DNA from: Candidatus Thorarchaeota archaeon SMTZ1-45
GTDB lineage: Archaea > Asgardarchaeota > Thorarchaeia > Thorarchaeales > Thorarchaeaceae
Assembly: GCA_001563335.1 (NCBI GenBank)
Contig: LRSL01000086.1
Coordinates: 1 to 64,000, forward strand
Reading direction: 5' to 3'
DNA: 64,000 nt
The translations under genes were made by a program, and so were the position numbers. Every line of letters starts with the position of its first letter. Position 1 is the first letter of the stretch. Of the stretch, positions 1 through 64,000 are shown one piece after another. A model generated the notes under the pieces. The model was not told where the DNA came from, made no database searches, and worked only from the letters and a program-made list of their open reading frames with translations.

Positions 1-55
1 TCACGCCCTTCATCGGCTAGCCAACCAAGTCATCCACCACTGGCCGTTTAGCGAA
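1..55 (-). rRNA. rrl: 23S rRNA, 5' end (gene continues off the left edge)
   Basis: Reverse complement reads ...GCCAGTGGTGGATGACTTGGTTGGCTAGCCGATGAAGGGCGTGA, matching the conserved archaeal 23S 5' pattern GGTGGATG-N-GCCGANGAAGGGCGTG; exact mature end approximate. Confidence 0.88.
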
Positions 56-495
56 TCGCAAATCTACTCATGTGTTGACACAGTATTACCTGTTATCCAC
101 TCAATGTGAACATGATTATCACTAATCATGCCAAGGAGTTATTGTAGTAACATTTCCCTACAATTAATTTGATCAGTGTACCTCCATCCTCTGCAGCCCA
201 CGTGTCTGACTCTCCATGACACACTTCACCGAGTCATCGACGTTGACGGTCCTCCACCGGGAATGGTACCATTCTCATGACCTGGTCCCGATGAACCTTT
301 GTTCAGTGTTAGAGAACTCTGAACTCCGGACCTAACGCTAGCGCACCACCTCTTTGGTGAGCGCTCCGCCAGCCTAATTTGCTGGTGATTTAAAGCTTGC
401 TATACGTCGAGGGCAGTAACCGTCACCGGTGCTACCAGAAACAGCCTCACGACGTTTACGTCGCATAAGACCTTCTCTTCGACGAGAGCACATTA
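56..495 (-). ncRNA. structured pre-23S leader (external transcribed spacer)
   Basis: Non-coding, with several hairpins (111-130, 301-324, 341-364, 450-463), lying between a TATA box and the 23S 5' end. Confidence 0.6.
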
Positions 496-513
496 TTCCC
501 CTCACTATTTGCG

Positions 514-526
514 TATAAAGCTTTTG
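514..526 (-). promoter_or_regulatory. BRE/TATA promoter of the 23S transcript
   Basis: Minus strand CAAAAGCTTTATA: purine-rich BRE followed by TTTATA. Confidence 0.6.
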
Positions 527-548
527 CCAGAGGCGACATTTTCGAGCT

Positions 549-1256
549 CTATTTCACTAACAACGCTTCATTTTGAGCCTTGATGAGGTCTGAGATGCCC
601 TTTGTTGCAAGGTCCAACATCTCATTCATAACATCACGACCAAAGGTGGCACCCTCTGCAGTTCCTTGTATTTCAACAAATTCATTCCCACGCATTACTA
701 TGTTCATATCAACATCAGCCTGAACATCCTCAAAATAACAGAGATCAAGCAAGACCTCATTTTTGATTACTCCGACACTAACAGCTGCAACATTGCTGGA
801 GATTGGACTTTGGGAGATCATTTCCATGTCAGTCATATATTGGACAGCATCGCAGAGTGCAACGTAGGCACCTGTGATTGATGCAGTACGAGTCCCACCA
901 TCAGCCTGAATGACATCGCAGTCTATTCGGATAGTGTTTTCTCCGAGTTGAGTCATATCGACTGCAGTCCTAAGCGAACGTCCAATCAGTCGTTGGATTT
1001 CTTGTGTTCTTCCACTGACCTTGTATCGATTCATACGGTCATCTGTAGAGCGTGGTAGCATCCCATATTCAGCTGTCACCCAGCCCTGTCCCTTCCCGTT
1101 GAGCCAGCCTGGAACACCCTCCTCAACTGTTGCAGTGCAAATAACCTTGGTTTCTCCAGTTGCGATTAAGACCGATCCCTCTGGATGTTTGAGGAAATTA
1201 CGTGTGAATTCAATGGGCCTGAGCTCGTCATTGACCCTACCGTCTACTCTGGGCAT
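549..1256 (-). CDS. rph: ribonuclease PH, bacterial type
   Basis: [63 protein letters not shown] and EIQGTAEG are bacterial RNase PH signatures. Confidence 0.92.
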
Positions 1257-1381
1257 AGCAACGCTTTTGATAATCGACTATTAATTAGTGTCGGGGCTCA
1301 TATTAGATAGTTTTATTGACGTTCGTCCCACTGTGAAGAGTTGTCAGAATATACTAGAGAACATTGGAGAGGAATAAATAG

Positions 1382-2413
1382 ATGCCAGACATTCGTAAAC
1401 GTTTCACTGATGCGCTCAAAGACACAGTCAATGAATGGAAACCCCATAAGAATGTGAAGGGCATTTTTGTTTATGGGTCCTATGTGAGAGGTACAGCCAC
1501 CGCAAACTCCGACTTAGACATATGCATTGTTTGGGATGCCGATGAGGCGCCAGTGAGACTGATGTCCACACATAAAGAAGTACTGGTGGACATGGTCTTC
1601 ATGACAGTCAAAGAAGTTGAGAGTGTATTTGAAGAGATTACTAAAGATGTTACGAAAATATCAGAAGTCATCAATCGTTTGAAAAACTCTCTCGTGATGC
1701 ACGATAAAGATGGATTGGTAAATGATTGGCAAAAGAAAGCAGCTAATTATGTATGGTCTGAAGAATCTATTTCACAGGTTAAGAAACTAGCCATGGAATA
1801 TTTGGAAAGAGCGAAAAGGTTCGCTGAGGAAGATGAGGCGCCTAGTGCAATTTTCGAGATGCGTGAAGGCATATTCAACCTTGGACGTGTGATTCTCATG
1901 GTGAACAACAACTTTCTGATACTCAAACCAGCGGAGGTGTTGACCGAGGTCAGATTACTCGATCCCATGACCTATTCTTTGTTCTTAAGAGCTTTCAAAT
2001 TGAAGGGTATGGATGAACCCAAACTATTGGCTGTGCTTAATGACTTACGTCAATGGTTAGGTATTGCTGAATCGCGAGTAGGTGATGTAAAACTTGACGA
2101 GCAAGCCTTACTCGCTACAGGACTCATATCACAGGCTCAGAGAGAGTATCATGGATCGTTAGGATTGACATATAGCGGAGACTATGAGTTAGCAGTCCTT
2201 GAGATGCGTCAAGCAGCATGTTCCCTTGGAAGAGCACTCATCACAATCAAGGAGTTCTCCAGTCTGGTAGATGGTATGTTTATGGACCAACTTAGTGAAA
2301 CTGAACCTGGATTCTATGAAGAAATACTCGTGGAGCATGGTGCATATGATATACTTCCAAAAGAGATAACGAGGATTATTGGAGAAGCACAGTTCATTGC
2401 ACAACGCCTCTAA
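1382..2413 (+). CDS. minimal nucleotidyltransferase (MNT) fused to two HEPN-like helical repeats
   Basis: YGSYVRGTATANSDLD (GS-x10-DxD); repeated helical units AIFEMREGIFNLGRVIL and AVLEMRQAACSLGRALI. Confidence 0.7.
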   Translation: MPDIRKRFTDALKDTVNEWKPHKNVKGIFVYGSYVRGTATANSDLDICIVWDADEAPVRLMSTHKEVLVDMVFMTVKEVESVFEEITKDVTKISEVINRLKNSLVMHDKDGLVNDWQKKAANYVWSEESISQVKKLAMEYLERAKRFAEEDEAPSAIFEMREGIFNLGRVILMVNNNFLILKPAEVLTEVRLLDPMTYSLFLRAFKLKGMDEPKLLAVLNDLRQWLGIAESRVGDVKLDEQALLATGLISQAQREYHGSLGLTYSGDYELAVLEMRQAACSLGRALITIKEFSSLVDGMFMDQLSETEPGFYEEILVEHGAYDILPKEITRIIGEAQFIAQRL

Positions 2414-2419
2414 GCTAGA

Positions 2420-3028
2420 TTGATTAGGTTGGTCTTGATTTCAAAGACTGTGTTTTCCATGCATAATATCGAGATACTGAAACTGTTGAGCGTTTCTTTG
2501 ACAAGAGACAAGCAGAGTATACTCGAAGAAGAGCTTCAGAAATATGGAGCTGCTACCAATTGGACAATAAAACAAATACTAAAGAAAGGTCTTTCGTCAA
2601 GATCAAGAACTATTGAGGAGTTGCAGGATAACTTCTCAATTATGTTTGACAAGAGAAATACGTATCTCGATGATGTGGTGAAAACTGCAAGTGCGGAGAT
2701 TACCAAGCACCGCAAGCTTGCCAAGACTATACGCACTATGAGAGATAAGACTCCATTTTTTAAACCAGGTCGACTGATTTTCTCGCAGCCTATAGTTAAG
2801 TTGAGCGACAAAGCAGTTACCCTGACTCTCTCTGATGGGAGCCTACTTCCAATACCCTTCGACAAACGTAGTAGAAATCGAGTTGCGGAAAAGATATCAG
2901 CTATCCTTAGAGGATCAAGAGAGGGAGAGGTCAATAGAAACTATGACCGCATCAGAATCACTTGGAACAAAGAGGGATTTGCGGATATTGACATTAGAGC
3001 TATGAGGCAGAATTCAATGAGCAGTTAG
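2420..3028 (+). CDS. basic protein resembling the N-terminal WED/REC half of TnpB/Cas12f, without RuvC (start may be ATG 2459)
   Basis: By-eye pattern similarity (ILEEELQKYGAATNW; KTPFFKPGRL; ISAILRG...RIRITWNKEGFADIDI); begins 6 nt after the MNT stop. Confidence 0.45.
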   Translation: MIRLVLISKTVFSMHNIEILKLLSVSLTRDKQSILEEELQKYGAATNWTIKQILKKGLSSRSRTIEELQDNFSIMFDKRNTYLDDVVKTASAEITKHRKLAKTIRTMRDKTPFFKPGRLIFSQPIVKLSDKAVTLTLSDGSLLPIPFDKRSRNRVAEKISAILRGSREGEVNRNYDRIRITWNKEGFADIDIRAMRQNSMSS

Positions 3029-3029
3029 A

Positions 3030-3917
3030 TTACAGTGAAGGAATCCATGATACTATAGAGCCAGATAAATCAGCAGTGTAGATTTTTGTTCCATCCAAAG
3101 ACCAAGCAATTGACGATATTCCTGTCACTAATTGACCTAGTGCTACTTCGGTGTTCTTCTCTAAAGACCAGATTCGGATTGTGCGGTCCCAGCTGGTGGA
3201 GGCGAGGAATTGTCCAGTAGGGTCCACGGAGAGCGCGCTTGTAATATCTGAATGTCCTGACATCTTAGATTTCTCGCTGGTGTTAGCAACATTGACTTTG
3301 ACTATTACTCCGCTTTGAAGCCCTAAGAAAACACTTGAACCATCTGATGTAACTGCCATCGACCTTATGCGGTCCTTCTGTTTTGTTAGGATTTTTTCAG
3401 ACTCATAAGATGATAAGTCCCACAACCTACATGTTCCATCGTATGATGATGTCACAAGTTTCTGGTCTTCATCAATTAATGCTATGCCAGAGATGTCAGA
3501 GTAGTGAGCTTGGAGATTTCTGATGGTTTTCAAGCTGCGCAATGAGAATACCTTCACCATTCCATCACGAGAACCTGAAGCACCTTTTCCTAGCCTCAAT
3601 GAAACAGTAAGAGACTTCACTTCTGAAGGGTGTTTGAGAATAAGAGTTTCCTCAGGATTTTTTACATTCCACAATCGTGTGGTTTGGTCCCAGCTGCATG
3701 AAAGAATAGCATTTGAAGTTCCTACAAAGGATACATCAGTCACTGCACCATCATGACCAGTAATTCCTCGTTTTGTTTTTCCTGACCGAGGATCGATCAA
3801 AAGTATTTCCGAGTCCATTTTTCCACAGGCGATTAGGCGACCTTTCGGAGATATTGAAATACTTGTCAGTGGAGAGGGTGAACTATCAGTTGGTTTATAG
3901 AGGTCTAGCTTCTCCAC
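3030..3917 (-). CDS. WD40-repeat beta-propeller protein
   Basis: Repeated GH...SxDxTxRLW[DN] units, about 7 blades. Confidence 0.92.
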   Translation of the reverse strand: MEKLDLYKPTDSSPSPLTSISISPKGRLIACGKMDSEILLIDPRSGKTKRGITGHDGAVTDVSFVGTSNAILSCSWDQTTRLWNVKNPEETLILKHPSEVKSLTVSLRLGKGASGSRDGMVKVFSLRSLKTIRNLQAHYSDISGIALIDEDQKLVTSSYDGTCRLWDLSSYESEKILTKQKDRIRSMAVTSDGSSVFLGLQSGVIVKVNVANTSEKSKMSGHSDITSALSVDPTGQFLASTSWDRTIRIWSLEKNTEVALGQLVTGISSIAWSLDGTKIYTADLSGSIVSWIPSL

Positions 3918-3985
3918 GCCAAATCACCGAAAGATTGGTACTAATCAATAATCATTGTAGGTTCGGTTTAAAGGTGTGTAACATT

Positions 3986-4975
3986 CTAATTTCTCTTTAC
4001 CTTCATATAGATTATCGGGATTGAAAGGACAATAACCACTATAACTCCTATGATAAGAAGTATCGGTGGATTCAGAATGTACTCTGTATTACTATAAGCT
4101 TCTTCCACAATAAAGACTTCCAAGACTTCACCGACTGTTTCAAGACTTTCTGCACTGCACTTGTCTGGCGTGTCCTCAAGGGTGTGCCAATAAGTGGGGA
4201 ATGGGTATTGAATAATGTCAACAGCCGGGATACCAATATTCAGAAAGGGTCTATGATCATCGAGTATTGATGCACCATAAGAATCAATGAATGTGTCATT
4301 ATGTCCTAATTGGTCAGCAATTGTCCAGATGGAGTTTTGAAGAGAGGTCGTGGAACTACGCTCACGAGGTAGTTCGAGGTTAATGTCACCCACCATGTCG
4401 ACCAAGACCATTGCATGAATTGCATCTCTACGTTCTGTGCTCAGTTGGGAAACATAGTACGTTGATCCTTGAATCCAATCCCATCCTGAGATTCCACCTG
4501 AGTCTTCAGCATCAAAAAGAACAATCTCTATAGAGGAGCGGGTGTTATTAGGAAGAACATTCGCTAGTTCTAAAAGAACAGCAACCCCACTTGCCCCATC
4601 ATTTGCTCCAACACCTGAACCAGAGTCAGAGGAACCAGGTGGTCGTGTATCATAGTGCGCTCCAAGGATAATCGGTGAATTGTTTTGTGAGTTCCAAGTT
4701 GCAATGATATTTACGCAATTGACATTCATATAGGTGAAGTTCTGAAATTTGACATCCCATCTAAAAGATTCGAAATTTTCAGCTAACATACCTCTACAGA
4801 GGCTAAGATTCTCTGAACCTGGTGGACGAGGGCCAAAATCACACTGGTCAATCAGATACGAGTATGCATCGAGTCCATTGAACAAGGGAATATGAGAAAT
4901 TTGTAGCATATTAATCGGACTTGCAGAAAAACCAACTAACAAGATCACAATCAGTCCAATATTCAAGCATTTCAT
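3986..4975 (-). CDS. M28 family peptidase / glutaminyl cyclase-like, secreted and membrane-anchored
   Basis: GAHYDTR, GANDGASG, FDAED, DDHRPF and YWHT motifs; N-terminal signal and C-terminal TM helix. Confidence 0.88.
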   Translation of the reverse strand: MKCLNIGLIVILLVGFSASPINMLQISHIPLFNGLDAYSYLIDQCDFGPRPPGSENLSLCRGMLAENFESFRWDVKFQNFTYMNVNCVNIIATWNSQNNSPIILGAHYDTRPPGSSDSGSGVGANDGASGVAVLLELANVLPNNTRSSIEIVLFDAEDSGGISGWDWIQGSTYYVSQLSTERRDAIHAMVLVDMVGDINLELPRERSSTTSLQNSIWTIADQLGHNDTFIDSYGASILDDHRPFLNIGIPAVDIIQYPFPTYWHTLEDTPDKCSAESLETVGEVLEVFIVEEAYSNTEYILNPPILLIIGVIVVIVLSIPIIYMKVKRN

Positions 4976-5013
4976 TGTTGAACCGACCAGTGAATAGGTA
5001 CCTATGAAGGTTT

Positions 5014-6243
5014 TCAGTTTGGTGAATTGAGATGGGAATGAACGACTTGTTTAACGATTGTTGGAAACTCCCGTGGTAACCTTTTGAGCACAATGTAGGG
5101 AATATCTGCATAACCAATCTCACCACGAGCCACCATTGTCATTATCTCGGATGCCAGTTTATGTCCGTTCACTCTTGGTAGAATAAAATCTGCAAGTGAG
5201 GGGCCTCTGACTCCAACTCGAGCAGCTAGAGCAAAATTTGCTGAGAATTCTTTGATACAAAGGTCTTGGTATTTTGAAAGCGCATCTTCATCATACCGAT
5301 TTTCATCATATGCCTTCTTAATGATCGAGGCTGCAAATTCACCTGATTTCATTGCGTAGGCGATACCTTCGCCCATAAGTGGGTCTACAAAGCCGGCAGC
5401 ATCTCCAATTAGGATTGCACGCTGTGTCACATTCTTACTACCAAGACCATCTCCACCAAGGAAGAAGGTTCTTCTCTTCTCAAGATTTAAACCAACACCG
5501 ATACGTTTCTCTACACTTCTGCAAAACGAATCGAATCGTGGTCTAAGAGCTCGCATATGTACACCAGCTCCTGCAATCCCAATCGCGAGGTGTTCCCTTT
5601 TTGGAAAAACCCACCCATAGCTAACTCGACCTTCAACTGGACGGACTTCGAGGATAGTTGGATTTCCTCCCGTCGCCTTTAGTACACCTGATTCTCCAAC
5701 AAAGAAGTCTGTTTCCATTCCAAGACCAACTTTAGTCAAATCCTTCCGTTTTGGTCTTAGTCCTAATGCCCTACTCACGATAGAGTTCACTCCATCAGCT
5801 CCAAGGAGGTATTTTGTTTTGAACTCAGTTCCGTCAGCAAGTCTTACACTTGCTGAGTCTGATGATACTGATGCATCCGTGACTGGCGAGTTGTCAATTA
5901 GTTCTGCTCCCACATCATTTGCTCGTCTAGCTAGGAACTCATCAAAGCGGTCGCGAAAGACTGTAATTCCAATTAGCTTGTCTGAAACGAACTCGGTTGC
6001 CTGTCCGTCTTGCAAGAGAAATCTAAGTCCGAATATGCGTTGTTCAACTAAATTACGAGGTAGCTGACCTCGAATTAGATGGAGGCCTCGATACATTACG
6101 GCTCCACCACATGGCTTCTCTCGTGGTAGCTTGTATTTTTCAAGTAGCAATGTCTTGAGCCCATATTTTGCACAATCATGAGCAGCAATAGAGCCAGCAG
6201 GACCTGCACCGACGACAATGACATCATATGTCAAAGATAACAT
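5014..6243 (-). CDS. geranylgeranyl reductase family FAD oxidoreductase
   Basis: YDVIVVGAGPAG, KPCGG, YGWVFPK, GDAAGFVDPLMGEGI; start placed at ATG 6243 after GGAGGT. Confidence 0.9.
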   Translation of the reverse strand: MLSLTYDVIVVGAGPAGSIAAHDCAKYGLKTLLLEKYKLPREKPCGGAVMYRGLHLIRGQLPRNLVEQRIFGLRFLLQDGQATEFVSDKLIGITVFRDRFDEFLARRANDVGAELIDNSPVTDASVSSDSASVRLADGTEFKTKYLLGADGVNSIVSRALGLRPKRKDLTKVGLGMETDFFVGESGVLKATGGNPTILEVRPVEGRVSYGWVFPKREHLAIGIAGAGVHMRALRPRFDSFCRSVEKRIGVGLNLEKRRTFFLGGDGLGSKNVTQRAILIGDAAGFVDPLMGEGIAYAMKSGEFAASIIKKAYDENRYDEDALSKYQDLCIKEFSANFALAARVGVRGPSLADFILPRVNGHKLASEIMTMVARGEIGYADIPYIVLKRLPREFPTIVKQVVHSHLNSPN

Positions 6244-6320
6244 GAACCTCCCTCGGGTTCTATGAAGACATTCAGAGCACAACCCGGTGATTTCTCGTTA
6301 ATATGTTGAACTATTTAGCT

Positions 6321-7151
6321 TTAGCATTGATTCATAATGAACTCAAAAGTATCAGAAGTAGAGTGGACGTCTACCCCTATCTTTTCTCGAATCACTTGTT
6401 CATACGCTGGATTGATTTCATAACCAATTGAGTTCCGTCCTAGCTCTCGAGCAACCTTTAGTGTTGTTCCACTGCCAGCAAATGGGTCAAGAACTGTATC
6501 GCCAATAAAGGAATATAATCGAATGCATCTTCGAGGAAGTTCCTCAGGAAATGGTGCAGGGTGACTTTCCTGTTTGGCGGAAGCTGTCTGGAATTCCCAA
6601 ATTGAGTTCTGAACCCAATCTGTAAATTCACTATGCGTTATCGAAGATGCCTCTTTAATTTCTTTATCAATAGGTGGTCTCCTTCCACTCTTTGAAAATA
6701 CAACAATCCATTCATACGGATATGTGGATAGAAGATTTGGAGGATATGGATAAGACCCCCAAGAACTGAATCTCACAGACTTTCGTTTATCCCAGATATA
6801 CAATGAATGAAAATACATGTTGCCAAGTGAATTCATGAATTCCTCAAGATCGGGTAAGACTGTTTTTGTGACCCTACGACTAAACTTAGTTTTCTTTCCT
6901 GTGAGCAGAATGGGCATAATGTTGATTATTAGCTTACCATCTGGGACTAGTTTCTTCACACACTCTCGAAAAACATCACAGATGGATTCGAAATATTCCT
7001 TATAGCTTGTGGATTTTTGCCCAATCCCTCTCTCATCACCATAGTCCTTAAGGTTCCAATAAGGAGGTGAAGTCACAACAAGGTGGACAGAGGCGTCTTG
7101 CACTTCATTCATGCATGTGCTATCACCAATAACGACCAGATGGTGGGTCAA
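6321..7151 (-). CDS. DNA amino-methyltransferase (N4-C/N6-A), beta motif order
   Basis: VTSPPY near N-terminus; HPAPFP and VLDPFAGSGTT near C-terminus. Confidence 0.9.
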   Translation of the reverse strand: MTHHLVVIGDSTCMNEVQDASVHLVVTSPPYWNLKDYGDERGIGQKSTSYKEYFESICDVFRECVKKLVPDGKLIINIMPILLTGKKTKFSRRVTKTVLPDLEEFMNSLGNMYFHSLYIWDKRKSVRFSSWGSYPYPPNLLSTYPYEWIVVFSKSGRRPPIDKEIKEASSITHSEFTDWVQNSIWEFQTASAKQESHPAPFPEELPRRCIRLYSFIGDTVLDPFAGSGTTLKVARELGRNSIGYEINPAYEQVIREKIGVDVHSTSDTFEFIMNQC

Positions 7152-8254
7152 TCTGACCTTCTACCTCCTTTAGCGAGATTCCACACTATAATCTGCTCTT
7201 TCCTCTTTGTTTTGTTAATCTTATCCCAGAGTCTACTTGCTGTGTTTGTGTATTCACGCTCAACAATATATGGATGATTCCAAGGGGCAATCTCAGCGAA
7301 GAAGTCAGACCCTTTGATTAGTTTTCCACGAACTTTACGGTCGCCTACCACGAATATAACAAGCGATTCATCATGAATAACTCTGTCTATCGCGAGCAAT
7401 GCCTGCTTCATATCTTCATTATATGTTGAGTAATTCTGAATGAGGCCTTCGCGGACTGAAGCTCTGTCCATGGCAAGAATCTCAAGTACAATCTTTGAGT
7501 AATACCCAGTATAGTCCAGAGCATCAAAATATGGAGGGCTTGTGTAGACAATATCTACCGACTCCTCCTCAATAATCTCATGAATTCTACGTGTATCATA
7601 AGCATGAATCTTTGCTGGGGGTCCATTATTCATGAAATCGATGTGTTTTTTCGCTTTTCTGAGAAGGGTTGAGTAGAAGTCAACCTTACGTAATGACTCA
7701 TTGATACGACCTATCGAAGTAGATGTCCATAACCAACCGTTACAGGCTCGGGCTGCAACACATATCGATCCATAGAATGCTGCTCGAAGATAAGAAGAGA
7801 ATTTGGTTGAAACTTTCAAAACCCTCATGATTTGGTCAGCTGTATCAGAATGAAAATATTTGGCGGGGTTATCAGGCATGCTTGGGACATTGTCTAGGAG
7901 GCTAGCATCAATAATTGCTGATGATAACATGTCTAACTCATATCGTGTATCTATGGGTTCGGTTTTCCCACGGGCTATAATGCAAGCTAGGGGATTATTA
8001 TCCACTCCAATCGCACTCATGCCGTGTGTTTGTGCTTCATAGATGATTGTGCCAGTTCCACAGAATGGATCCAGCAGAACAGCCTTTGATGACAGCTGTG
8101 AGATAACATGTGCTGCATCTAATGCAGACATCTTTCCTCGATAGGGATAGATGCCGTGTATTGATTTAGGATTATTGACCTTCCCAAAATGATGTAGCGT
8201 GATTTGTGAGCCTGAGTCACAGAATATGCTACTGCGAATCTCTGACTCCTGCAT
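7148..8254 (-). CDS. DNA amino-methyltransferase (likely N4-C), alpha motif order
   Basis: HGIYPYRGKM and LLDPFCGTGT precede YTSPPY; 4-nt overlap with the next MTase gene. Confidence 0.85.
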   Translation of the reverse strand: MQESEIRSSIFCDSGSQITLHHFGKVNNPKSIHGIYPYRGKMSALDAAHVISQLSSKAVLLDPFCGTGTIIYEAQTHGMSAIGVDNNPLACIIARGKTEPIDTRYELDMLSSAIIDASLLDNVPSMPDNPAKYFHSDTADQIMRVLKVSTKFSSYLRAAFYGSICVAARACNGWLWTSTSIGRINESLRKVDFYSTLLRKAKKHIDFMNNGPPAKIHAYDTRRIHEIIEEESVDIVYTSPPYFDALDYTGYYSKIVLEILAMDRASVREGLIQNYSTYNEDMKQALLAIDRVIHDESLVIFVVGDRKVRGKLIKGSDFFAEIAPWNHPYIVEREYTNTASRLWDKINKTKRKEQIIVWNLAKGGRRSD

Positions 8255-8336
8255 GGTGTTTCTAGTACTGCACTACTCCACTAAAAATCTGTTCAGTTGT
8301 TAAAAGTTCAATAAAGATTAGAAACCTCTACACATT

Positions 8337-8453
8337 TCACAACCAATCTCCAGCAAGTTCCAGCGCTTTATGAGCCTCAGCTTTCATCATAAGATAGGAT
8401 CTTACTTCATTGCTTGATTGGGATTCAGAATCCACAGCAATTATTGATACCAC
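8337..8453 (-). CDS. putative 38-aa small protein (MVSIIAVDSESQSSNEVRSYLMMKAEAHKALELAGDWL)
   Basis: GTG-started ORF filling the gap downstream of the phosphorylase gene; read manually. Confidence 0.35.
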   Translation of the reverse strand: MVSIIAVDSESQSSNEVRSYLMMKAEAHKALELAGDWL

Positions 8454-8473
8454 CAATCTCTAGTAGGACAAGA

Positions 8474-9271
8474 CTAGTTCGATTCTTCCAGCTTATCGAT
8501 TGCATTGACCACAGCATCAAGTGACTTTGCAATTGCCTCAACGAGCAAGGGGTCTTGCTCTCCAGTTTCTTCTCCTTCCTCAGCTTGTTCTGTCTTTTGT
8601 GCTCCATGGAGATTGCCATCACATGAGAGAATTGCAGCAGCATCCAGACCACGAGTTTGCGCAAATGTGAAGAGAAGTGAGGCTTCCATCTCAACGCTCT
8701 TCACTCGAGCCTTGGTCCATAGGTCCAGTTGATTGAGCGCGGGGTTCACATAGTAAATGTCTGAGGTCCAATTGATACCCGCATGTATACGGTCGGATGG
8801 TAATAACTCAGAGATGCTTTCAAAGATCGCAATAAACCATTTGGGAGATGCCACAGCAGGGTATTCCATTGGAGCATAGTTAAGACTGGCACGCTCATCA
8901 CGTACGCATGCAGTTGGAACGACCACATCACCAACCTTCACAGAGGGGTCGATGCCTCCGCAACTACCTAGACGAATAATTACTTTGCAATCGAGTTTGG
9001 CTAACTCTTCAATGCATATATGGGTCGAAGCAACTCCCATGCCAGTACCAGAAATGGTGACAGGTATGTCGTTTGGAGTATATGCTCGATAAGTAACAAG
9101 TCCACGATATCGTGCAACTTCTTCTGGATCTTTCATCCTGGATACTATCACAGGCACGCGATCTGGATTACCTGTGATAATGACGTGTTTCTCTACATCT
9201 CCTTCTCCAACTCTAAGATGCGGCTGAATTCGTTTCTTCAATGGAATCACCTGACAAAATTCAGGTCCCAT
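8474..9271 (-). CDS. nucleoside (uridine/purine) phosphorylase, PNP_UDP_1 family
   Basis: ITGNPDRV, GTGMG, IIRLGSCGG, SVEMEAS. Confidence 0.88.
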   Translation of the reverse strand: MGPEFCQVIPLKKRIQPHLRVGEGDVEKHVIITGNPDRVPVIVSRMKDPEEVARYRGLVTYRAYTPNDIPVTISGTGMGVASTHICIEELAKLDCKVIIRLGSCGGIDPSVKVGDVVVPTACVRDERASLNYAPMEYPAVASPKWFIAIFESISELLPSDRIHAGINWTSDIYYVNPALNQLDLWTKARVKSVEMEASLLFTFAQTRGLDAAAILSCDGNLHGAQKTEQAEEGEETGEQDPLLVEAIAKSLDAVVNAIDKLEESN

Positions 9272-9297
9272 TACTTACTTTTACACTGTTCGGTTTT

Positions 9298-9504
9298 CTA
9301 GTTCCAAAAAATGTAGGGAATACCATTCATCCGAGCAAGAATGCAGTCAATACACACCCATTGTCCGCTGATGAAGAAGCTTCTTTCGAATCGGGGTATT
9401 ATCGTATCGCACACGTTACACCTTCGTAGTTCTGTGTTATAGTTCTCATTAAGAAACACAAGTAACAAGGACATTAATTTCGCATTCTGTTGTTGAATTA
9501 ACAT
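9298..9504 (-). CDS. small zinc-finger protein
   Basis: CNVC...CIDC pair; ends just upstream of the phosphorylase gene on the same strand. Confidence 0.55.
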   Translation of the reverse strand: MLIQQQNAKLMSLLLVFLNENYNTELRRCNVCDTIIPRFERSFFISGQWVCIDCILARMNGIPYIFWN

Positions 9505-9629
9505 CTATAATCACATCCTTAGTATTGTGAGGCTCATTCCTTATTAGAGCCACAGAACAATTTTCTAATAGTGCAAATCGCTCCATTATAGTTGCTTGTG
9601 AGTGAGAATCTTGAAAGGAGCAATAGTCT

Positions 9630-10001
9630 ATGGGACAAGAGTTCAGCTATTTCTGCTACCGGTGTGGTAGAGAGAATAGACTAAATCTACCAATGCCAAA
9701 TGCACCAGATTACCACCATACAAACTTGGCTTGTAAAAACTGTGGAGATGGGACTCACATTCTCGTTAGCCATTGTCCAAAATGTAGCCGTTATGTATAT
9801 TGGATCAATGACATGTCAATTCCAAGTCTTGTAGAGAGTTTTGCAAGGTATATGGTTCATAATATGCAGGCGCTAATAGATAAAGCTGCAATGCAAGGGT
9901 CTTCAATCAGTATTGACACGCCTCATGTATATCCAATACAGGCGACCTGTCCCTGTGGTGAAAAAATAACAGTTAATCTGCCAATTCCTGATATGGACTG
10001 A
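9630..10001 (+). CDS. multi-CxxC zinc-binding hypothetical protein
   Basis: CYRC, CKNC, CPKC, CPCG; AAAGGAG RBS upstream. Confidence 0.75.
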   Translation: MGQEFSYFCYRCGRENRLNLPMPNAPDYHHTNLACKNCGDGTHILVSHCPKCSRYVYWINDMSIPSLVESFARYMVHNMQALIDKAAMQGSSISIDTPHVYPIQATCPCGEKITVNLPIPDMD

Positions 10002-10047
10002 TTACATAATTTCCCTACTAGTTTCGTCAGTGCTGAAAGTAATTTTA

Positions 10048-10716
10048 TCAAGTTGCTTTGCTGGTTGTGCCACTCTTTGAAAACCAGTCACATATCCCTG
10101 ACAAAGGACACAAACTACACCTTGGATTCTTCTTCAAGCAAATGGTAGCTACAAGGTCTATGATTCCCCAGTATAGTCGGGCATCCTGTTGACCCCCAAC
10201 CCTGGACATAAATTCCCAAGCTTTGATATCAGTGGGACCCGCAAATCGAATCCCATAGACGCGTGAAATGAAATGAATCACATTTCCGTCAACTAGAGAA
10301 ACAGATTCCCTAAATGCAAAATTCATGACTGCAGATGCAGTGTAAGACCCAACTCCTGGAAGTGCTTGAAGGTTCGCGTGGGAGTTAGGAATCTCACCAT
10401 CATATTCCTTGAGTATGATTAAAGCGGTTTTCTTAAGGTGCATTGCTCTAACAGATTGAAGCCCTAAAGATTTCAAGAATTGTGCAATTGTGGTTTCACT
10501 TGCTTGTGCAAGTTTCTTAGGAGAGTCAAAATTGCTCATGAAGTCATTAAATACTCTTGACACAGCAGAAGCTGTTGTTCTACGAAGAAGCATTTCAGCT
10601 ATCAGAATCTGGTAGGGGTCAGTAGTACTCCTCCATGGAAATTTACGACCATTTTTGTCATACCAATCAATTACTCTCTTTCTTACAATAGCATGTGTTC
10701 TAGCATTGCCATGCAT
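10048..10716 (-). CDS. HhH-GPD DNA glycosylase, Mig-like (T/U:G mismatch) or MutY-like
   Basis: FPWR, EMLLRRTT (Mig-type), LPGVGSYTA, VDGNV and C-x6-C-x2-C-x5-C Fe-S motif. Confidence 0.85.
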   Translation of the reverse strand: MHGNARTHAIVRKRVIDWYDKNGRKFPWRSTTDPYQILIAEMLLRRTTASAVSRVFNDFMSNFDSPKKLAQASETTIAQFLKSLGLQSVRAMHLKKTALIILKEYDGEIPNSHANLQALPGVGSYTASAVMNFAFRESVSLVDGNVIHFISRVYGIRFAGPTDIKAWEFMSRVGGQQDARLYWGIIDLVATICLKKNPRCSLCPLSGICDWFSKSGTTSKAT

Positions 10717-10725
10717 TGAGCTCCC

Positions 10726-11289
10726 TCACTCTTTTCTGAGGAGATCTGAAACAATCTGTGGAATTTTCAGAGGCGAGTCTACTACAATTACTCGATCCAT
10801 TTCTCTGAGTCGCTTGACATTTTCCAAATCGACTATACGCGGTTTAATTAAGAATACTTCGCCTTTGGGTCCAACTGTCCTTACTTCTTCATCAACTTGG
10901 TCTACGGGATATAGTAATACTGGTGTACTTCCCTTTAGTGTCTGGGCGATAGCATTAGTGATAAGCGTGTCAGCTATTCCATGCGCAATCTTGGCTGTAG
11001 AATTCGCAGTCAAGGGAGCCACAATGAAAGCGTCGTACTTGCCTATTTGAAGAGGACCAGCAATGAATGGCACATTTGCATTGGACTCCTTAAGGACCTT
11101 AGAGAAAGATCCATTTAGCTCATCCCAAAGACCATAGAGACGCAACATCTGTTCCCCTGCTTTCGAAACGATGACAGTGAGTCGGATGTTCTCGTCAGAT
11201 TCTAGTTGTTTCATGGTTTTTATTATCTCATGTATCAAATCGCCAGAACCAGTGATTCCCCAGACAATACGTGCCAATGTAATCATCAC
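10726..11289 (-). CDS. afpA: archaeoflavoprotein AfpA-like flavoprotein
   Basis: WGITGSGD, SKAGEQ, APLTANSTAKIAHGIADTLITNA, YPVDQ. Confidence 0.8.
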   Translation of the reverse strand: MMITLARIVWGITGSGDLIHEIIKTMKQLESDENIRLTVIVSKAGEQMLRLYGLWDELNGSFSKVLKESNANVPFIAGPLQIGKYDAFIVAPLTANSTAKIAHGIADTLITNAIAQTLKGSTPVLLYPVDQVDEEVRTVGPKGEVFLIKPRIVDLENVKRLREMDRVIVVDSPLKIPQIVSDLLRKE

Positions 11290-11355
11290 AGACTATTCGT
11301 ACATGCAGAAATAAATATCCCTTAACAAAAGCTGGATATTTGAGAGGGGGATGTA

Positions 11356-12384
11356 TTGAAATGTAGTGATTTGATTGAGATGAGTAGTTCATATAAATTG
11401 AGTATTGGCATCACTACACACATGGGGGTAAATGCAACAAGCTGGATTGCTCAAAACTCAGACTCTCTTGGAGCCGGTAGTATCTGGGTCGGAGAGGATA
11501 TCGCGCTAGGACAGGAAACTTTTGTTCTCACTGCATCATCATTACTTCAGTCAAAGAGTGTGAGGGTAGGTACAGGTATTATACCCGTGACTGTTCACAA
11601 TGTTTCCACACTCGCTCGGACGGGCGTAACCCTTGATGAGATTGGATCTGGTAGATTCGCATATGGGCTTGGTATTGGGGGTATTCAGGATTTAGAGAAA
11701 CATGGAATTAGCATCAAGAAACCAGTCACTGAACTTCGGAAGATCGTGGAAATCCTGAAACGATTATGGTCCGGAGAAACCACTTATTCTAGTAGTGAGA
11801 TGTTTTCTTTACATGGATTTAGTTTGGAGTTAACAAATCCGATCAATATTCCAATCTTCTTAGGAGTCAGAGGACCTCAGATGTTAAAACTATCTGGTGA
11901 GATAGCGGATGGAGTCATTTTGTCAGGCCCTTTTGACTATCTACGTTATGCAATTAGTATAGTAGATAGCGCTGCAGATCAGGCTGGAAGAATAAAGGGT
12001 GAAGTTGAGAAGGTGATTTGGGTCCCGACAATTCCAACATTCAAGGGCATCCAGGAAAAGGTAGCTCGAAGGGTCGTTGCACTCGTGATTGCAGACACAC
12101 CGGATGCAGTCCTCGATATGCTCTCTGTTGACAGGGATAAAGTGAATCAGATTCGAGAGGTTGTCGCCTCATCTAGTCCTAAAGAGGGTGCTGAGTTTGT
12201 TGATGATGAACTACTTGATGTCTTCTCGATAAGTGGTTCAAAAGAGCATATGGTTGATCGATTTGAGGAATTGGTTGGTATTGGTGCTACTGAGGTCGTG
12301 ATTGGGCCACCATTTTCAGGGGATTGGAGAGAGGCTTTGGTTGAGATATTCGCTGAGGTGGATTCTAGGAGGAGCATACCATGA
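11356..12384 (+). CDS. LLM-class (Mer-like) F420-dependent oxidoreductase
   Basis: IWVGED, RVGTGI, SGRFAYGLGIG, GPQMLKLSGEIADGV. Confidence 0.85.
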   Translation: MKCSDLIEMSSSYKLSIGITTHMGVNATSWIAQNSDSLGAGSIWVGEDIALGQETFVLTASSLLQSKSVRVGTGIIPVTVHNVSTLARTGVTLDEIGSGRFAYGLGIGGIQDLEKHGISIKKPVTELRKIVEILKRLWSGETTYSSSEMFSLHGFSLELTNPINIPIFLGVRGPQMLKLSGEIADGVILSGPFDYLRYAISIVDSAADQAGRIKGEVEKVIWVPTIPTFKGIQEKVARRVVALVIADTPDAVLDMLSVDRDKVNQIREVVASSSPKEGAEFVDDELLDVFSISGSKEHMVDRFEELVGIGATEVVIGPPFSGDWREALVEIFAEVDSRRSIP

Positions 12385-13292
12385 GATGGGGAGTAGCACT
12401 CAATGTAAGAGAGAAACTATCTGATACAGTGCGAAAAGCAGAAATCGCTGATCAAGGTGGAATAGACCAAGTATGGGTGACTGATTTTCCGGCAATCAGA
12501 TACGCACCAGCTGTGGCTGCAGCAGTTGCAGAAAGAACAACTGAATGTAGGATAGGAGTTGGGCTTGTTAGTCCCCTTCTATATTCTGTGACCCAGATTG
12601 TACAATTCATGTCAACATTGGCTGATACCTATGGTGAACGATTTGACCTTTTGCTTGGTCCTGGAGACAGACATGCGCTTGCTAGTATAGGCATCAAACA
12701 CTCAGCAAAACTAATGGTTGGCAAAACTAAGACTGCGCTAGAAAAGGTCAGGCACGAGCTATCAGAAGCGGGGCATAATAGTTCTGTATTTCTTGGAGCC
12801 CAAGGACCTGTTATGATTAAGGCATCATTGAAGGCAGATGGTGTTTTACTTAATTATGCGGACCTTGAGATGGTTGACTGGGCGTTAAGTCAAATCAGGA
12901 ACAAAGTTCCAAAAAACTTTCATCTTGGGATTTTTCCACCAACATTTGTTGGTGATTGCAAGGATTTTGAGCGTAACCAGAGAGTTTCCTTTTCAGCGGC
13001 AATGGTAGCTATAGGTATAAACAGTATCATAAGCGAATCATTTGGTTTTCGGGATAAAATAGAAAAAGCTAGAAGTCTGATGAAGGAACGTCAGCAAATC
13101 GATTCTGAGGTTGTTAAATCTCTGGGAAGAGAGATTTTGCAGAGGTTTGTTTTTTGTGGGACTGGTGAGCAACTTAAGGACTATCTAAAGGAGCTAGAAG
13201 GGATTGGCATCTCGTCGGTTGTTTTTGGACCTCCTCAAGGAACAAGACGGAATGGCATAGAAATCTTGGTGAATGTAAAGTCGGTCATATAG
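12381..13292 (+). CDS. LLM-class (Mer-like) oxidoreductase, second paralog
   Basis: VWVTD, LLLGPGD, LGAQGPVM, ADGVLLN; ATGA overlap with the previous gene. Confidence 0.8.
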   Translation: MRWGVALNVREKLSDTVRKAEIADQGGIDQVWVTDFPAIRYAPAVAAAVAERTTECRIGVGLVSPLLYSVTQIVQFMSTLADTYGERFDLLLGPGDRHALASIGIKHSAKLMVGKTKTALEKVRHELSEAGHNSSVFLGAQGPVMIKASLKADGVLLNYADLEMVDWALSQIRNKVPKNFHLGIFPPTFVGDCKDFERNQRVSFSAAMVAIGINSIISESFGFRDKIEKARSLMKERQQIDSEVVKSLGREILQRFVFCGTGEQLKDYLKELEGIGISSVVFGPPQGTRRNGIEILVNVKSVI

Positions 13293-13298
13293 GACGGA

Positions 13299-14771
13299 TT
13301 ATGATGGAAGATATTGACGTAAGTCGACATCTTCTGGTTTTACTGACCAGACTCCTTCTTTGTACTTCCAATTCCTGGTTAAGTCAATAGTTGATCTTGA
13401 TCCTCTTTGACTGATTGTCATGATTGGTTGGACTATCTCAACACCATTCATCTGTTGAAGTGCCCGAAATACTTGGTAATATTCAACCTGGTGGTTTGCT
13501 GGCACGCTGCTCCAAACAATAATACCTCGACTTGAGAGATAATACATAGTCCATGGGAAAGTGACAATTGTTGCTAGGATTCGATCCCTCCATGCTTCAT
13601 TGCATACGATTTCAAAGCAGAAATTCGATGATAACCCGAGTCCAGACACAGCAACATATGGAAGTATGAGAGAACGGCTGTTGAGTTTATTGATAACCTG
13701 AGAGACCCGACGTGGGTCAATGTCCCATCCATAGGCGAAAAGACTCTTACTGATTTTACTTGGTGGTGCCCTAGCATTAAGTTGAAGCTGTGACCCAACA
13801 GCTAGTTCAGTCGCACCAAACTCGGGTTGAATCCCCTTACAGATCAACAGTACGGGCAGTTTATCGATTTCTGGTATTCTTTCCTCAAATGGGGATTCAA
13901 CAACTCTAGCAAGTGTCCATTGACCATTTTCGAAAAGTGATAGATTCGATCTTGCACCGGAACCAGTCTGATAGTGCAAACTTGAGTAGTCAAAGTATGT
14001 ACTTGAAACAGATCTTATTGAATCATGGAACACTGACATGTTTCTATCCCTATTAGGAATCATGAAACTTACATATCCAAGATCGGTCATGGTTGTCTTT
14101 AGAAGGCTCTTGGTGAATCCATACTCAGAAAAGCCCTGCTCAACTTCTTCCCAGTTAACATCCTCTTGAAGTGTGAAGAAAAGCATTGCAGATTGAATAT
14201 TGAATGCAGTATAGTCGAGAATTGCACTATATCTCACTAGATGTCGTTCGCGAAGACGGTCCAAAGCCCTGGCAACAGTTCTAGGAGCCATCTGTAAGAT
14301 CTCTGCACATTTTACAAGAGAAATAGTTGGGTTGATTGCCAAGACTTTGAGAACATCAAAGTCTGTCTGTGTAATCGGTGTTTCTTCCATAAGAAAAGCA
14401 AATGTATAGGCAGACCTAACAGCATCCCGTGTTAGAAGGTTGAACTTGCTAAGTGTTTTCAAGTTCTCCAGAACTTTGTTCTTGAAACTTTCTCTAATTG
14501 GTACAAGCGTGGGATTTGTTGGATAGGACACATATTCAGGATTTAGCTTTAGATGTTCAACTGCGTTCACAGCCTCATCCATTGTGAGACTACCTGCACA
14601 AATTCCAAGATAGATTCTCATTGCATCCAGATAGAATTGGACTGAAGGTTCTGTGACTTTTGGTATAAGATCATCGTAGGGAGTTTCTATATCAATAGGG
14701 GAAAACCTACTTTGGGGCTTGTCTTGAGTAGAGTCTTTAATTCCCATACGAGTTTTATCCAATTTCTTCAA
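13299..14771 (-). CDS. tandem wHTH + RAM (Lrp/AsnC-like) protein with extra N-terminal domain
   Basis: DFDVLKVLAINPTISLVKCAEILQMAPRTVARALDRL followed by DYTAFNI; second unit NARAPPSKIS...RRVSQVINKL...SGLGL. Confidence 0.65.
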   Translation of the reverse strand: MKKLDKTRMGIKDSTQDKPQSRFSPIDIETPYDDLIPKVTEPSVQFYLDAMRIYLGICAGSLTMDEAVNAVEHLKLNPEYVSYPTNPTLVPIRESFKNKVLENLKTLSKFNLLTRDAVRSAYTFAFLMEETPITQTDFDVLKVLAINPTISLVKCAEILQMAPRTVARALDRLRERHLVRYSAILDYTAFNIQSAMLFFTLQEDVNWEEVEQGFSEYGFTKSLLKTTMTDLGYVSFMIPNRDRNMSVFHDSIRSVSSTYFDYSSLHYQTGSGARSNLSLFENGQWTLARVVESPFEERIPEIDKLPVLLICKGIQPEFGATELAVGSQLQLNARAPPSKISKSLFAYGWDIDPRRVSQVINKLNSRSLILPYVAVSGLGLSSNFCFEIVCNEAWRDRILATIVTFPWTMYYLSSRGIIVWSSVPANHQVEYYQVFRALQQMNGVEIVQPIMTISQRGSRSTIDLTRNWKYKEGVWSVKPEDVDLRQYLPS

Positions 14772-15877
14772 CGCCGAGGATCATGATCTCCAGAGGGCAT
14801 GCGTGATGTTATCGATGACACCACACTCTCAAGTCGTTTACCAATCTCGTTACGGTCCGCTATAAATGTGCATATCTCTGAGGTTTTACCTGCTTGATCA
14901 GTCAGTATTTGTGTCATAGTCAACCAATCAACTGTTCTGGGAGCTTCTAAATCAAGTATAGTCAATGAAGTCCCTGATACGACTCTTGCCTTTGGGAAGG
15001 TACTTGCTTGAGCATGGAGCACCCGTGATAGAGGAGATTTTTCTGATTCTGTCTTAATGCTGACTATAAGCTTCTGCGAAAGTCCGATATTTTGAAGGTC
15101 TACGTAGGGAATGGAAACAGTTCTTCTCATTCTAGCAATTTTTCTTCGAAGTGTTCTGCCTGCACTGGGCTTGATGCCCAAGTTAGAGAATCTATCTGCT
15201 AGTTCGGTCGCAGTCACATAATAATTCGATTCTATTGCAGCTGTTGTAAGCAGATCTTCTGTTGAGAATGTATCACCTTTACTTTGCTCCACAGTCCCCA
15301 CTGAAGGTAGAATATCCACGTAGTCTTTTGCCGCATCAATAGTTGCAAGGAGCCTGAAATCATGACTGAATGTCCAAGTATTTCCATTGAACAATGCCAA
15401 GTTCATATGATGAGAGGTGCTAAGTGCTTCATCAAGTTCAATGTTTAATTGGTAGGGTTTCTTTCTGAATCGTTCAACCTGCTTATGAAACCAAGAATAC
15501 CTATCATCAACTGGAATTATCGCTTCAAAATATATCATATCTTCTAAAGTTGATGACATCATTGATTTCGTCAGTCTGGTTACAAAAGCATTAGATTGTA
15601 ACCATCGTGAGAATTTTGTTAGAACATCAGACATTCCTGAAGTCTGTGCCCATCCAAACAAAAGGCGAAGACCAATTTGACCATAGTCAATATTGCCACG
15701 TATAGCCAATCCATGTTCATATTCAAGCTTTGTCCACAGTTGGTTTACAGCAGATCGTGTCACATCTAATTCACGTGCTAGAGTTGATTGTCGCATCGAT
15801 GGTGCGATCGCTAGTCTATTCAATAATCGTAATTCGCTTCTGCCCAGAGGTTTTGATGTTGTCAACAGAATACCCAC
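14768..15877 (-). CDS. tandem wHTH + RAM (Lrp/AsnC-like) protein
   Basis: ELRLLNRL...STLARELDVTRSAVNQLWTKL...IDYGQIGL; second unit TATELADRF...RTLRRKIARM...DLQNIGL; 4-nt overlap with its partner. Confidence 0.65.
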   Translation of the reverse strand: MGILLTTSKPLGRSELRLLNRLAIAPSMRQSTLARELDVTRSAVNQLWTKLEYEHGLAIRGNIDYGQIGLRLLFGWAQTSGMSDVLTKFSRWLQSNAFVTRLTKSMMSSTLEDMIYFEAIIPVDDRYSWFHKQVERFRKKPYQLNIELDEALSTSHHMNLALFNGNTWTFSHDFRLLATIDAAKDYVDILPSVGTVEQSKGDTFSTEDLLTTAAIESNYYVTATELADRFSNLGIKPSAGRTLRRKIARMRRTVSIPYVDLQNIGLSQKLIVSIKTESEKSPLSRVLHAQASTFPKARVVSGTSLTILDLEAPRTVDWLTMTQILTDQAGKTSEICTFIADRNEIGKRLESVVSSITSRMPSGDHDPRR

Positions 15878-15916
15878 GTAATATGGCCAATTGTTTAGTT
15901 ATGAATGTGGCGTTAG

Positions 15917-15937
15917 TCCGATTTGTAGTAAATCGGA
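15917..15937. promoter_or_regulatory. palindromic candidate operator TCCGATTT-N5-AAATCGGA
   Basis: Perfect 8-bp inverted repeat in the divergent intergenic region, 40 nt upstream of the HTH operon. Confidence 0.45.
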
Positions 15938-16074
15938 ATGAATTTGTTCGATTTTTGTCATGTATTTCTTAGGATATGCCCTAAAATAGCGCTAAGAGGC
16001 TTACTAGAAGTGGTTCTAGGTCCAGCACTCCCTTATTATACCAGTTTCCTAATCTCTTTCTTGGATTCACACTG

Positions 16075-16222
16075 CAGACTGAGCTCAGAAGTTAGGTAAT
16101 ACTGACTTGGTCAGTTGTATCTATCTTCCTAGTTAGTCTGAGGTAGGCGGCCAGCTATGAACCAAAAAAACATCGGCCGCATCGGCCAAAGAGTAGCAAG
16201 TGAATCCGCCATATCAACTACC
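16075..16222 (+). ncRNA. candidate structured leader RNA
   Basis: Pairings CAGACTGA/TTAGTCTG, ACTGAC/GTCAGT, GGTAG/CTACC, GGCGG/CCGCC and GGCCG/CGGCC; TATA-like TTATTATA at ~16033. Confidence 0.4.
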
Positions 16223-16382
16223 AGCGACGAAGGAGGTGAAAACGATTAGCACTGACCGGATGAGAACTCTTTACGAGAGCATGACTAAGAATCGTGCAGC
16301 ATTGGAGTTGCTATCAATCGGTGTTGTGCGCGGCATTTCTACTGTTGTGCAGCCGCCATGCGAAGATCCTAGCCCGTTCTAG
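16200..16382 (+). CDS. small hypothetical protein (true start likely after the RBS, at 16245 or 16260)
   Basis: Strong AGGAGGTGA RBS at 16231-16239; hairpin CTAGTCA/TGACTAG at the stop. Confidence 0.5.
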   Translation: MNPPYQLPATKEVKTISTDRMRTLYESMTKNRAALELLSIGVVRGISTVVQPPCEDPSPF

Positions 16383-16419
16383 TCAGCATCAGGTATGATG
16401 ACTAGTACATAGGTGATTG

Positions 16420-16494
16420 ATGGCAGACACGTCAGTTGAAATGAATCGTTGCTGGCACGGTTGGTATGGATTCTTGTCATTCTCTGCAGTGTGA
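16420..16494 (+). CDS. 24-aa peptide MADTSVEMNRCWHGWYGFLSFSAV
   Basis: AGGTGA RBS directly upstream (TTG at 16417 also in frame); read manually. Confidence 0.4.
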   Translation: MADTSVEMNRCWHGWYGFLSFSAV

Positions 16495-16678
16495 GAGTCA
16501 AAAAAGAGAGAATCTACATCGAAGGAGAATTGGACCCCGGAACCTCCCCCCAAAAGAGAATGGTCCGGGAGAGAATCCAAGGCCGACCTTTGAGATAGAA
16601 GAGAACTATGAAGTATTCGAGGAGAGAAAAAAGAAAATGAACCCACGAGCAGGCGACAATTGTATTGAACCCTGGTAA
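16466..16678 (+). CDS. possible small hypothetical protein
   Basis: ORF track; frame ambiguous because other + frames are also partly open. Confidence 0.3.
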   Translation: MDSCHSLQCESQKRENLHRRRIGPRNLPPKENGPGENPRPTFEIEENYEVFEERKKKMNPRAGDNCIEPW

Positions 16679-16705
16679 AATGAACAAAATTGCGGAAAAG
16701 CCGTA

Positions 16706-16975
16706 ATGGAGGAAAAAGAAGAAATGATACGAACACAAAAAATCGACCCAATATTCGGAGACATCTCCACGCCCGAGAACGGACGTGAGGTGGACCCATT
16801 CACTGATTCAGAAACAGTGAGACTCGTTGCAGTAAATCTTGAGTTGGCTGTTAGAAACTTGGTCAGTGCAAATGCTCCACCAGAGAGTCTTGTGGTTACA
16901 GCGGACATCGGCACACAGAAGATCATGGCTATCCCCACTGCGGATGGCGACATTAAGGTGCTAGTGTTCGAATAG
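16706..16975 (+). CDS. small hypothetical protein
   Basis: Protein-like composition with amphipathic helix and beta-strands. Confidence 0.65.
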   Translation: MEEKEEMIRTQKIDPIFGDISTPENGREVDPFTDSETVRLVAVNLELAVRNLVSANAPPESLVVTADIGTQKIMAIPTADGDIKVLVFE

Positions 16976-17241
16976 TAGCCACGGTGAATGCAATGGACCC
17001 GGCGTATTTCCGGGGTCACTATAGTCACCCCGGAGTAGTACAGTCAGAAAGGTATGTATGAAAAGTGAGGCGTCTATATAGCCTCAGTCAGTACTTCCAC
17101 TTGTTCTTACGCCGTTCATATTGAATCCGAATATGGTTTCGGAGGGGTCCCAATTGGAACGGCAGTACACATTTCAACCAGTTTGGAGAAAAGAGAATAG
17201 CGAATCTCATCTAAAATTCTGATGAAAGGAGCGAACATGAC

Positions 17242-18732
17242 TTGGATGATGGACCCTCTAAGATTGAACATGATCTTCTCGCTTGGGAGGAATTGATAGA
17301 GTCTGAGAGGGAGAGAGAAGAGAAAGAAAGACTCGACAAAATCAAAGATGAAAAAGAAAAGCTCAATGAAATAAAAGCAAGACTCGACAGAGTCAGAATA
17401 CGACTTGATGAAATAAAAGAAGATAGTCCTAGTTTAACAGAATCTCTACGTACCATCTTTTCATGGCGCAATTACTCAGTGTATCTTACGACCTCGTGGA
17501 TATTCACTGCATTCAGCTATATGGGGGCATTCTTCAACCTCTATCTGCTCGAGGAACTGGACTGGGGTATTGTGTTAATTGGAGGTGTATTGTCTGTCGT
17601 AAATGCAATTTCTGCAATCTCACGTCTAGTTGGGGGGTATGTTGGTGATGTGTCCAACAGAAAACATCTCTCTGTAGTTGCCATGTTCATGATGGCGGCA
17701 TATAATCTAATAATGGGCATCTTTGTTGAGTTCACTTGGATCATTATTGCACTCTTGTTTTTCTCGACTATGGAGATTTTCAAAGGTGGGTCAACTGCAT
17801 ACATTATGGACAACATCCCCAAACAGCATGGGGGGTTAGGGATTTCGCTCTTCAGTGCTGGAAGAGTTTTTGGTATTATTACTCTCGGTCTTTTTGTTAT
17901 ACTCACTCCATTAATGGGATTTGGAGAAAGTATGCGTTTGATGTTCTTGATTGGAGGGCTGTTTCTAATTTTCGGGACAATAGCAAGAGCTGTTCTTCTT
18001 GAGGGAACGACTCCTGATGTAAAACGAGAGGGCATATCTCTATTCAGGGATTTTATTCAAGAGAATATGAGAGCTGTTAGAATACTCCTCAGAGTTGTAC
18101 CTGGGATGATTGCCATTGTTGTTATAGATTCATTAAGTGATTCGCTGTTCAAATTTGGTGCTTACATCTATATCTATGAAAAAATAGGGATTGAGATACC
18201 TGGTTTGATCTTCATGACTATTCTCACTATAATAGTATCAGTACCAATGTTACTGGGAACTGGTAGAATGTCTGATAGACGGGGTGAGAAGAAGACTGCA
18301 CTGATTGTTTACAGCTTTATGCCGATTAGCGCATTACTCCTTATCATAGCCCCCATCTTCCCCTTCTGGGTGCCTGAACCTCTATACAATCAAGCAGAAA
18401 CAATTCTTACTGGACTAGGAGCAGTTTTCTCAACACCATTTCTCGCAATAATTTTGAAATCGGTCAATGATGCAGTCTGGTATCTCTTGCTATTGACCAT
18501 TATCCAGAAAAACCTACCAACACAAGATGCATCAAAGATACTCAGTGTGTTTTGGTTTCTTGTGTATCTATTTTCATCTATTGGGCCATCAGTTGGAGGG
18601 TTTGTATTCCATTATTTCAATCAGGTGGATCTCTTCAGCATTATACTCTTACTTAATATCATAATACTAGGATGGATTGCACGTCAAGGTCTCGTCAAGA
18701 GTCAGGAAAAAAACAGGGAATGTTCAAAATGA
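17242..18732 (+). CDS. MFS transporter with charged N-terminal extension
   Basis: About 12 hydrophobic segments; GYVGDVSNRK and GRMSDRRGEK motif-A loops. Confidence 0.85.
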   Translation: MDDGPSKIEHDLLAWEELIESEREREEKERLDKIKDEKEKLNEIKARLDRVRIRLDEIKEDSPSLTESLRTIFSWRNYSVYLTTSWIFTAFSYMGAFFNLYLLEELDWGIVLIGGVLSVVNAISAISRLVGGYVGDVSNRKHLSVVAMFMMAAYNLIMGIFVEFTWIIIALLFFSTMEIFKGGSTAYIMDNIPKQHGGLGISLFSAGRVFGIITLGLFVILTPLMGFGESMRLMFLIGGLFLIFGTIARAVLLEGTTPDVKREGISLFRDFIQENMRAVRILLRVVPGMIAIVVIDSLSDSLFKFGAYIYIYEKIGIEIPGLIFMTILTIIVSVPMLLGTGRMSDRRGEKKTALIVYSFMPISALLLIIAPIFPFWVPEPLYNQAETILTGLGAVFSTPFLAIILKSVNDAVWYLLLLTIIQKNLPTQDASKILSVFWFLVYLFSSIGPSVGGFVFHYFNQVDLFSIILLLNIIILGWIARQGLVKSQEKNRECSK

Positions 18733-18739
18733 GTAAACA

Positions 18740-19420
18740 ATGGTTTGCATCAGATATAGGCAAAGAGTGAGAAAGATGGATTTGAGTAAAAAAGCAATGC
18801 AAATAGTAAGTATCTTGGATAAAACATATCCTGATGCTCCAGCAACATATCTGAACTATAAGAGTCCCTTTGAGATGCTAATTGTAACAATTCTATCAGC
18901 ACGAGCCACAGATGCAGGTGTGAACAAGATCTCTCCAACACTTTTCAAGAAATATCCCACTCCAGAGAAACTGGCAAAAGTGAATCTTGATGAAATTGGC
19001 CAAATCATACGCCCACTTGGAGCCTATAACAAAAAGGCAGGATACATCACTGGAACATCTCGCCTGCTGGTCGAGAAGTTTGATGGCAAGGTCCCTAACA
19101 CATTGAAGGAACTTATCTCATTCCCAGGTGTGAGTAGAAAGACTGCAAACGTTGTGTTGTCAGTTGTCTTTGGAATCAGCGAGGGAATTGTATTGGATAC
19201 ACATGTCATGCGTGTGACTCTTCGACTCGGTCTAAGTGAGCATGAGAATAAACCAGAAAAAATCGAGAAGGATATGATGGAATTGCTTCCAAACAAGTTC
19301 TGGAGCGATTATGCTCGATTAATTGGTGCTCATGGTAGACAAACTTGCAAGTCAAGACGACCAAATTGCACTTCGTGTACACTCAATAAGCTTTGTCCAT
19401 CTGCAGAGCTTGGTAAGTGA
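18740..19420 (+). CDS. nth: endonuclease III
   Basis: PFEMLIVTILSA, FPGVSRKTANVVL, DTHVMR and C-terminal 4Fe-4S cysteines. Confidence 0.92.
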   Translation: MVCIRYRQRVRKMDLSKKAMQIVSILDKTYPDAPATYLNYKSPFEMLIVTILSARATDAGVNKISPTLFKKYPTPEKLAKVNLDEIGQIIRPLGAYNKKAGYITGTSRLLVEKFDGKVPNTLKELISFPGVSRKTANVVLSVVFGISEGIVLDTHVMRVTLRLGLSEHENKPEKIEKDMMELLPNKFWSDYARLIGAHGRQTCKSRRPNCTSCTLNKLCPSAELGK

Positions 19421-19506
19421 TGGGTTGAAGGCGATATCTAGGAAACGACTTATCTAGGTTCCGAATTCACTCAAGTATACATAACTTTGACAGGTGAAGT
19501 CATTCA

Positions 19507-20802
19507 ATGTTAGACATCCGATTCATTCGAGAGAATATCGACCTGATTCGAGATAACCTAAAGCGTCGGCAGGATGATAGGAAACTGAAGGAGTTTGACC
19601 TCCTTCTCAAACTCGATGAGAAAATACGGTGGCTGAAGAGGGACATACAAGACCTCAGAACCCAACGAAACAAAATTTCAAGAGAGATTGGTGAACTGAA
19701 GAAATCGGGCGAGGATGACTCAAAGCTTGTTAAAAAAGTAAACAATGTAAATAAGAAAATCAGATCCATTGAAGCTGAAACAAATGAGCTCGAACAGCAG
19801 CTCAAACGAATTCAGATGAGTATCCCAAACATCCTTCATGAGAGTGTCCCCTATGGTGTTGATGAGGAGGACAATGAAGTTTTAAGAGAGTGGGGTGGTA
19901 GACCCGAGTTCGATTTTGAGTATCACAGTCATGTTGACTTATTGGAAACATTGGATGTGGGAGACATTCCTAGGGCTGCAAGACTTTCAGGATCAAGGTT
20001 CTACTATCTCAAGAATGAACTGGTCTTGCTTGATATCGCAATGCAGCAAATGGCACTTGAAATGCTTGTTGAGAGAGGATTTAGTCCAATCTATCCTCCT
20101 TTCATGATGAAACGTGAACCATATGAGGGTGTAGTAGACCTAGCAGATTTTGAGGATGTTATGTATAAGATAGATGGAGAGGATCTCTATCTCATTGCTA
20201 CATCTGAACACCCGATGGCGGGAATGTACATGGGGGAGATATTTGAACCAACAGACCTTCCTCTCAAACTTGCTGGAGTGAGTGCATGTTTCAGAAAAGA
20301 GGCTGGTTCACACGGCAAAGATACCAAGGGCATCTTCAGAGTACATCAGTTTAACAAAGTCGAGCAATTTGTTTTTAGCCTGCCTGAGGATTCATGGAAT
20401 ATCCATGAGGAACTCATCAAGAACGAAGAGGATTATGTACAGGCACTGAATCTACCATATCGTGTGGTGAATATCTGCACAGGGGATATGGGTATAGTAG
20501 CTGCAAAGAGGATAGATTTAGAATTCTGGTTTCCAGGACAACAGATGTACAGAGAGGGGGGCTCATGTAGTAACTGTACAGCCTACCAAGCAACCAGACT
20601 CAACATCAAATACCGTCTGAAAAAGGGAGGTACTGAGAAAGCGTACCTTCACACATTGAACAGCACCATGATGGCGAATCCACGAACAATGGTGGCAATC
20701 ATTGAAAATTATCAAAAAGAGGATGGAAGTGTAGAAATACCAAAAGCACTACAAAAGTATCTTCCATCAGGAATCAAAGAGATAGTACCTCAGAAGAAAT
20801 GA
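19507..20802 (+). CDS. serS: seryl-tRNA synthetase
   Basis: MLDIRFIREN, LIATSEHP, CFRKEAGSHGKDTKGIFRVHQFNKVEQF, SCSNC, HTLNST. Confidence 0.97.
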   Translation: MLDIRFIRENIDLIRDNLKRRQDDRKLKEFDLLLKLDEKIRWLKRDIQDLRTQRNKISREIGELKKSGEDDSKLVKKVNNVNKKIRSIEAETNELEQQLKRIQMSIPNILHESVPYGVDEEDNEVLREWGGRPEFDFEYHSHVDLLETLDVGDIPRAARLSGSRFYYLKNELVLLDIAMQQMALEMLVERGFSPIYPPFMMKREPYEGVVDLADFEDVMYKIDGEDLYLIATSEHPMAGMYMGEIFEPTDLPLKLAGVSACFRKEAGSHGKDTKGIFRVHQFNKVEQFVFSLPEDSWNIHEELIKNEEDYVQALNLPYRVVNICTGDMGIVAAKRIDLEFWFPGQQMYREGGSCSNCTAYQATRLNIKYRLKKGGTEKAYLHTLNSTMMANPRTMVAIIENYQKEDGSVEIPKALQKYLPSGIKEIVPQKK

Positions 20803-20862
20803 AGTCACGATGCCCATCAAGCTTAATACGGGCTTTCTTGATGCCAAACTTGGGGAACATCA

Positions 20863-21333
20863 TTGACTACTGTACAGCAAACGTTTGAACAACTGGTCTC
20901 CCTTGCAATAAAGAGGGAGGAGGAAGCACACGACTTCTACATGAAGGCGTCAGAAGATTCGGAGCTGAAAGCATCAGCAAAATTGCTCAAGGATCTCGCA
21001 GGCCAGGAGGTTATTCACAAGAAAAAGTTGCAAGAGGCACTCAAGGATGGGGTCTGTGAAACTTTTACTTGCAGTTCTGTTGCAGAAGTGGAGAAGCTAG
21101 ATTTGGATCGATACCTTGTTGACATTCCACTTCTACCTTCATCATCACCACAGGATGTTCTGATTGTAGCAATCAAGAGGGAGGCTGCTGCAAACAGCTT
21201 CTACAAGGCACTTTCTGAACTAACAGGTAATTCTGCACACAGATCAGTCTTTGAAACTTTGGCAAAAGAAGAAGATACTCATAAGACCAGACTACAGAAC
21301 ATGTATGATGATATATTCCAACCAGACATGTGA
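20863..21333 (+). CDS. rubrerythrin/ferritin-like di-iron protein
   Basis: Duplicated AIKRE...FY...ExxH motifs. Confidence 0.85.
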   Translation: MTTVQQTFEQLVSLAIKREEEAHDFYMKASEDSELKASAKLLKDLAGQEVIHKKKLQEALKDGVCETFTCSSVAEVEKLDLDRYLVDIPLLPSSSPQDVLIVAIKREAAANSFYKALSELTGNSAHRSVFETLAKEEDTHKTRLQNMYDDIFQPDM

Positions 21334-21360
21334 GAGGGCTTTTCTAAAGCCCTGTCACAT
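21328..21360. terminator. hairpin between convergent genes
   Basis: ATGTGAgAGGGCTTT / AAAGCCCTgTCACAT inverted repeat. Confidence 0.6.
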
Positions 21361-21368
21361 TCTATTTA

Positions 21369-22652
21369 TTATTTCATCATGTGCAATTTTTGTGCAGCTA
21401 TGAATGTCAGACCACGTTTGGTCAGTTCTTCTGCAGTGCGGTTTAATGCGTGATGTTTGTCAAGATAGTTCTGAGTTAGTAGAGGCATATGACCTTGTTC
21501 TTCTATCTCACTCTTTTGTCGGAAGTAGTCGAGGATGTCACTGGGATATTCACGGTTTGCATCTATCTCAGGAACACCACCTTCGTGCTTTGCACTGATG
21601 TTCTTCACATGGTCTGCAATATCAAGAAGCTCAGGTAGTCGGTCATATGGTTGTCGAACGATGTTCTTGTAAGTTTCAGTGATGTGGTGTTCCAATCTAA
21701 CAACATTCTCGAATCCAAAGTCTTCACGGATGTAGGCTGCAAGTTCAAGGGTTTTGTTGTCAACACTGTTTGAAAGATTGAATCCTATCAGAGGACTTGT
21801 ACCATCTTCCCTACTGAACAGCTTTGCAGTCATAAGTGTCCATAGACATGCATATGGGTTATCATTACCTACAAAGACGGATATCTTGAATTCCATATCT
21901 ATACCAAGCTTGTGCATCATATAGCCTACTAGAATGCTTCCAAGATTGACGTTGAGCACCTGTTTCACACCATACTTTGTGTAGTAGTTTAGATATTCAT
22001 CAGCCCACTTCAATGGAAACTTATTTGGCATCCCAACGCCGCCAAAGTAGCCTGTAATCGTATCGGGACCTCCAAGATGAACGTTTACAGGAGCACCATC
22101 TGGACCTGGGTAGGTGCCTTTGGTGTCTAATGTTTCAACATACGATGCACCCACAATTTGCATACCTGCTGCAAATGCAATGACTTGGTTATCGGCTGTC
22201 TGTTCAGCCATATTCCGAACTCGAATAAATCTACCAGGCATGAGTTCTTGTTTTTCAATCGATTGCTTGGCTTCTTCAATGAGCCAAGGGAAATACTGGC
22301 AAGCACTAATCTCTAAAGTGACCGCAAATCTATCGTCAAATTTCATATTATTGGCTTTGTTCCCAAGTATTTTGCGTCGGTATTCGGGTATAGAGATGAA
22401 AGCACCATCATCGCGTTGTTCCTGTAGCCAAGTGAGATCTTTCACATAGGTGGAATCTTTTGTTTCGAGTTGTGCCAAGAGATTCTCAAGTTTTCTCGCC
22501 TCCTCTGCTCTCTTGTTTATCTCATGCACACCGCCATATTTCTCAATCACATCAATTAGTCCAGTGACAAGAGGATTGTCTTCCTGCATTAGAAAATCGT
22601 TGATCTCATTGAGTCGTTTTGGATCAATCATCAAAGCTGTTCTATCAATCAT
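21369..22652 (-). CDS. hypothetical protein, enzyme-like
   Basis: 427-aa ORF with motif-like segments (LEISACQYFPW, HLGGPDTITGYFGG, SAKHEGG); no family recognised. Confidence 0.75.
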   Translation of the reverse strand: MIDRTALMIDPKRLNEINDFLMQEDNPLVTGLIDVIEKYGGVHEINKRAEEARKLENLLAQLETKDSTYVKDLTWLQEQRDDGAFISIPEYRRKILGNKANNMKFDDRFAVTLEISACQYFPWLIEEAKQSIEKQELMPGRFIRVRNMAEQTADNQVIAFAAGMQIVGASYVETLDTKGTYPGPDGAPVNVHLGGPDTITGYFGGVGMPNKFPLKWADEYLNYYTKYGVKQVLNVNLGSILVGYMMHKLGIDMEFKISVFVGNDNPYACLWTLMTAKLFSREDGTSPLIGFNLSNSVDNKTLELAAYIREDFGFENVVRLEHHITETYKNIVRQPYDRLPELLDIADHVKNISAKHEGGVPEIDANREYPSDILDYFRQKSEIEEQGHMPLLTQNYLDKHHALNRTAEELTKRGLTFIAAQKLHMMK

Positions 22653-22786
22653 GGCTTACCCATCCAGTAATGATTATTGATTAGTTGAACTTTATTCAAG
22701 TTAGGTCCCTATCAGTAGCTCACCCCTAAAAAGGGATTCTGCATTTTTTGGACGCAATCTTCTCCAGGTATCTAATCAAATATCGT

Positions 22787-23749
22787 CTATTGATAACATC
22801 TAATTGGTGCAAGAAGCTTCGGATAGTGGTAATGTAATAATCTACGCATCTCAAAGCAGAGATGGCATTCATTAACGAATGTTGAATTTGGTTCTAGCCC
22901 ATGTTGTAGAGCTAATTGATAGAGACCTATCGGACCAGTTTCCGCCAATATACGAATGATTGGATGATTGCTGTATGAATAGCTGTTGAGGGAGTCTGAG
23001 AGTGAGTTTCTCTTCGCGTTCCCAATGCATATTCCTGGGCACAGGGTGATATTTCCTTCAAAGTCTATCTCAATCACTTCAGGACTTCGCAAGTCGCCTC
23101 CTAGCCAGAAGGGTAGGATGCATTTCCCATGGGGAATTTCGGGAGACATTTCAGCATAACCGATCAGTGATTTAGCCCCTCTTCCCTCAAAGTCGACTGG
23201 ATATAATGACTGCTCTATGCCTTCTATGTCTTGCACCTCTCTAAGAGATGCCTTTGTCAACTGATCATAGGGGTTTTTGGACTCAAGTGACTTCATGTAG
23301 TAACTATCCACCCATACCTTCTCAAGACCAAGAAAGACTGCCGCTTCGATGCCAAGCTTAACATTTCTGATATCGATATATTGCTGATGAAACCCGTCAA
23401 CGCTAAAGGTAAGCGTGTTCAGGCCTGCGTCTATAAGCTCCTTGAGCGTCTTTCTGGCCACATGAGATGTCCTTGCCCAGAACCCATTTGTTATGGATCC
23501 TCTTCGTGGAACACCTAAATCTTTCGCGATTGTTAGCATTGCCTTCATATCATCTAGGTAGAGAAATGGTTCACCACCATGAAGTGTCAGCCATTCAAAT
23601 TGTTTATTTTCTGCTAGGTCAGAGAGCCACTGCTCAGCGTCATCAAGACTGATATGACCTACTTGCTCTGGACCTGCGTTGTACGCACAGTGATCACATT
23701 TAGATGGGCATCGGAATGTGATCAAAAGACTAGCTCCACGTACCTGCAT
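22787..23749 (-). CDS. radical SAM protein
   Basis: CPSKCDHC, HGGEPF, ITNGFW, SVDGFH and C-terminal cysteines. Confidence 0.9.
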   Translation of the reverse strand: MQVRGASLLITFRCPSKCDHCAYNAGPEQVGHISLDDAEQWLSDLAENKQFEWLTLHGGEPFLYLDDMKAMLTIAKDLGVPRRGSITNGFWARTSHVARKTLKELIDAGLNTLTFSVDGFHQQYIDIRNVKLGIEAAVFLGLEKVWVDSYYMKSLESKNPYDQLTKASLREVQDIEGIEQSLYPVDFEGRGAKSLIGYAEMSPEIPHGKCILPFWLGGDLRSPEVIEIDFEGNITLCPGICIGNAKRNSLSDSLNSYSYSNHPIIRILAETGPIGLYQLALQHGLEPNSTFVNECHLCFEMRRLLHYHYPKLLAPIRCYQ

Positions 23750-23797
23750 CTTCTACCTCCACCCCAACTCCTAATTCTTATAATCGCTCGATAAAAG

Positions 23798-24418
23798 TTA
23801 AGTCAAATCCTTAGGTGTTTGGACATCCTCCTCAATCCACGAATCTGAAGATTCTGTTTCATAGATGTAATCACGAAGAAAGCCCCTAATGGCAGGACCT
23901 ACTGTGGCGGTGATGATTGAACCCGCGGTCACCTGTATCCAGTTCAATGTAATTAGTTCTGCAAATGCTACTCCTAGTGCCACCAAAAAAGAATAGTCCA
24001 AAAGAACAAACAAGAATATCTCACCAATAAAGTAGCCAAGCATCATCACTAGCGAAGCAACGACCAAACCGACTATGTCCAATTTTGTTAGGCGACTAGT
24101 CATCCCAACTTGGCGGCTCGCTAATCCTACAATCATTCCTTCACACCCTTTTACAACAAACGTAATCGGTGCAAATTGGATATAACCTAAAGTCACATCA
24201 GCCACTGCTGAACCAACGCCTCCCGCAAAAAAACCACCGAGAGGCCCAAGTAGAAGTCCACTCAGCATTACAAGTGCATCGCCAAAATTCAAGAAACCAG
24301 TGCTCGTTGGGAACGGAACAACTATTATCATGGTGGCAGCAGTAGTTAAAGCAGTCAGAATAACCAGAAGCGCCACGAACAGTGTTCTATTTTGTGTTTT
24401 GGGTTTGAAGAGCTCCAA
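23798..24418 (-). CDS. ECF transporter S component
   Basis: GFLNFGD, GGVGSAVAD, APITFVVKGCEG. Confidence 0.88.
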   Translation of the reverse strand: MELFKPKTQNRTLFVALLVILTALTTAATMIIVVPFPTSTGFLNFGDALVMLSGLLLGPLGGFFAGGVGSAVADVTLGYIQFAPITFVVKGCEGMIVGLASRQVGMTSRLTKLDIVGLVVASLVMMLGYFIGEIFLFVLLDYSFLVALGVAFAELITLNWIQVTAGSIITATVGPAIRGFLRDYIYETESSDSWIEEDVQTPKDLT

Positions 24419-24957
24419 TTATCATCATCCTCTCGAAATAAGTACTTGCTGAAGATAATCAAATCCTCGCCATAGTAATGACTTCGCAGGAACCCCTCTT
24501 TTCTGTAGCCAAGACTTTGATACAGCTGAATTGCCTCAGTCATTACCCATGCAGTTACTAAGAAAAGTTTGTGATTCCCATTCTTGATTGCTATAGACTC
24601 TAAGGTTTCAAGTAGCTCAGTGCCGATGCCACGACATTGATACATAGGATGAACTCCAAAAGAACTTACCCGCATACTCTCATGTTCTTCGAAGCCTGTC
24701 ACAGTTCCAACGACATCATTGCCAATTTCTGCAATGAGAACTTGAGATGCTGATAGAATGCGATCACGAATTATCCATGGTTTGGAAATAGTTCTATCAA
24801 CAGCTTTCTTTGGATATCCCCTCGATATGAGAGGATAGAATGCAGCCTGCATTACTCGATAGATCGCAAGAGCATCCTCTAATGTGGCTTTCCTGATTTT
24901 GAATGCGGGCTCTGATTTGATTTGAACTGTGTCACCAAGATCAATGAAAGACACCAT
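24355..24957 (-). CDS. GNAT N-acetyltransferase
   Basis: VHPMYQCRGIG and AIQLYQSLGY; the ORF's 3' end overlaps the next gene. Confidence 0.85.
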   Translation of the reverse strand: MVSFIDLGDTVQIKSEPAFKIRKATLEDALAIYRVMQAAFYPLISRGYPKKAVDRTISKPWIIRDRILSASQVLIAEIGNDVVGTVTGFEEHESMRVSSFGVHPMYQCRGIGTELLETLESIAIKNGNHKLFLVTAWVMTEAIQLYQSLGYRKEGFLRSHYYGEDLIIFSKYLFREDDDNWSSSNPKHKIEHCSWRFWLF

Positions 24958-25053
24958 AGTTGCTATTCTCCAAGTGAGGTTTGCTTACTTCAACAAGTAT
25001 GGTTTTTGAAAAATTATATATAATTTTGAGCCTATATATAGGCCAGATATGTA

Positions 25054-26547
25054 ATGTCGTGCCTTTTTTCTTTCAAATGCTCAAGATGTAATCAAACACA
25101 TGACTCTGACTTGTATGCTCCTAGATGCACGAGTTGTGGAGGAGTGTTACGTGTAGAGTATGATATTGAATGTGTAAAAGAAAAACTTGGAAAGAACGGG
25201 TTTGAGAGAAGGACATCAGGAGTATGGAAGTATCATGAGTTATTGCCTGTACTGGACAAGACCAATCTTGTATCTCTTGGGGAGGGTGGGACTTACCTAC
25301 ATAGATGTTATGGTCTAGCTGAAAAACTGGGCTTAGATGAGTTATACCTGAAAGACGAAACAACTAACCCTACTGGTGCGTTCATAGACAGAGGAACTGC
25401 AGTGGAGGTTACTGTAGCAAGACAGAGGGGGTACAATTCAGTCTGCTGTGGGACTACAGGAAATTTGGCAGTTTCACTCGTTGCATATGCTGCAAGAGCA
25501 GGATTGGAAAGTAAGGTGTTCATTGGACAAAAAGGTCATGTTGATTCAGGTAAACTCTACCAGATTCTAGCATATGCAGCTCAGGTTGAAATTGTGAGAG
25601 ATCGAGAAGAAGCTCTATCTCGAGCATGGCAAGAAAGTAAACAGAGTCACTCTGTTGTGCCCAGCAATCCACACTTTCTTGAGGGGGTTAAGACTACAAT
25701 CTTGGAAACATGTGAACAGTTGGACTGGGAAACACCAGATTGGGTGATAGCGCCGATGGGAAACGGTGGACATATCTCAATGATATGGAAAGGACTTGTT
25801 GAACTAAAGGAGCTTGGACTAGTTCCAAAACTGGATGTTAGGTTAGTAGGAGCACAAGCAAGGGGATGTTCACCGATTGTAGAAGCATTCGAAAAAGGTA
25901 GCAAGAAGATAATTCCATCTAGTCATGTTTCAACTGTTGCCATTGACATTGGTGTCAGAGATCCTTCTTGCGGAAACATGGCTCTCGACTCTTTGGAGCA
26001 ATCAAAGGGATTGGCTGTATCCGTAACTGATAGGGAGATTCTCGAAGCGGTAAAAGACTTGGCTCGATTGGAAGGTGTGTTTGCTGAGCCAGCTTCAGCG
26101 ACAACAATAGCAGTGCTGCAAAAACTTGTAAATGAGGGTCGAATTGACAGGGGTGACAGAATTGTCTGTGCTATTACTGGAATGGGGTTAAAATATCCAG
26201 AGATAACACGCACATTCGTAAAAGGTAAGAGTACCTTAGAGTACTTTCTGAGCCACGTGGAGGGGCGTCGTTTTACAACAAAACTTGGTCAAACAAAAGT
26301 ACGAATATTGCAGATTCTTTCAAGAGGAGAGTCTTATGGTTATGCAATCTGGAAATCAATGGTAGATGACTACGGTTTTCGAATCAAAATCCCAAGTATC
26401 TACCAGCATATCTCTGAACTGAAAAATAGTGGGCTTATCGTCCAGACAAGAACCGAGGAAACCTACAGAAAGACTTCCAGAAATTATTATGGTCTGACTG
26501 AGAGAGGGCATCTAACACTTGACCAACTTGAGAAACTATCAGAATAG
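25054..26547 (+). CDS. threonine synthase-like protein lacking the PLP lysine, fused to a C-terminal PadR-like wHTH
   Basis: N-terminal Zn ribbon, LGEGGT, NPTGAFIDRG, TGNLA, EGVFAEPASA; C-terminal ILQILSRGESYGYAIW...IYQHISELKNSGLI...YYGLTERG. Confidence 0.85.
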   Translation: MSCLFSFKCSRCNQTHDSDLYAPRCTSCGGVLRVEYDIECVKEKLGKNGFERRTSGVWKYHELLPVLDKTNLVSLGEGGTYLHRCYGLAEKLGLDELYLKDETTNPTGAFIDRGTAVEVTVARQRGYNSVCCGTTGNLAVSLVAYAARAGLESKVFIGQKGHVDSGKLYQILAYAAQVEIVRDREEALSRAWQESKQSHSVVPSNPHFLEGVKTTILETCEQLDWETPDWVIAPMGNGGHISMIWKGLVELKELGLVPKLDVRLVGAQARGCSPIVEAFEKGSKKIIPSSHVSTVAIDIGVRDPSCGNMALDSLEQSKGLAVSVTDREILEAVKDLARLEGVFAEPASATTIAVLQKLVNEGRIDRGDRIVCAITGMGLKYPEITRTFVKGKSTLEYFLSHVEGRRFTTKLGQTKVRILQILSRGESYGYAIWKSMVDDYGFRIKIPSIYQHISELKNSGLIVQTRTEETYRKTSRNYYGLTERGHLTLDQLEKLSE

Positions 26548-26672
26548 GATTATTTCTGGAAAGAGTCGCGCAGCGTGGGTGTATAGGAGAAGTGTTTTAA
26601 CATCTAATACGTTATTAACCTCACAGCGGTTCGAGCAGTATTGCTGGACTTGGCAGATTGAGGTAGAGAACA

Positions 26673-27053
26673 ATGTCCAAGAAATGGATACAGAGTGATG
26701 ATTGGAAAACCGAAAAACATGTACCTGTAATTGAAATCATGAAGGTTGAGGATGGAAAAGCCTTCGTCAAAGTGTCTGTTGGCAAGGAGATTGCACATCC
26801 AAACACAACAGCCCACCATATCAAATGGATGGATCTCTTTTTCTGGCCAGAAGGAGATAAGTTTCCAGTGGAGATCGGTTACGCAACCTTCGACCATCAT
26901 GGTGAGTCAGCTCAGGGACCAGACACTAGTGGAATTTACAGCGAGCCCGTTACTAAGTTTGTCTTCAAGACTGGCAAACCAGGTACCTTGATGGCTACAG
27001 CTTATTGCAACATTCATGGTCTCTGGAAGAGTGAAGCTGAACTTACACTCTAA
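26673..27053 (+). CDS. superoxide reductase-like (neelaredoxin / class II SORL)
   Basis: EKHVP, HPNTTAHHI, YCNIHGLW. Confidence 0.92.
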   Translation: MSKKWIQSDDWKTEKHVPVIEIMKVEDGKAFVKVSVGKEIAHPNTTAHHIKWMDLFFWPEGDKFPVEIGYATFDHHGESAQGPDTSGIYSEPVTKFVFKTGKPGTLMATAYCNIHGLWKSEAELTL

Positions 27054-27077
27054 GACTCAATCATGAGTTTGATTAAA

Positions 27078-27102
27078 ATGGGCCTACCACGGTAGTGCCC
27101 AT
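27078..27102. terminator. hairpin between convergent genes
   Basis: ATGGGC-CTAC-cacg-GTAG-t-GCCCAT followed by T-rich sequence. Confidence 0.5.
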
Positions 27103-27147
27103 CATCATTTTCTTCGTTATTTCATTCTTTGAGAGCATTGGAGTCAG

Positions 27148-27405
27148 TTATTCGCGGTCCTTGGTTTTTGATGTTTCAGAAAGGACCGCCCGCCATATTG
27201 TATGACCATCAGAAAGTCCAGCTGCTGTCATTCTCTTTCCCAAATGAAGAGCAAAATCGCCTGACTCAAAATCAACAGGTACTGCTTCCCAAGGCATGAT
27301 AGCAGAGAGTTTGTACTCAGTTCCATCATCTGATGTAATGACATATTGGTCCATTGTTCTGGAAACAATCCCTGTGAGTGACACTTCCTTCATTTCGTCA
27401 TTCAT
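27148..27405 (-). CDS. small hypothetical protein, possibly OB-fold
   Basis: 85-aa ORF with beta-rich pattern (VSLTGIV, YVITSDDGTEYKL). Confidence 0.65.
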   Translation of the reverse strand: MNDEMKEVSLTGIVSRTMDQYVITSDDGTEYKLSAIMPWEAVPVDFESGDFALHLGKRMTAAGLSDGHTIWRAVLSETSKTKDRE

Positions 27406-27515
27406 AGGTATTCAATTCCCACTATGATAGTCACATTATGTGACTTCGTCCTGTGACCCCTATACGTGGCTTCGGTATATATACTAAATCTGAGCAGTAT
27501 TTCTTGTGAAATATC

Positions 27516-27620
27516 ATGGCTCTAACAACTAACTCACGAAATTCATCGGTAATGGAGAAAACCAAGGCTCATGTCATGTCGACTGATGCCTTGACCCATG
27601 CATACACCTATCGGAGGTAG
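27516..27620 (+). CDS. 34-aa peptide MALTTNSRNSSVMEKTKAHVMSTDALTHAYTYRR
   Basis: TATATATA ~35 nt upstream; shares its C-terminal motif with the next ORF. Confidence 0.6.
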   Translation: MALTTNSRNSSVMEKTKAHVMSTDALTHAYTYRR

Positions 27621-27627
27621 ATTCGAG

Positions 27628-27714
27628 ATGGCGTTTGCTAAGAAACAGAACAAGAGAATCTACAAGAAACAAATCTCGACGGATGCCCTTGCCTATTCAT
27701 ATCTCTACAGGTAG
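27628..27714 (+). CDS. 28-aa peptide MAFAKKQNKRIYKKQISTDALAYSYLYR
   Basis: GGAGGT RBS overlapping the previous stop; STDAL encoded with synonymous codon differences from the first copy. Confidence 0.65.
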   Translation: MAFAKKQNKRIYKKQISTDALAYSYLYR

Positions 27715-27723
27715 TTGGTAATT

Positions 27724-27822
27724 ATGATAAGCGTTTCAAAGAAATTCTTCAGTTCATACAAGGATAATGCAAAACGTCGTTGTCACACAAAAAATGAAGT
27801 GCTTATGATGGAAGTAACATGA
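27724..27822 (+). CDS. possible 32-aa peptide MISVSKKFFSSYKDNAKRRCHTKNEVLMMEVT
   Basis: Starts 9 nt after the previous stop and ends inside the terminal hairpin. Confidence 0.35.
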   Translation: MISVSKKFFSSYKDNAKRRCHTKNEVLMMEVT

Positions 27823-27831
27823 GCACTTCAT
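27794..27831. terminator. long inverted repeat closing the peptide unit
   Basis: ATGAAGTGCTTATG / CATGAGCACTTCAT. Confidence 0.6.
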
Positions 27832-27858
27832 GTTGATTTTATCACCAATATAAGTGTC

Positions 27859-28494
27859 CTAATCATCAGATCGTATAATCCATCTGACCAATTCAGCAAT
27901 CATCTGATTTTCATCCATAAATTGTGCTCTATAGTCTGAACGTTTGAATGCAAGTAGGACATTCTGCATTCCGGGATCAAAGCCTATGATGCTAACTGCT
28001 TTTTCAATCACATTTGGTCTAAATGCGATTGATGTTAGTAATAAAGAAACTCCAAAAAGACCAATGAGTAGGACGGGCCAAAAGTCAATCGGACGAGCTC
28101 TTGAAATCCTATCACCAATTAGAAAGACACTAAAAATTGCGAAGGCCATGAGCAGACCATCAACAATCAAACAGAGAGATTGGTATCTGTCAGTGCCATC
28201 ATCAGGATTTGCATGATTCTCGCACACTTGGATTGGCAGAACTTTCATTTCAGATGGTTTAGAGTCACCTCTAAATCGCGTGTAGGGGCTGTAGACATAT
28301 TGCCAAGAGCGTCTAAGATATTGTTTTCCAGTTTTTGCAACCTTCAGACGTACAACCTTGGTGGCCGGTGCGCCGCAAACTGGACATGTTTTAGGAAACC
28401 GTGCTTTTAGAAAATCAACTTTGACAAGTGGTTCATCAAAGTACTCTTTTCTAGGACTCAATCTCTGGGTCTCCATTTTATAGCTCTTAATCAA
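27859..28494 (-). CDS. membrane protein with Zn-binding motif and two TM helices
   Basis: FPKTCPVCG...VCENH, followed by two hydrophobic helices. Confidence 0.75.
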   Translation of the reverse strand: MIKSYKMETQRLSPRKEYFDEPLVKVDFLKARFPKTCPVCGAPATKVVRLKVAKTGKQYLRRSWQYVYSPYTRFRGDSKPSEMKVLPIQVCENHANPDDGTDRYQSLCLIVDGLLMAFAIFSVFLIGDRISRARPIDFWPVLLIGLFGVSLLLTSIAFRPNVIEKAVSIIGFDPGMQNVLLAFKRSDYRAQFMDENQMIAELVRWIIRSDD

Positions 28495-29136
28495 ATGAGT
28501 AAAGAGTTTATCGAACAGTGCTTTTTATGGAACATCTTTATTTTCAATATCCTACAAATGAAGCTCATGTATTATGGCGAGTGTGTGTGTCTCAGAGCAC
28601 TTGAATTAGAGGACCTCGACGATATTTTGAAGCACTGGAACAACCTAGAGCTTCGTCAATATCTAAGCAGTCAGACCCCAATGTCCAGACAAGCTGAACG
28701 TCAGTGGCTGGAACGCGCGACTACTTTAGATCCTTGGCGAGATGGAGGAATGACTCTTGCTATTGAGGATAAGAAAACCAAAGAGTTTCTAGGGACTGTT
28801 AGTTTATTCACCATTTCCTCACAACACAAAGCAGCAGAGTTTGGAATTGCAATACATAACCCGGAGAATCTTAGTAAAGGCTATGGTACGGATGCAACTC
28901 GTGTTATGCTATGGATAGCTTTCCACATTCTAGGTCTTAATAGCGTTTTTCTCAGAACTCTGGATAGTAATAAACGTGCACAGAAAGCCTATGAGAAAGC
29001 AGGTTTCAAAAATGCAGGAGTGACTAGGCAAGGGGCGTTTGTCAAAGGAACTTTCCACGACGCCATCATAATGGACATCCTCAAGGAAGAGTTTCTCAAG
29101 GTATATCCTCCTGGTACTGAAGTTGGAAAACCCTAA
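28495..29136 (+). CDS. RimJ/RimL-family GNAT acetyltransferase (true start probably ~28558-28567)
   Basis: LRALELEDL, AEFGIAI, SKGYGTDA, NKRAQKAYEKAGF. Confidence 0.88.
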   Translation: MSKEFIEQCFLWNIFIFNILQMKLMYYGECVCLRALELEDLDDILKHWNNLELRQYLSSQTPMSRQAERQWLERATTLDPWRDGGMTLAIEDKKTKEFLGTVSLFTISSQHKAAEFGIAIHNPENLSKGYGTDATRVMLWIAFHILGLNSVFLRTLDSNKRAQKAYEKAGFKNAGVTRQGAFVKGTFHDAIIMDILKEEFLKVYPPGTEVGKP

Positions 29137-29227
29137 TTTAATCAACTAATGAAACACAACAATCAAAAAGAGGTCGAGACGTCAAGCCGCCTAATAATCT
29201 CCACAATTTCAGAAGGAGACAATACTA

Positions 29228-31231
29228 ATGTCTGAGTCAACCCTCCAAGAACGTTCAATCAATACAATCCGCTTCTTGTCCGCAGATGCTGTTCAAAAGG
29301 CTAATTCTGGACACCCTGGAATGCCAATGGGTGCTGCTGCGATGGCATACGCTCTATGGACTCGACATCTTCGTTTTAACCCAAAAAACCCAGACTGGTG
29401 GGACCGTGATCGTTTCATCCTCTCTGGAGGTCATGGGTCAATGCTACTTTATTCCTTACTATACCTGACCGGTTACGACGTCAGCATGGAGGACATCAAG
29501 GATTTCAGACAACTGGGTTGCAAGACTCCAGGGCATCCAGAGAATTTCTGCACTCCAGGGGTTGAGGTGACCACTGGACCACTTGGCCAAGGATTGGCAA
29601 ATTCAGTGGGGATGGCAATCGCTGAGGCCCACCTAGCAGCTGTTTTCAACCGAGCTGGCTACAAGATAATTGACCATTTCATCTATACCATCGTTACTGA
29701 TGGCGACCTAATGGAGGGGCTCTCATCTGAGGCAGCATCTCTTGCAGGACACCTTCGTTTGGGGAAGCTAATCCTTCTGTATGATGACAACCTCATCTCA
29801 ATTGATGGAAGCACAAATCTTACATTTACTGAGGATAGAGGAGCGAGATTCGAAGCATTTGGATGGCATGTACAACATGTAAACGATGGTAACGATGTTG
29901 ATGCTGTGGATAGGGCAATTGAGAGAGCAAAGAATGATCCACGTCCATCACTGATACTCTGTAGGACACATATTGGGTATGGATTACCAAACAAACAGGA
30001 CACAGAGAAAGCACATGGCGAGCCAGCAGGTGAGGAGGAATTGGCTGGTGCCAAGAGGAAACTTGGTTGGCCACTTGAATCAAAGTTCTATGTTCCTGAT
30101 GATGTCTTGGAATACTATCGAAATATAGGAGAAGAAGGCGCAGAAAAAGAGAGAGCATGGAATAAACGATTTGACTCTTATAGCAAGGCATATCCTGAAC
30201 TAGCAGCTGAACTTGAAAGAAGAATGAAAGGTCAACTCGTAGAGGGTTGGGATAGCGATTTACCTACTTTTGATGTAGATGATGGCCCTCTTGCAACTCG
30301 AGTTGCTTCTGGAAAGGTCATCAATGCCCTCGCACTGAAGCTTCCAGAGATGATTGGAGGCTCAGCAGATCTGACTCCATCAAACAAGACATGGATTAAC
30401 AATAGCCCATCATTCCAAGCGGATTCACCAGAGGGCAGAAATATTCACTATGGTGTCCGTGAGCATACTATGGGTGCAGCTGTTAATGGAATGGCAGCTC
30501 ATGGAGGAATAATCCCATTCAGTGGAACGTTTCTCATGTTCTCAGATTACATGCGTCCATCAATCCGATTATCAGCCTTATCCAAACATCGAAGTATCTG
30601 GGTTTTTACACATGATAGCATTGGTGTTGGAGAGGATGGACCTACTCACCAACCAGTAGAGCATCTGGCATCACTAAGAACTATTCCAGGACTTGTTGTG
30701 ATTCGTCCTGGAGATGCCAATGAAGTGGTGGAAGCTTGGAGAATATCTATTGAGCGGAGCCAAGGTCCAACCCTTATGGCATTTACACGACAGAATGTTC
30801 CTATCCTAAATCGGAATAAATACGCACCAGCAACTGGTCTGAGAAAGGGGGCATATGTACTTGTAGACCTAGGAAATACACCAGAGATTATTCTTATGGC
30901 AACGGGATCTGAGGTTCCATTGATTGTTCAAGCTGGGGAGGAACTGTACGATGAGGGAATTAGTGTACGACTTGTTTCATTCCCAAGCTGGGAGTTATTT
31001 GAGAGTCAGAATAAAGAATATCGTGATTCCGTTCTGTTACCCAGTGTAAAGAAAAGACTAGCTGTCGAAGCAGGAGTTTCACAAGGATGGAAAAAATGGG
31101 TAGGAGATGATGGAGACATTATATCAGTTGATAAATTCGGAAAATCAGCTCCTTCAAAGGTGATATTTGAGGCATATGGATTCACAGTAGAGAACATCCT
31201 TGATAGAGCGCGAAAACTACTTGAAAAATGA
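29228..31231 (+). CDS. tkt: transketolase, full-length bacterial type
   Basis: [27 protein letters not shown]...[24 protein letters not shown]. Confidence 0.97.
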
Positions 31232-31374
31232 TCAAGTCTTTCAAAGGATTTCAAGTTTTCATAAACCTTTAAACATGAGAATAAGTGTTTATAGGCCTTC
31301 TTATTATACCGTTGTCCCTTTTCTGTTCAACACTCCCTATAAATACTAAATTCTGGGTATATCTTGGTGATTCA

Positions 31375-32322
31375 GTGAATATCTATCAAAAAACATCACT
31401 TGCACTCTTTGCCCTCTTGTTGATAGGGATTGGAGTGCCACTTGCAGCCGCGCAGAGCACGGGAATTCTATACCAGTATTCCGCTGGCATTGCGTCACTT
31501 GAAACAGATGACATCGCTATCAAAGTCACAGGGAATGATCAAGCCCCACACTTTCATTGGTGGGACCCTAACAATCCGACTGTAGACTATCATGTCATGT
31601 TTGTCAGAATGTTTGAAGCGAATGACACCGATTCAAACGGAATCTTTGACAATGGAACTGACATTATGATTGGCGCTCCATTTGTCCTACCTACAACAGG
31701 TTGGGGTTTCAGTGACTTTGAAACAGTCGAGGAAGATGGAAATATTACTGAGGTGCATTTCAACTTCACAACTGAAGCTACCTTTGACCCTCGTCCAGAA
31801 GGCACAGGGGTGGACTATGGAAATCTACCAAGTCTACCAGAGTTCGATTTGGAGATTGAGGTCAGGATACACATGTATCTTGAGAGTCCAGGCGAGTTCA
31901 AATTTGACCTTATAGTCGACGGTTGGAGCTGGACCTATGAGGACTCTCTCCTAGTTCTCATGTTCACAGTGACTGAGAGTACCCATGGGCAATCTCATGG
32001 TGATACTGATCCGTCAGGATTCCATAGAACAGGAACTAAGTTCCAGTTCGAGAACGGGTACTTCGAGTATAATGAAACCGCTCTTGCAGCCAACAACACA
32101 CTGCAGGTTAGAGCCAGTTATGGTGACGCTCCAGGAGCGTATTCAGGGAATGCTGTCTATCTCTCCTTTGAGAACTTTGGTAACGAAACTCTAGAGTACG
32201 ATCCAATACTTGGTGTTCTTTCCCCCGTACCAGGGCTTGTCCTTGATCCAATGACTCTTGGACTTGTGGCTGGAGCTGCAGTCATAGTTATCTTGGCTGT
32301 TGTTCTAGTCAGGAGAAAGTAG
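31375..32322 (+). CDS. secreted, C-terminally membrane-anchored acidic beta-rich protein
   Basis: GTG start after GGTGA; signal peptide, several N-x-S/T sequons, YDP motif, TM helix followed by RRK. Confidence 0.8.
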   Translation: MNIYQKTSLALFALLLIGIGVPLAAAQSTGILYQYSAGIASLETDDIAIKVTGNDQAPHFHWWDPNNPTVDYHVMFVRMFEANDTDSNGIFDNGTDIMIGAPFVLPTTGWGFSDFETVEEDGNITEVHFNFTTEATFDPRPEGTGVDYGNLPSLPEFDLEIEVRIHMYLESPGEFKFDLIVDGWSWTYEDSLLVLMFTVTESTHGQSHGDTDPSGFHRTGTKFQFENGYFEYNETALAANNTLQVRASYGDAPGAYSGNAVYLSFENFGNETLEYDPILGVLSPVPGLVLDPMTLGLVAGAAVIVILAVVLVRRK

Positions 32323-32329
32323 TACATCA

Positions 32330-32366
32330 GAGGAAGCGGCCAGTCTGCTTCCTCAAACCTCTTTTT
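32330..32366 (+). terminator. hairpin plus T-tract
   Basis: GAGGAAGC/GCTTCCTC followed by CTTTTT. Confidence 0.6.
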
Positions 32367-32389
32367 GTTGTTTTAATTTCATTGGAAAG

Positions 32390-32692
32390 TTAGTTCTTCC
32401 TTTTCAGCTTTAGCAACTTGACCAGCATCACATAGTGCTTGCGAATTGTCGTTTTAGAAACGCCAATCATGTCAGTCAATGATTATTGAGTGATTGGATC
32501 CTAAGTCAGAATTGCAGCAATGTAGATTGCTGCCCCTATTATCCCACTAGCATTCAGTTCAGTGAGAATCTCCTTTGTTCTCTCATCATCCAGAATGGTT
32601 AAACACCTTATCCGGGTCTGTTCAGGAAGACAAAGTTCGGTAAGAACTTGCCTCGCTGATTGATTAATTCTTTCAAAGTTAAGTTCAGTCAT
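32390..32692 (-). pseudogene. single-cyclin-repeat TFB-like gene with two in-frame stops
   Basis: Reads GAAIYIAAILT*DPITQ*SLTDMIGVSKTTIRKHY, colinear with [35 protein letters not shown] of the TFB at 62003-63004. Confidence 0.75.
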
Positions 32693-32808
32693 AGATAAAC
32701 CTCTCAGGTTTAGTATATAATATGCGTGAAAAAACAGGCTCTAAGCTTGTTATATAAGGCGAAAGATTTCACAGACCGAAAGGCTTAATTAGTTAGGTGC
32801 CGAACTAG

Positions 32809-33312
32809 TTGATTAGGGTCCGAACTAATAGGAGGCTGTCTGTGTTGGATGAACCTGAAATCAGAGAGATGTGTCTGAATCTTCTAGATACTGGGTGGCC
32901 AGCGTATCTGACAACAATTGATGATGGGGGATTTCCTCAAACACGTGCAATGTTCAATCTAAGGAATAAGGAGAGGTTTCCCAAGCTCATACCAATCTTT
33001 GATGGACACAGTTCAGACTTTATGATTCTCTTCTCAACAAATACATCATCAACAAAGGTAAGAGACATCAGGAGAAACGGTGCTGTTTCAGTTTATTATT
33101 GCAATCCTGAGAACTGGTGTGGAGTCATGTTTGGTGGAAACATTGAGATTGTTCAGGACTCCGAGCTGAAAAAAGCAATTTGGCATGAGGGGTGGGAACG
33201 GTATTACGCTGGAGGTTATGATGATCCAGATCATACTCTTCTAAGACTCATACCCACTACAGCTCGTGGATGGACTGGGAGTTCAACTTTCAAAATTGAC
33301 TTAGGTGATTAG
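32809..33312 (+). CDS. pyridoxamine 5'-phosphate oxidase-like (general stress protein 26-type) flavin-binding protein
   Basis: YLTTIDDGGFPQTRAM, FSTNTSSTKV, GGYDDPD. Confidence 0.82.
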   Translation: MIRVRTNRRLSVLDEPEIREMCLNLLDTGWPAYLTTIDDGGFPQTRAMFNLRNKERFPKLIPIFDGHSSDFMILFSTNTSSTKVRDIRRNGAVSVYYCNPENWCGVMFGGNIEIVQDSELKKAIWHEGWERYYAGGYDDPDHTLLRLIPTTARGWTGSSTFKIDLGD

Positions 33313-33314
33313 AA

Positions 33315-33767
33315 ATGATGTCACAACGAGAGGGTGGATTCTTAATTACCCAGATTCATCATCTGGGGAGAAGAGTGTTTGCAGAGCTACTGAAAAAACG
33401 TGACATTGAGATTAGTCCTGGACAAGGACGGATTCTGTTTTCACTCTGGAAAAAGGACGAAGTGCCTATCAATGTCCTCGCTAAACGAACTCTTCTGCGA
33501 AAGTCAACATTGAGCGAGCTGCTAGATAATCTTGAAGCTGCAGGACATATCAAGCGTGTTCAGTCAGAGGAGGATAAGAGAAAGACTTTGATTCGATTGA
33601 CTGAAACATCTAGAAGTCTTGAGAGAATGTACATAGAGGTCTCCGTCGAAATGACAAATCTGTTCTATAAAGGATTTACACCTGAAGAAATAGACCTGTT
33701 TGAGAAGTACCTCCGTAGAGTATTGGATAACTTGGTTGATGTGGAGTCAAGTGAGGTTGGAGAATAG
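33315..33767 (+). CDS. MarR family regulator
   Basis: QGRILFSLW, LLDNLEAAGHIKR, DKRKTLIRLT. Confidence 0.9.
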   Translation: MMSQREGGFLITQIHHLGRRVFAELLKKRDIEISPGQGRILFSLWKKDEVPINVLAKRTLLRKSTLSELLDNLEAAGHIKRVQSEEDKRKTLIRLTETSRSLERMYIEVSVEMTNLFYKGFTPEEIDLFEKYLRRVLDNLVDVESSEVGE

Positions 33768-33792
33768 AAAAGGGTCCATTAATGCGATTGAT

Positions 33793-35277
33793 CTAATTGA
33801 ATCTACGCTTGATGATGAGAATAGACATCACTAGAGCAAAACCTAAGGTAACACCCATAGTCAAGGAAAGCAGATAGGTATCATTTGATGATTCCCATGG
33901 AGTATAGGTGGGGCTTGTTAGATTTGTAGTGATGCTGTGAGTAGTTGTTGGACCTGTTGGAGAAGTTGTTGTTGAGGTTGCTGTTGAAGAAATTTGAAAA
34001 TTGATTGGCAACGGAGGTTGAACATCCATGTTTTCTTGTGTGAATATTTCGGAGGTATAATTGTCCATTACCTCGACAAAAGCACTGATAGTTTCCTTGA
34101 TTTGACTATCTGAAAGCATCTCAGGCACCGAGGTCATTAGCTGTTCATATGCATTCACTGTGAAGTCTTCAGCAAAGAACGCAAACTTCTGCACTTCTCT
34201 TACGCGTTCGGGAAACAGTAACCACGAAATAGAATTAGAGTAACGGGCTCTAGCAGATTGGTACTTTTCTTGCGTATGAAGCCAAAGGTCCTCAATACTC
34301 TCAGGAATAAATTCAGCATACACCATTGAGGGCACAAATACTCCAACAATTGGATTTGAGCCACATGCAGTCCACATACAGTTCAAGATCCCATCATATC
34401 TTTCGTCCCCACTCACAGCAACCATTGTAGCTACAGTGTTAGGATTACATGCTTCACCGTCTATGGAGAAGTTTGCAGTTCCAAGCTCCTTATGGTGCAC
34501 ATAACGTGACACGTTCTGCATTACATGCTTTGGAGAGATGTATCCATTCATACTATATACCTCATCAAGCGCATCTAGAAGATACTGGTCTCTGCCATTA
34601 GGTCCACTTGCTGCTCCTGGAAAGATACGAGGATGATTTGCACGGGTGTCATATCCATTTATCACATACTGAACATACGCTTTCGTGTTGCTAATTTCAA
34701 AGAAAGCCCCTACCCCAAATCGATCTATAACTCCGACACAAGTAGCTATATTTCCAAGAGATGCTCGATAGACAGGACCAATTATAGAGTAGCTGTTATT
34801 TAATGCATGAGCTACGTCTGATACTGACTCAAACAGCTCTAATATTCTTTGATTTAGCAGTACGTTGCCTGTTATTGGTTCTGAACCAGCCAGTGCTGGT
34901 AAGTATGTATTCATCACTGCTAGACCTTTCTCATTAATTCCCATTGTATTTGTATTTACACCAACGTATGCATAGGTATTTGCAGTTGCAGGAGTATAGA
35001 CTGGAATATTCATTCGTTCATCAATAAGGTCCCGATTTTTCATTAAGATTGCACGACCATCTCTTGTGGCATTTCCTGTTACAATCACAGAGCTACATGC
35101 CTGATTTTGGTCTTCTGTATAGTTTATTGGGAAACTGGTTGGTAGTACTGAGTGAGTTTCCTCACAGATCAAATCTTGTTTATAATCGAGTGATATTTCA
35201 TTGATGCTCGATGTTGAAACTAAAACTATAAACAGTATACAAAGTAGAATGTTTGCGTTTCTTTTATAGCCATTCAT
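33793..35277 (-). CDS. Ntn-hydrolase (C45/C69-like), secreted and membrane-anchored
   Basis: A|CSSVIVTG...GRAILMKNRD, MGINEKGL, RANH; Thr-rich linker and C-terminal TM helix. Confidence 0.75.
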   Translation of the reverse strand: MNGYKRNANILLCILFIVLVSTSSINEISLDYKQDLICEETHSVLPTSFPINYTEDQNQACSSVIVTGNATRDGRAILMKNRDLIDERMNIPVYTPATANTYAYVGVNTNTMGINEKGLAVMNTYLPALAGSEPITGNVLLNQRILELFESVSDVAHALNNSYSIIGPVYRASLGNIATCVGVIDRFGVGAFFEISNTKAYVQYVINGYDTRANHPRIFPGAASGPNGRDQYLLDALDEVYSMNGYISPKHVMQNVSRYVHHKELGTANFSIDGEACNPNTVATMVAVSGDERYDGILNCMWTACGSNPIVGVFVPSMVYAEFIPESIEDLWLHTQEKYQSARARYSNSISWLLFPERVREVQKFAFFAEDFTVNAYEQLMTSVPEMLSDSQIKETISAFVEVMDNYTSEIFTQENMDVQPPLPINFQISSTATSTTTSPTGPTTTHSITTNLTSPTYTPWESSNDTYLLSLTMGVTLGFALVMSILIIKRRFN

Positions 35278-35386
35278 AGCCCATCAGTTTCCTCATTGCA
35301 TTATTCACAATTAGAGAATAAAAAAGAGGCTTCTGACGCAATTTTGACAGCCACTAATAAAAGGAGATGGCATCTTTAATCATATT

Positions 35387-36178
35387 ATGGCATACAATAT
35401 ACGACATCTGACAGATGATTTAGTTGACGATGTGGTTAATATTCTTGCTAAGAATTCATTATCAAACATCACGCTGATTGCTGATTGTACTCAACTTAGA
35501 GAGTGGTGTGATGTTCGAGTATTGATACACGATGACCAAATCAATGCGATTTTCTCATTCTACAGTGATTTGGATTTCTTGGCAACAGCGTTTTGGTGCA
35601 GAGATGTCGGATCACTGCAAAAATTAATGGCAGATTATTCAGAAGAATTGGGAAACAAAGAGTTCATTGCAATCTGCACAAAGGAGCAGCTAGACCAGTT
35701 CGAAAAAGTCTGCGTTGTTCTAAAACCAATCAGAGAAAGGCAAATGATTGCTGACAGAACCACAGAATTGCATTGCGAGTGTAAATCAACACCAATCAGA
35801 CTATCTATGAAAGATGCTGAGAAGCTCAAAGAATTGTATAGACTCAGTGGTACGCCAGCATGGACCCCTAATGCCATGACCTTGGGACCTTTCTACGGGG
35901 TTGTAGATGATGATGAAATGATATCAGTTGCTGGCATTCATTATGTTACTCCCTATGGAGCAGAGATAGGTAATATTGCCACACACCCTAATCACCGACG
36001 GAAGGGATTCGCAGCCGCTTGTATCAAGGCAGTTGTCGAAGAAGTTTTGGAGAATTCCGAATTGGCAATTCTCCATTATTTTGCTGATAATCTTCCAGCT
36101 CAGAATTTGTATGAGAGAATGGGATTTAGGTACTCAAAGGCTGATCCTGTGTACTTTGTTCGAGCTGCCTGCAAGTAA
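35387..36178 (+). CDS. GNAT acetyltransferase (FR47-like)
   Basis: EIGNIATHPNHRRKGFA, NLPAQNLYERMGF. Confidence 0.85.
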   Translation: MAYNIRHLTDDLVDDVVNILAKNSLSNITLIADCTQLREWCDVRVLIHDDQINAIFSFYSDLDFLATAFWCRDVGSLQKLMADYSEELGNKEFIAICTKEQLDQFEKVCVVLKPIRERQMIADRTTELHCECKSTPIRLSMKDAEKLKELYRLSGTPAWTPNAMTLGPFYGVVDDDEMISVAGIHYVTPYGAEIGNIATHPNHRRKGFAAACIKAVVEEVLENSELAILHYFADNLPAQNLYERMGFRYSKADPVYFVRAACK

Positions 36179-36330
36179 TAATTAGTTAGCATTTGACAAT
36201 ACTCTAAGAGATGGACGAGAGTCTATCTCTTCAGTGATAAGATAAAGAGAGTCAAATATAGAAGGGGGGCTTATAGGAATATAAGCAGTTCAACTTGTGA
36301 GAGAGAATCCGCCGGTGAGGAGATAATAAG

Positions 36331-39300
36331 TTGAAAGTTGAGAAACGTGATAAGAGAATAGTGGAGTTCGATGATTCCAAGATTGAGGCGGCTATAACAA
36401 AGGCATTTGAATCGATCAATGCGGACACAGGTCCTGTACGTGGTCTAACAAAGGAAGTCGTTCAGATAATTCACGAGAAGGAAAGAGATGTCATCCATAT
36501 TGAGGAGATACAAGACATTGTTGAAGACACTCTGATGCTCAGAGGTTTCACAGAGATTGCTCGACGCTATATGAAATACCGAGAGAAGCACAATGAGGCT
36601 CGGAAGATACTCCAGATGATGGGAGTTGTTGATGACCTCAAGTTTGGGCCTAATGCAGCAACCGTCCTCTCGAGATATCTTCTGAAGGATGAGGAGGGAA
36701 ATCCAACAGAAACCCCATCACAGCTCTTTCGTAGAGTTTCAGGAGCTGTGGCGAGTATCGAAAAGAAGTATGACAAGAATGCTGATGTGAGGGAATATGA
36801 CGATCTCTTCTATTACATGATGGCAAACCTTGAGTTTCTACCAAACAGTCCGACTCTCTTCAATGCAGGTACAGAGATAGGCCAGTGCAGTGCCTGTTTT
36901 GTACTACCTATTGAGGACAACATGGACTCAATATTTACTTCACTCAAACATATGGCTGTGGTTCAGAAATCAGGCGGTGGTACGGGGTTCTCATTTTCAA
37001 GATTAAGACCAGTAGGATCAACCGTTGGAACCACTGGGGGAGTGGCTAGCGGTCCAATCTCTTTCATGAGAGTATACGACACTGCAACAGAGATCATCAA
37101 GCAGGGTGGACGTCGCAGAGGAGCAAATATGGCCATACTCAGATGCGATCATCCAGACATAATGGAATTTATAGCTTGTAAGTCCGATAAGCAGACCTTT
37201 AGAAATTTCAACATCTCGGTTGCATTAACGAGTGAGTTCATTAATGCCCTACAGGGTGACAAAGAAATCAACCTTGTTGCACCTCATAATGGCGTAAAAA
37301 TTCAGAGTATACGAGCAAGAGTGATTTTCGACGCGATTGTATATAATGCATGGAGTACAGGAGATCCAGGAATAGTCTTCATCGACCGTATTAATGATGA
37401 ACATCCACTAGGTGGCGAGCTGATAGAATCAACAAATCCATGCGTATCCGGAAATACTATAGTAAGTACAGATGTTGGTCTGTTGAGTATTCAAGATGTA
37501 CCTGGGGTGATAAAGACTGCAAAGAAACTTGTTTATTGTCTTAAGACCAAAGAGGGATACCAAGTCAAAGTCACAAATGATCATCGAATACTAACGACAA
37601 CAGGGTGGAAGCAAGCTGGAGATTTGAGTAAAGGTGATTTTATTTGCCTTCAGAGTACAGAAGGAGGATTTGGTAAAACAGGGAATCTTAGAATTGGTCA
37701 AATTCTTGGGTGGTATGTTGGTGATGGTTGGAATACAGGAACTGACCAACGTGCTACTCTTGCTTTCTATGGCGATGATAAAGGTAAGTTAGCTCAGTAC
37801 TTCTGTGATATTGTAAATGAGGAGCTTGAGTCCGACTTAGTGGTCATTAAAAGCAAGAATCGTGAGGAAGTTAGATCAAGAAGAATCTTGAATCTAGTTC
37901 AAGAGTGGGGGATGGAATCAAAGGAGATATCAAATCCAATTCTCTCTTCATCTGCTGATTGCCAAAGAGGTTTCCTACAAGGGTTATTCACTGCAGACGG
38001 TTCGATTCAGGGAAAGCCTGAGAAAGGAATCTCAGTGCGACTATCGCAAAGTAATCTGGACAGTCTTCGTAGTGTACAGATTATGTTGTTGAATTTCGGT
38101 ATTGCTTCGAAAATCTATGATAATCGTCGACGAGAACAAATGCGATTATTACCTGATAGTAAAGGGGAACCAAAACACTACAAGACTAAGGCAAATCATG
38201 AGCTTGTCATATCAAAGGAGAATATTGTGAAATTCCGTGATCAAATCGGTTTTCTGTTAGAGTACAAACAGAGTCGTTTAGTCAAAGGTCTTGATTCATT
38301 GAGTATCCGTGGGCCATATAAGGAGAATTTTCTGGCTCGGTTTGAATCACTCACACCTCAATTGGAGGAAGATGTCTTTGACATTGTTGGTACTCCACAT
38401 TGTGGATTTGTGGGGAATGGGATTGTTGTGCATAATTGTGGTGAACAACCCCTGATGCCCTATGAGTCATGCGTCTTGGGAAGCATCAACCTCTCACGAA
38501 TGGTCAAAGATGGAGAGATCGATTGGTCAAGACTTGAAGAGGTCGTAAAGCTCGCGGTTCGTTTTCTTGATAATATCATCGATTTAAACGTCTATCCAGT
38601 GCTTGAGATTGAACAGGTTACCAAAGCCAATAGGAAGATTGGTTTAGGCATCATGGGATTTGCTGAGCTTCTTATTAAATTGAGAAATCCCTATGACTCA
38701 GAGAAGGGACTAGAAAAAGCCGAAGAGGTGATGTCATTCATTCGACAAAAGGCTGAGAGAGCATCAAGCGAACTTGCAAAGATTAGAGGTAATTTCGAGA
38801 ACTTCGCACTCTTGAAAAAGCGTAATAGGTGGAAACGAAATGCATCTCTGATCACTGTTGCACCAACGGGCAGTATTAGTCTAATCGCACAAACAAGCAG
38901 TGGTATTGAACCATTATTTGCAATCGCTCACAGTCGTATGCTTGCTGAGGGAATCCATCTGAGTGAAGTGAGTCCGCTATTCGAGAGAGTTGCAGTGGAA
39001 AGAGGTTTCTGGAATGACGAAATAGAGCATGAAGTCGCAAGATCAGGTTCGGTTCAACAAATTGATGGAGTTCCAGATGATATAAAACAGGTCTTCAAGG
39101 CAGCACATGAGATAAGTCCAGAATGGCATGTTAGAATGCAGGCGGCTTTTCAGAAGCATACTGATAATGCTGTAAGTAAAACTGTTAATCTGCCAAACAG
39201 TGCCACGACTGAAGATGTTGAGCAAATATTTTTGCTAGCTAATCAGTTGGGACTCAAGGGTACAACTGTATTTAGAGATGGATGTCTAGGCGGAGTTCAG

Positions 39301-39336
39301 GTCTTGTATCCAGGATGTCAAAATTGCGATTCCTAG
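36331..39336 (+). CDS. nrdJ: class II (B12-dependent) ribonucleotide reductase with ATP cone and intein
   Basis: ATP cone (VEKRDKRIVEFD), PNSPTLFNAG, SACFV, GGGTG, RRGANM, NP|C...|CGEQ, RKIGLG, APTGSIS. Confidence 0.95.
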   Translation: MKVEKRDKRIVEFDDSKIEAAITKAFESINADTGPVRGLTKEVVQIIHEKERDVIHIEEIQDIVEDTLMLRGFTEIARRYMKYREKHNEARKILQMMGVVDDLKFGPNAATVLSRYLLKDEEGNPTETPSQLFRRVSGAVASIEKKYDKNADVREYDDLFYYMMANLEFLPNSPTLFNAGTEIGQCSACFVLPIEDNMDSIFTSLKHMAVVQKSGGGTGFSFSRLRPVGSTVGTTGGVASGPISFMRVYDTATEIIKQGGRRRGANMAILRCDHPDIMEFIACKSDKQTFRNFNISVALTSEFINALQGDKEINLVAPHNGVKIQSIRARVIFDAIVYNAWSTGDPGIVFIDRINDEHPLGGELIESTNPCVSGNTIVSTDVGLLSIQDVPGVIKTAKKLVYCLKTKEGYQVKVTNDHRILTTTGWKQAGDLSKGDFICLQSTEGGFGKTGNLRIGQILGWYVGDGWNTGTDQRATLAFYGDDKGKLAQYFCDIVNEELESDLVVIKSKNREEVRSRRILNLVQEWGMESKEISNPILSSSADCQRGFLQGLFTADGSIQGKPEKGISVRLSQSNLDSLRSVQIMLLNFGIASKIYDNRRREQMRLLPDSKGEPKHYKTKANHELVISKENIVKFRDQIGFLLEYKQSRLVKGLDSLSIRGPYKENFLARFESLTPQLEEDVFDIVGTPHCGFVGNGIVVHNCGEQPLMPYESCVLGSINLSRMVKDGEIDWSRLEEVVKLAVRFLDNIIDLNVYPVLEIEQVTKANRKIGLGIMGFAELLIKLRNPYDSEKGLEKAEEVMSFIRQKAERASSELAKIRGNFENFALLKKRNRWKRNASLITVAPTGSISLIAQTSSGIEPLFAIAHSRMLAEGIHLSEVSPLFERVAVERGFWNDEIEHEVARSGSVQQIDGVPDDIKQVFKAAHEISPEWHVRMQAAFQKHTDNAVSKTVNLPNSATTEDVEQIFLLANQLGLKGTTVFRDGCLGGVQVLYPGCQNCDS
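37441..38436 (+). mobile_element. intein with LAGLIDADG homing endonuclease (332 aa)
   Basis: Starts CVSGNT, has block B VTNDHRIL, LGWYVGDG and FLQGLFTADG, and ends VVHN|C; inserted immediately before the catalytic Cys of NPCGE. Confidence 0.95.
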
Positions 39337-39346
39337 AGACCATTGC

Positions 39347-40186
39347 TCAGGTGGACCGCTTGGCTTCTTCATCAATGATGGAACGTCTAGTATTGATCAG
39401 CTTGTTATATGTGCTTTTGAGAGCTTTTTCAGCGTCAAAGAACCATAGTTGTTTTGCTAACAACCATTTGGTCTTTGATTCTCGAAAGCTACGTGACAGT
39501 TGTGTATAGTTCGTCTTCAGCTGTCCGATTACTACTGTAGAGTCCTTGCACCGATCACGAAGAGATCGGATCTTTTCCTCTAATGGAGCTAAGTCCTTAG
39601 CGAGTGTTCGCTCAACAGCATCTCTGATATGGCTGTTTCCGTTCAGGTTGATAATCCTGATACGAGACCAGCGCAACGTATTTCCTCCATTTTCACGAAC
39701 GAGTCTACTAAACTCGCTAGAGTCGATCAATACTCGTTCATTTTCAGAACCTAGAATTCTTCTTCGTTCTCTTGACCTGAGTAGTGGGAAGAGAATCACA
39801 CCTGGCCTGAGGCGGACCCCAGGAGTTTTCCTTATTAGTCTCTCAACGTATTTTTTCTGTTGTGCAGTTGGATTACTAAAACTGAATGAAACAATCGAAT
39901 AGACGCGATTTTCATATGATTCCTCCAGCTTCATTCGGGCTGTCGGTATCTTTCGAGTTTTAATGAATGATGTAACAGGTTGATTTTGAAGAATTGTGTC
40001 ATGAAGTTCGGAATATCCATGAACAATAAACACACCTTTCCGGATTCGTTGAACACCTTCTACTGCCGAGAGTTTCCTAGACACACCTTTAGTTCCGTCA
40101 GGAGAACCTAATAGAATGATTAATCGAGAATCACCTTTCAATTCGGAGGCATCTGGGAGGATGCCTTCTACACTGGCTTCGGTCAT
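39347..40186 (-). CDS. basic hypothetical protein with PaaX/Cas2-like segments
   Basis: YSIVSFSFSNP...VERLIRKTPGVRLRPGVILFP and a related N-terminal GVQRIRKGVFIV; helical C-terminus. Confidence 0.6.
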   Translation of the reverse strand: MTEASVEGILPDASELKGDSRLIILLGSPDGTKGVSRKLSAVEGVQRIRKGVFIVHGYSELHDTILQNQPVTSFIKTRKIPTARMKLEESYENRVYSIVSFSFSNPTAQQKKYVERLIRKTPGVRLRPGVILFPLLRSRERRRILGSENERVLIDSSEFSRLVRENGGNTLRWSRIRIINLNGNSHIRDAVERTLAKDLAPLEEKIRSLRDRCKDSTVVIGQLKTNYTQLSRSFRESKTKWLLAKQLWFFDAEKALKSTYNKLINTRRSIIDEEAKRST

Positions 40187-40451
40187 TTTCTATAGCACAT
40201 TTGTCCTTCAAACAACAGCAAAAGGTATTCAAAGGTCATTGGTGACACATTTGAGCGACTGCAATAATCGTTAATATCTTTGTCTGGCATGTTTAAATAC
40301 TTGTATTTTAGTAAATATTTTTGATAACCTTATAAATGAAATTTAGGACTTTCATAGTAATTTTTTTCAATTTTAAGGGATAAGAAAATGAGTTTCTGTA
40401 ACTAGAATAACTTTACTCTTTATTCGACACACATTGTTTGAGGTGACATCT

Positions 40452-40532
40452 ATGCACTTCGATGATGAAGATCTTTGGGATAGTGATGACGACTTCGACG
40501 ATGACTGGGAAGACGACGACGACGACTGGTAG
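40452..40532 (+). CDS. 26-aa acidic peptide MHFDDEDLWDSDDDFDDDWEDDDDDW
   Basis: GAGGTGA RBS 5 nt upstream; 17 of 26 residues D/E; read manually. Confidence 0.7.
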   Translation: MHFDDEDLWDSDDDFDDDWEDDDDDW

Positions 40533-40604
40533 GTCGAGGTTGGTTAGTCGGTCTCGATAGAACTCTTCCGGTCCAATCTTATCCCAGACTTGGACGTGAA
40601 TGCT

Positions 40605-40670
40605 ATGGCTAAAAAGAAACCAGCAGCAAAAAAATCGACCAAAACTGAAACTAAGAAAAAGAAGAAGTAA
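40605..40670 (+). CDS. 21-aa basic peptide MAKKKPAAKKSTKTETKKKKK
   Basis: GGACGTGA RBS-like site; 11 of 21 residues Lys; followed by a hairpin and T-tract. Confidence 0.65.
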   Translation: MAKKKPAAKKSTKTETKKKKK

Positions 40671-40681
40671 CAATATAGGAC

Positions 40682-40721
40682 CGGGAGAAGTCTATCAGAC
40701 TTCCCCGTTCTTCCTTTTTTT
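40682..40721 (+). terminator. hairpin plus T-tract
   Basis: CGGGaGAAGTCT-atc-AGACTTCCCCG followed by TTCTTCCTTTTTTT. Confidence 0.7.
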
Positions 40722-40728
40722 ACATCGT

Positions 40729-42684
40729 TTATTTTGCGTGTTTAATTTCTTCAACAGATTCTGGGTTCACTAGGGATGAGGTATCACCCGGATCTTCTCC
40801 CAAATAGGCAGCTCGGATCATTCTCCGCATCACTTTGGCGTTTCTTGTTTTAGGTAGATCAGAAACAAAAAGAACATCACGAGGAGTAAGTGGTTTACCC
40901 ATTGCTATAGCCACAGATTGCTTGAGCTCCTCTCTTAGTTTCTCAGATGGTTCAACTCCAGGATTAAGGACACAAAATACAACAAGTTCATTGAGCTTGA
41001 TTTTGTGCGGCACGCCTATCGTTGCAGCCTCAGCTACAGCAGGATTACTCACAAGAACTGACTCAGCCTCTGCAGGTCCAAAGCGCTTGCCTGCCACTTT
41101 GATGATATCATCAGACCTACCAAGAATATACCAAAGTCCATCTGAGTCAATCGCGGCAAAGTCCCCATGGACCCAAGTATTTTTCCAACGAGACCAGTAT
41201 GTGTTTTCATATCTCTCGGGATTCTTCCAAAATCCACGGGTCATTCCTATCCAGGGTGATTTGATAACGAGTTCTCCAACTTTATTTCGTACAGGAGTTC
41301 CATCCTCATCAAACACGTCTGCGGCAATTCCAGGACAAGGTCCAGAAAATGCACAAGCCTTCAAGGGCAATAGAGGGTTTCCCATCACAATACCACCTGA
41401 GATTTCTGTGCCACCAGAATAGTTGATTATTGGTATTCTCTTCATCCCTACTTTCTCGAAAAGCCACATCCAAGGATCGGGATTCCATGGTTCGCCAGTG
41501 GAGCCAAAGTAACGAAGTGAAGAGAGATTGTGCGGCTTAATTGGGTCTTCTCCATGGGTCATCAACAATCGAATCAGTGTTGGGGATACTCCAAGTATCG
41601 AAACCTTATGTTTCTCAACAATCTCCCAAAGGCGTCCAGGATGCGGGTAGTCAGGAGCACCATCATAAAGGAAAAAGGTCCCTCCCAGAATCAAAGCCCC
41701 AAATACCAGCCAAGGCCCCATCATCCACCCCATGTCAGTCATCCAGTAAATCAGCTCACCAGGGTGCAAGTCTGTTCCAAAAGCCATGTCTTGAGCTGAT
41801 TTAATTGGAAATCCACAATGGGTGTGTACTGCTCCTTTTGCCAGTCCCGTAGTGCCAGAGGTGTAGATAATCATCATAGGCGATTCTGCATCTGTTATCT
41901 CTGTACTAGCTGAATCAGATTGGTCAGAAATGAGGTCGTGCCACCAATAGTCTCGCTTAGGCTTCATTTCAATTGATACTTCAGTCAGATTCAGAACAAT
42001 CATATGTTCCAATGAGGATATCTTTTCAGCAGCCTCATCTGCGATTGGTTTCATGGGAATAGTCTTGCCTCTGCGGATAGCCCCATCAACTGTGAAAATT
42101 GCTTTGGCATCAGCATCACCCAATCGGTCGACAATTGCATTAACTCCAAATCCTGAGAATAGTGGGAGGATTATGCCGCCAATTTTAGCTATTGCTAGTA
42201 GCGCAACTGTAATCTCAGGAATCATTGGCATGTAAATTCCAATTGAATCGCCTAATCCAAGTCCAAGTTCGCGGAGTGCATTTGCTGTCTTATTCACCTC
42301 TCGATACAAATCACCATATGTCATTGAACGAGTTGCACCATCTTCGCCCTCCCATATCAGTGCAAGTTGTGTTTCAGTATTTGTGCCCATGTATTTATCT
42401 ATGCAATTGTGAATAATGTTCAGCTTCCCATTGACACACCAACGTGGCCATGCAATACCATTTGAGAGATCCACAACTTGGTCATAAGGTTCATAGAACT
42501 CAATATTAAGAAACTTCAGAAGTGCGTCTGTAAACCATGCCACATCCTCTGTCGAACGTTGCATGAGTTCATCAAAGTCTTCTATTTCATGCAACTTCAT
42601 GAATCTCGTGAGGTTGGCCTTTTCTACATGTTCCGATGTAGGTCGCCAGACGATCTCGCCTCCAAACTCAAAGGTCTCTTTCAA
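40729..42684 (-). CDS. acs: AMP-forming acyl/acetyl-CoA synthetase
   Basis: YTSGTTGLAKG, STGEPWN, HGDFA, GRSDD, LPKTRNAKVMRR. Confidence 0.9.
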   Translation of the reverse strand: MKETFEFGGEIVWRPTSEHVEKANLTRFMKLHEIEDFDELMQRSTEDVAWFTDALLKFLNIEFYEPYDQVVDLSNGIAWPRWCVNGKLNIIHNCIDKYMGTNTETQLALIWEGEDGATRSMTYGDLYREVNKTANALRELGLGLGDSIGIYMPMIPEITVALLAIAKIGGIILPLFSGFGVNAIVDRLGDADAKAIFTVDGAIRRGKTIPMKPIADEAAEKISSLEHMIVLNLTEVSIEMKPKRDYWWHDLISDQSDSASTEITDAESPMMIIYTSGTTGLAKGAVHTHCGFPIKSAQDMAFGTDLHPGELIYWMTDMGWMMGPWLVFGALILGGTFFLYDGAPDYPHPGRLWEIVEKHKVSILGVSPTLIRLLMTHGEDPIKPHNLSSLRYFGSTGEPWNPDPWMWLFEKVGMKRIPIINYSGGTEISGGIVMGNPLLPLKACAFSGPCPGIAADVFDEDGTPVRNKVGELVIKSPWIGMTRGFWKNPERYENTYWSRWKNTWVHGDFAAIDSDGLWYILGRSDDIIKVAGKRFGPAEAESVLVSNPAVAEAATIGVPHKIKLNELVVFCVLNPGVEPSEKLREELKQSVAIAMGKPLTPRDVLFVSDLPKTRNAKVMRRMIRAAYLGEDPGDTSSLVNPESVEEIKHAK

Positions 42685-43033
42685 TTAATACACTCCTCTT
42701 GGTTTGATTCTGCAAGCTGCAACTCTCCCAATATGGACATTCACCTATTTCACGGTAGTGATTTAGAAATAACCAAAGTTAGAGAGAAAAATCGAACTTG
42801 TTCACAGCATGTTTCGTGATTTCAAGATTGCAAGACTTTTACTTTCTACACCATTTTTCGCACTTGAAAGCTAGTTCTTCTTCGCGATACAACAGATTAC
42901 ATTCTTTGCAAAGAAAAAGACCGTTCACTTTCTTTGTCATACGAAAAAGAGTTTCATGATTTCTTTAGTTTGATGGTATGATTATTACTAAGATGGGAAA
43001 TCTCAAATCATTCTGGTAATTCAATCCTAAAAT

Positions 43034-43378
43034 GTGATTGTCATGTCAATTGGGTCATATCCAGATTGTATAACAAAACTGCCAAAAGCTAAGATACCTT
43101 TTCCAGGAGTTCAAGCATGGATTTCTCAGGGCAATGAGTCTCAAGTTGGGTTCTTTGAGATAGAACCAATCGGGGTCGTACCTCCGCATAGTCACAAGGC
43201 ACAATATGGCTTTGTTATTGAGGGAGAGATGCTACTGACAATTGGTGATGTTACCAAACTCTACAAAAAAGGTGATTCATACTATATACCTGAAGGGGTT
43301 GTACATTCAGCAGAGTTCAAAACATTTTGTAGAGTAATGGATTTCTTTGCTGAACCTAAAAGGTATGAAACTGAATAA
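43034..43378 (+). CDS. cupin domain protein
   Basis: PPHSH...GEM...GDSYYIPEGVVH. Confidence 0.88.
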   Translation: MIVMSIGSYPDCITKLPKAKIPFPGVQAWISQGNESQVGFFEIEPIGVVPPHSHKAQYGFVIEGEMLLTIGDVTKLYKKGDSYYIPEGVVHSAEFKTFCRVMDFFAEPKRYETE

Positions 43379-43520
43379 GCTGACTATTCTTTTTCATCAA
43401 ATGTTATTCAAAACCTTGGTTATGAAGAAACCTGTTTACCACTTCATTTTTTATCTGGTAGCGCAACGATGAGTTTATATGAATCCTGATTCATTATTAA
43501 ATTGAATCAATATTCAATAT

Positions 43521-44003
43521 ATGTTGGTGTTAATCATGACAAAGATTTGCGTTACTTCATCAGGGACAACATTGGACTCTATGGTTGACCCTCGATTTGG
43601 TAGGTGTGCTTACTTCATCATTGCAGATCCTGAAACATATGACTTTGAAGCAGTGCCAAATGAAGCTGCAAGTTTTGCAGGTGGTGCAGGAATCAGGGCG
43701 GCTCAGATTGTTGTCGCCAAGAATGTTGAGGCGATCCTCACAGGTAGTGTTGGCCCTAATGCATTCCCGGCATTACAGGATGCAGGAGTTAGAATACTTG
43801 CTGGAGTATCAGGCACTGTAAGGTCCGCAATAGAGAGCTATAACAAAGATGTATTCCAGGAACTGACAACCCCGGGTCCTTCAAATGTTGGAAGAGGACA
43901 GGGGGGTCCTGGTCGTGGACTGGGAATGGGCTATGGATATGGATTGGGAATGGGTCGTGCTGGGGGTGGGCGAGGTCGCCATAGAGGAGGGAGGAATAGG
44001 TGA
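43521..44003 (+). CDS. NifB/NifX-family protein with Gly/Arg-rich tail
   Basis: VDPRFGRCAYF, GAGIRAAQ, VGPNAF. Confidence 0.9.
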   Translation: MLVLIMTKICVTSSGTTLDSMVDPRFGRCAYFIIADPETYDFEAVPNEAASFAGGAGIRAAQIVVAKNVEAILTGSVGPNAFPALQDAGVRILAGVSGTVRSAIESYNKDVFQELTTPGPSNVGRGQGGPGRGLGMGYGYGLGMGRAGGGRGRHRGGRNR

Positions 44004-44368
44004 CAACTAGAATACTTATCCCTACACATGACATGGAAGGTACTGAGATTGCGGACCACTTTGGAAGAGCACCCTATTTTGCAGTGATTGATCTAGATGT
44101 GAAAGGAAACACAATTGAAATAAGAGTACACCCAAACACAGGCGAACATTCAGGCGGAAGAGGACATGCTCATAGCAACGTCCAGAAGTATCAACCTCAA
44201 GCTGTAATTGTGTATGGAATGGGACCTCGTGGAATCGTGAGTTTTCAATCTCAGAATATCGCAGTTCTTAAGGCAAACAGCAGGTTCGTTCATGAGATTG
44301 TTCAAGCTTATCAGCGAAACGAGTTAGAAGAACTAACCGAGGGCTGTGCAGAAGCCCACCACAGATAA
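44000..44368 (+). CDS. NifB/NifX-family protein
   Basis: HFGRAPYF, GMGPRG. Confidence 0.88.
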   Translation: MTTRILIPTHDMEGTEIADHFGRAPYFAVIDLDVKGNTIEIRVHPNTGEHSGGRGHAHSNVQKYQPQAVIVYGMGPRGIVSFQSQNIAVLKANSRFVHEIVQAYQRNELEELTEGCAEAHHR

Positions 44369-45242
44369 ATTGGGACAAATGGATCATGGGCGTGATTCAT
44401 TGATTGTCACAATTGCATCAGGAAAGGGTGGTACTGGAAAGACCACGGTGGCAGTAAATCTTGCTCTTTCATTGAACCATACATACTTGTTTGACTGTGA
44501 TGTTGAGGAGCCTAATGTTCATACTCTACTTCATCCAAGAAATGTCACATCTGAAGAGGTGACTGTATTAACTCCTGAAGTAGATCATAATCTGTGTACA
44601 TTTTGTAGGAAATGTAGCGAATTCTGTCAGTTCAATGCGATTTTCGTTGGCAAGACCAATGTATTAGTATATGACAAGATATGTCATTCATGTGGAGGTT
44701 GTGCTCTCATCTGTCCTGAAAGTGCAATAAGAGAGCGAGCACGGACTGTAGGATCCATCAAATCAAGTAAAGTAGATGATGTGAGTCTTGTTTACGGAGA
44801 GTTGAATATCGGAGAACCTATGGCGGTTCCAGTAATCAAAGCTGTCAAAGCGCACATTGTGAATAATGCAATCAATATCCTTGATGCACCTCCAGGAACA
44901 TCATGTACCGTTATTGAAACAGTGCAAGAAAGCGACTATGTTGTGTTGGTGACTGAACCAACGCCATTTGGATTACACGACCTTATGATGACCATTGATG
45001 TAGTTAATAGAATTGGTGTGCCATACGGTGTTGTAATCAATAGATCTACCATAGGGAACGATAATACAGCTAAGTTTCTGAAAGAAAAGAGAATTCCAAT
45101 CCTCATGGAAATCCCTTTTGAGAAGCGTATAGCCAAACTCTATTCCAGAGGCATTCCATTCGTCAAGGAACTCACAGAATACCGTGAAAAGTTACAGGAG
45201 ATGATGAAGTCTATTCAGGAGATTGTGAATAATGACAAATGA
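44346..45242 (+). CDS. MinD-superfamily P-loop ATPase with inserted ferredoxin
   Basis: SGKGGTGKTT, DCDVEEPN, two CxxCxxCxxxC motifs, DAPPGTSC, VTEPTPFG. Confidence 0.92.
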   Translation: MQKPTTDKLGQMDHGRDSLIVTIASGKGGTGKTTVAVNLALSLNHTYLFDCDVEEPNVHTLLHPRNVTSEEVTVLTPEVDHNLCTFCRKCSEFCQFNAIFVGKTNVLVYDKICHSCGGCALICPESAIRERARTVGSIKSSKVDDVSLVYGELNIGEPMAVPVIKAVKAHIVNNAINILDAPPGTSCTVIETVQESDYVVLVTEPTPFGLHDLMMTIDVVNRIGVPYGVVINRSTIGNDNTAKFLKEKRIPILMEIPFEKRIAKLYSRGIPFVKELTEYREKLQEMMKSIQEIVNNDK

Positions 45243-46104
45243 GGTGGCGGTTATCAGTGGGAAAGGTGGTACTGGAAAGACCACAATAGCTGCTGCATTT
45301 GCTGCAATAGCAAGCAACATAGTGATGGCTGATTGCGATGTTGATGCACCTGATTTACACATCCTCCTGCAACCAAATATGGAAAAGACTGAGGAATTCA
45401 TCAGCTCGAAAATCGCACTCATAGATGAAGGTTCATGCACATACTGTAACCTTTGCCAAACACATTGTCGTTTTGATGCAGTTGATCCACCAGATATTAA
45501 CTCAATATCATGTGAAGGGTGTGGAGTGTGTGAGTATATATGTCCGGAGAGAGCCATCATGATGCGTGACAAGGTTTCTGGTCATATTCATGAATCATCG
45601 ACCCACTTTGGACCCATGGTTCATGCGAAATTATTGCCAGGGGAGGGCAATTCAGGCAAGCTTGTAACTGAGGTGCGTAAACGTAGTGTAAAGTTTGCAG
45701 AAAGGCTTGGAAATGAGATGGTGTTGATTGATGGATCTCCTGGAATTGGGTGTCCGGTCATTGCTACAGTATCAGGACTGCAATTGGGAATTGTCGTCAC
45801 TGAGCCAACATTATCAGGCATACATGATTTGAAGAGAGTATTAGACCTGATGAAACAATTATGGGTCAGACCAGCTATTATCATCAACAAGTACGATATC
45901 AATCTTGATAATTCTAGAGTTATTGAGAGATTCTGTCTAGATAATAGTATTGAGATTCTTGGAAAATTACCCTTCGATACGATAATGACTGAATCCATGA
46001 TTGAAGGAATGACTCTTCCAGAATACTCTCCTAAACACAATCTCGTGAAATCCTTGCAAAGAATGTGGAAAAGGATTGAAAATATGATGAGAATGAATCC
46101 CTAG
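45232..46104 (+). CDS. MinD-superfamily P-loop ATPase with inserted ferredoxin, paralog
   Basis: SGKGGTGKTT, DCDVDAP, NSGKLV, DGSPGIGCP. Confidence 0.92.
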   Translation: MTNEVAVISGKGGTGKTTIAAAFAAIASNIVMADCDVDAPDLHILLQPNMEKTEEFISSKIALIDEGSCTYCNLCQTHCRFDAVDPPDINSISCEGCGVCEYICPERAIMMRDKVSGHIHESSTHFGPMVHAKLLPGEGNSGKLVTEVRKRSVKFAERLGNEMVLIDGSPGIGCPVIATVSGLQLGIVVTEPTLSGIHDLKRVLDLMKQLWVRPAIIINKYDINLDNSRVIERFCLDNSIEILGKLPFDTIMTESMIEGMTLPEYSPKHNLVKSLQRMWKRIENMMRMNP

Positions 46105-46114
46105 TGTAGATGTT

Positions 46115-46531
46115 CTAAGGAGAGTCGTATCGTTTCCATCGCAACCTAGGAGAACCACAATTTGGACATGCATTTTGTTTGTCCTTCTCCATATCTAATC
46201 GATGGCCACAGTCGATACACTGAAGTCCCCCAGAACCATCTCCCAACACATAACGACCACCCTCAATTCGTAATACTTGGCCCTCCACTATTCCCTGAGC
46301 AATCTTGTTGCGAGCTGATGCCAGTATTCTGTTAAATGTTGGTTGACTGATTTTCATTATTGTGCATGCTTCTCGTTGATTCATCCCTTCGTAATCAGCA
46401 AGACGGACAGCTTCAAACTCGTCAACAGTAAGAAGTATTTCGTCAAGATCTTTAGCTGGTATTCCAGCTGGCTTGTAGACGGAAACTGTTGGTTCTCTAT
46501 GGACAAATCGATGTCTTTTCCGACGAGGCAT
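46115..46531 (-). CDS. DUF134 HTH protein with Zn ribbon
   Basis: MPRRKRHR, YKPAG, EFEAVRLAD, ISQPTF; CIDC...CPNC. Confidence 0.9.
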   Translation of the reverse strand: MPRRKRHRFVHREPTVSVYKPAGIPAKDLDEILLTVDEFEAVRLADYEGMNQREACTIMKISQPTFNRILASARNKIAQGIVEGQVLRIEGGRYVLGDGSGGLQCIDCGHRLDMEKDKQNACPNCGSPRLRWKRYDSP

Positions 46532-46582
46532 GGTGCATTTATCGATTCAAGGCACCAAAAGGATTCCGGTCAATTCGCAAAT

Positions 46583-47329
46583 CTATATAGCCATGCCTCC
46601 ATCCACCGATAGACAAGTGCCAGTACAGAACTCAGCAGTGGCTAAATACAGGATTCTCTCTGCAATCTCTTCAGGTCGACCAAAACGTCTGAGCGGTTGG
46701 CGCTCAATGAACTCTCTTCTCGCAGCCTCTGAATCAGGGAATTTTGATAGTCGATCTTTTAGAGAAGGAGTATCAGTTGTGCCTGGACAGATGCAATTGA
46801 CGCGTATCCTATCATCCATGTAGTCAATAGCTATTGCACGGGTGAGAGAAATTAGTGCACCCTTTGATGCTGTGTAGGCGGCTCTATCTTTTGCTCCCAT
46901 CAAAGCGACTGCAGATGCCACATTGATAATAGTACCTTCTGTCTTTCTCAAATGAGGGATTGCAAATTTTGATAGAAGATAAACACCTCGAACATTAACT
47001 GCCATTGTACGATCCCAGTCCTCTGGACTTGTATTGTCCACCTTACCTGGAACCACAACTCCTGCATTATTCACCAAGATGTCTAGTTGACCATATCTTT
47101 CAATGGTCTCAGACATAATCTACCGATCCATTTCGAGTTCAGACACATCGCCCTCGATGAATATGGACTCACTACCAAGTGACTGAATCTTCCTAGTAAC
47201 ATTCAATCCAGAATCAGATATGTCTGCAACTACAACATTTGCACCATTTTGTGCAAACAAAATAGATGTTGCTTCATCTATACCTGCACCAGCTACTGTT
47301 ATTATGGTGGTCTTGCCGCTTAACTTCAT
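46583..47329 (-). pseudogene. SDR oxidoreductase interrupted by an in-frame TAG (47120-47122)
   Basis: Both halves are in one frame (EMDR*IMSET); NNAG and YxxxK intact; Rossmann motif degenerate (TVAGAGID). Confidence 0.8.
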
Positions 47330-47387
47330 CTATTACACCGCTCCACTAGACAACTCCTCGATTATGAAACTTCACCTATTATAGCGA

Positions 47388-49025
47388 TTGATTTGCTTTG
47401 CACTAAGCGAATCTTCATTAGAGAATTACATTGATTCCGACAACCAATGTCTAAGAAGGGAGATAATCAAGAAATTGACACAAGAGCCCAAACCTCCATT
47501 GACATCTGAAGAAACAGATAGGGCTCTTGCTAAAATGGTGAAGCAAGGAATCGCTGCTCAAGTCAAGACTACCTTTACTGAGAGTGTTTTCCTTGTTGGT
47601 TTTGCCCTTCTCTTGCAAGCTCCAAATATAGTGATTGGCATTTTAGCTGCAATTCCTTCTGTCACTCAGCTACTACAAATTCCATCAATATTTCTCTTGG
47701 AGAAATATAGAAACAGGCGACAATTGAATACCTACACGCAATTAGGTAATCGATTTGGAATCCTTCTCATGGCCTTGATACCATTCATAGCTATTGGTGA
47801 GATTGGTTTACTACTCCTTATTGGAGCAATGTTCATCCAAAGCGTGTTTACAGCCATTGGCTCACCCAGTTGGAACTCTTGGATGCGGGATTTAGTACCT
47901 CCTGATCGTCTTGGCAGATTCTTTTCAACAAGAATGGCACTAACGGGACTTGTAGCAATAGTTGCTTCTCTCTCTGGAGGTTTCTTCATCAGCAACTGGT
48001 TGGCATATATTGACCCAAGCGACATGGTTGGTCAGCTCTCTACATACTCAGTACTTTTCTTCATTGCATTTCTTTTTGGAATGATGGCAATATATTATAC
48101 AAGAACCACTCCTGAGCCTCCGATGCATTCCCGACATGAGGAACTCAGTTTTGCGCAATTACTAGCAGAGCCATTCCAAAATGAGAATTACAGAAATCTG
48201 ATGATTTTCTCTGCAGTGTGGAGTCTAAGTACCTCTTTCGCGAGCCCATTCTTCACAGTCTATCTACTTGATGTGAATATACTTGGATTAGAGGTAGTAT
48301 TTGTTGCAGGTCTCGTAGCTCTTACACAACTAACAAGCGTAATCTTTCTGAGATTATGGGGACGTCTTGCGGATCGATTCAGTAACAAGTCAATCTTACA
48401 AGTAACATTACCTTTCTTCATCATTGGTACATTTCTTTGGACCTTCAGTTCAATTGCGAGGAATTATGGAGTACTGATTCCATTAATCATTCTAATACAC
48501 ATTTTCAACGGGTTTTCAGCCGCCGGAGTTAATTTGAGCAGTAATAACATTGGTTTGAAATTAGCACCTCGTGGTGAGTCAGCAACTTATCTTGCAGCAA
48601 GAGGATCAATAATCGCAGTGACTGGAGCTATTGCTCCTGTTATTGCAGGATTACTGGCTGACCTTTTTGCACATCACACAATAGAGTTCTCTCTTTCATG
48701 GCTTATTGATGGCGAGTTATTTACTCTCATTCCAGCCTATCGTTTGTCTGGTATTGACTTTCTATTCGTCATCTCTTCAATCATTGGGATATATGCAATA
48801 CATCGGATTGCTCTCGTGAAGGAGGAAGGAGAGGTTGAGGAAAAGGTTGTCATTGATGCGTTGATTGCAGAAACTAGGAGAAATGTTAGGACTGTTTCAA
48901 CAGTCGATGGCCTGCGACACACATTCGAGGCCCCACTGAAGGTCACGAGAAGAGGTAGAAGAAAAAAGAAACCAGCTGATATAGAACCAATTCCTGATGA
49001 CGATAGCCATGATGAGGGTCAATAG
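47388..49025 (+). CDS. MFS transporter (true start probably TTG ~47475)
   Basis: About 12 TM helices; WNSWMRDLVP...GRFFS, WGRLADRFSNK. Confidence 0.87.
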   Translation: MICFALSESSLENYIDSDNQCLRREIIKKLTQEPKPPLTSEETDRALAKMVKQGIAAQVKTTFTESVFLVGFALLLQAPNIVIGILAAIPSVTQLLQIPSIFLLEKYRNRRQLNTYTQLGNRFGILLMALIPFIAIGEIGLLLLIGAMFIQSVFTAIGSPSWNSWMRDLVPPDRLGRFFSTRMALTGLVAIVASLSGGFFISNWLAYIDPSDMVGQLSTYSVLFFIAFLFGMMAIYYTRTTPEPPMHSRHEELSFAQLLAEPFQNENYRNLMIFSAVWSLSTSFASPFFTVYLLDVNILGLEVVFVAGLVALTQLTSVIFLRLWGRLADRFSNKSILQVTLPFFIIGTFLWTFSSIARNYGVLIPLIILIHIFNGFSAAGVNLSSNNIGLKLAPRGESATYLAARGSIIAVTGAIAPVIAGLLADLFAHHTIEFSLSWLIDGELFTLIPAYRLSGIDFLFVISSIIGIYAIHRIALVKEEGEVEEKVVIDALIAETRRNVRTVSTVDGLRHTFEAPLKVTRRGRRKKKPADIEPIPDDDSHDEGQ

Positions 49026-49279
49026 CCATTCTCCAAATCGTTCATTCGGTAAATACGTTTATATTCTTCCAAATGTAAATAGTATACAATTGTATTCTCT
49101 TTGTATACAATCTGTAATTAGTACATAGAGGATGTAGAAAAATGGCTGTAGCGAAACAACCTAAGCAGGAATCAACCGTGATTGCTTCAAGCAATAGGGT
49201 GTCAGAATACAAGAAAGTTGTTGAGGACATGCGGATTATAGCAAAACACTATGGAAGATAATTGTAGTTAAACTCCAGT

Positions 49280-50413
49280 CTACAAGACAAGTTTAGCCAA
49301 GATTGATTCGACCGACTCAATCTTAATTTTAGAGTCTATGCTTGCGGCGCCATCACGTAGATTTCTAAGGCAAAAAGGACAAGCTGTAGCAAGAATTGAT
49401 GCTTCGGTTGCTTTGGCTTCTTGAACCCGATTTGCAGCAATTGCTATTGAGTCCTCAACCTTTCCAGCACGGAAACCACCTCCAGCTCCACAGCATTTAG
49501 CAAACTTTCGATTCCACTCCATTTCGACAAGTCTAACTCCAGGTATAGATGAGAGCACCTGTCGAGGTGCGTCATAAAGCCCTGAGTGTCTACCGAGATG
49601 ACAAGGATCATGGTACGTTATAGTAGCATTGAGAGGACTAATCTTGAGCCTCTTCTGTTTGATTAGTTCTTGTAATAACTCAATAGTATGTGTAGTCTTG
49701 AACCTTGATTCATCATTCATTAAAAGCTTGAAGTCGTTAGAGAACATTCTATAGCAACCAGCACATGAAACCAGAATTTTGTCTGACTGCATACTCTCAA
49801 AGAGTGTGGTAATCCTCTTCGCTTGTTCAAAAGCTTGAAATTCATCGCCCACACGATATGCAGGAGAGCCACAGCATATCTGTTCATTTGGGATTCTGAA
49901 ACTTACTCCTGCAGCTCTTAGGATTTTGAGTAAGGAGTCTATTTCTTCACTTTCTCTGTATATCTGGGTACATCCAAGAAACAAAGTATAATCTGCTGAA
50001 CTTAGCTTAGATTCAGATAGAGATTGTAAGACCGTATCGCCCTCAGCTGAATTAGCTGAATAGGGATTGCCACTTTCACGGGTGCTCGTGCTGATTTTTC
50101 TGTAACCTTCAGGAGGAGCGACTCCCTGCTTACAGAGAACTGCTTTCATCTCATGGATGGCTTCACTCTGATTATACCCACAAGCCACATCACAGAGACC
50201 GCAACTTGTGCACGCAAAAACTCGTTCAGCTATGGTTTCATCTAGTTGGAGTCTTCCCCTGAGTAAATGGTAAAGAATAGTCATCTTTCCCTTTGCTGCA
50301 TAACTGTCTAATTGCATTTGGCTGTAGGCAGGGCAGTTTTCACGACAGAATCCACAACGTACATGCATACAAGCACGCGCCCAGTCCTCATATTTTTCGA
50401 GCCGGTCTATCAT
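49280..50413 (-). CDS. Fe-S oxidoreductase with CCG domains (GlcF/HdrD-like)
   Basis: CGFCRENCP, CTSCGLCDVAC, CCG, YHDPCHLGR, CCGAGGG. Confidence 0.9.
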   Translation of the reverse strand: MIDRLEKYEDWARACMHVRCGFCRENCPAYSQMQLDSYAAKGKMTILYHLLRGRLQLDETIAERVFACTSCGLCDVACGYNQSEAIHEMKAVLCKQGVAPPEGYRKISTSTRESGNPYSANSAEGDTVLQSLSESKLSSADYTLFLGCTQIYRESEEIDSLLKILRAAGVSFRIPNEQICCGSPAYRVGDEFQAFEQAKRITTLFESMQSDKILVSCAGCYRMFSNDFKLLMNDESRFKTTHTIELLQELIKQKRLKISPLNATITYHDPCHLGRHSGLYDAPRQVLSSIPGVRLVEMEWNRKFAKCCGAGGGFRAGKVEDSIAIAANRVQEAKATEASILATACPFCLRNLRDGAASIDSKIKIESVESILAKLVL

Positions 50414-51852
50414 TAACTAAACCCCCTGTTTCCCCGATTCAAAATGTTCTTTGGATCTAATAATGATTTCAGGTCCTTGAGAAGGTTCCAAGCAGAACCC
50501 AATTGGTCTTGAACCCAAGGTGAAGAACGTAATCCTAGTCCATTGGCATTTGAAAGACTGCCACCCATCTCTAGAGCTCGGCGATACATTCGCTCTTTAA
50601 ACTGGAACCACTTGTCAATCTCACTCTTTCTTCGAGTATCAACTGGTACGCTGAAATAAATGCAGAATGGAATAGGTCCTCTAGGACCACCAACAACAAA
50701 CGCTCCAAAATCAATATCGACCCACCCAAACTCTCTTTTCAATTCATCACAAAAGTCGCTGAATTCTTGGAACTTACTGAGTGGTACACAGGCATCAACC
50801 AAATCAGGCTCATATTCAGTATGTGATAGGGCAAAATTACTCTGATCAAAGGTGTCTTTTCCAATGTTGATAGAGTTCCACCATGACTGGGTAAGGTCTG
50901 AGGGTAGTCTATTTCCACCCTGTTTCTCAGAACATTTTGTTATGACCTTGAGTGTTGTATCCACCATTTCAGCACTACCAGACGCTCCAAATAGAACAGC
51001 CATTGAAATTTTATCAGGAATTGGTGTTTTTGCTCGCTCCATATATTGAACAAGAGACCTTCGATCAAACATAAAGACTGTTTCAGGCCAACATCCAGAT
51101 GCATGAGCACTTTTGCAAGCCTCAATGGCTGTGGTTATATTAGAAAACCCGAAGCTTACCCGGTCCCGCATGGGAGGTTTGGGATATACTTTGAGTGTGG
51201 CTTCAGTGATGATACCAAAAGTACCTTCTGCACCAAGAAAGAGATTCAGGAGATTATGGGTTGGTAATGAGAGATAACTCTTACCTCCAATCCTGATTCT
51301 TTGGCCATCACTCATAATCACTTCCAATGCAAGAACCTGGTCGTACACATAACCGTACTTCGCGCCATAGATGCTGATACCCATACAGCTCAATGCTCCA
51401 CCAATTGTTGAAGAGAGGCTACTCTCAGGATGGTGGGCAAAAAACACCCCTTTGTCTAGAGCTGCATTGTAAATTGCTTCAATGGTTGTACCTGCTTGAG
51501 CTGTGATGGTCAGGTTGTCAGTATCAACCTCTAGAACTCTATTTAGTCGCTTCATATCAAGTACAATTCCATGCGCGACAGCCAGTGGATTACCAGACAT
51601 ACTAGTTCCCCCACCCCAAGTATAGATTGGCACATTCATTTGATTGGCGATTTTTACTACCTCAACAACTTCATCTGAAGTTCCTGGTTTGACAATGATG
51701 TCAGGTGTGTAATCGTCCGCAATTCCTTCAATTGAATAATCTTTGGAATAGACCAATCTATCACATAACTCGCTACTTACATGTCTGTCGCCAGCTATCT
51801 CTATTAGCATCTTCTCAACAAGTGACAAATCTGTCATGAGTATCAATTCCAT
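50413..51852 (-). CDS. FAD-linked oxidase (GlcD / D-lactate dehydrogenase-like)
   Basis: GGGTSMSG, STIGG, GAEGTFGIITE, LDPKNILN; the usual C-terminal EHG appears as NANG. Confidence 0.88.
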   Translation of the reverse strand: MELILMTDLSLVEKMLIEIAGDRHVSSELCDRLVYSKDYSIEGIADDYTPDIIVKPGTSDEVVEVVKIANQMNVPIYTWGGGTSMSGNPLAVAHGIVLDMKRLNRVLEVDTDNLTITAQAGTTIEAIYNAALDKGVFFAHHPESSLSSTIGGALSCMGISIYGAKYGYVYDQVLALEVIMSDGQRIRIGGKSYLSLPTHNLLNLFLGAEGTFGIITEATLKVYPKPPMRDRVSFGFSNITTAIEACKSAHASGCWPETVFMFDRRSLVQYMERAKTPIPDKISMAVLFGASGSAEMVDTTLKVITKCSEKQGGNRLPSDLTQSWWNSINIGKDTFDQSNFALSHTEYEPDLVDACVPLSKFQEFSDFCDELKREFGWVDIDFGAFVVGGPRGPIPFCIYFSVPVDTRRKSEIDKWFQFKERMYRRALEMGGSLSNANGLGLRSSPWVQDQLGSAWNLLKDLKSLLDPKNILNRGNRGFS

Positions 51853-52047
51853 CGGTGGATGTCATTTCAGGAAGAGAGGGTGAATAATATCTCTACTGTA
51901 GGGACCATTATGTATGACTTATTGTATTTCAGCGTATAAATGACTGTGAAAACACATTTTATAGGACGAGTACATAGCTGAAATATCACTATAAGTGGTG
52001 TAACAATTGGTTTGTAGTGACCCCACCTCGGAATTGGAGAGGATAGT

Positions 52048-53106
52048 ATGGCAGCATCTCGCCGTTGGCAATTCAAGATCTGTCTAATTGGAGATGGCTA
52101 TGTCGGGAAGACAAGTATTCGTCGAAAGTACCTAGGACAGGGATTCAGGTCGAACTATATTCCATCATTGGGTGTTGATTTTGCACAAAAGACAGTAACG
52201 TACAATGGGGATGATGTTCGTTTGGTAATCTGGGACATAGCTGGGCAACCACAATTCCAGAGCCTACGAAAGCGCTACTACGAGGGGTGTAGTGGTCTGA
52301 TACTTGCTTATTCTGTGGTGGATAGAGAGTCATTCGATAATGCTTCCAAATGGTTGGTCGAGGCGAAGGGATTTATGGAGGATTTTCCTGCTTTGATTAT
52401 AGTAGGGAACAAAATCGATCTTCGGTCATATCATCCAAAAGAGAACATAATAACTTATGAAGAAGGTCTTGAGTTCACCAAGAAGTTCAGTGAACGACTA
52501 AACACTCCTGCCATCTTTATCGAAACCTCAGCATTGACGGGGGAGAATATCGATAGGGCGTTTGACAAACTGACTAGGCTAATGATTAATCCAGAGGATT
52601 ATCAGACAATTACTACGATGCATGAAGTACGTGTGGGGACCGCTGAGCAAAGCCAACCCTCTGCGTCTAGTTCTTTAACGCCTACTATTTCAAGCAGTCA
52701 ACCTGTTATAGAAATGCCATCTGTTGAAGAGTCAGTAATAGCTCAAGAGGATGAGGTTGCACTAACCATGACCCATTTGATCGAGCTCCGCGGAAAGCTG
52801 AAGAAGGCTGAAGAAGAGTTCCGTGATTACTCGTTGGAAGTCGAAACCAAGCTTCTTACACTCAGGAACACTGTTCATGTAAAGAAAATAATGTACGAGC
52901 ATCTAAGAGAACAGCTAACTCAAACTAGGCAGGAGTGGGCAGATGCCTATGACCAGCATGTTAAGTTGGACCAAGAGAAGAAACAGGAAATAGAGAAACG
53001 ATTGGCTCATATTGCTAAGATTAGAGACCAAATCGATGAGATTGAAACATCAATCAAGAAACAAGTAAGCAAACTGGATTTAGGTAAAAGTATGGACCAA
53101 TTATAG
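52048..53106 (+). CDS. Rab-like small GTPase with C-terminal coiled coil
   Basis: GDGYVGKT, WDIAGQ, NKID and ETSA; Ser-rich linker; heptad-patterned tail of about 110 aa. Confidence 0.92.
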   Translation: MAASRRWQFKICLIGDGYVGKTSIRRKYLGQGFRSNYIPSLGVDFAQKTVTYNGDDVRLVIWDIAGQPQFQSLRKRYYEGCSGLILAYSVVDRESFDNASKWLVEAKGFMEDFPALIIVGNKIDLRSYHPKENIITYEEGLEFTKKFSERLNTPAIFIETSALTGENIDRAFDKLTRLMINPEDYQTITTMHEVRVGTAEQSQPSASSSLTPTISSSQPVIEMPSVEESVIAQEDEVALTMTHLIELRGKLKKAEEEFRDYSLEVETKLLTLRNTVHVKKIMYEHLREQLTQTRQEWADAYDQHVKLDQEKKQEIEKRLAHIAKIRDQIDEIETSIKKQVSKLDLGKSMDQL

Positions 53107-53204
53107 TAATTTTTGAATTTCCATGAAGCACAGGTGTATGGTTTAAACTGAAAGTACTTTAACCAGAAGACAATGGTTCACGTTATCAAGGACCGTTACT
53201 ATTC

Positions 53205-54506
53205 TTGTCAGAGAAGCATCACGAACTAATCGATCAGAAAGTTCGAAATTCAAATCACGAGGGAAATGTCCTCACTGTGCTTAATCTCTCTCTAGTGACA
53301 TTCCTAGTTCTCCTTGGTCTAAGCATGGTTGCTCCAATTCTACCAACCTATGCAGAGAGTTTTCAAGTATCATACACCCTCGTAGGTTTCGTAGTTTCAT
53401 CCTTTGCTGTAACACGAATGGTTCTCGACATGCCTGCAGGACTACTCTCAAGAAGATTCGACAAGAAGAAAATAATGATTTCAGGATTGGTACTCATTTC
53501 AACTTCATCAATACTTGCTGGTTTTGCCCCCAACTATGGCACACTTGTAATCGCGCGTATGATAGAAGGCGCAGGCTCAGCGCTATACGTCACTACAGCC
53601 ACAGTGTTCCTAGCTCAAATATCAGGAGAGGAGAAAAGGGGGCAGTGGATGAGTTTGTATATGGGCATGTTGCTTCTCGGAGCAATCTTTGGACCAACAT
53701 TTGGAGGGGTTCTTGCAGACACTTACGATATTCGAGCCCCCTTCTTTGCTTATGCAATAATTACAGGCCTTGGTGTGTTTCCAACAATAACGCTGCCAAA
53801 ACTAGCTAATTCTGGGAATGCATCTTCATCTCTTAAGAGAGGCGAGATCCTAAGAGACATGAGAGAAGTTCTATCCACACCTTCATTTCTTCTAGTGACC
53901 TTTGCAGTCTTCACAACATTCTTTCTACGTACAGGAGTACGAACTACACTAGTACCGCTATTTGCCGCTAATAATCTGGGTCTTGATTCGGGTGCCATCG
54001 GTCTAGTACTTACGATTGGGGGGATAACGACTGCAATTACAATCACGCCCATGGGAAGTGTTTCAGACAGAATTGGGAGAAAGATTCCTCTAGCATTATG
54101 TCTCGTTTTGACTGCAGCTATCACTCTGGTGATTCCATTTTCTACGGATTTGCTAACATTATCAATTTCCCTAGGAATATATGGAGCCGTAATTGGTTTC
54201 TCAGGACCCAGCGCGGCTTATGTGACTGATTTATCACCACCGGATAAACTAGAAATATCCATGGGACTCTATCGCATGATCAGTGATTTCGGATTCGTTG
54301 TTGGACCGCTTCTGCTTGGTTTCATAGCTGACTTGACAGCTACACCAGTGGGTGGGGAGCCTCATTCTGGACTCATTGGCATGTTTCCCTTCTTGATAGC
54401 CTCAATTATTCTCATAGTTGCCTTCTTTGTACTTTTACGAGCTGATGATCCAGCAAGAGATAGAAGACAAAATGCCGTACTAAAGAGTGACTTACAACTC
54501 ATTTGA
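53205..54506 (+). CDS. MFS transporter (DHA1-like)
   Basis: GLLSRRFDKK, ARMIEGAG, GSVSDRIGRK. Confidence 0.9.
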   Translation: MSEKHHELIDQKVRNSNHEGNVLTVLNLSLVTFLVLLGLSMVAPILPTYAESFQVSYTLVGFVVSSFAVTRMVLDMPAGLLSRRFDKKKIMISGLVLISTSSILAGFAPNYGTLVIARMIEGAGSALYVTTATVFLAQISGEEKRGQWMSLYMGMLLLGAIFGPTFGGVLADTYDIRAPFFAYAIITGLGVFPTITLPKLANSGNASSSLKRGEILRDMREVLSTPSFLLVTFAVFTTFFLRTGVRTTLVPLFAANNLGLDSGAIGLVLTIGGITTAITITPMGSVSDRIGRKIPLALCLVLTAAITLVIPFSTDLLTLSISLGIYGAVIGFSGPSAAYVTDLSPPDKLEISMGLYRMISDFGFVVGPLLLGFIADLTATPVGGEPHSGLIGMFPFLIASIILIVAFFVLLRADDPARDRRQNAVLKSDLQLI

Positions 54507-54590
54507 ACAGATCAATTTCTATAATTAATTGGATTTATCTCAGTTGATAGTGATTCTACTTAGAACTATCCTCTTTTATACACGCGAGCT

Positions 54591-55088
54591 TTGATGAGGG
54601 ATATGGAGGACTTAGAAATGCATGAGGAGGAACTAAGAGAACTCATCACAGAAATTCGTGCCGCACGATCAAACCCAAAGAAGCTAAAGACTCTGCTTAA
54701 CAAGTATGAGAATGAATTTGGAACTCAAGCAGAGAAACGAGTTCTGGAGATCATCGCTGAAGATACTGAGAAGTCATGGGTGGGAATTGCTGAGGAAAGA
54801 GAGAATAATGACATTCAGGGCATCCTTGATACATTATGGGAGTCCTTTGAACGAGTGGGAGGAGAGTTCACTGTCAAGAGGACAAAAGATTCAGCACAGA
54901 TTCACTGTACAAAGTGCCCAATGGCTGACACGTACCTCAAGATTGGAAAGCCTGAGTATGGATTGATTTTTCATTGCAGTACTGATCCACACATTGTAGC
55001 CGGATTCAATCCGAAGATGGAGTTTAGAATCACAAAGAGGCTCATGACTGGGGATGAGTGTTGCAATCATTATTATCGTTTGAAATGA
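54591..55088 (+). CDS. ATC-hydrolase-like (L-2-amino-thiazoline-4-carboxylate hydrolase family) protein
   Basis: CTKCPMA, CSTD, GFNP, RLMTGDECC. Confidence 0.75.
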   Translation: MMRDMEDLEMHEEELRELITEIRAARSNPKKLKTLLNKYENEFGTQAEKRVLEIIAEDTEKSWVGIAEERENNDIQGILDTLWESFERVGGEFTVKRTKDSAQIHCTKCPMADTYLKIGKPEYGLIFHCSTDPHIVAGFNPKMEFRITKRLMTGDECCNHYYRLK

Positions 55089-55172
55089 CATCTCCAAATG
55101 TGAAAGTCTGAAGAATGCTAGCAGATGAAAATCCAAAAACCTCATTATTGATGAATGTGAATAGTGTAGAAC

Positions 55173-55715
55173 ATGTCATTAGAAGGGTATCCTAATTGGA
55201 TTCGAGGTATTGATGTATTTATTGGACTCGTTACAATCATTGTAGGAGCCTGGATCTTATTAAGTCCAGATCTTGTTGAAGCCACTTTAGTACTCGCGAT
55301 GGCTATTGGTCTTTTTCTAATCGGTGTGGTAAGATTTGGGAAAGGTATCACCATGAGTGGCTTGACAATGACAAGCCGTGCCATGAAGATATTGAGTGGT
55401 ATTGGAGCAATTGTCCTCTCGATTCTTTCTTTTATATTTAGTAGTTTGACGATAGTAGCCTTGATTTCATTACTAACCTTCGCAATAATGATACTAGGAA
55501 TTTCAAGGATTGTTGTTGGGTATAATGAGAAGACATTATCGGCTTGGGTGAGATGGATGAATATTCTTGGTGGAGGAATTGTATTCTTCTTTGGATTCTT
55601 TGCAGCAATTCTTTCAGGTTTAGGATTCTTTACACTTAGGCTGCTGATATCTTGTGCGTTTATGGTCCTAGGACTTATCCGAATTGCAGCTGCATCGAAA
55701 GGGGAGTTGACGTAG
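55173..55715 (+). CDS. HdeD/DUF308 membrane protein
   Basis: Six TM helices with repeated G-x-x-RI pattern. Confidence 0.75.
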   Translation: MSLEGYPNWIRGIDVFIGLVTIIVGAWILLSPDLVEATLVLAMAIGLFLIGVVRFGKGITMSGLTMTSRAMKILSGIGAIVLSILSFIFSSLTIVALISLLTFAIMILGISRIVVGYNEKTLSAWVRWMNILGGGIVFFFGFFAAILSGLGFFTLRLLISCAFMVLGLIRIAAASKGELT

Positions 55716-55739
55716 AAAGAAAAAGAGAGAGAGGATTGT

Positions 55740-56327
55740 ATGCCAACTAAAGAAAAAGGTGCACGCATTCCACAAAGAAGTGCATATACAGTGAAGAATT
55801 TGCTTGGGGATCTCAAGAAACTCAAACTGACACCAAGCACACTCTACACTGTCGGAACTGAAATCATCTACTTCGAGTGGACACAAGCTCGTGAAGAATT
55901 AGGGGAGCAGGATGAGATTACTATACATCTTGAGGAACTTATGAGATTCATGCAAACAGATTATGAAAGACGGCTCTTACAGGGCGAATTAAGACGCGAA
56001 AAGGATACTCCTAACGAAGCAATTAACACTTTTCTTAAAGAAACACCTATTGAGTTTCAGTCTTATGTGCTCAAAAGACCTGGACCTTTTGTACAAGGAG
56101 TATTGCAAGCAATGCATACTCAAAGTGAGAGAGAGATAGCACGTTACAAAAGAACAGAGAACGGAATTCGTAAAGAGTTAGAAGAACATCCAAAAGATCC
56201 TGAGTTGTGGAATCATCTTCGTCTTGTGCTTTGGATTATTGGTCAATATGATGACGCAAGTGATGCGTATAAACGAGCCAAAATATTCGGATGGGACAAG
56301 ACTAAGTCAAAGATTGTTGGAATATAG
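55740..56327 (+). CDS. hypothetical protein with a C-terminal TPR
   Basis: PKDPELWNHLRLVLWIIGQYDDASDAYKRA. Confidence 0.75.
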   Translation: MPTKEKGARIPQRSAYTVKNLLGDLKKLKLTPSTLYTVGTEIIYFEWTQAREELGEQDEITIHLEELMRFMQTDYERRLLQGELRREKDTPNEAINTFLKETPIEFQSYVLKRPGPFVQGVLQAMHTQSEREIARYKRTENGIRKELEEHPKDPELWNHLRLVLWIIGQYDDASDAYKRAKIFGWDKTKSKIVGI

Positions 56328-56416
56328 CATTAGCCCTCTCAAATACCTGATTGGAATCGGTGGGTTTGAATACATCTTATGTTCTTGATATATCTAAACC
56401 AGAAGGAGGTTTTTGA

Positions 56417-56833
56417 ATGACATCAAAAGAATTAATGGAAATGTTGAATCAAGCTATTGCGAGAGAGATACAAGTAAGTATACAATATATGTGGCAGCAT
56501 GTCAGGATTTATGGATTTGACCATCTAGCAATTGCTGAAGAGCTGAAGAAAACTGCAATCGCAGAGATGAAACATGCTGAGAGCATTGCAGAGAGAGGTG
56601 ACTATCTTGGGGGTGTTCCTACCACGACTCCGGCAATAATAACAGTTGTAAACAAACCACAAGAAATGATCACTCTTGATATGCATGCAGAGGAGGAGGC
56701 TATTGAACTTTACAAGAAGATTATAGAGCGTGCAGATGAAGAGAAAGACTATGTGACTCGAGAACTTTTTGAGAACATACTCTCAGATGAGGAAGATCAT
56801 CACAACGTGTTCAGGACTTTACTTGAGAAGTAG
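56417..56833 (+). CDS. bacterioferritin/ferritin-like protein
   Basis: AREIQVSIQY, EMKHAE, EEEAIELY, DEEDH; AGGAGG RBS. Confidence 0.9.
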   Translation: MTSKELMEMLNQAIAREIQVSIQYMWQHVRIYGFDHLAIAEELKKTAIAEMKHAESIAERGDYLGGVPTTTPAIITVVNKPQEMITLDMHAEEEAIELYKKIIERADEEKDYVTRELFENILSDEEDHHNVFRTLLEK

Positions 56834-56849
56834 AGAGCTAGAATAACAT

Positions 56850-59360
56850 TCAAAATTCAGCATATCTGTAGAAGACCCACTTGACAAGTTCAGTGGAGAT
56901 TACATAGAGAATAGCAATTGCTAGAAGAATACCTATGACAAACAAAGACAAAGGAGTGAAACTAAGAATCAAAGCAGCAGGTGAATATGGCAAGAAAAGA
57001 ACAATCAGTAATACTGCAATTGATGAGCCAAAAAGACGTTTGCTTGGTCTACTCTTCCAGAAGAGTCTTCGTGTCCTGATTACAAGCATTATGAGCAATT
57101 CGGTTATAACAGACAGGACAAACCATCCTGTCTGAAATAGAGTTTCTGTTGAGTGGAGTAATAGTAGAAAGACTGCGAATGTGAGAAGATCAAATAGTGT
57201 GCTCTGCAGACCAAAGGTGGCCATAAACTGCGTTATAAAGCGTATATTCCATCTTCGTGGTTTGTCTATTAATTCCTCATCCACATCGTCAGTTGAAATT
57301 GTAGTCGCAGGAAAGTCTGTTAGCAAGTTGATTGTGAGTATTTGTTTGGGTAGCAATGGTAAGAATGGTAGGATTAGGGAGGCAAATGCCATGCTAAACA
57401 TATTACCAAAATTTGCACTTGTTGTGACAAAGATGTATTTCATCGTATTGGCAAATGTCTTTCTGCCAGAATCAACACCTTTGATTAATACATCAAGATT
57501 CTTCTCAAGGAGAACAATCTCTGCAGCCTGTTTGGCAACGTCAACCGCTCCTTCAACGGATATGCCGACATCAGCTGCATGGATTGCAGACGCATCATTT
57601 ATGCCATCTCCCATGAATCCGACTACATATCCTGATTTCCTAAGTGAAAGAATTACACGCTCCTTTTGATTCGGTTCCACTTCTGCAAATATGTCTGTTT
57701 GACCTGCTTGCACCATTAATGCTTCGTCACTCATTTGACGTAATTGTGTTCCTGTAATGATCTTTGGTTGTGCTATACCTATTTGGGTTGCCAGATTCGT
57801 GGCGACGAGCTTGTTATCACCGGTTATCATTTTGAACTGAATCATTCGATCCTGCAGGTTGGCAATTACTCGGTCAATTCCAGGTTTCGGAGGGTCATAA
57901 AGTACAATGAAACCCAAGAAGGTCATATCTGATTCGAAGCTTCGGTCAATCGTTTCTACCAATCCAACATTTCGATAAGCAACCCCTATGGTTCGATAGC
58001 CCTGACTGCTGAAATCCGCCAGTTTTGCTAGTATTCTGCTTTTTGCTTCTTCAACAGACATTGTCACATTTGAATTAATTTGTACTTGAGAGCACACGTC
58101 CAGTACATTTTGAACAGCACCTTTTGTAATTAGAATGTTAACTCCGTCTTCAGCAATCAAGATACTGAGTTTCTTGCGCACGAAATCAAATGGCAATTCG
58201 TCAGATTTAGAATAGTTATGAACATCAAAATTGCTGCTCTTTATTATCGCTTCGTCAATTGGATTAGTATATCCGCTCTGATAGTAGGCATTGAGATAGG
58301 CATAGAAACGGACTTGGTCGTTTGGATTCCCCTCAATGTCCACAGATGAATGAACTACAACCCGTCCTTCTGTTACTGTCCCTGTTTTGTCAGAACACAA
58401 GAGATTCATAGATCCAAAGTCCTCGATGGAATTGAGACGTTTGACAATTACCTTTTCATTTGCCATCTGCTGTGCACCTTTTGCAAGGTTAATACTTATG
58501 ACAGCAGGCAGTAGTTGTGGTGTAATACCTACAGCAAGAGCTAGAGCGAACATCAATGAATCAAATACAGGTCGATTGGAGTAGACATTGAGTGCAAAAA
58601 TCGCAACTATGAAGATTAGGGTGAGCTCCATTAATAAATATCCGAATCTCGTTATCCCCCTCTCGAATTCTGTCACTGGAGGCTTGACTCTTAGCCTTTC
58701 TGAAATCTCTCCCAATTGGGTCTGCAATCCAGTAAGGACGACTACTGCTTTCCCGGTGCCGCTTACAACACTTGTTCCCATAAACAAAGCATTTTGTCGT
58801 AAATCTGACTCTTTCAATTCCTGAGATTGTTGTTTCTTTTCAGCAGGAAATGTTTCTCCTGTCAAAGCTGCTTCATTCACATAGAAATCCTTAGAGTCCA
58901 ATATTCTGCAGTCGCCAGGAATGATGTCACCGGCATTAAGGATTACAATGTCACCTGGAACTATCTGTTCCAGAGGAACTTCGATTTCACCTTGATCTCT
59001 TAGAACTGCAACACGAATCTTAATCATTTCAAGGAGCTTTTCTACAGCATCAGTAGTCGTTTTTTCTTGCCAAAACCCAAGGCTACTACTCAAAACCAAG
59101 ATGCCCGCAATTATCAGACCGTCAATATTGTCGCTCGTTGCAAAAGCTAGAATTGAAGAAAATAGAAGAATAAGGATTATTGGACTTTTGAATTGACTAG
59201 CAAGTATAGAGAGAGCGTCTGTTCTTTTTTTTGGCTTCAGCCTGTTAGGTCCATATTTGGCCAGTCTATCTTTTGCCTCTTCTGATGTGAGACCTATGGT
59301 AGTTGTACCAAGTTCTTGAATTAAGACATTCAAGTCTTCAGTCCAGAGGTCAACCCCCAT
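56850..59360 (-). CDS. mgtA: Mg2+-importing P-type ATPase
   Basis: LTGET, AVGITPQLLP, DKTGT, TGDN, GDGIND, SANFGNMFS. Confidence 0.9.
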   Translation of the reverse strand: MGVDLWTEDLNVLIQELGTTTIGLTSEEAKDRLAKYGPNRLKPKKRTDALSILASQFKSPIILILLFSSILAFATSDNIDGLIIAGILVLSSSLGFWQEKTTTDAVEKLLEMIKIRVAVLRDQGEIEVPLEQIVPGDIVILNAGDIIPGDCRILDSKDFYVNEAALTGETFPAEKKQQSQELKESDLRQNALFMGTSVVSGTGKAVVVLTGLQTQLGEISERLRVKPPVTEFERGITRFGYLLMELTLIFIVAIFALNVYSNRPVFDSLMFALALAVGITPQLLPAVISINLAKGAQQMANEKVIVKRLNSIEDFGSMNLLCSDKTGTVTEGRVVVHSSVDIEGNPNDQVRFYAYLNAYYQSGYTNPIDEAIIKSSNFDVHNYSKSDELPFDFVRKKLSILIAEDGVNILITKGAVQNVLDVCSQVQINSNVTMSVEEAKSRILAKLADFSSQGYRTIGVAYRNVGLVETIDRSFESDMTFLGFIVLYDPPKPGIDRVIANLQDRMIQFKMITGDNKLVATNLATQIGIAQPKIITGTQLRQMSDEALMVQAGQTDIFAEVEPNQKERVILSLRKSGYVVGFMGDGINDASAIHAADVGISVEGAVDVAKQAAEIVLLEKNLDVLIKGVDSGRKTFANTMKYIFVTTSANFGNMFSMAFASLILPFLPLLPKQILTINLLTDFPATTISTDDVDEELIDKPRRWNIRFITQFMATFGLQSTLFDLLTFAVFLLLLHSTETLFQTGWFVLSVITELLIMLVIRTRRLFWKSRPSKRLFGSSIAVLLIVLFLPYSPAALILSFTPLSLFVIGILLAIAILYVISTELVKWVFYRYAEF

Positions 59361-59503
59361 TCAGCTCACTCAACAATCTTAAGGCAATCTATCATTTATG
59401 CATTAGGATTGTGATAGATAAAAGTAGATTTCTTAAAGTCATAAGGAGAGAGCTGTCGTTGAGCTCATTTAGCAAGTTTTTCTTTTCAGTTGCAAGACCA
59501 TAA

Positions 59504-59914
59504 CTATCCGATTCTTTTGCGCACTCGTTCAGCAGCTCTCGCACGTGTATGTTCAGCCATATATATCATTGAAAACAGAATACCTCCAATCACAAGAAAG
59601 AAGGCATCTGGTATTAGGAGGCTTTCCATTGCTAATGTTATACATATTGGGATAAAATGCAAGAATGCAAGTAGCAGGACAACATAATGATTTTCTAATC
59701 TTCCTCCAAATACGCCAATGGCAAGCAAAACTATTAGACTGGATAAAGACACGAGAGTTAGAATGATTTGAAGATTGACCAAGATTGCTGTGAATGTAAT
59801 CTGCTGTATCAAAGTGATTAACCAGTTACCATATATTCCAATGACGATTCCCTCAAATAACATCAGTTGTTCGTTCCTAGTTACATTTTGATTTGATTGG
59901 TCAGATGAGGTCAT
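59504..59914 (-). CDS. membrane protein
   Basis: Four hydrophobic segments. Confidence 0.65.
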   Translation of the reverse strand: MTSSDQSNQNVTRNEQLMLFEGIVIGIYGNWLITLIQQITFTAILVNLQIILTLVSLSSLIVLLAIGVFGGRLENHYVVLLLAFLHFIPICITLAMESLLIPDAFFLVIGGILFSMIYMAEHTRARAAERVRKRIG

Positions 59915-60020
59915 GACGAAGATTTCTCCAAAGAAATCGGATGGAAAATGAGATTAAATCTTATCCCTCAACCTTACCTAGATTTAGTAATGCTCTCCAA
60001 AAGAATCAGGCTGGAAGCCC

Positions 60021-60239
60021 TCATTTCCCATCATCATGTCGCCAAATCATTATTGCGAGTATGATGAGAATAACACCAGTCATCCAGTGATGATACTGAA
60101 ATCCAAATAGTGCAATGTGATACTCGCTTAGGTCTGGAAGAATATGTCCAATTGGAAAACCAAACATCCACAGTTCGTCCGTAAGAAATACAATCCCTAC
60201 AAGCGTCAGTAGAATTGCGAACATTTTCTTTTTCGACAT
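60021..60239 (-). CDS. small membrane protein
   Basis: Two TM helices and an HHW motif. Confidence 0.6.
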   Translation of the reverse strand: MSKKKMFAILLTLVGIVFLTDELWMFGFPIGHILPDLSEYHIALFGFQYHHWMTGVILIILAIMIWRHDDGK

Positions 60240-60639
60240 TCTGGTTTCCCAGTACTGTAAATATTTTCGACAGGAACAGATAATGTCGATTATAGGTGTT
60301 TTGATATTGCGTTTAAAGGATGTGAATAGTGATTCACACTACGAGTAGCATTTAAAGAGATTAAGTGATTATTTAATAAAGAGCTAATAAAACTTGAAAA
60401 TGACTTAAAATATCTATTATGCCTATTTTCCCCCTTATAAGGCAAAAGATTCGTAATACTAATAAGTGGAAAATCCTGTTTTTAATGTTAGAAAGAAGGA
60501 CGAAAAACACGCATACAGGTCTAATATTCATAGACCGTCGATGTTCATAGGCGTTCCATTGACGCTAATAATTAATAGTAACGGACCAAGCGCAAATGTC
60601 CTGCTTATCAATACCAAAATGCTGAATCCGCTACAATAG

Positions 60640-60843
60640 GTGATATACATGAAGGAAAAACTGAGAGAGAGGTTACCAATTATCGAGTGGCCTGATATAG
60701 AGAGAAGAATGGCAATAATATCACGAATGACGAGTGAACCCCCAGCTAAAACACAGAAAAAAGAGAGTCCAGAGCTAGTAGAGAGGACTGATATTCCATC
60801 TCCTTTCTCAGGTGAATCTTCAGAGATTGAAAGGAAAATCTAG
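60640..60843 (+). CDS. small hypothetical protein upstream of the kamA-like gene (likely ATG 60649)
   Basis: AGGTGA RBS; ends 17 nt before the kamA-like start. Confidence 0.55.
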   Translation: MIYMKEKLRERLPIIEWPDIERRMAIISRMTSEPPAKTQKKESPELVERTDIPSPFSGESSEIERKI

Positions 60844-60860
60844 GCAAGTGTTGGGATAGT

Positions 60861-61970
60861 ATGAGCTGGGATCTACTTCTAGAAGACAGTATATCAACTG
60901 TTGAGGATTTAGCTGATTATTTGCATGTGAACGACAAAGACAAAGCTGTATTGAAGGAAATCTGTCAGGATCATCCACTAAGGATATCTAAATACTACCT
61001 ATCTTTGATTGACAAAGAGGATGCTGAAGATCCCATTAAGAAACTGGCTGTACCTCTAACTCATGAGAGTTATTTGGAGGGGAGCTATGACACGAGCGGT
61101 GAAAAGGTAAATACCGTTTTACCCGGATTGCAGCATAAGTACAAAGAAACTGCTGTAATTCTATCGACAAATGAATGCGCCATGTATTGTCGACATTGTT
61201 TTCGAAAGCGATTGGTTGGATTGAATACTGATGAAGTTGTTCAAGACATTCAAATCGTAGCAGATTACATTGAGAAACATAAAGAGATTAGCAACGTTCT
61301 CATCACTGGAGGCGATCCTTTTGTATTGCCAAATGGTCGCATACAAGAGTTTCTAGAAGTTTTGACAGAAATAGAGCATCTTGATTTTATAAGATTTGGA
61401 ACAAGAGTTCCTGTCACTTTCCCCCAAAGAATTCTTTCAGACGAGAATCTAATAGAGATTCTGGAATCCTATTCCAAAAAGAAGAAACATCTGTATATAG
61501 TCACTCAGTTCAATCATTCTCGAGAAATAACTAAAGAATCAATTGAGGCCTGCAATCGTCTTCAAGATGTAGGAATACTAGTCAGTAATCAGACTGTGCT
61601 TTTGAGAGGTGTCAATGATGATTCAGAAACAATGGCACAACTACAAAGGGGTCTTGTGCGAATTGGTGTAGTGCCATATTACGTATTTCAATGTCGACCT
61701 GTGAAACGGGTGAAAAGGCACTTCCAAGTTCCACTTTATGAGGCTTGCAAGATAATGGAAGAAACACATGCCAAGTTAGATGGACATACTAAGAGGTTTC
61801 GTTTCATTATGTCACATCCAACTGGGAAGATTGAGATTCTAGGTATCGATGGAAACCAATTCCTCTTCAAATATCATCAAGCCAAGGATTCCAGAGATTA
61901 TGGTAAGATTTTCACTAGGAAAGTTGACAAGACATCTGCTTGGTTAGACGATTTAGAAATTGACACGTGA
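60861..61970 (+). CDS. kamA: KamA-family radical SAM aminomutase (lysine 2,3-aminomutase-like)
   Basis: GLQHKY, CAMYCRHCFRKR, TGGDP, RFGTRVP, NQTVLLRGVND, PYY. Confidence 0.85.
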   Translation: MSWDLLLEDSISTVEDLADYLHVNDKDKAVLKEICQDHPLRISKYYLSLIDKEDAEDPIKKLAVPLTHESYLEGSYDTSGEKVNTVLPGLQHKYKETAVILSTNECAMYCRHCFRKRLVGLNTDEVVQDIQIVADYIEKHKEISNVLITGGDPFVLPNGRIQEFLEVLTEIEHLDFIRFGTRVPVTFPQRILSDENLIEILESYSKKKKHLYIVTQFNHSREITKESIEACNRLQDVGILVSNQTVLLRGVNDDSETMAQLQRGLVRIGVVPYYVFQCRPVKRVKRHFQVPLYEACKIMEETHAKLDGHTKRFRFIMSHPTGKIEILGIDGNQFLFKYHQAKDSRDYGKIFTRKVDKTSAWLDDLEIDT

Positions 61971-62002
61971 TTAGCACTTTGTGTTTACTATGTTCAACCT
62001 GA

Positions 62003-63004
62003 TTAGTGTGTCTTTATATCAAGCTCTCGAACAAGCTCTTTGTACCTGTTCCGGACAGTAACTTCAGTCACTCCTGCTGCAGATGCAATCTCTCGTTGTG
62101 TCACTTTATTATTAGTGAGAATAGATGCGATGTAAAGAGCTCCAGCAGCTATTCCTCGAGGGTCACGTCCTATGAGTAATCTACCGTGGTCTTTTGCATC
62201 CTTTAGCACATCTAAAACAGTTTCTTGCATCACTCCTGGTAATTCAAGCTCTGTTATTAGCTTTGGAACATAGTTCATTGGATCTGGGATAGGCAATCGC
62301 AGTTTGAGTTTCCGTACTAAAAACCGGTAATATCGACCAATTACTTTCCATTCGATGTGTGTGTGTCGACCAATTTCCTTTAATGATCGGGGGATTTCTC
62401 TCAGACGAAATGAAGCATATATTGATGCAGCTGCAAGTGCATCAATGGACCGACTTCGTACTTTTTTCTTAACTATGAGCCTTCTGTACAACATAGCTGC
62501 GAGTTCACTGACACTCTTTTTAAGACCCAGCTGAGAAGACAGTCTCTCAATTTCGGACAATGCTCTTGAGAGGTTTGTTTCGGCAGAACTGTGAACTCTA
62601 CTACGAATCTGCCATTTCCGTAGTCGAGATATTTTGGCTCTTCTCTCTGATGAAAACCTCTTGCCTGAAGAGTCCTTATTTCTCCAATCTATTATGGTGG
62701 ATAAGCCTTTATCATGAAACATGAGTTTTACAGGGCTTCCAGCCCTCGCTCGAGACTTCCTTTCATCAGCTGTGAAAGCTCTCCATTCTGGTCCATTATC
62801 GATTCGGCGATCACTTATCACAAGACCACACATAGCACAAACTGTTTCTCCGGTCTTTGTTTTTCGAATAGCCTTTTTCGAACCACATTCAGAACATGCA
62901 TCAGTAGTTGATGTTGTATCAGCTTTGTTCAATCTTCTGCTAGTTGCATTGGAACCCATTATCGAAATACTACCACCTGCGACGTCGTCTGCCATAACGA
63001 TCAT
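62003..63004 (-). CDS. tfb: transcription initiation factor IIB (TFB)
   Basis: CSECG...CAMCG Zn ribbon, IDNGPEWRAF, HDKGLST, two cyclin repeats, VTEVTVRNRYKEL. Confidence 0.95.
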   Translation of the reverse strand: MIVMADDVAGGSISIMGSNATSRRLNKADTTSTTDACSECGSKKAIRKTKTGETVCAMCGLVISDRRIDNGPEWRAFTADERKSRARAGSPVKLMFHDKGLSTIIDWRNKDSSGKRFSSERRAKISRLRKWQIRSRVHSSAETNLSRALSEIERLSSQLGLKKSVSELAAMLYRRLIVKKKVRSRSIDALAAASIYASFRLREIPRSLKEIGRHTHIEWKVIGRYYRFLVRKLKLRLPIPDPMNYVPKLITELELPGVMQETVLDVLKDAKDHGRLLIGRDPRGIAAGALYIASILTNNKVTQREIASAAGVTEVTVRNRYKELVRELDIKTH

Positions 63005-63500
63005 ATCTTGAGTTTCGGTCGCGGCTTCTTCTTACAGAGTAAATAGCCTCACCGGAATCTCCTTTCCTATCATAAGGCTGATAGTAATGTCGTGGTCTTG
63101 GGCTTCGATAATCCTTCGTAGACATGTCAACATCATGGTTGACGTTTTCAATATCGTTCTCAGCTTTTTTGATTTCACTGTGACGACCTATCTTTAACTG
63201 CAGATTTCCTCTAAAGAAGCCTGTATACCCATTCTCAAGTTTATAGGTTGTTCCAATCTCAATTTTCTCTATTTTGTCATTCCATAGTGGAAGTTTTACT
63301 ATACCAGTTTCATCTCCAACAGTGGCATCAGCGACTCGATGAGTTTCAAATGTGCGACGGGATGTTACTTCTCTCACTTCACCTTTTTCTAAAACCTTGA
63401 AAATCAAATCCACATGTTTCATTCGTGGTTTTAATTCCTCAATCTTTATCTCGTTAGAGTCTTTGGTCTTTGTTTCATCATTTTCAATTTCAGAAGTCAT
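62970..63500 (-). CDS. ssb: single OB-fold ssDNA-binding protein with Arg-rich tail
   Basis: KIEELKP, VADATVGDETG, LWN, ENGY...GNLQLKIGR. Confidence 0.88.
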   Translation of the reverse strand: MTSEIENDETKTKDSNEIKIEELKPRMKHVDLIFKVLEKGEVREVTSRRTFETHRVADATVGDETGIVKLPLWNDKIEKIEIGTTYKLENGYTGFFRGNLQLKIGRHSEIKKAENDIENVNHDVDMSTKDYRSPRPRHYYQPYDRKGDSGEAIYSVRRSRDRNSRYDRYGRRRRRW

Positions 63501-64000
63501 TCAAATCACTTACACCAAATCAAGGGACGTCTAAACTACAATCACGAAGTTAATTCCTATGTAATTCGACACGGAAATCATCAAATGCAACGACCCTTCA
63601 TTATCATTAATTCGCAGATTGCCTTTTTAAATGTCAGCCTATGTAAAGCACTGATATTGTCATTTTTGAATAAAATGGATTTAATAAATCCAAAAATACT
63701 GAAAATAACTCTATTATATCCGAAATATTCATATCTCTTCTCTACTCGAAACACAAGAGAAGAGAAACTCACTAACGAACCCTATGCCATGCACCACTGG
63801 ACAGGAGATTCAGTATTGTGTAGGAATCAGGCGCAGGTGTCAAGTTTGTGTGTTGGTAATAAGAACAACCAATGCAAATACTCTAGCCTCATTGGGTTCG
63901 AGTAGAATGAAGGTGAAAAATATTGAAGCACACATCAGGAGAGATTATTGCAGCTCAAATTGCAAACATCCCAAATAGCAATCGTGGTTATGGATATATT

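Follow-up and report, generated by a model that had tools for sequence, protein, structure and literature searches.

Organization of the locus

The window analysed here is the whole stretch of 64,000 nucleotides at positions 1 to 64,000 of contig LRSL01000086.1, from Candidatus Thorarchaeota archaeon SMTZ1-45. Two unannotated plus-strand micro-ORFs of opposite charge lie between p279, a gene for a basic protein, and a convergent gene similar to AMP-forming acetyl-CoA synthetases (acs-like), which is context and stands outside the module described below (Table 1). ORF1 encodes an acidic peptide containing 15 Asp and 2 Glu residues, with the D/E-rich stretch beginning at codon 4 and aromatic residues at F3, W9, F15, W19, and W26, the last being a C-terminal Trp. 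ORF2 encodes a Lys-rich peptide. A preliminary description of this DNA had reported a ribosome-binding site, an acidic peptide with 17 acidic residues and spaced Phe and Trp, a Lys-rich second peptide, and an antisense "shadow" ORF across the pair, all of which we find at the positions in Table 1. On the plus strand, the micro-ORFs are followed in the window by the terminator and then the convergent gene, and most loci in relatives likewise have no same-strand gene there.

Table 1. Coordinates of the genes and sequence elements around the micro-ORFs, as positions in the window.
Feature	Position	Strand	Remarks
p279, anchor gene	39347..40186	minus	279-aa ORF; divergent from the micro-ORFs
Upstream element TAGAATAACTTTACTC (consensus TAGACATnTTTTACTC), putative BRE/TATA	40403..40418	plus	TTTAC core begins 40 nt 5′ of the ORF1 ATG
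Shine-Dalgarno-type site GAGGTGA, serves ORF1	40440..40446	plus	5 nt before the ATG at 40452
ORF1, acidic micropeptide MHFDDEDLWDSDDDFDDDWEDDDDDW	40452..40532	plus	26 aa, net −17
Spacer	40533..40604	plus	72 nt; contains the GTCCAA/TTGGAC repeat and a weak ORF2 ribosome-binding site (GGACGTGA)
Inverted repeat in spacer	GTCCAA 40571-40576, TTGGAC 40590-40595	plus	Lies within the spacer
ORF2, Lys-rich micropeptide MAKKKPAAKKSTKTETKKKKK	40605..40670	plus	21 aa, 12 K, net +10
Terminator: hairpin 40677-40712 and T7 40715-40721	40677..40721	either	Common to the micro-ORFs and the convergent acs-like gene
acs-like gene (AMP-forming acetyl-CoA-synthetase-like)	40729..42684	minus	Convergent; Pfam AMP-binding 2.1e-71, ACAS_N 4.6e-11
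Antisense ORF	40413..40673	minus	86 aa; overlaps both micro-ORFs

The composition of both peptides is extreme. Among the 32,902 small ORFs (ATG-started, 15-60 aa) of the whole 3.54-Mb genome, ORF1 is the sole one with at least 50% D/E, and ORF2, which adjoins it, is one of three with at least 50% K/R. This adjacency of an acidic and a basic ORF far exceeds chance. Searches of Pfam and NCBIfam with five micropeptides at E up to 10 returned no family, and neither did Pfam for the two tested of 12 other acidic/aromatic frames in the host genome. A limited literature search found no published description of such peptides or of the module.

Conservation and coding potential of the micro-ORFs

ORF1 is uninterrupted in every relative examined, and all 23 aligned copies are intact; they range from 23 to 32 aa and differ in length by whole codons. 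The dinucleotide GA is invariant in the alignment and the third positions wobble. Counted by codon position, variable columns amount to 8/23, 6/23, and 18/23 in ORF1 and to 8/19, 5/19, and 11/19 in ORF2, with 62/83, 45/62, and 61/66 in the flanking non-coding DNA. The in-frame indels and third-position wobble, together with a conserved ribosome-binding site and putative promoter element, indicate that both micro-ORFs are protein-coding. It is extremely improbable that they are instead side products of a non-coding RNA, or of the convergent gene's T-rich terminator read on the opposite strand. The complement of the Lys codons does form a T-rich tract just past the acs-like stop, and relatives have open antisense frames of 51-124 aa. 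However, how far the antisense ORF extends is not conserved, both ORFs are kept without an adjacent acs and under shuffled gene order, the only match in an Rfam scan of 39900-41000 was CrcZ (17 bits; gathering score 95), and the codon-position pattern and in-frame indels are those of coding sequence.

The acidic peptides consist of D/E runs broken by Trp, Phe, or Tyr, with -DW as the usual C-terminus, and the placing of the aromatics is conserved, as is the C-terminal Trp. Across the families that we number f1, f12, and f32, and at one of two f31 loci, the usual end is -DW or -DF. The acidic ORF of family f13 is Glu-rich with few or no Trp.

Detection of such peptides depends strongly on the method. 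An HMM built from 23 acidic peptides gave eight matches in 400 genomes and missed the host genome's own copy, and is therefore too insensitive for sequences of this composition; it was replaced by DNA patterns and a synteny-anchored scan. The DNA pattern for M-H-F-[DE]4 matched 15 of the 400 genomes, all from the genus of the window, with one match in the reversed control. This confinement suggested a genus-restricted acidic gene, but the synteny scan showed that the N-terminus varies, and the idea was dropped. A second pattern, [DE]3-D-W-stop, occurred in 46/59 f1 and 16/19 f12 genomes, and in 8/54, 2/26, and 3/16 genomes of families f9, f5, and f18, where no p279-like gene was detected; these are related genomes and not independent samples. 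The host genome has two further matches to this pattern, C21 and C33, of which C33 is not an acidic micro-ORF.

Putative promoter, spacer, and terminator

Upstream of ORF1, the TTTAC core is invariant in an alignment of 13 sequences, and the element around it is visible in most of the more distant loci as well and may act as a promoter. The ribosome-binding sequence GAGGTGA is invariant in 13/13 genus sequences, and of the 36 loci holding the acidic ORF, 33 have GAGGTG or AGGTG in the 16 nt that precede the chosen start.

The spacer between the two ORFs had been described as a hairpin. The GTCCAA/TTGGAC repeat is present, but the fold (−20.3 kcal/mol) is no more stable than chance would give (z −0.36; 69 of 200 shuffles as stable). 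An alignment fold of 11 genus-mates contained 12 pairs and no compensatory changes, and six more distant loci gave no consensus structure. Distant loci do not conserve the spacer and carry GGAGA before ORF2 instead. We therefore reject the hairpin as a regulatory structure.

The stem that follows ORF2 had been called a strong terminator-like structure, and it deserves the name. Its hairpin reaches −18.6 kcal/mol on the plus strand (z −4.2, 0 of 200 shuffles as stable) and −18.5 kcal/mol on the minus strand (z −3.1), with the T7 run behind it; among relatives the stem sequences vary and the pairing is retained (alignment columns 339-372). A pattern scan returned no sigma-70 promoters and no intrinsic terminators, with a terminator pattern that demands a loop of 3-8 and a T-run at most 2 nt from the stem; this hairpin was judged by its fold.

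Distribution and gene order

The acidic ORF adjoins p279 in 36 of 41 Thorarchaeota loci, on the opposite strand and at a distance of 162-404 nt from where the p279 match starts. Of the five exceptions, three loci include at most 18 nt of DNA upstream and a fourth includes 346 nt; in the fifth, bases at the site are masked. The adjacency is kept as p279 identity drops from 83% to 31%, and the module is also kept in two genomes where the acs-like neighbour is missing. Of 251 genomes from the phylum, 71 matched a profile of distant p279 relatives, 65 of them once only, and the distribution follows family lines; the profile search found no p279-like gene in 54 f9, 26 f5, or 16 f18 genomes. p279 is syntenic with ribonucleotide reductase and acs.

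This wider search returned 30 loci, of which 24 have the acidic ORF (25 at a lower threshold), 18 have the Lys-rich ORF, and 15 have both (16 counting the lower-threshold acidic ORF of one locus); at three of the 30, the acidic ORF was not found within the DNA covered. Four families beyond Thorarchaeota have an acidic ORF flanking a p279 homologue. Gene order differs among them: in f12, the p279-like, basic, and acidic genes follow one another on one strand, 140-220 nt apart; in f31, the p279-like gene is divergent from both the acidic and the basic ORF; and in f32 the order is p279-like, acidic, acidic, basic. That the adjacency survives such rearrangement argues that the products work together.

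The pairing of acidic and basic ORFs, which the preliminary description had seen in the window and which was searched for across relatives, is borne out: a Lys-rich ORF follows the acidic ORF in 22 of the 34 assessable Thorarchaeota loci (those with the acidic ORF present and downstream sequence to hand), and three of the four other families also have one, some with the basic ORF before the acidic. Decayed remnants of the Lys-rich ORF occur in three genomes and at two loci. It is thus frequent yet dispensable, having decayed repeatedly while the acidic ORF persisted, and because it was lost several times the peptide pair is not obligatory. Its sequence was also likened to H1-like KKPAAKK tails, a likeness that does not extend beyond the closest relatives: only their Lys-rich ORFs contain KKPAKKAKPA, and other orthologues begin MAKKKSGKKSKK..., MGKKKGKAKQKGK..., or MPKKKKTGAKK... 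(MAKKKSGKK..., MGKKKGKAKQ...), so that no repeated PAKK/SPKK-type motif is conserved.

From these comparisons, ORF1, ORF2, and the divergent p279 very probably form a module of three real coding genes, found widely across part of the Asgard phylum. The acidic peptide is the constant partner of the basic protein p279, and the Lys-rich peptide is a frequent third member.

Acidic ORFs also occur outside the pair. Genus-mates of the window's organism have an unpaired acidic paralogue some 165 nt 5′ of a same-strand GNAT gene, and at one locus (L085) the p279-linked acidic copy also lies upstream of that GNAT gene. Monocistronic acidic ORFs, with a hairpin and T-run directly 3′, are found in the unpaired paralogues and in a divergent clade of Thorarchaeota.

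The basic protein p279

The preliminary description did not mention p279, the third partner that is constant across these loci. The protein has a pI of 10.3 and a net charge of +21, and all 30 family members are similarly basic (pI 10.2-11.25, net +18 to +35). It belongs to no Pfam (0 at E 0.001) or NCBIfam family, and PaaX and ChrB are absent among the best 25 of 38 Pfam families that the 30 members matched at E up to 1.

An AlphaFold2 model of p279 (pLDDT 87, pTM 0.82) shows two beta-alpha-beta-beta-alpha-beta domains and a three-helix bundle. Within it, the predicted fold of residues 77-279 may resemble ChrB_N and PaaX; the matches are weak. The best Foldseek match is PaaX (8a39, E 8.4e-4), with a TM score of only 0.27; in an Atlas structure search, residues 77-279 aligned with ChrB_N clusters (TM 0.51 by query, 0.71 by row), and the ChrB_N rows spanned 0.43-0.53 by query. 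The proteins differ at the N-terminus, where PaaX has a winged helix and residues 21-76 of p279 are modelled as strand-helix-strand-strand-helix-strand, and p279 has no match to these families at the sequence level. A VIA fold search returned mainly generic three-helix bundles, whose Z values (up to 12) stay in the range that common arrangements produce, and PaaX was absent from its top 50. The match to the cytosolic domain of CorA was set aside since its Z of 9.4-9.7 also falls within that range. For a p279 orthologue and the 32-aa acidic peptide from one locus (L064), a complex prediction scored 0.00, which is neutral as evidence.

Proposed function

We propose that the acidic and Lys-rich peptides act in trans, a reading supported by the monocistronic acidic copies with their own hairpin and T-run and by the f12 copy located 3′ of the p279-like gene. 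The net charges are −17 for the acidic peptide, +10 for the basic peptide, and +18 to +35 for the p279 family. The acidic peptide would be a disordered polyanion that binds electrostatically to the polycationic surfaces of p279 and of the Lys-rich peptide, with its Trp residues, the C-terminal one above all, serving as hydrophobic anchors. The anchor idea is not universal, because the f13 acidic ORF has few or no Trp. By binding in this way, the acidic peptide would compete with nucleic acid or another polyanion, giving proteins that by themselves would adhere to DNA or RNA a built-in chaperone, buffer, or switch. Our view that these polyanion and polycation micropeptides partner a basic protein by such binding is tentative, and we give it somewhat less than an even chance.

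Two known systems offer comparisons. Highly charged disordered partners can bind tightly yet stay disordered, as described for prothymosin-alpha and H1 (PMC7661507). The micropeptides resemble that pair in the large, opposite net charges of a strongly acidic low-complexity chain and a Lys-rich partner. They are much smaller, at 26 and 21 aa where prothymosin-alpha and H1 have roughly 110 and 200, and they have no sequence family match. Moreover, the eukaryotic pair is not co-encoded and has neither regularly spaced Trp nor a C-terminal Trp, and here a folded third basic protein is the constant partner. The second comparison is with the acidic tails of bacterial SSB and phage T7 gp2.5 and gp4, which end in an aromatic residue and act as docking peptides for basic pockets. 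The -DW or -DF end of the acidic micropeptides is alike in following an acidic run with a terminal aromatic residue, but the tails are parts of larger folded proteins, whereas here the acidic segment is a free-standing gene product.

It is also conceivable, though unlikely, that the peptides are functionless and the ORFs act in cis as a translational sensor. In such a case the D/E-rich ORF and the A-rich poly-Lys ORF would be hard to translate, and ribosome destabilisation or stalling would report Mg2+, polyamine, or ribosome status and set the expression of a downstream cistron. N-terminal D/E runs are reported to abort translation in a Mg2+-dependent manner in E. coli, yeast, and a human reconstituted system, and consecutive Lys or Trp are listed as pausing sequences (PMC9718836). 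ORF1, with D/E from codon 4, shares with these nascent-peptide sensors a D/E run directly after the start codon, so the acidic peptide may be made poorly, or abortion may be its function. The positions ahead of the GNAT gene also fit a leader. However, a co-transcribed upstream position holds only for the unpaired paralogue before GNAT and fails at the window, where the terminator and convergent gene follow the pair. No consistently regulated downstream gene accompanies the ORFs. Most loci have no same-strand gene there, monocistronic copies have their own hairpin and T-run, and the f12 ORFs lie 3′ of the p279-like gene. The conserved aromatics and C-terminal Trp would likewise be needless for simple D/E-driven abortion.

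Nor is it likely that the peptides belong, as small subunits or cofactors, to a chromatin or RNA-protein assembly such as one associated with the ribosome or nucleoid. p279 would then be the nucleic-acid-binding core, and the peptides would hold fixed structural places, with the acidic one being no competitor. The very basic character of p279 fits this arrangement, as do the strong ribosome-binding sites and conserved putative promoter element, the tandem-RRM proteins among the weak Foldseek matches of p279 (1b7f, 4egl, and 2dhs, probability 0.16-0.47), and an eL41-like ORF about 700 nt away in one f12 locus. Against it stand the weakness of the p279 fold matches, the dispensable Lys-rich ORF, and the absence of any detected p279-like gene in many families of the phylum (f9, f5, and f18), which is unusual for a core component.

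A toxin/antidote or defence module, as the preliminary description had itself proposed, seems distinctly improbable. Here free p279 or the Lys-rich peptide would be harmful and the acidic peptide would be its labile neutraliser. The complementary charges and tight linkage are in keeping with such a role, and a small acidic, probably disordered partner beside a basic protein recalls type II toxin-antitoxin systems. The N-terminal domain of p279 also aligns with the Cas2 protein sso1404, but the Z of 6.2 is within the range of common arrangements. The genes in the window's family are divergent with no overlapping operon, and even the co-oriented f12 genes are widely spaced. The proposal is a poor fit with a gene that is mostly single-copy, is inherited vertically along family lines and not patchily, and is syntenic beside housekeeping ribonucleotide reductase and acs genes.

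Returning to binding in trans, a bolder form of this reading would make the module a free-standing Asgard version of the eukaryotic acidic disordered chaperone that serves a basic tail. As a dedicated polyanionic competitor or chaperone, the Asp/Glu/Trp peptide of 23-55 aa would serve two clients: a basic protein that binds nucleic acid, and the Lys-rich peptide in the role of a protamine or H1 tail. The trio would tune chromatin or RNP compaction, possibly via complex coacervation. We regard this form as unlikely.

Implications

Microproteins under 30 aa are, to our knowledge, almost never annotated. Here, two micropeptides of extreme composition are conserved across several Asgard families and tied to one partner gene, so that the module may represent an undescribed charge-based protein module with three new families, a hypothesis that is open to peptide chemistry. 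For the rule that D/E runs at the N-terminus translate poorly, ORF1 offers an extreme test case from nature. Asgard archaea are the closest known relatives of eukaryotes, and eukaryotic nuclei depend on acidic disordered tracts that chaperone Lys-rich basic proteins. If the bolder chaperone reading is true, no smaller genetically encoded polyelectrolyte pair would be known, and the module might be an ancestor of the acidic tracts found in eukaryotic histone chaperones. A minimal, separately encoded chaperone of this kind would make the origin of that eukaryotic logic testable.

Composition and coding status of the micro-ORF pair

A 542-nt gap in the window, flanked by two minus-strand genes, carries on its plus strand an acidic micro-ORF (ORF1) and a Lys-rich, basic one (ORF2). 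The preliminary description of such a pair at this place is confirmed by a composition count over the whole genome (3.54 Mb, 42% G+C, 119 contigs). Among its 32,902 ATG-started ORFs of 15–60 aa, one is at least 50% D/E, namely ORF1, while three are at least 50% K/R, one of them ORF2. Because the sole acidic small ORF and one of the three basic ones are neighbours, their adjacency is more than a chance pairing.

Features in and around the 542-nt gap
Feature	Position	Strand	Basis
Ribonucleotide reductase split by a LAGLIDADG-bearing intein	36331..39336	+	Pfam: Ribonuc_red_lgC 2.3e-128, LAGLIDADG_3 6.4e-22, Intein_splicing 1.6e-12
p279 ORF, 279 aa	39347..40186	-	ORF call
Ribosome-binding site GAGGTGA for ORF1	40440-40446	+	5 nt before ORF1
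ORF1, MHFDDEDLWDSDDDFDDDWEDDDDDW, 26 aa, 15 D + 2 E	40452..40532	+	sequence
Spacer between ORF1 and ORF2, 72 nt		+	sequence
ORF2, MAKKKPAAKKSTKTETKKKKK, 21 aa	40605..40670	+	sequence
Terminator hairpin, then T7	40677-40712, then 40715-40721		sequence and folding
AMP-forming acetyl-CoA-synthetase-like (acs-like) gene	40729..42684	-	ORF call

The gap is 69–78% identical in 12 same-genus genomes. Within the first seven relatives ORF1 is intact in all seven and ORF2 in six, and more loci supplied further copies. The acidic peptide spans 23–32 aa across 23 copies and genus orthologues of the basic peptide 19–21 aa, with length changes in whole codons only. Asp/Glu codons in an alignment of 13 DNA sequences keep their first two bases without exception and switch between T and C at the third. 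Variable columns at codon positions one, two and three number 8, 6 and 18 of 23 in ORF1 and 8, 5 and 11 of 19 in ORF2, and are far more frequent in the non-coding parts (62/83 upstream, 45/62 in the spacer, 61/66 after ORF2). Relatives also share the GAGGTGA and, further upstream, an element of consensus TAGACATnTTTTACTC in which TTTAC is invariant; the terminator stem changes in sequence with its pairing kept. Given the whole-codon lengths, the codon-position pattern, the conserved GAGGTGA and upstream element, and the preserved terminator pairing, both ORFs are very probably protein-coding. The only ORF-track call here, an 86-aa antisense ORF, had been taken for a shadow, and this view is upheld: the frame, open because the complements of GAY and AAR contain no stops, is 51 to 124 aa long depending on the relative. 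It is a by-product.

The stem after ORF2 previously called terminator-like is strong (-18.6 kcal/mol, z -4.2), with none of 200 shuffles as good. For a hairpin proposed in the spacer, the GTCCAA/TTGGAC repeat is present, but the spacer fold is unexceptional (z -0.36; 69 of 200 shuffles as good). An Rfam scan returned CrcZ as its sole match, scoring 17 bits where the gathering score is 95. On the minus strand of ORF2, the complement of the Lys codons forms a T-rich run just past the hairpin that follows the convergent acs-like gene, and could contribute to the termination signal of that gene; ORF2 is kept even at loci without an adjoining acs.

A basic protein as the constant partner

Neighbouring proteins were searched by tblastn against all fetched loci. 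The acs-like gene is not a constant neighbour, being missing beside the pair in two relatives (G004 and G013). The constant partner, which the preliminary description had missed, is p279, which adjoins the pair in every fetched locus that has the pair and is divergent from the acidic ORF. A p279 alignment was used to scan species-representative genomes and gave 41 loci, their protein identity falling from 83% to 31%. One carries the label Hermodarchaeota; the rest are labelled Thorarchaeota, Promethearchaeota or uncultured archaeon. The DNA upstream of p279 was scanned by composition, and 36 of the 41 loci have an acidic micro-ORF there on the opposite strand, starting 162–404 nt from the start of the p279 match (226–404 nt without L088, whose start is doubtful). 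The chosen start is preceded by GAGGTG or AGGTG in 33 of the 36 and is ATG in 33, GTG in two and TTG in one; for L086 and L088 the scan picked a far-upstream ATG, and the true start is uncertain. No acidic ORF was called in L056, L067 and L083, which have 0–18 nt of upstream DNA, in L087 (346 nt), or in L092, where masked bases cover the expected site and a fragment ending in EDDDDSDW-stop is seen. Masked or withheld bases (X) coincide with the expected acidic ORF in L109 as well, and low-complexity masking in public records may hide such genes.

Of the loci with the acidic ORF, 34 have downstream sequence, and in 22 of these a Lys-rich ORF comes next; a more diverged 23rd copy (L071) fell below the scan threshold. 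The most divergent clade (L085, L086, L088–L091, L093, L095) lacks the Lys-rich ORF and has a hairpin and T-run directly after the acidic ORF. In some other loci it is a decayed remnant, such as ...ETPSKKKKT-stop or ...KKGKK-stop without a start, beside an intact acidic ORF; this is seen in G010 (L002/L055), G005 (L010/L057) and G003 (L016/L069), and the basic ORF is likewise reduced in L117 and L119. Decay in these five cases was independent. The acidic peptide is the constant small member of the module, with the basic peptide often lost.

The p279 sequence belongs to no Pfam or NCBIfam family, and a PDB sequence search gave no significant match. Its AF2 model (pLDDT 87, pTM 0.82) has two predicted strand-helix-strand-strand-helix-strand domains (residues 21–76 and 96–178) and a three-helix bundle (183–278). 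The best Foldseek match was PaaX (8a39; E 8.4e-4, TM 0.27), with the PaaX-like Rv0674 also among the matches, and an Atlas structure search placed residues 77–279 on ChrB_N clusters (TM 0.51 by query, 0.71 by row), in which 10–19% of members also have PaaX_M. VIA-align returned mainly generic bundles (Z up to 12), the CorA cytosolic domain (Z 9.4–9.7) and, for residues 18–105, Cas2 sso1404 (Z 6.2), all scores within a range that may reflect common arrangements. All 30 family members are strongly basic (pI 10.2–11.25, net charge +18 to +35), and the invariant columns include several Arg (R116, R125, R127, R172). We therefore describe p279 as a basic protein with a predicted ChrB_N/PaaX-like fold, a likeness of fold rather than established family membership.

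The module in other families of the phylum

A p279 profile run against 1.84 billion representative proteins gave 74 matches at E ≤0.001, 31 of them at E ≤1e-30. The matched proteins are 86–295 aa long, and therefore include no fused forms. A second profile, built from 13 distant matches, was run on 251 genomes of the phylum and matched in 71.

p279-like matches and gene order by family
Family	Genomes with match	Gene order
f1 (window's family)	41/59	
f12	17/19	p279-like, MAKKKSGKK...KKGKK (21-26 aa), M.PY.YGPEDDEEE.WE..EEDW (25-34 aa); one strand (example L115)
f13	3/3	Glu-rich acidic ORF divergent from p279-like gene; no basic ORF
f31	2/3	acidic then basic, divergent from p279-like gene, like window
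f32	3/5	p279-like, acidic, acidic, basic
f15	1/4	
f6, f8, f10	1/1 each	
f9	0/54	
f5	0/26	
f18	0/16	
f14	0/10	

Among 30 loci from this wider search, an acidic aromatic micro-ORF was found in 24 (25 if a relaxed threshold admits L113), a Lys-rich ORF in 18 and both in 15 (16 with L113). Anchored on p279, the suggested search for adjacent acidic and basic micro-ORFs in Asgard genomes recovers the pair in 22 of 34 Thorarchaeota loci and 15–16 of 30 wider ones, as non-independent samples, since loci from separate searches share genomes. The composition scan found no acidic ORF in L101 (f10), L104 (f15) and L124 (f8), and the sequences of L114 and L116 stop short of the expected site. The thresholds are arbitrary, with L071 and L113 known missed copies, and profile searches of such peptides are unreliable owing to their skewed composition. 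A [DE]3-D-W-stop motif occurs in 46/59 f1 and 16/19 f12 genomes and, in families where no p279-like gene was found, in 8/54 f9, 2/26 f5 and 3/16 f18; this crude co-occurrence among related, non-independent genomes is consistent with linkage and is not a test of it. From these loci, the module has three parts, a basic protein and two kinds of peptide, polyanionic and polycationic, and it persists through gene rearrangement. In L115 a 22-aa ORF, MRKKWKKKRARKIRRKRRKKQK (3466-3534, plus strand), which we take to resemble eL41, follows the module at a distance of about 700 nt.

Proposed mechanism and alternatives

Three linked genes, extreme opposite charges and an acidic peptide punctuated by aromatics, with a C-terminal Trp in most lineages, are the traits to be explained. 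Since the acidic ORF lies divergently upstream at some loci and co-oriented downstream at others, and can also be monocistronic, we infer that the products would act in trans. The polyanionic peptide would bind both p279 and the polycationic peptide, with its Trp residues as anchors, and would, once bound, be a competitor of nucleic acids or of some other polyanion. Such chemistry is the simplest on offer, and we propose it tentatively, at somewhat below even confidence. Acidic tails with a terminal aromatic residue, such as those of SSB or T7 gp2.5, offer one precedent. Prothymosin-alpha and H1, for their part, provide a precedent for a disordered polyelectrolyte complex (PMC7661507). The Lys-rich peptide had been likened to an H1 tail in the preliminary description; because the H1-like KKPAKK is confined to the closest relatives, the peptide is better named a generic polycation. 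Contig C118 of the window's genome encodes a 115-aa Cys-rich, zinc-ribbon-like protein (L096:268-612, plus strand) of no Pfam family, whose long acidic/aromatic tail ends in DDDDEW, in the style of the micropeptide.

The main rival, a cis-acting sensor, has some support. Mg2+-dependent abortion of translation on N-terminal D/E runs is described for both bacteria and eukaryotes, and the ribosome is also described as pausing on poly-Lys or poly-Trp (PMC9718836). In seven genus-mates (L018–L025, L043–L054) there is another acidic paralogue 4–8 kb off, MHFDDDDLWEEEDWDDDEWDDNDDDW-like and unpaired. It lies ~165 nt ahead of a GNAT gene (a homologue of window 35387..36178) or next to the neighbour of that gene, there convergent with a 494-aa neighbour; the corresponding site in the window (35278-35386) holds no copy. 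The p279-linked acidic copy of L085 is also upstream of that GNAT. A sensor leaves unexplained, however, the copies with nothing downstream and those located downstream of their partner gene. The toxin/antidote module suggested earlier is a poor match for a gene that is family-wide, syntenic and mostly single-copy.

Neither peptide belongs to a Pfam or NCBIfam family, and a limited literature search found no description of them. We know of no described system in which a polyanionic and a polycationic micropeptide, each encoded separately, are tied to a basic protein of the ChrB_N/PaaX-like kind.
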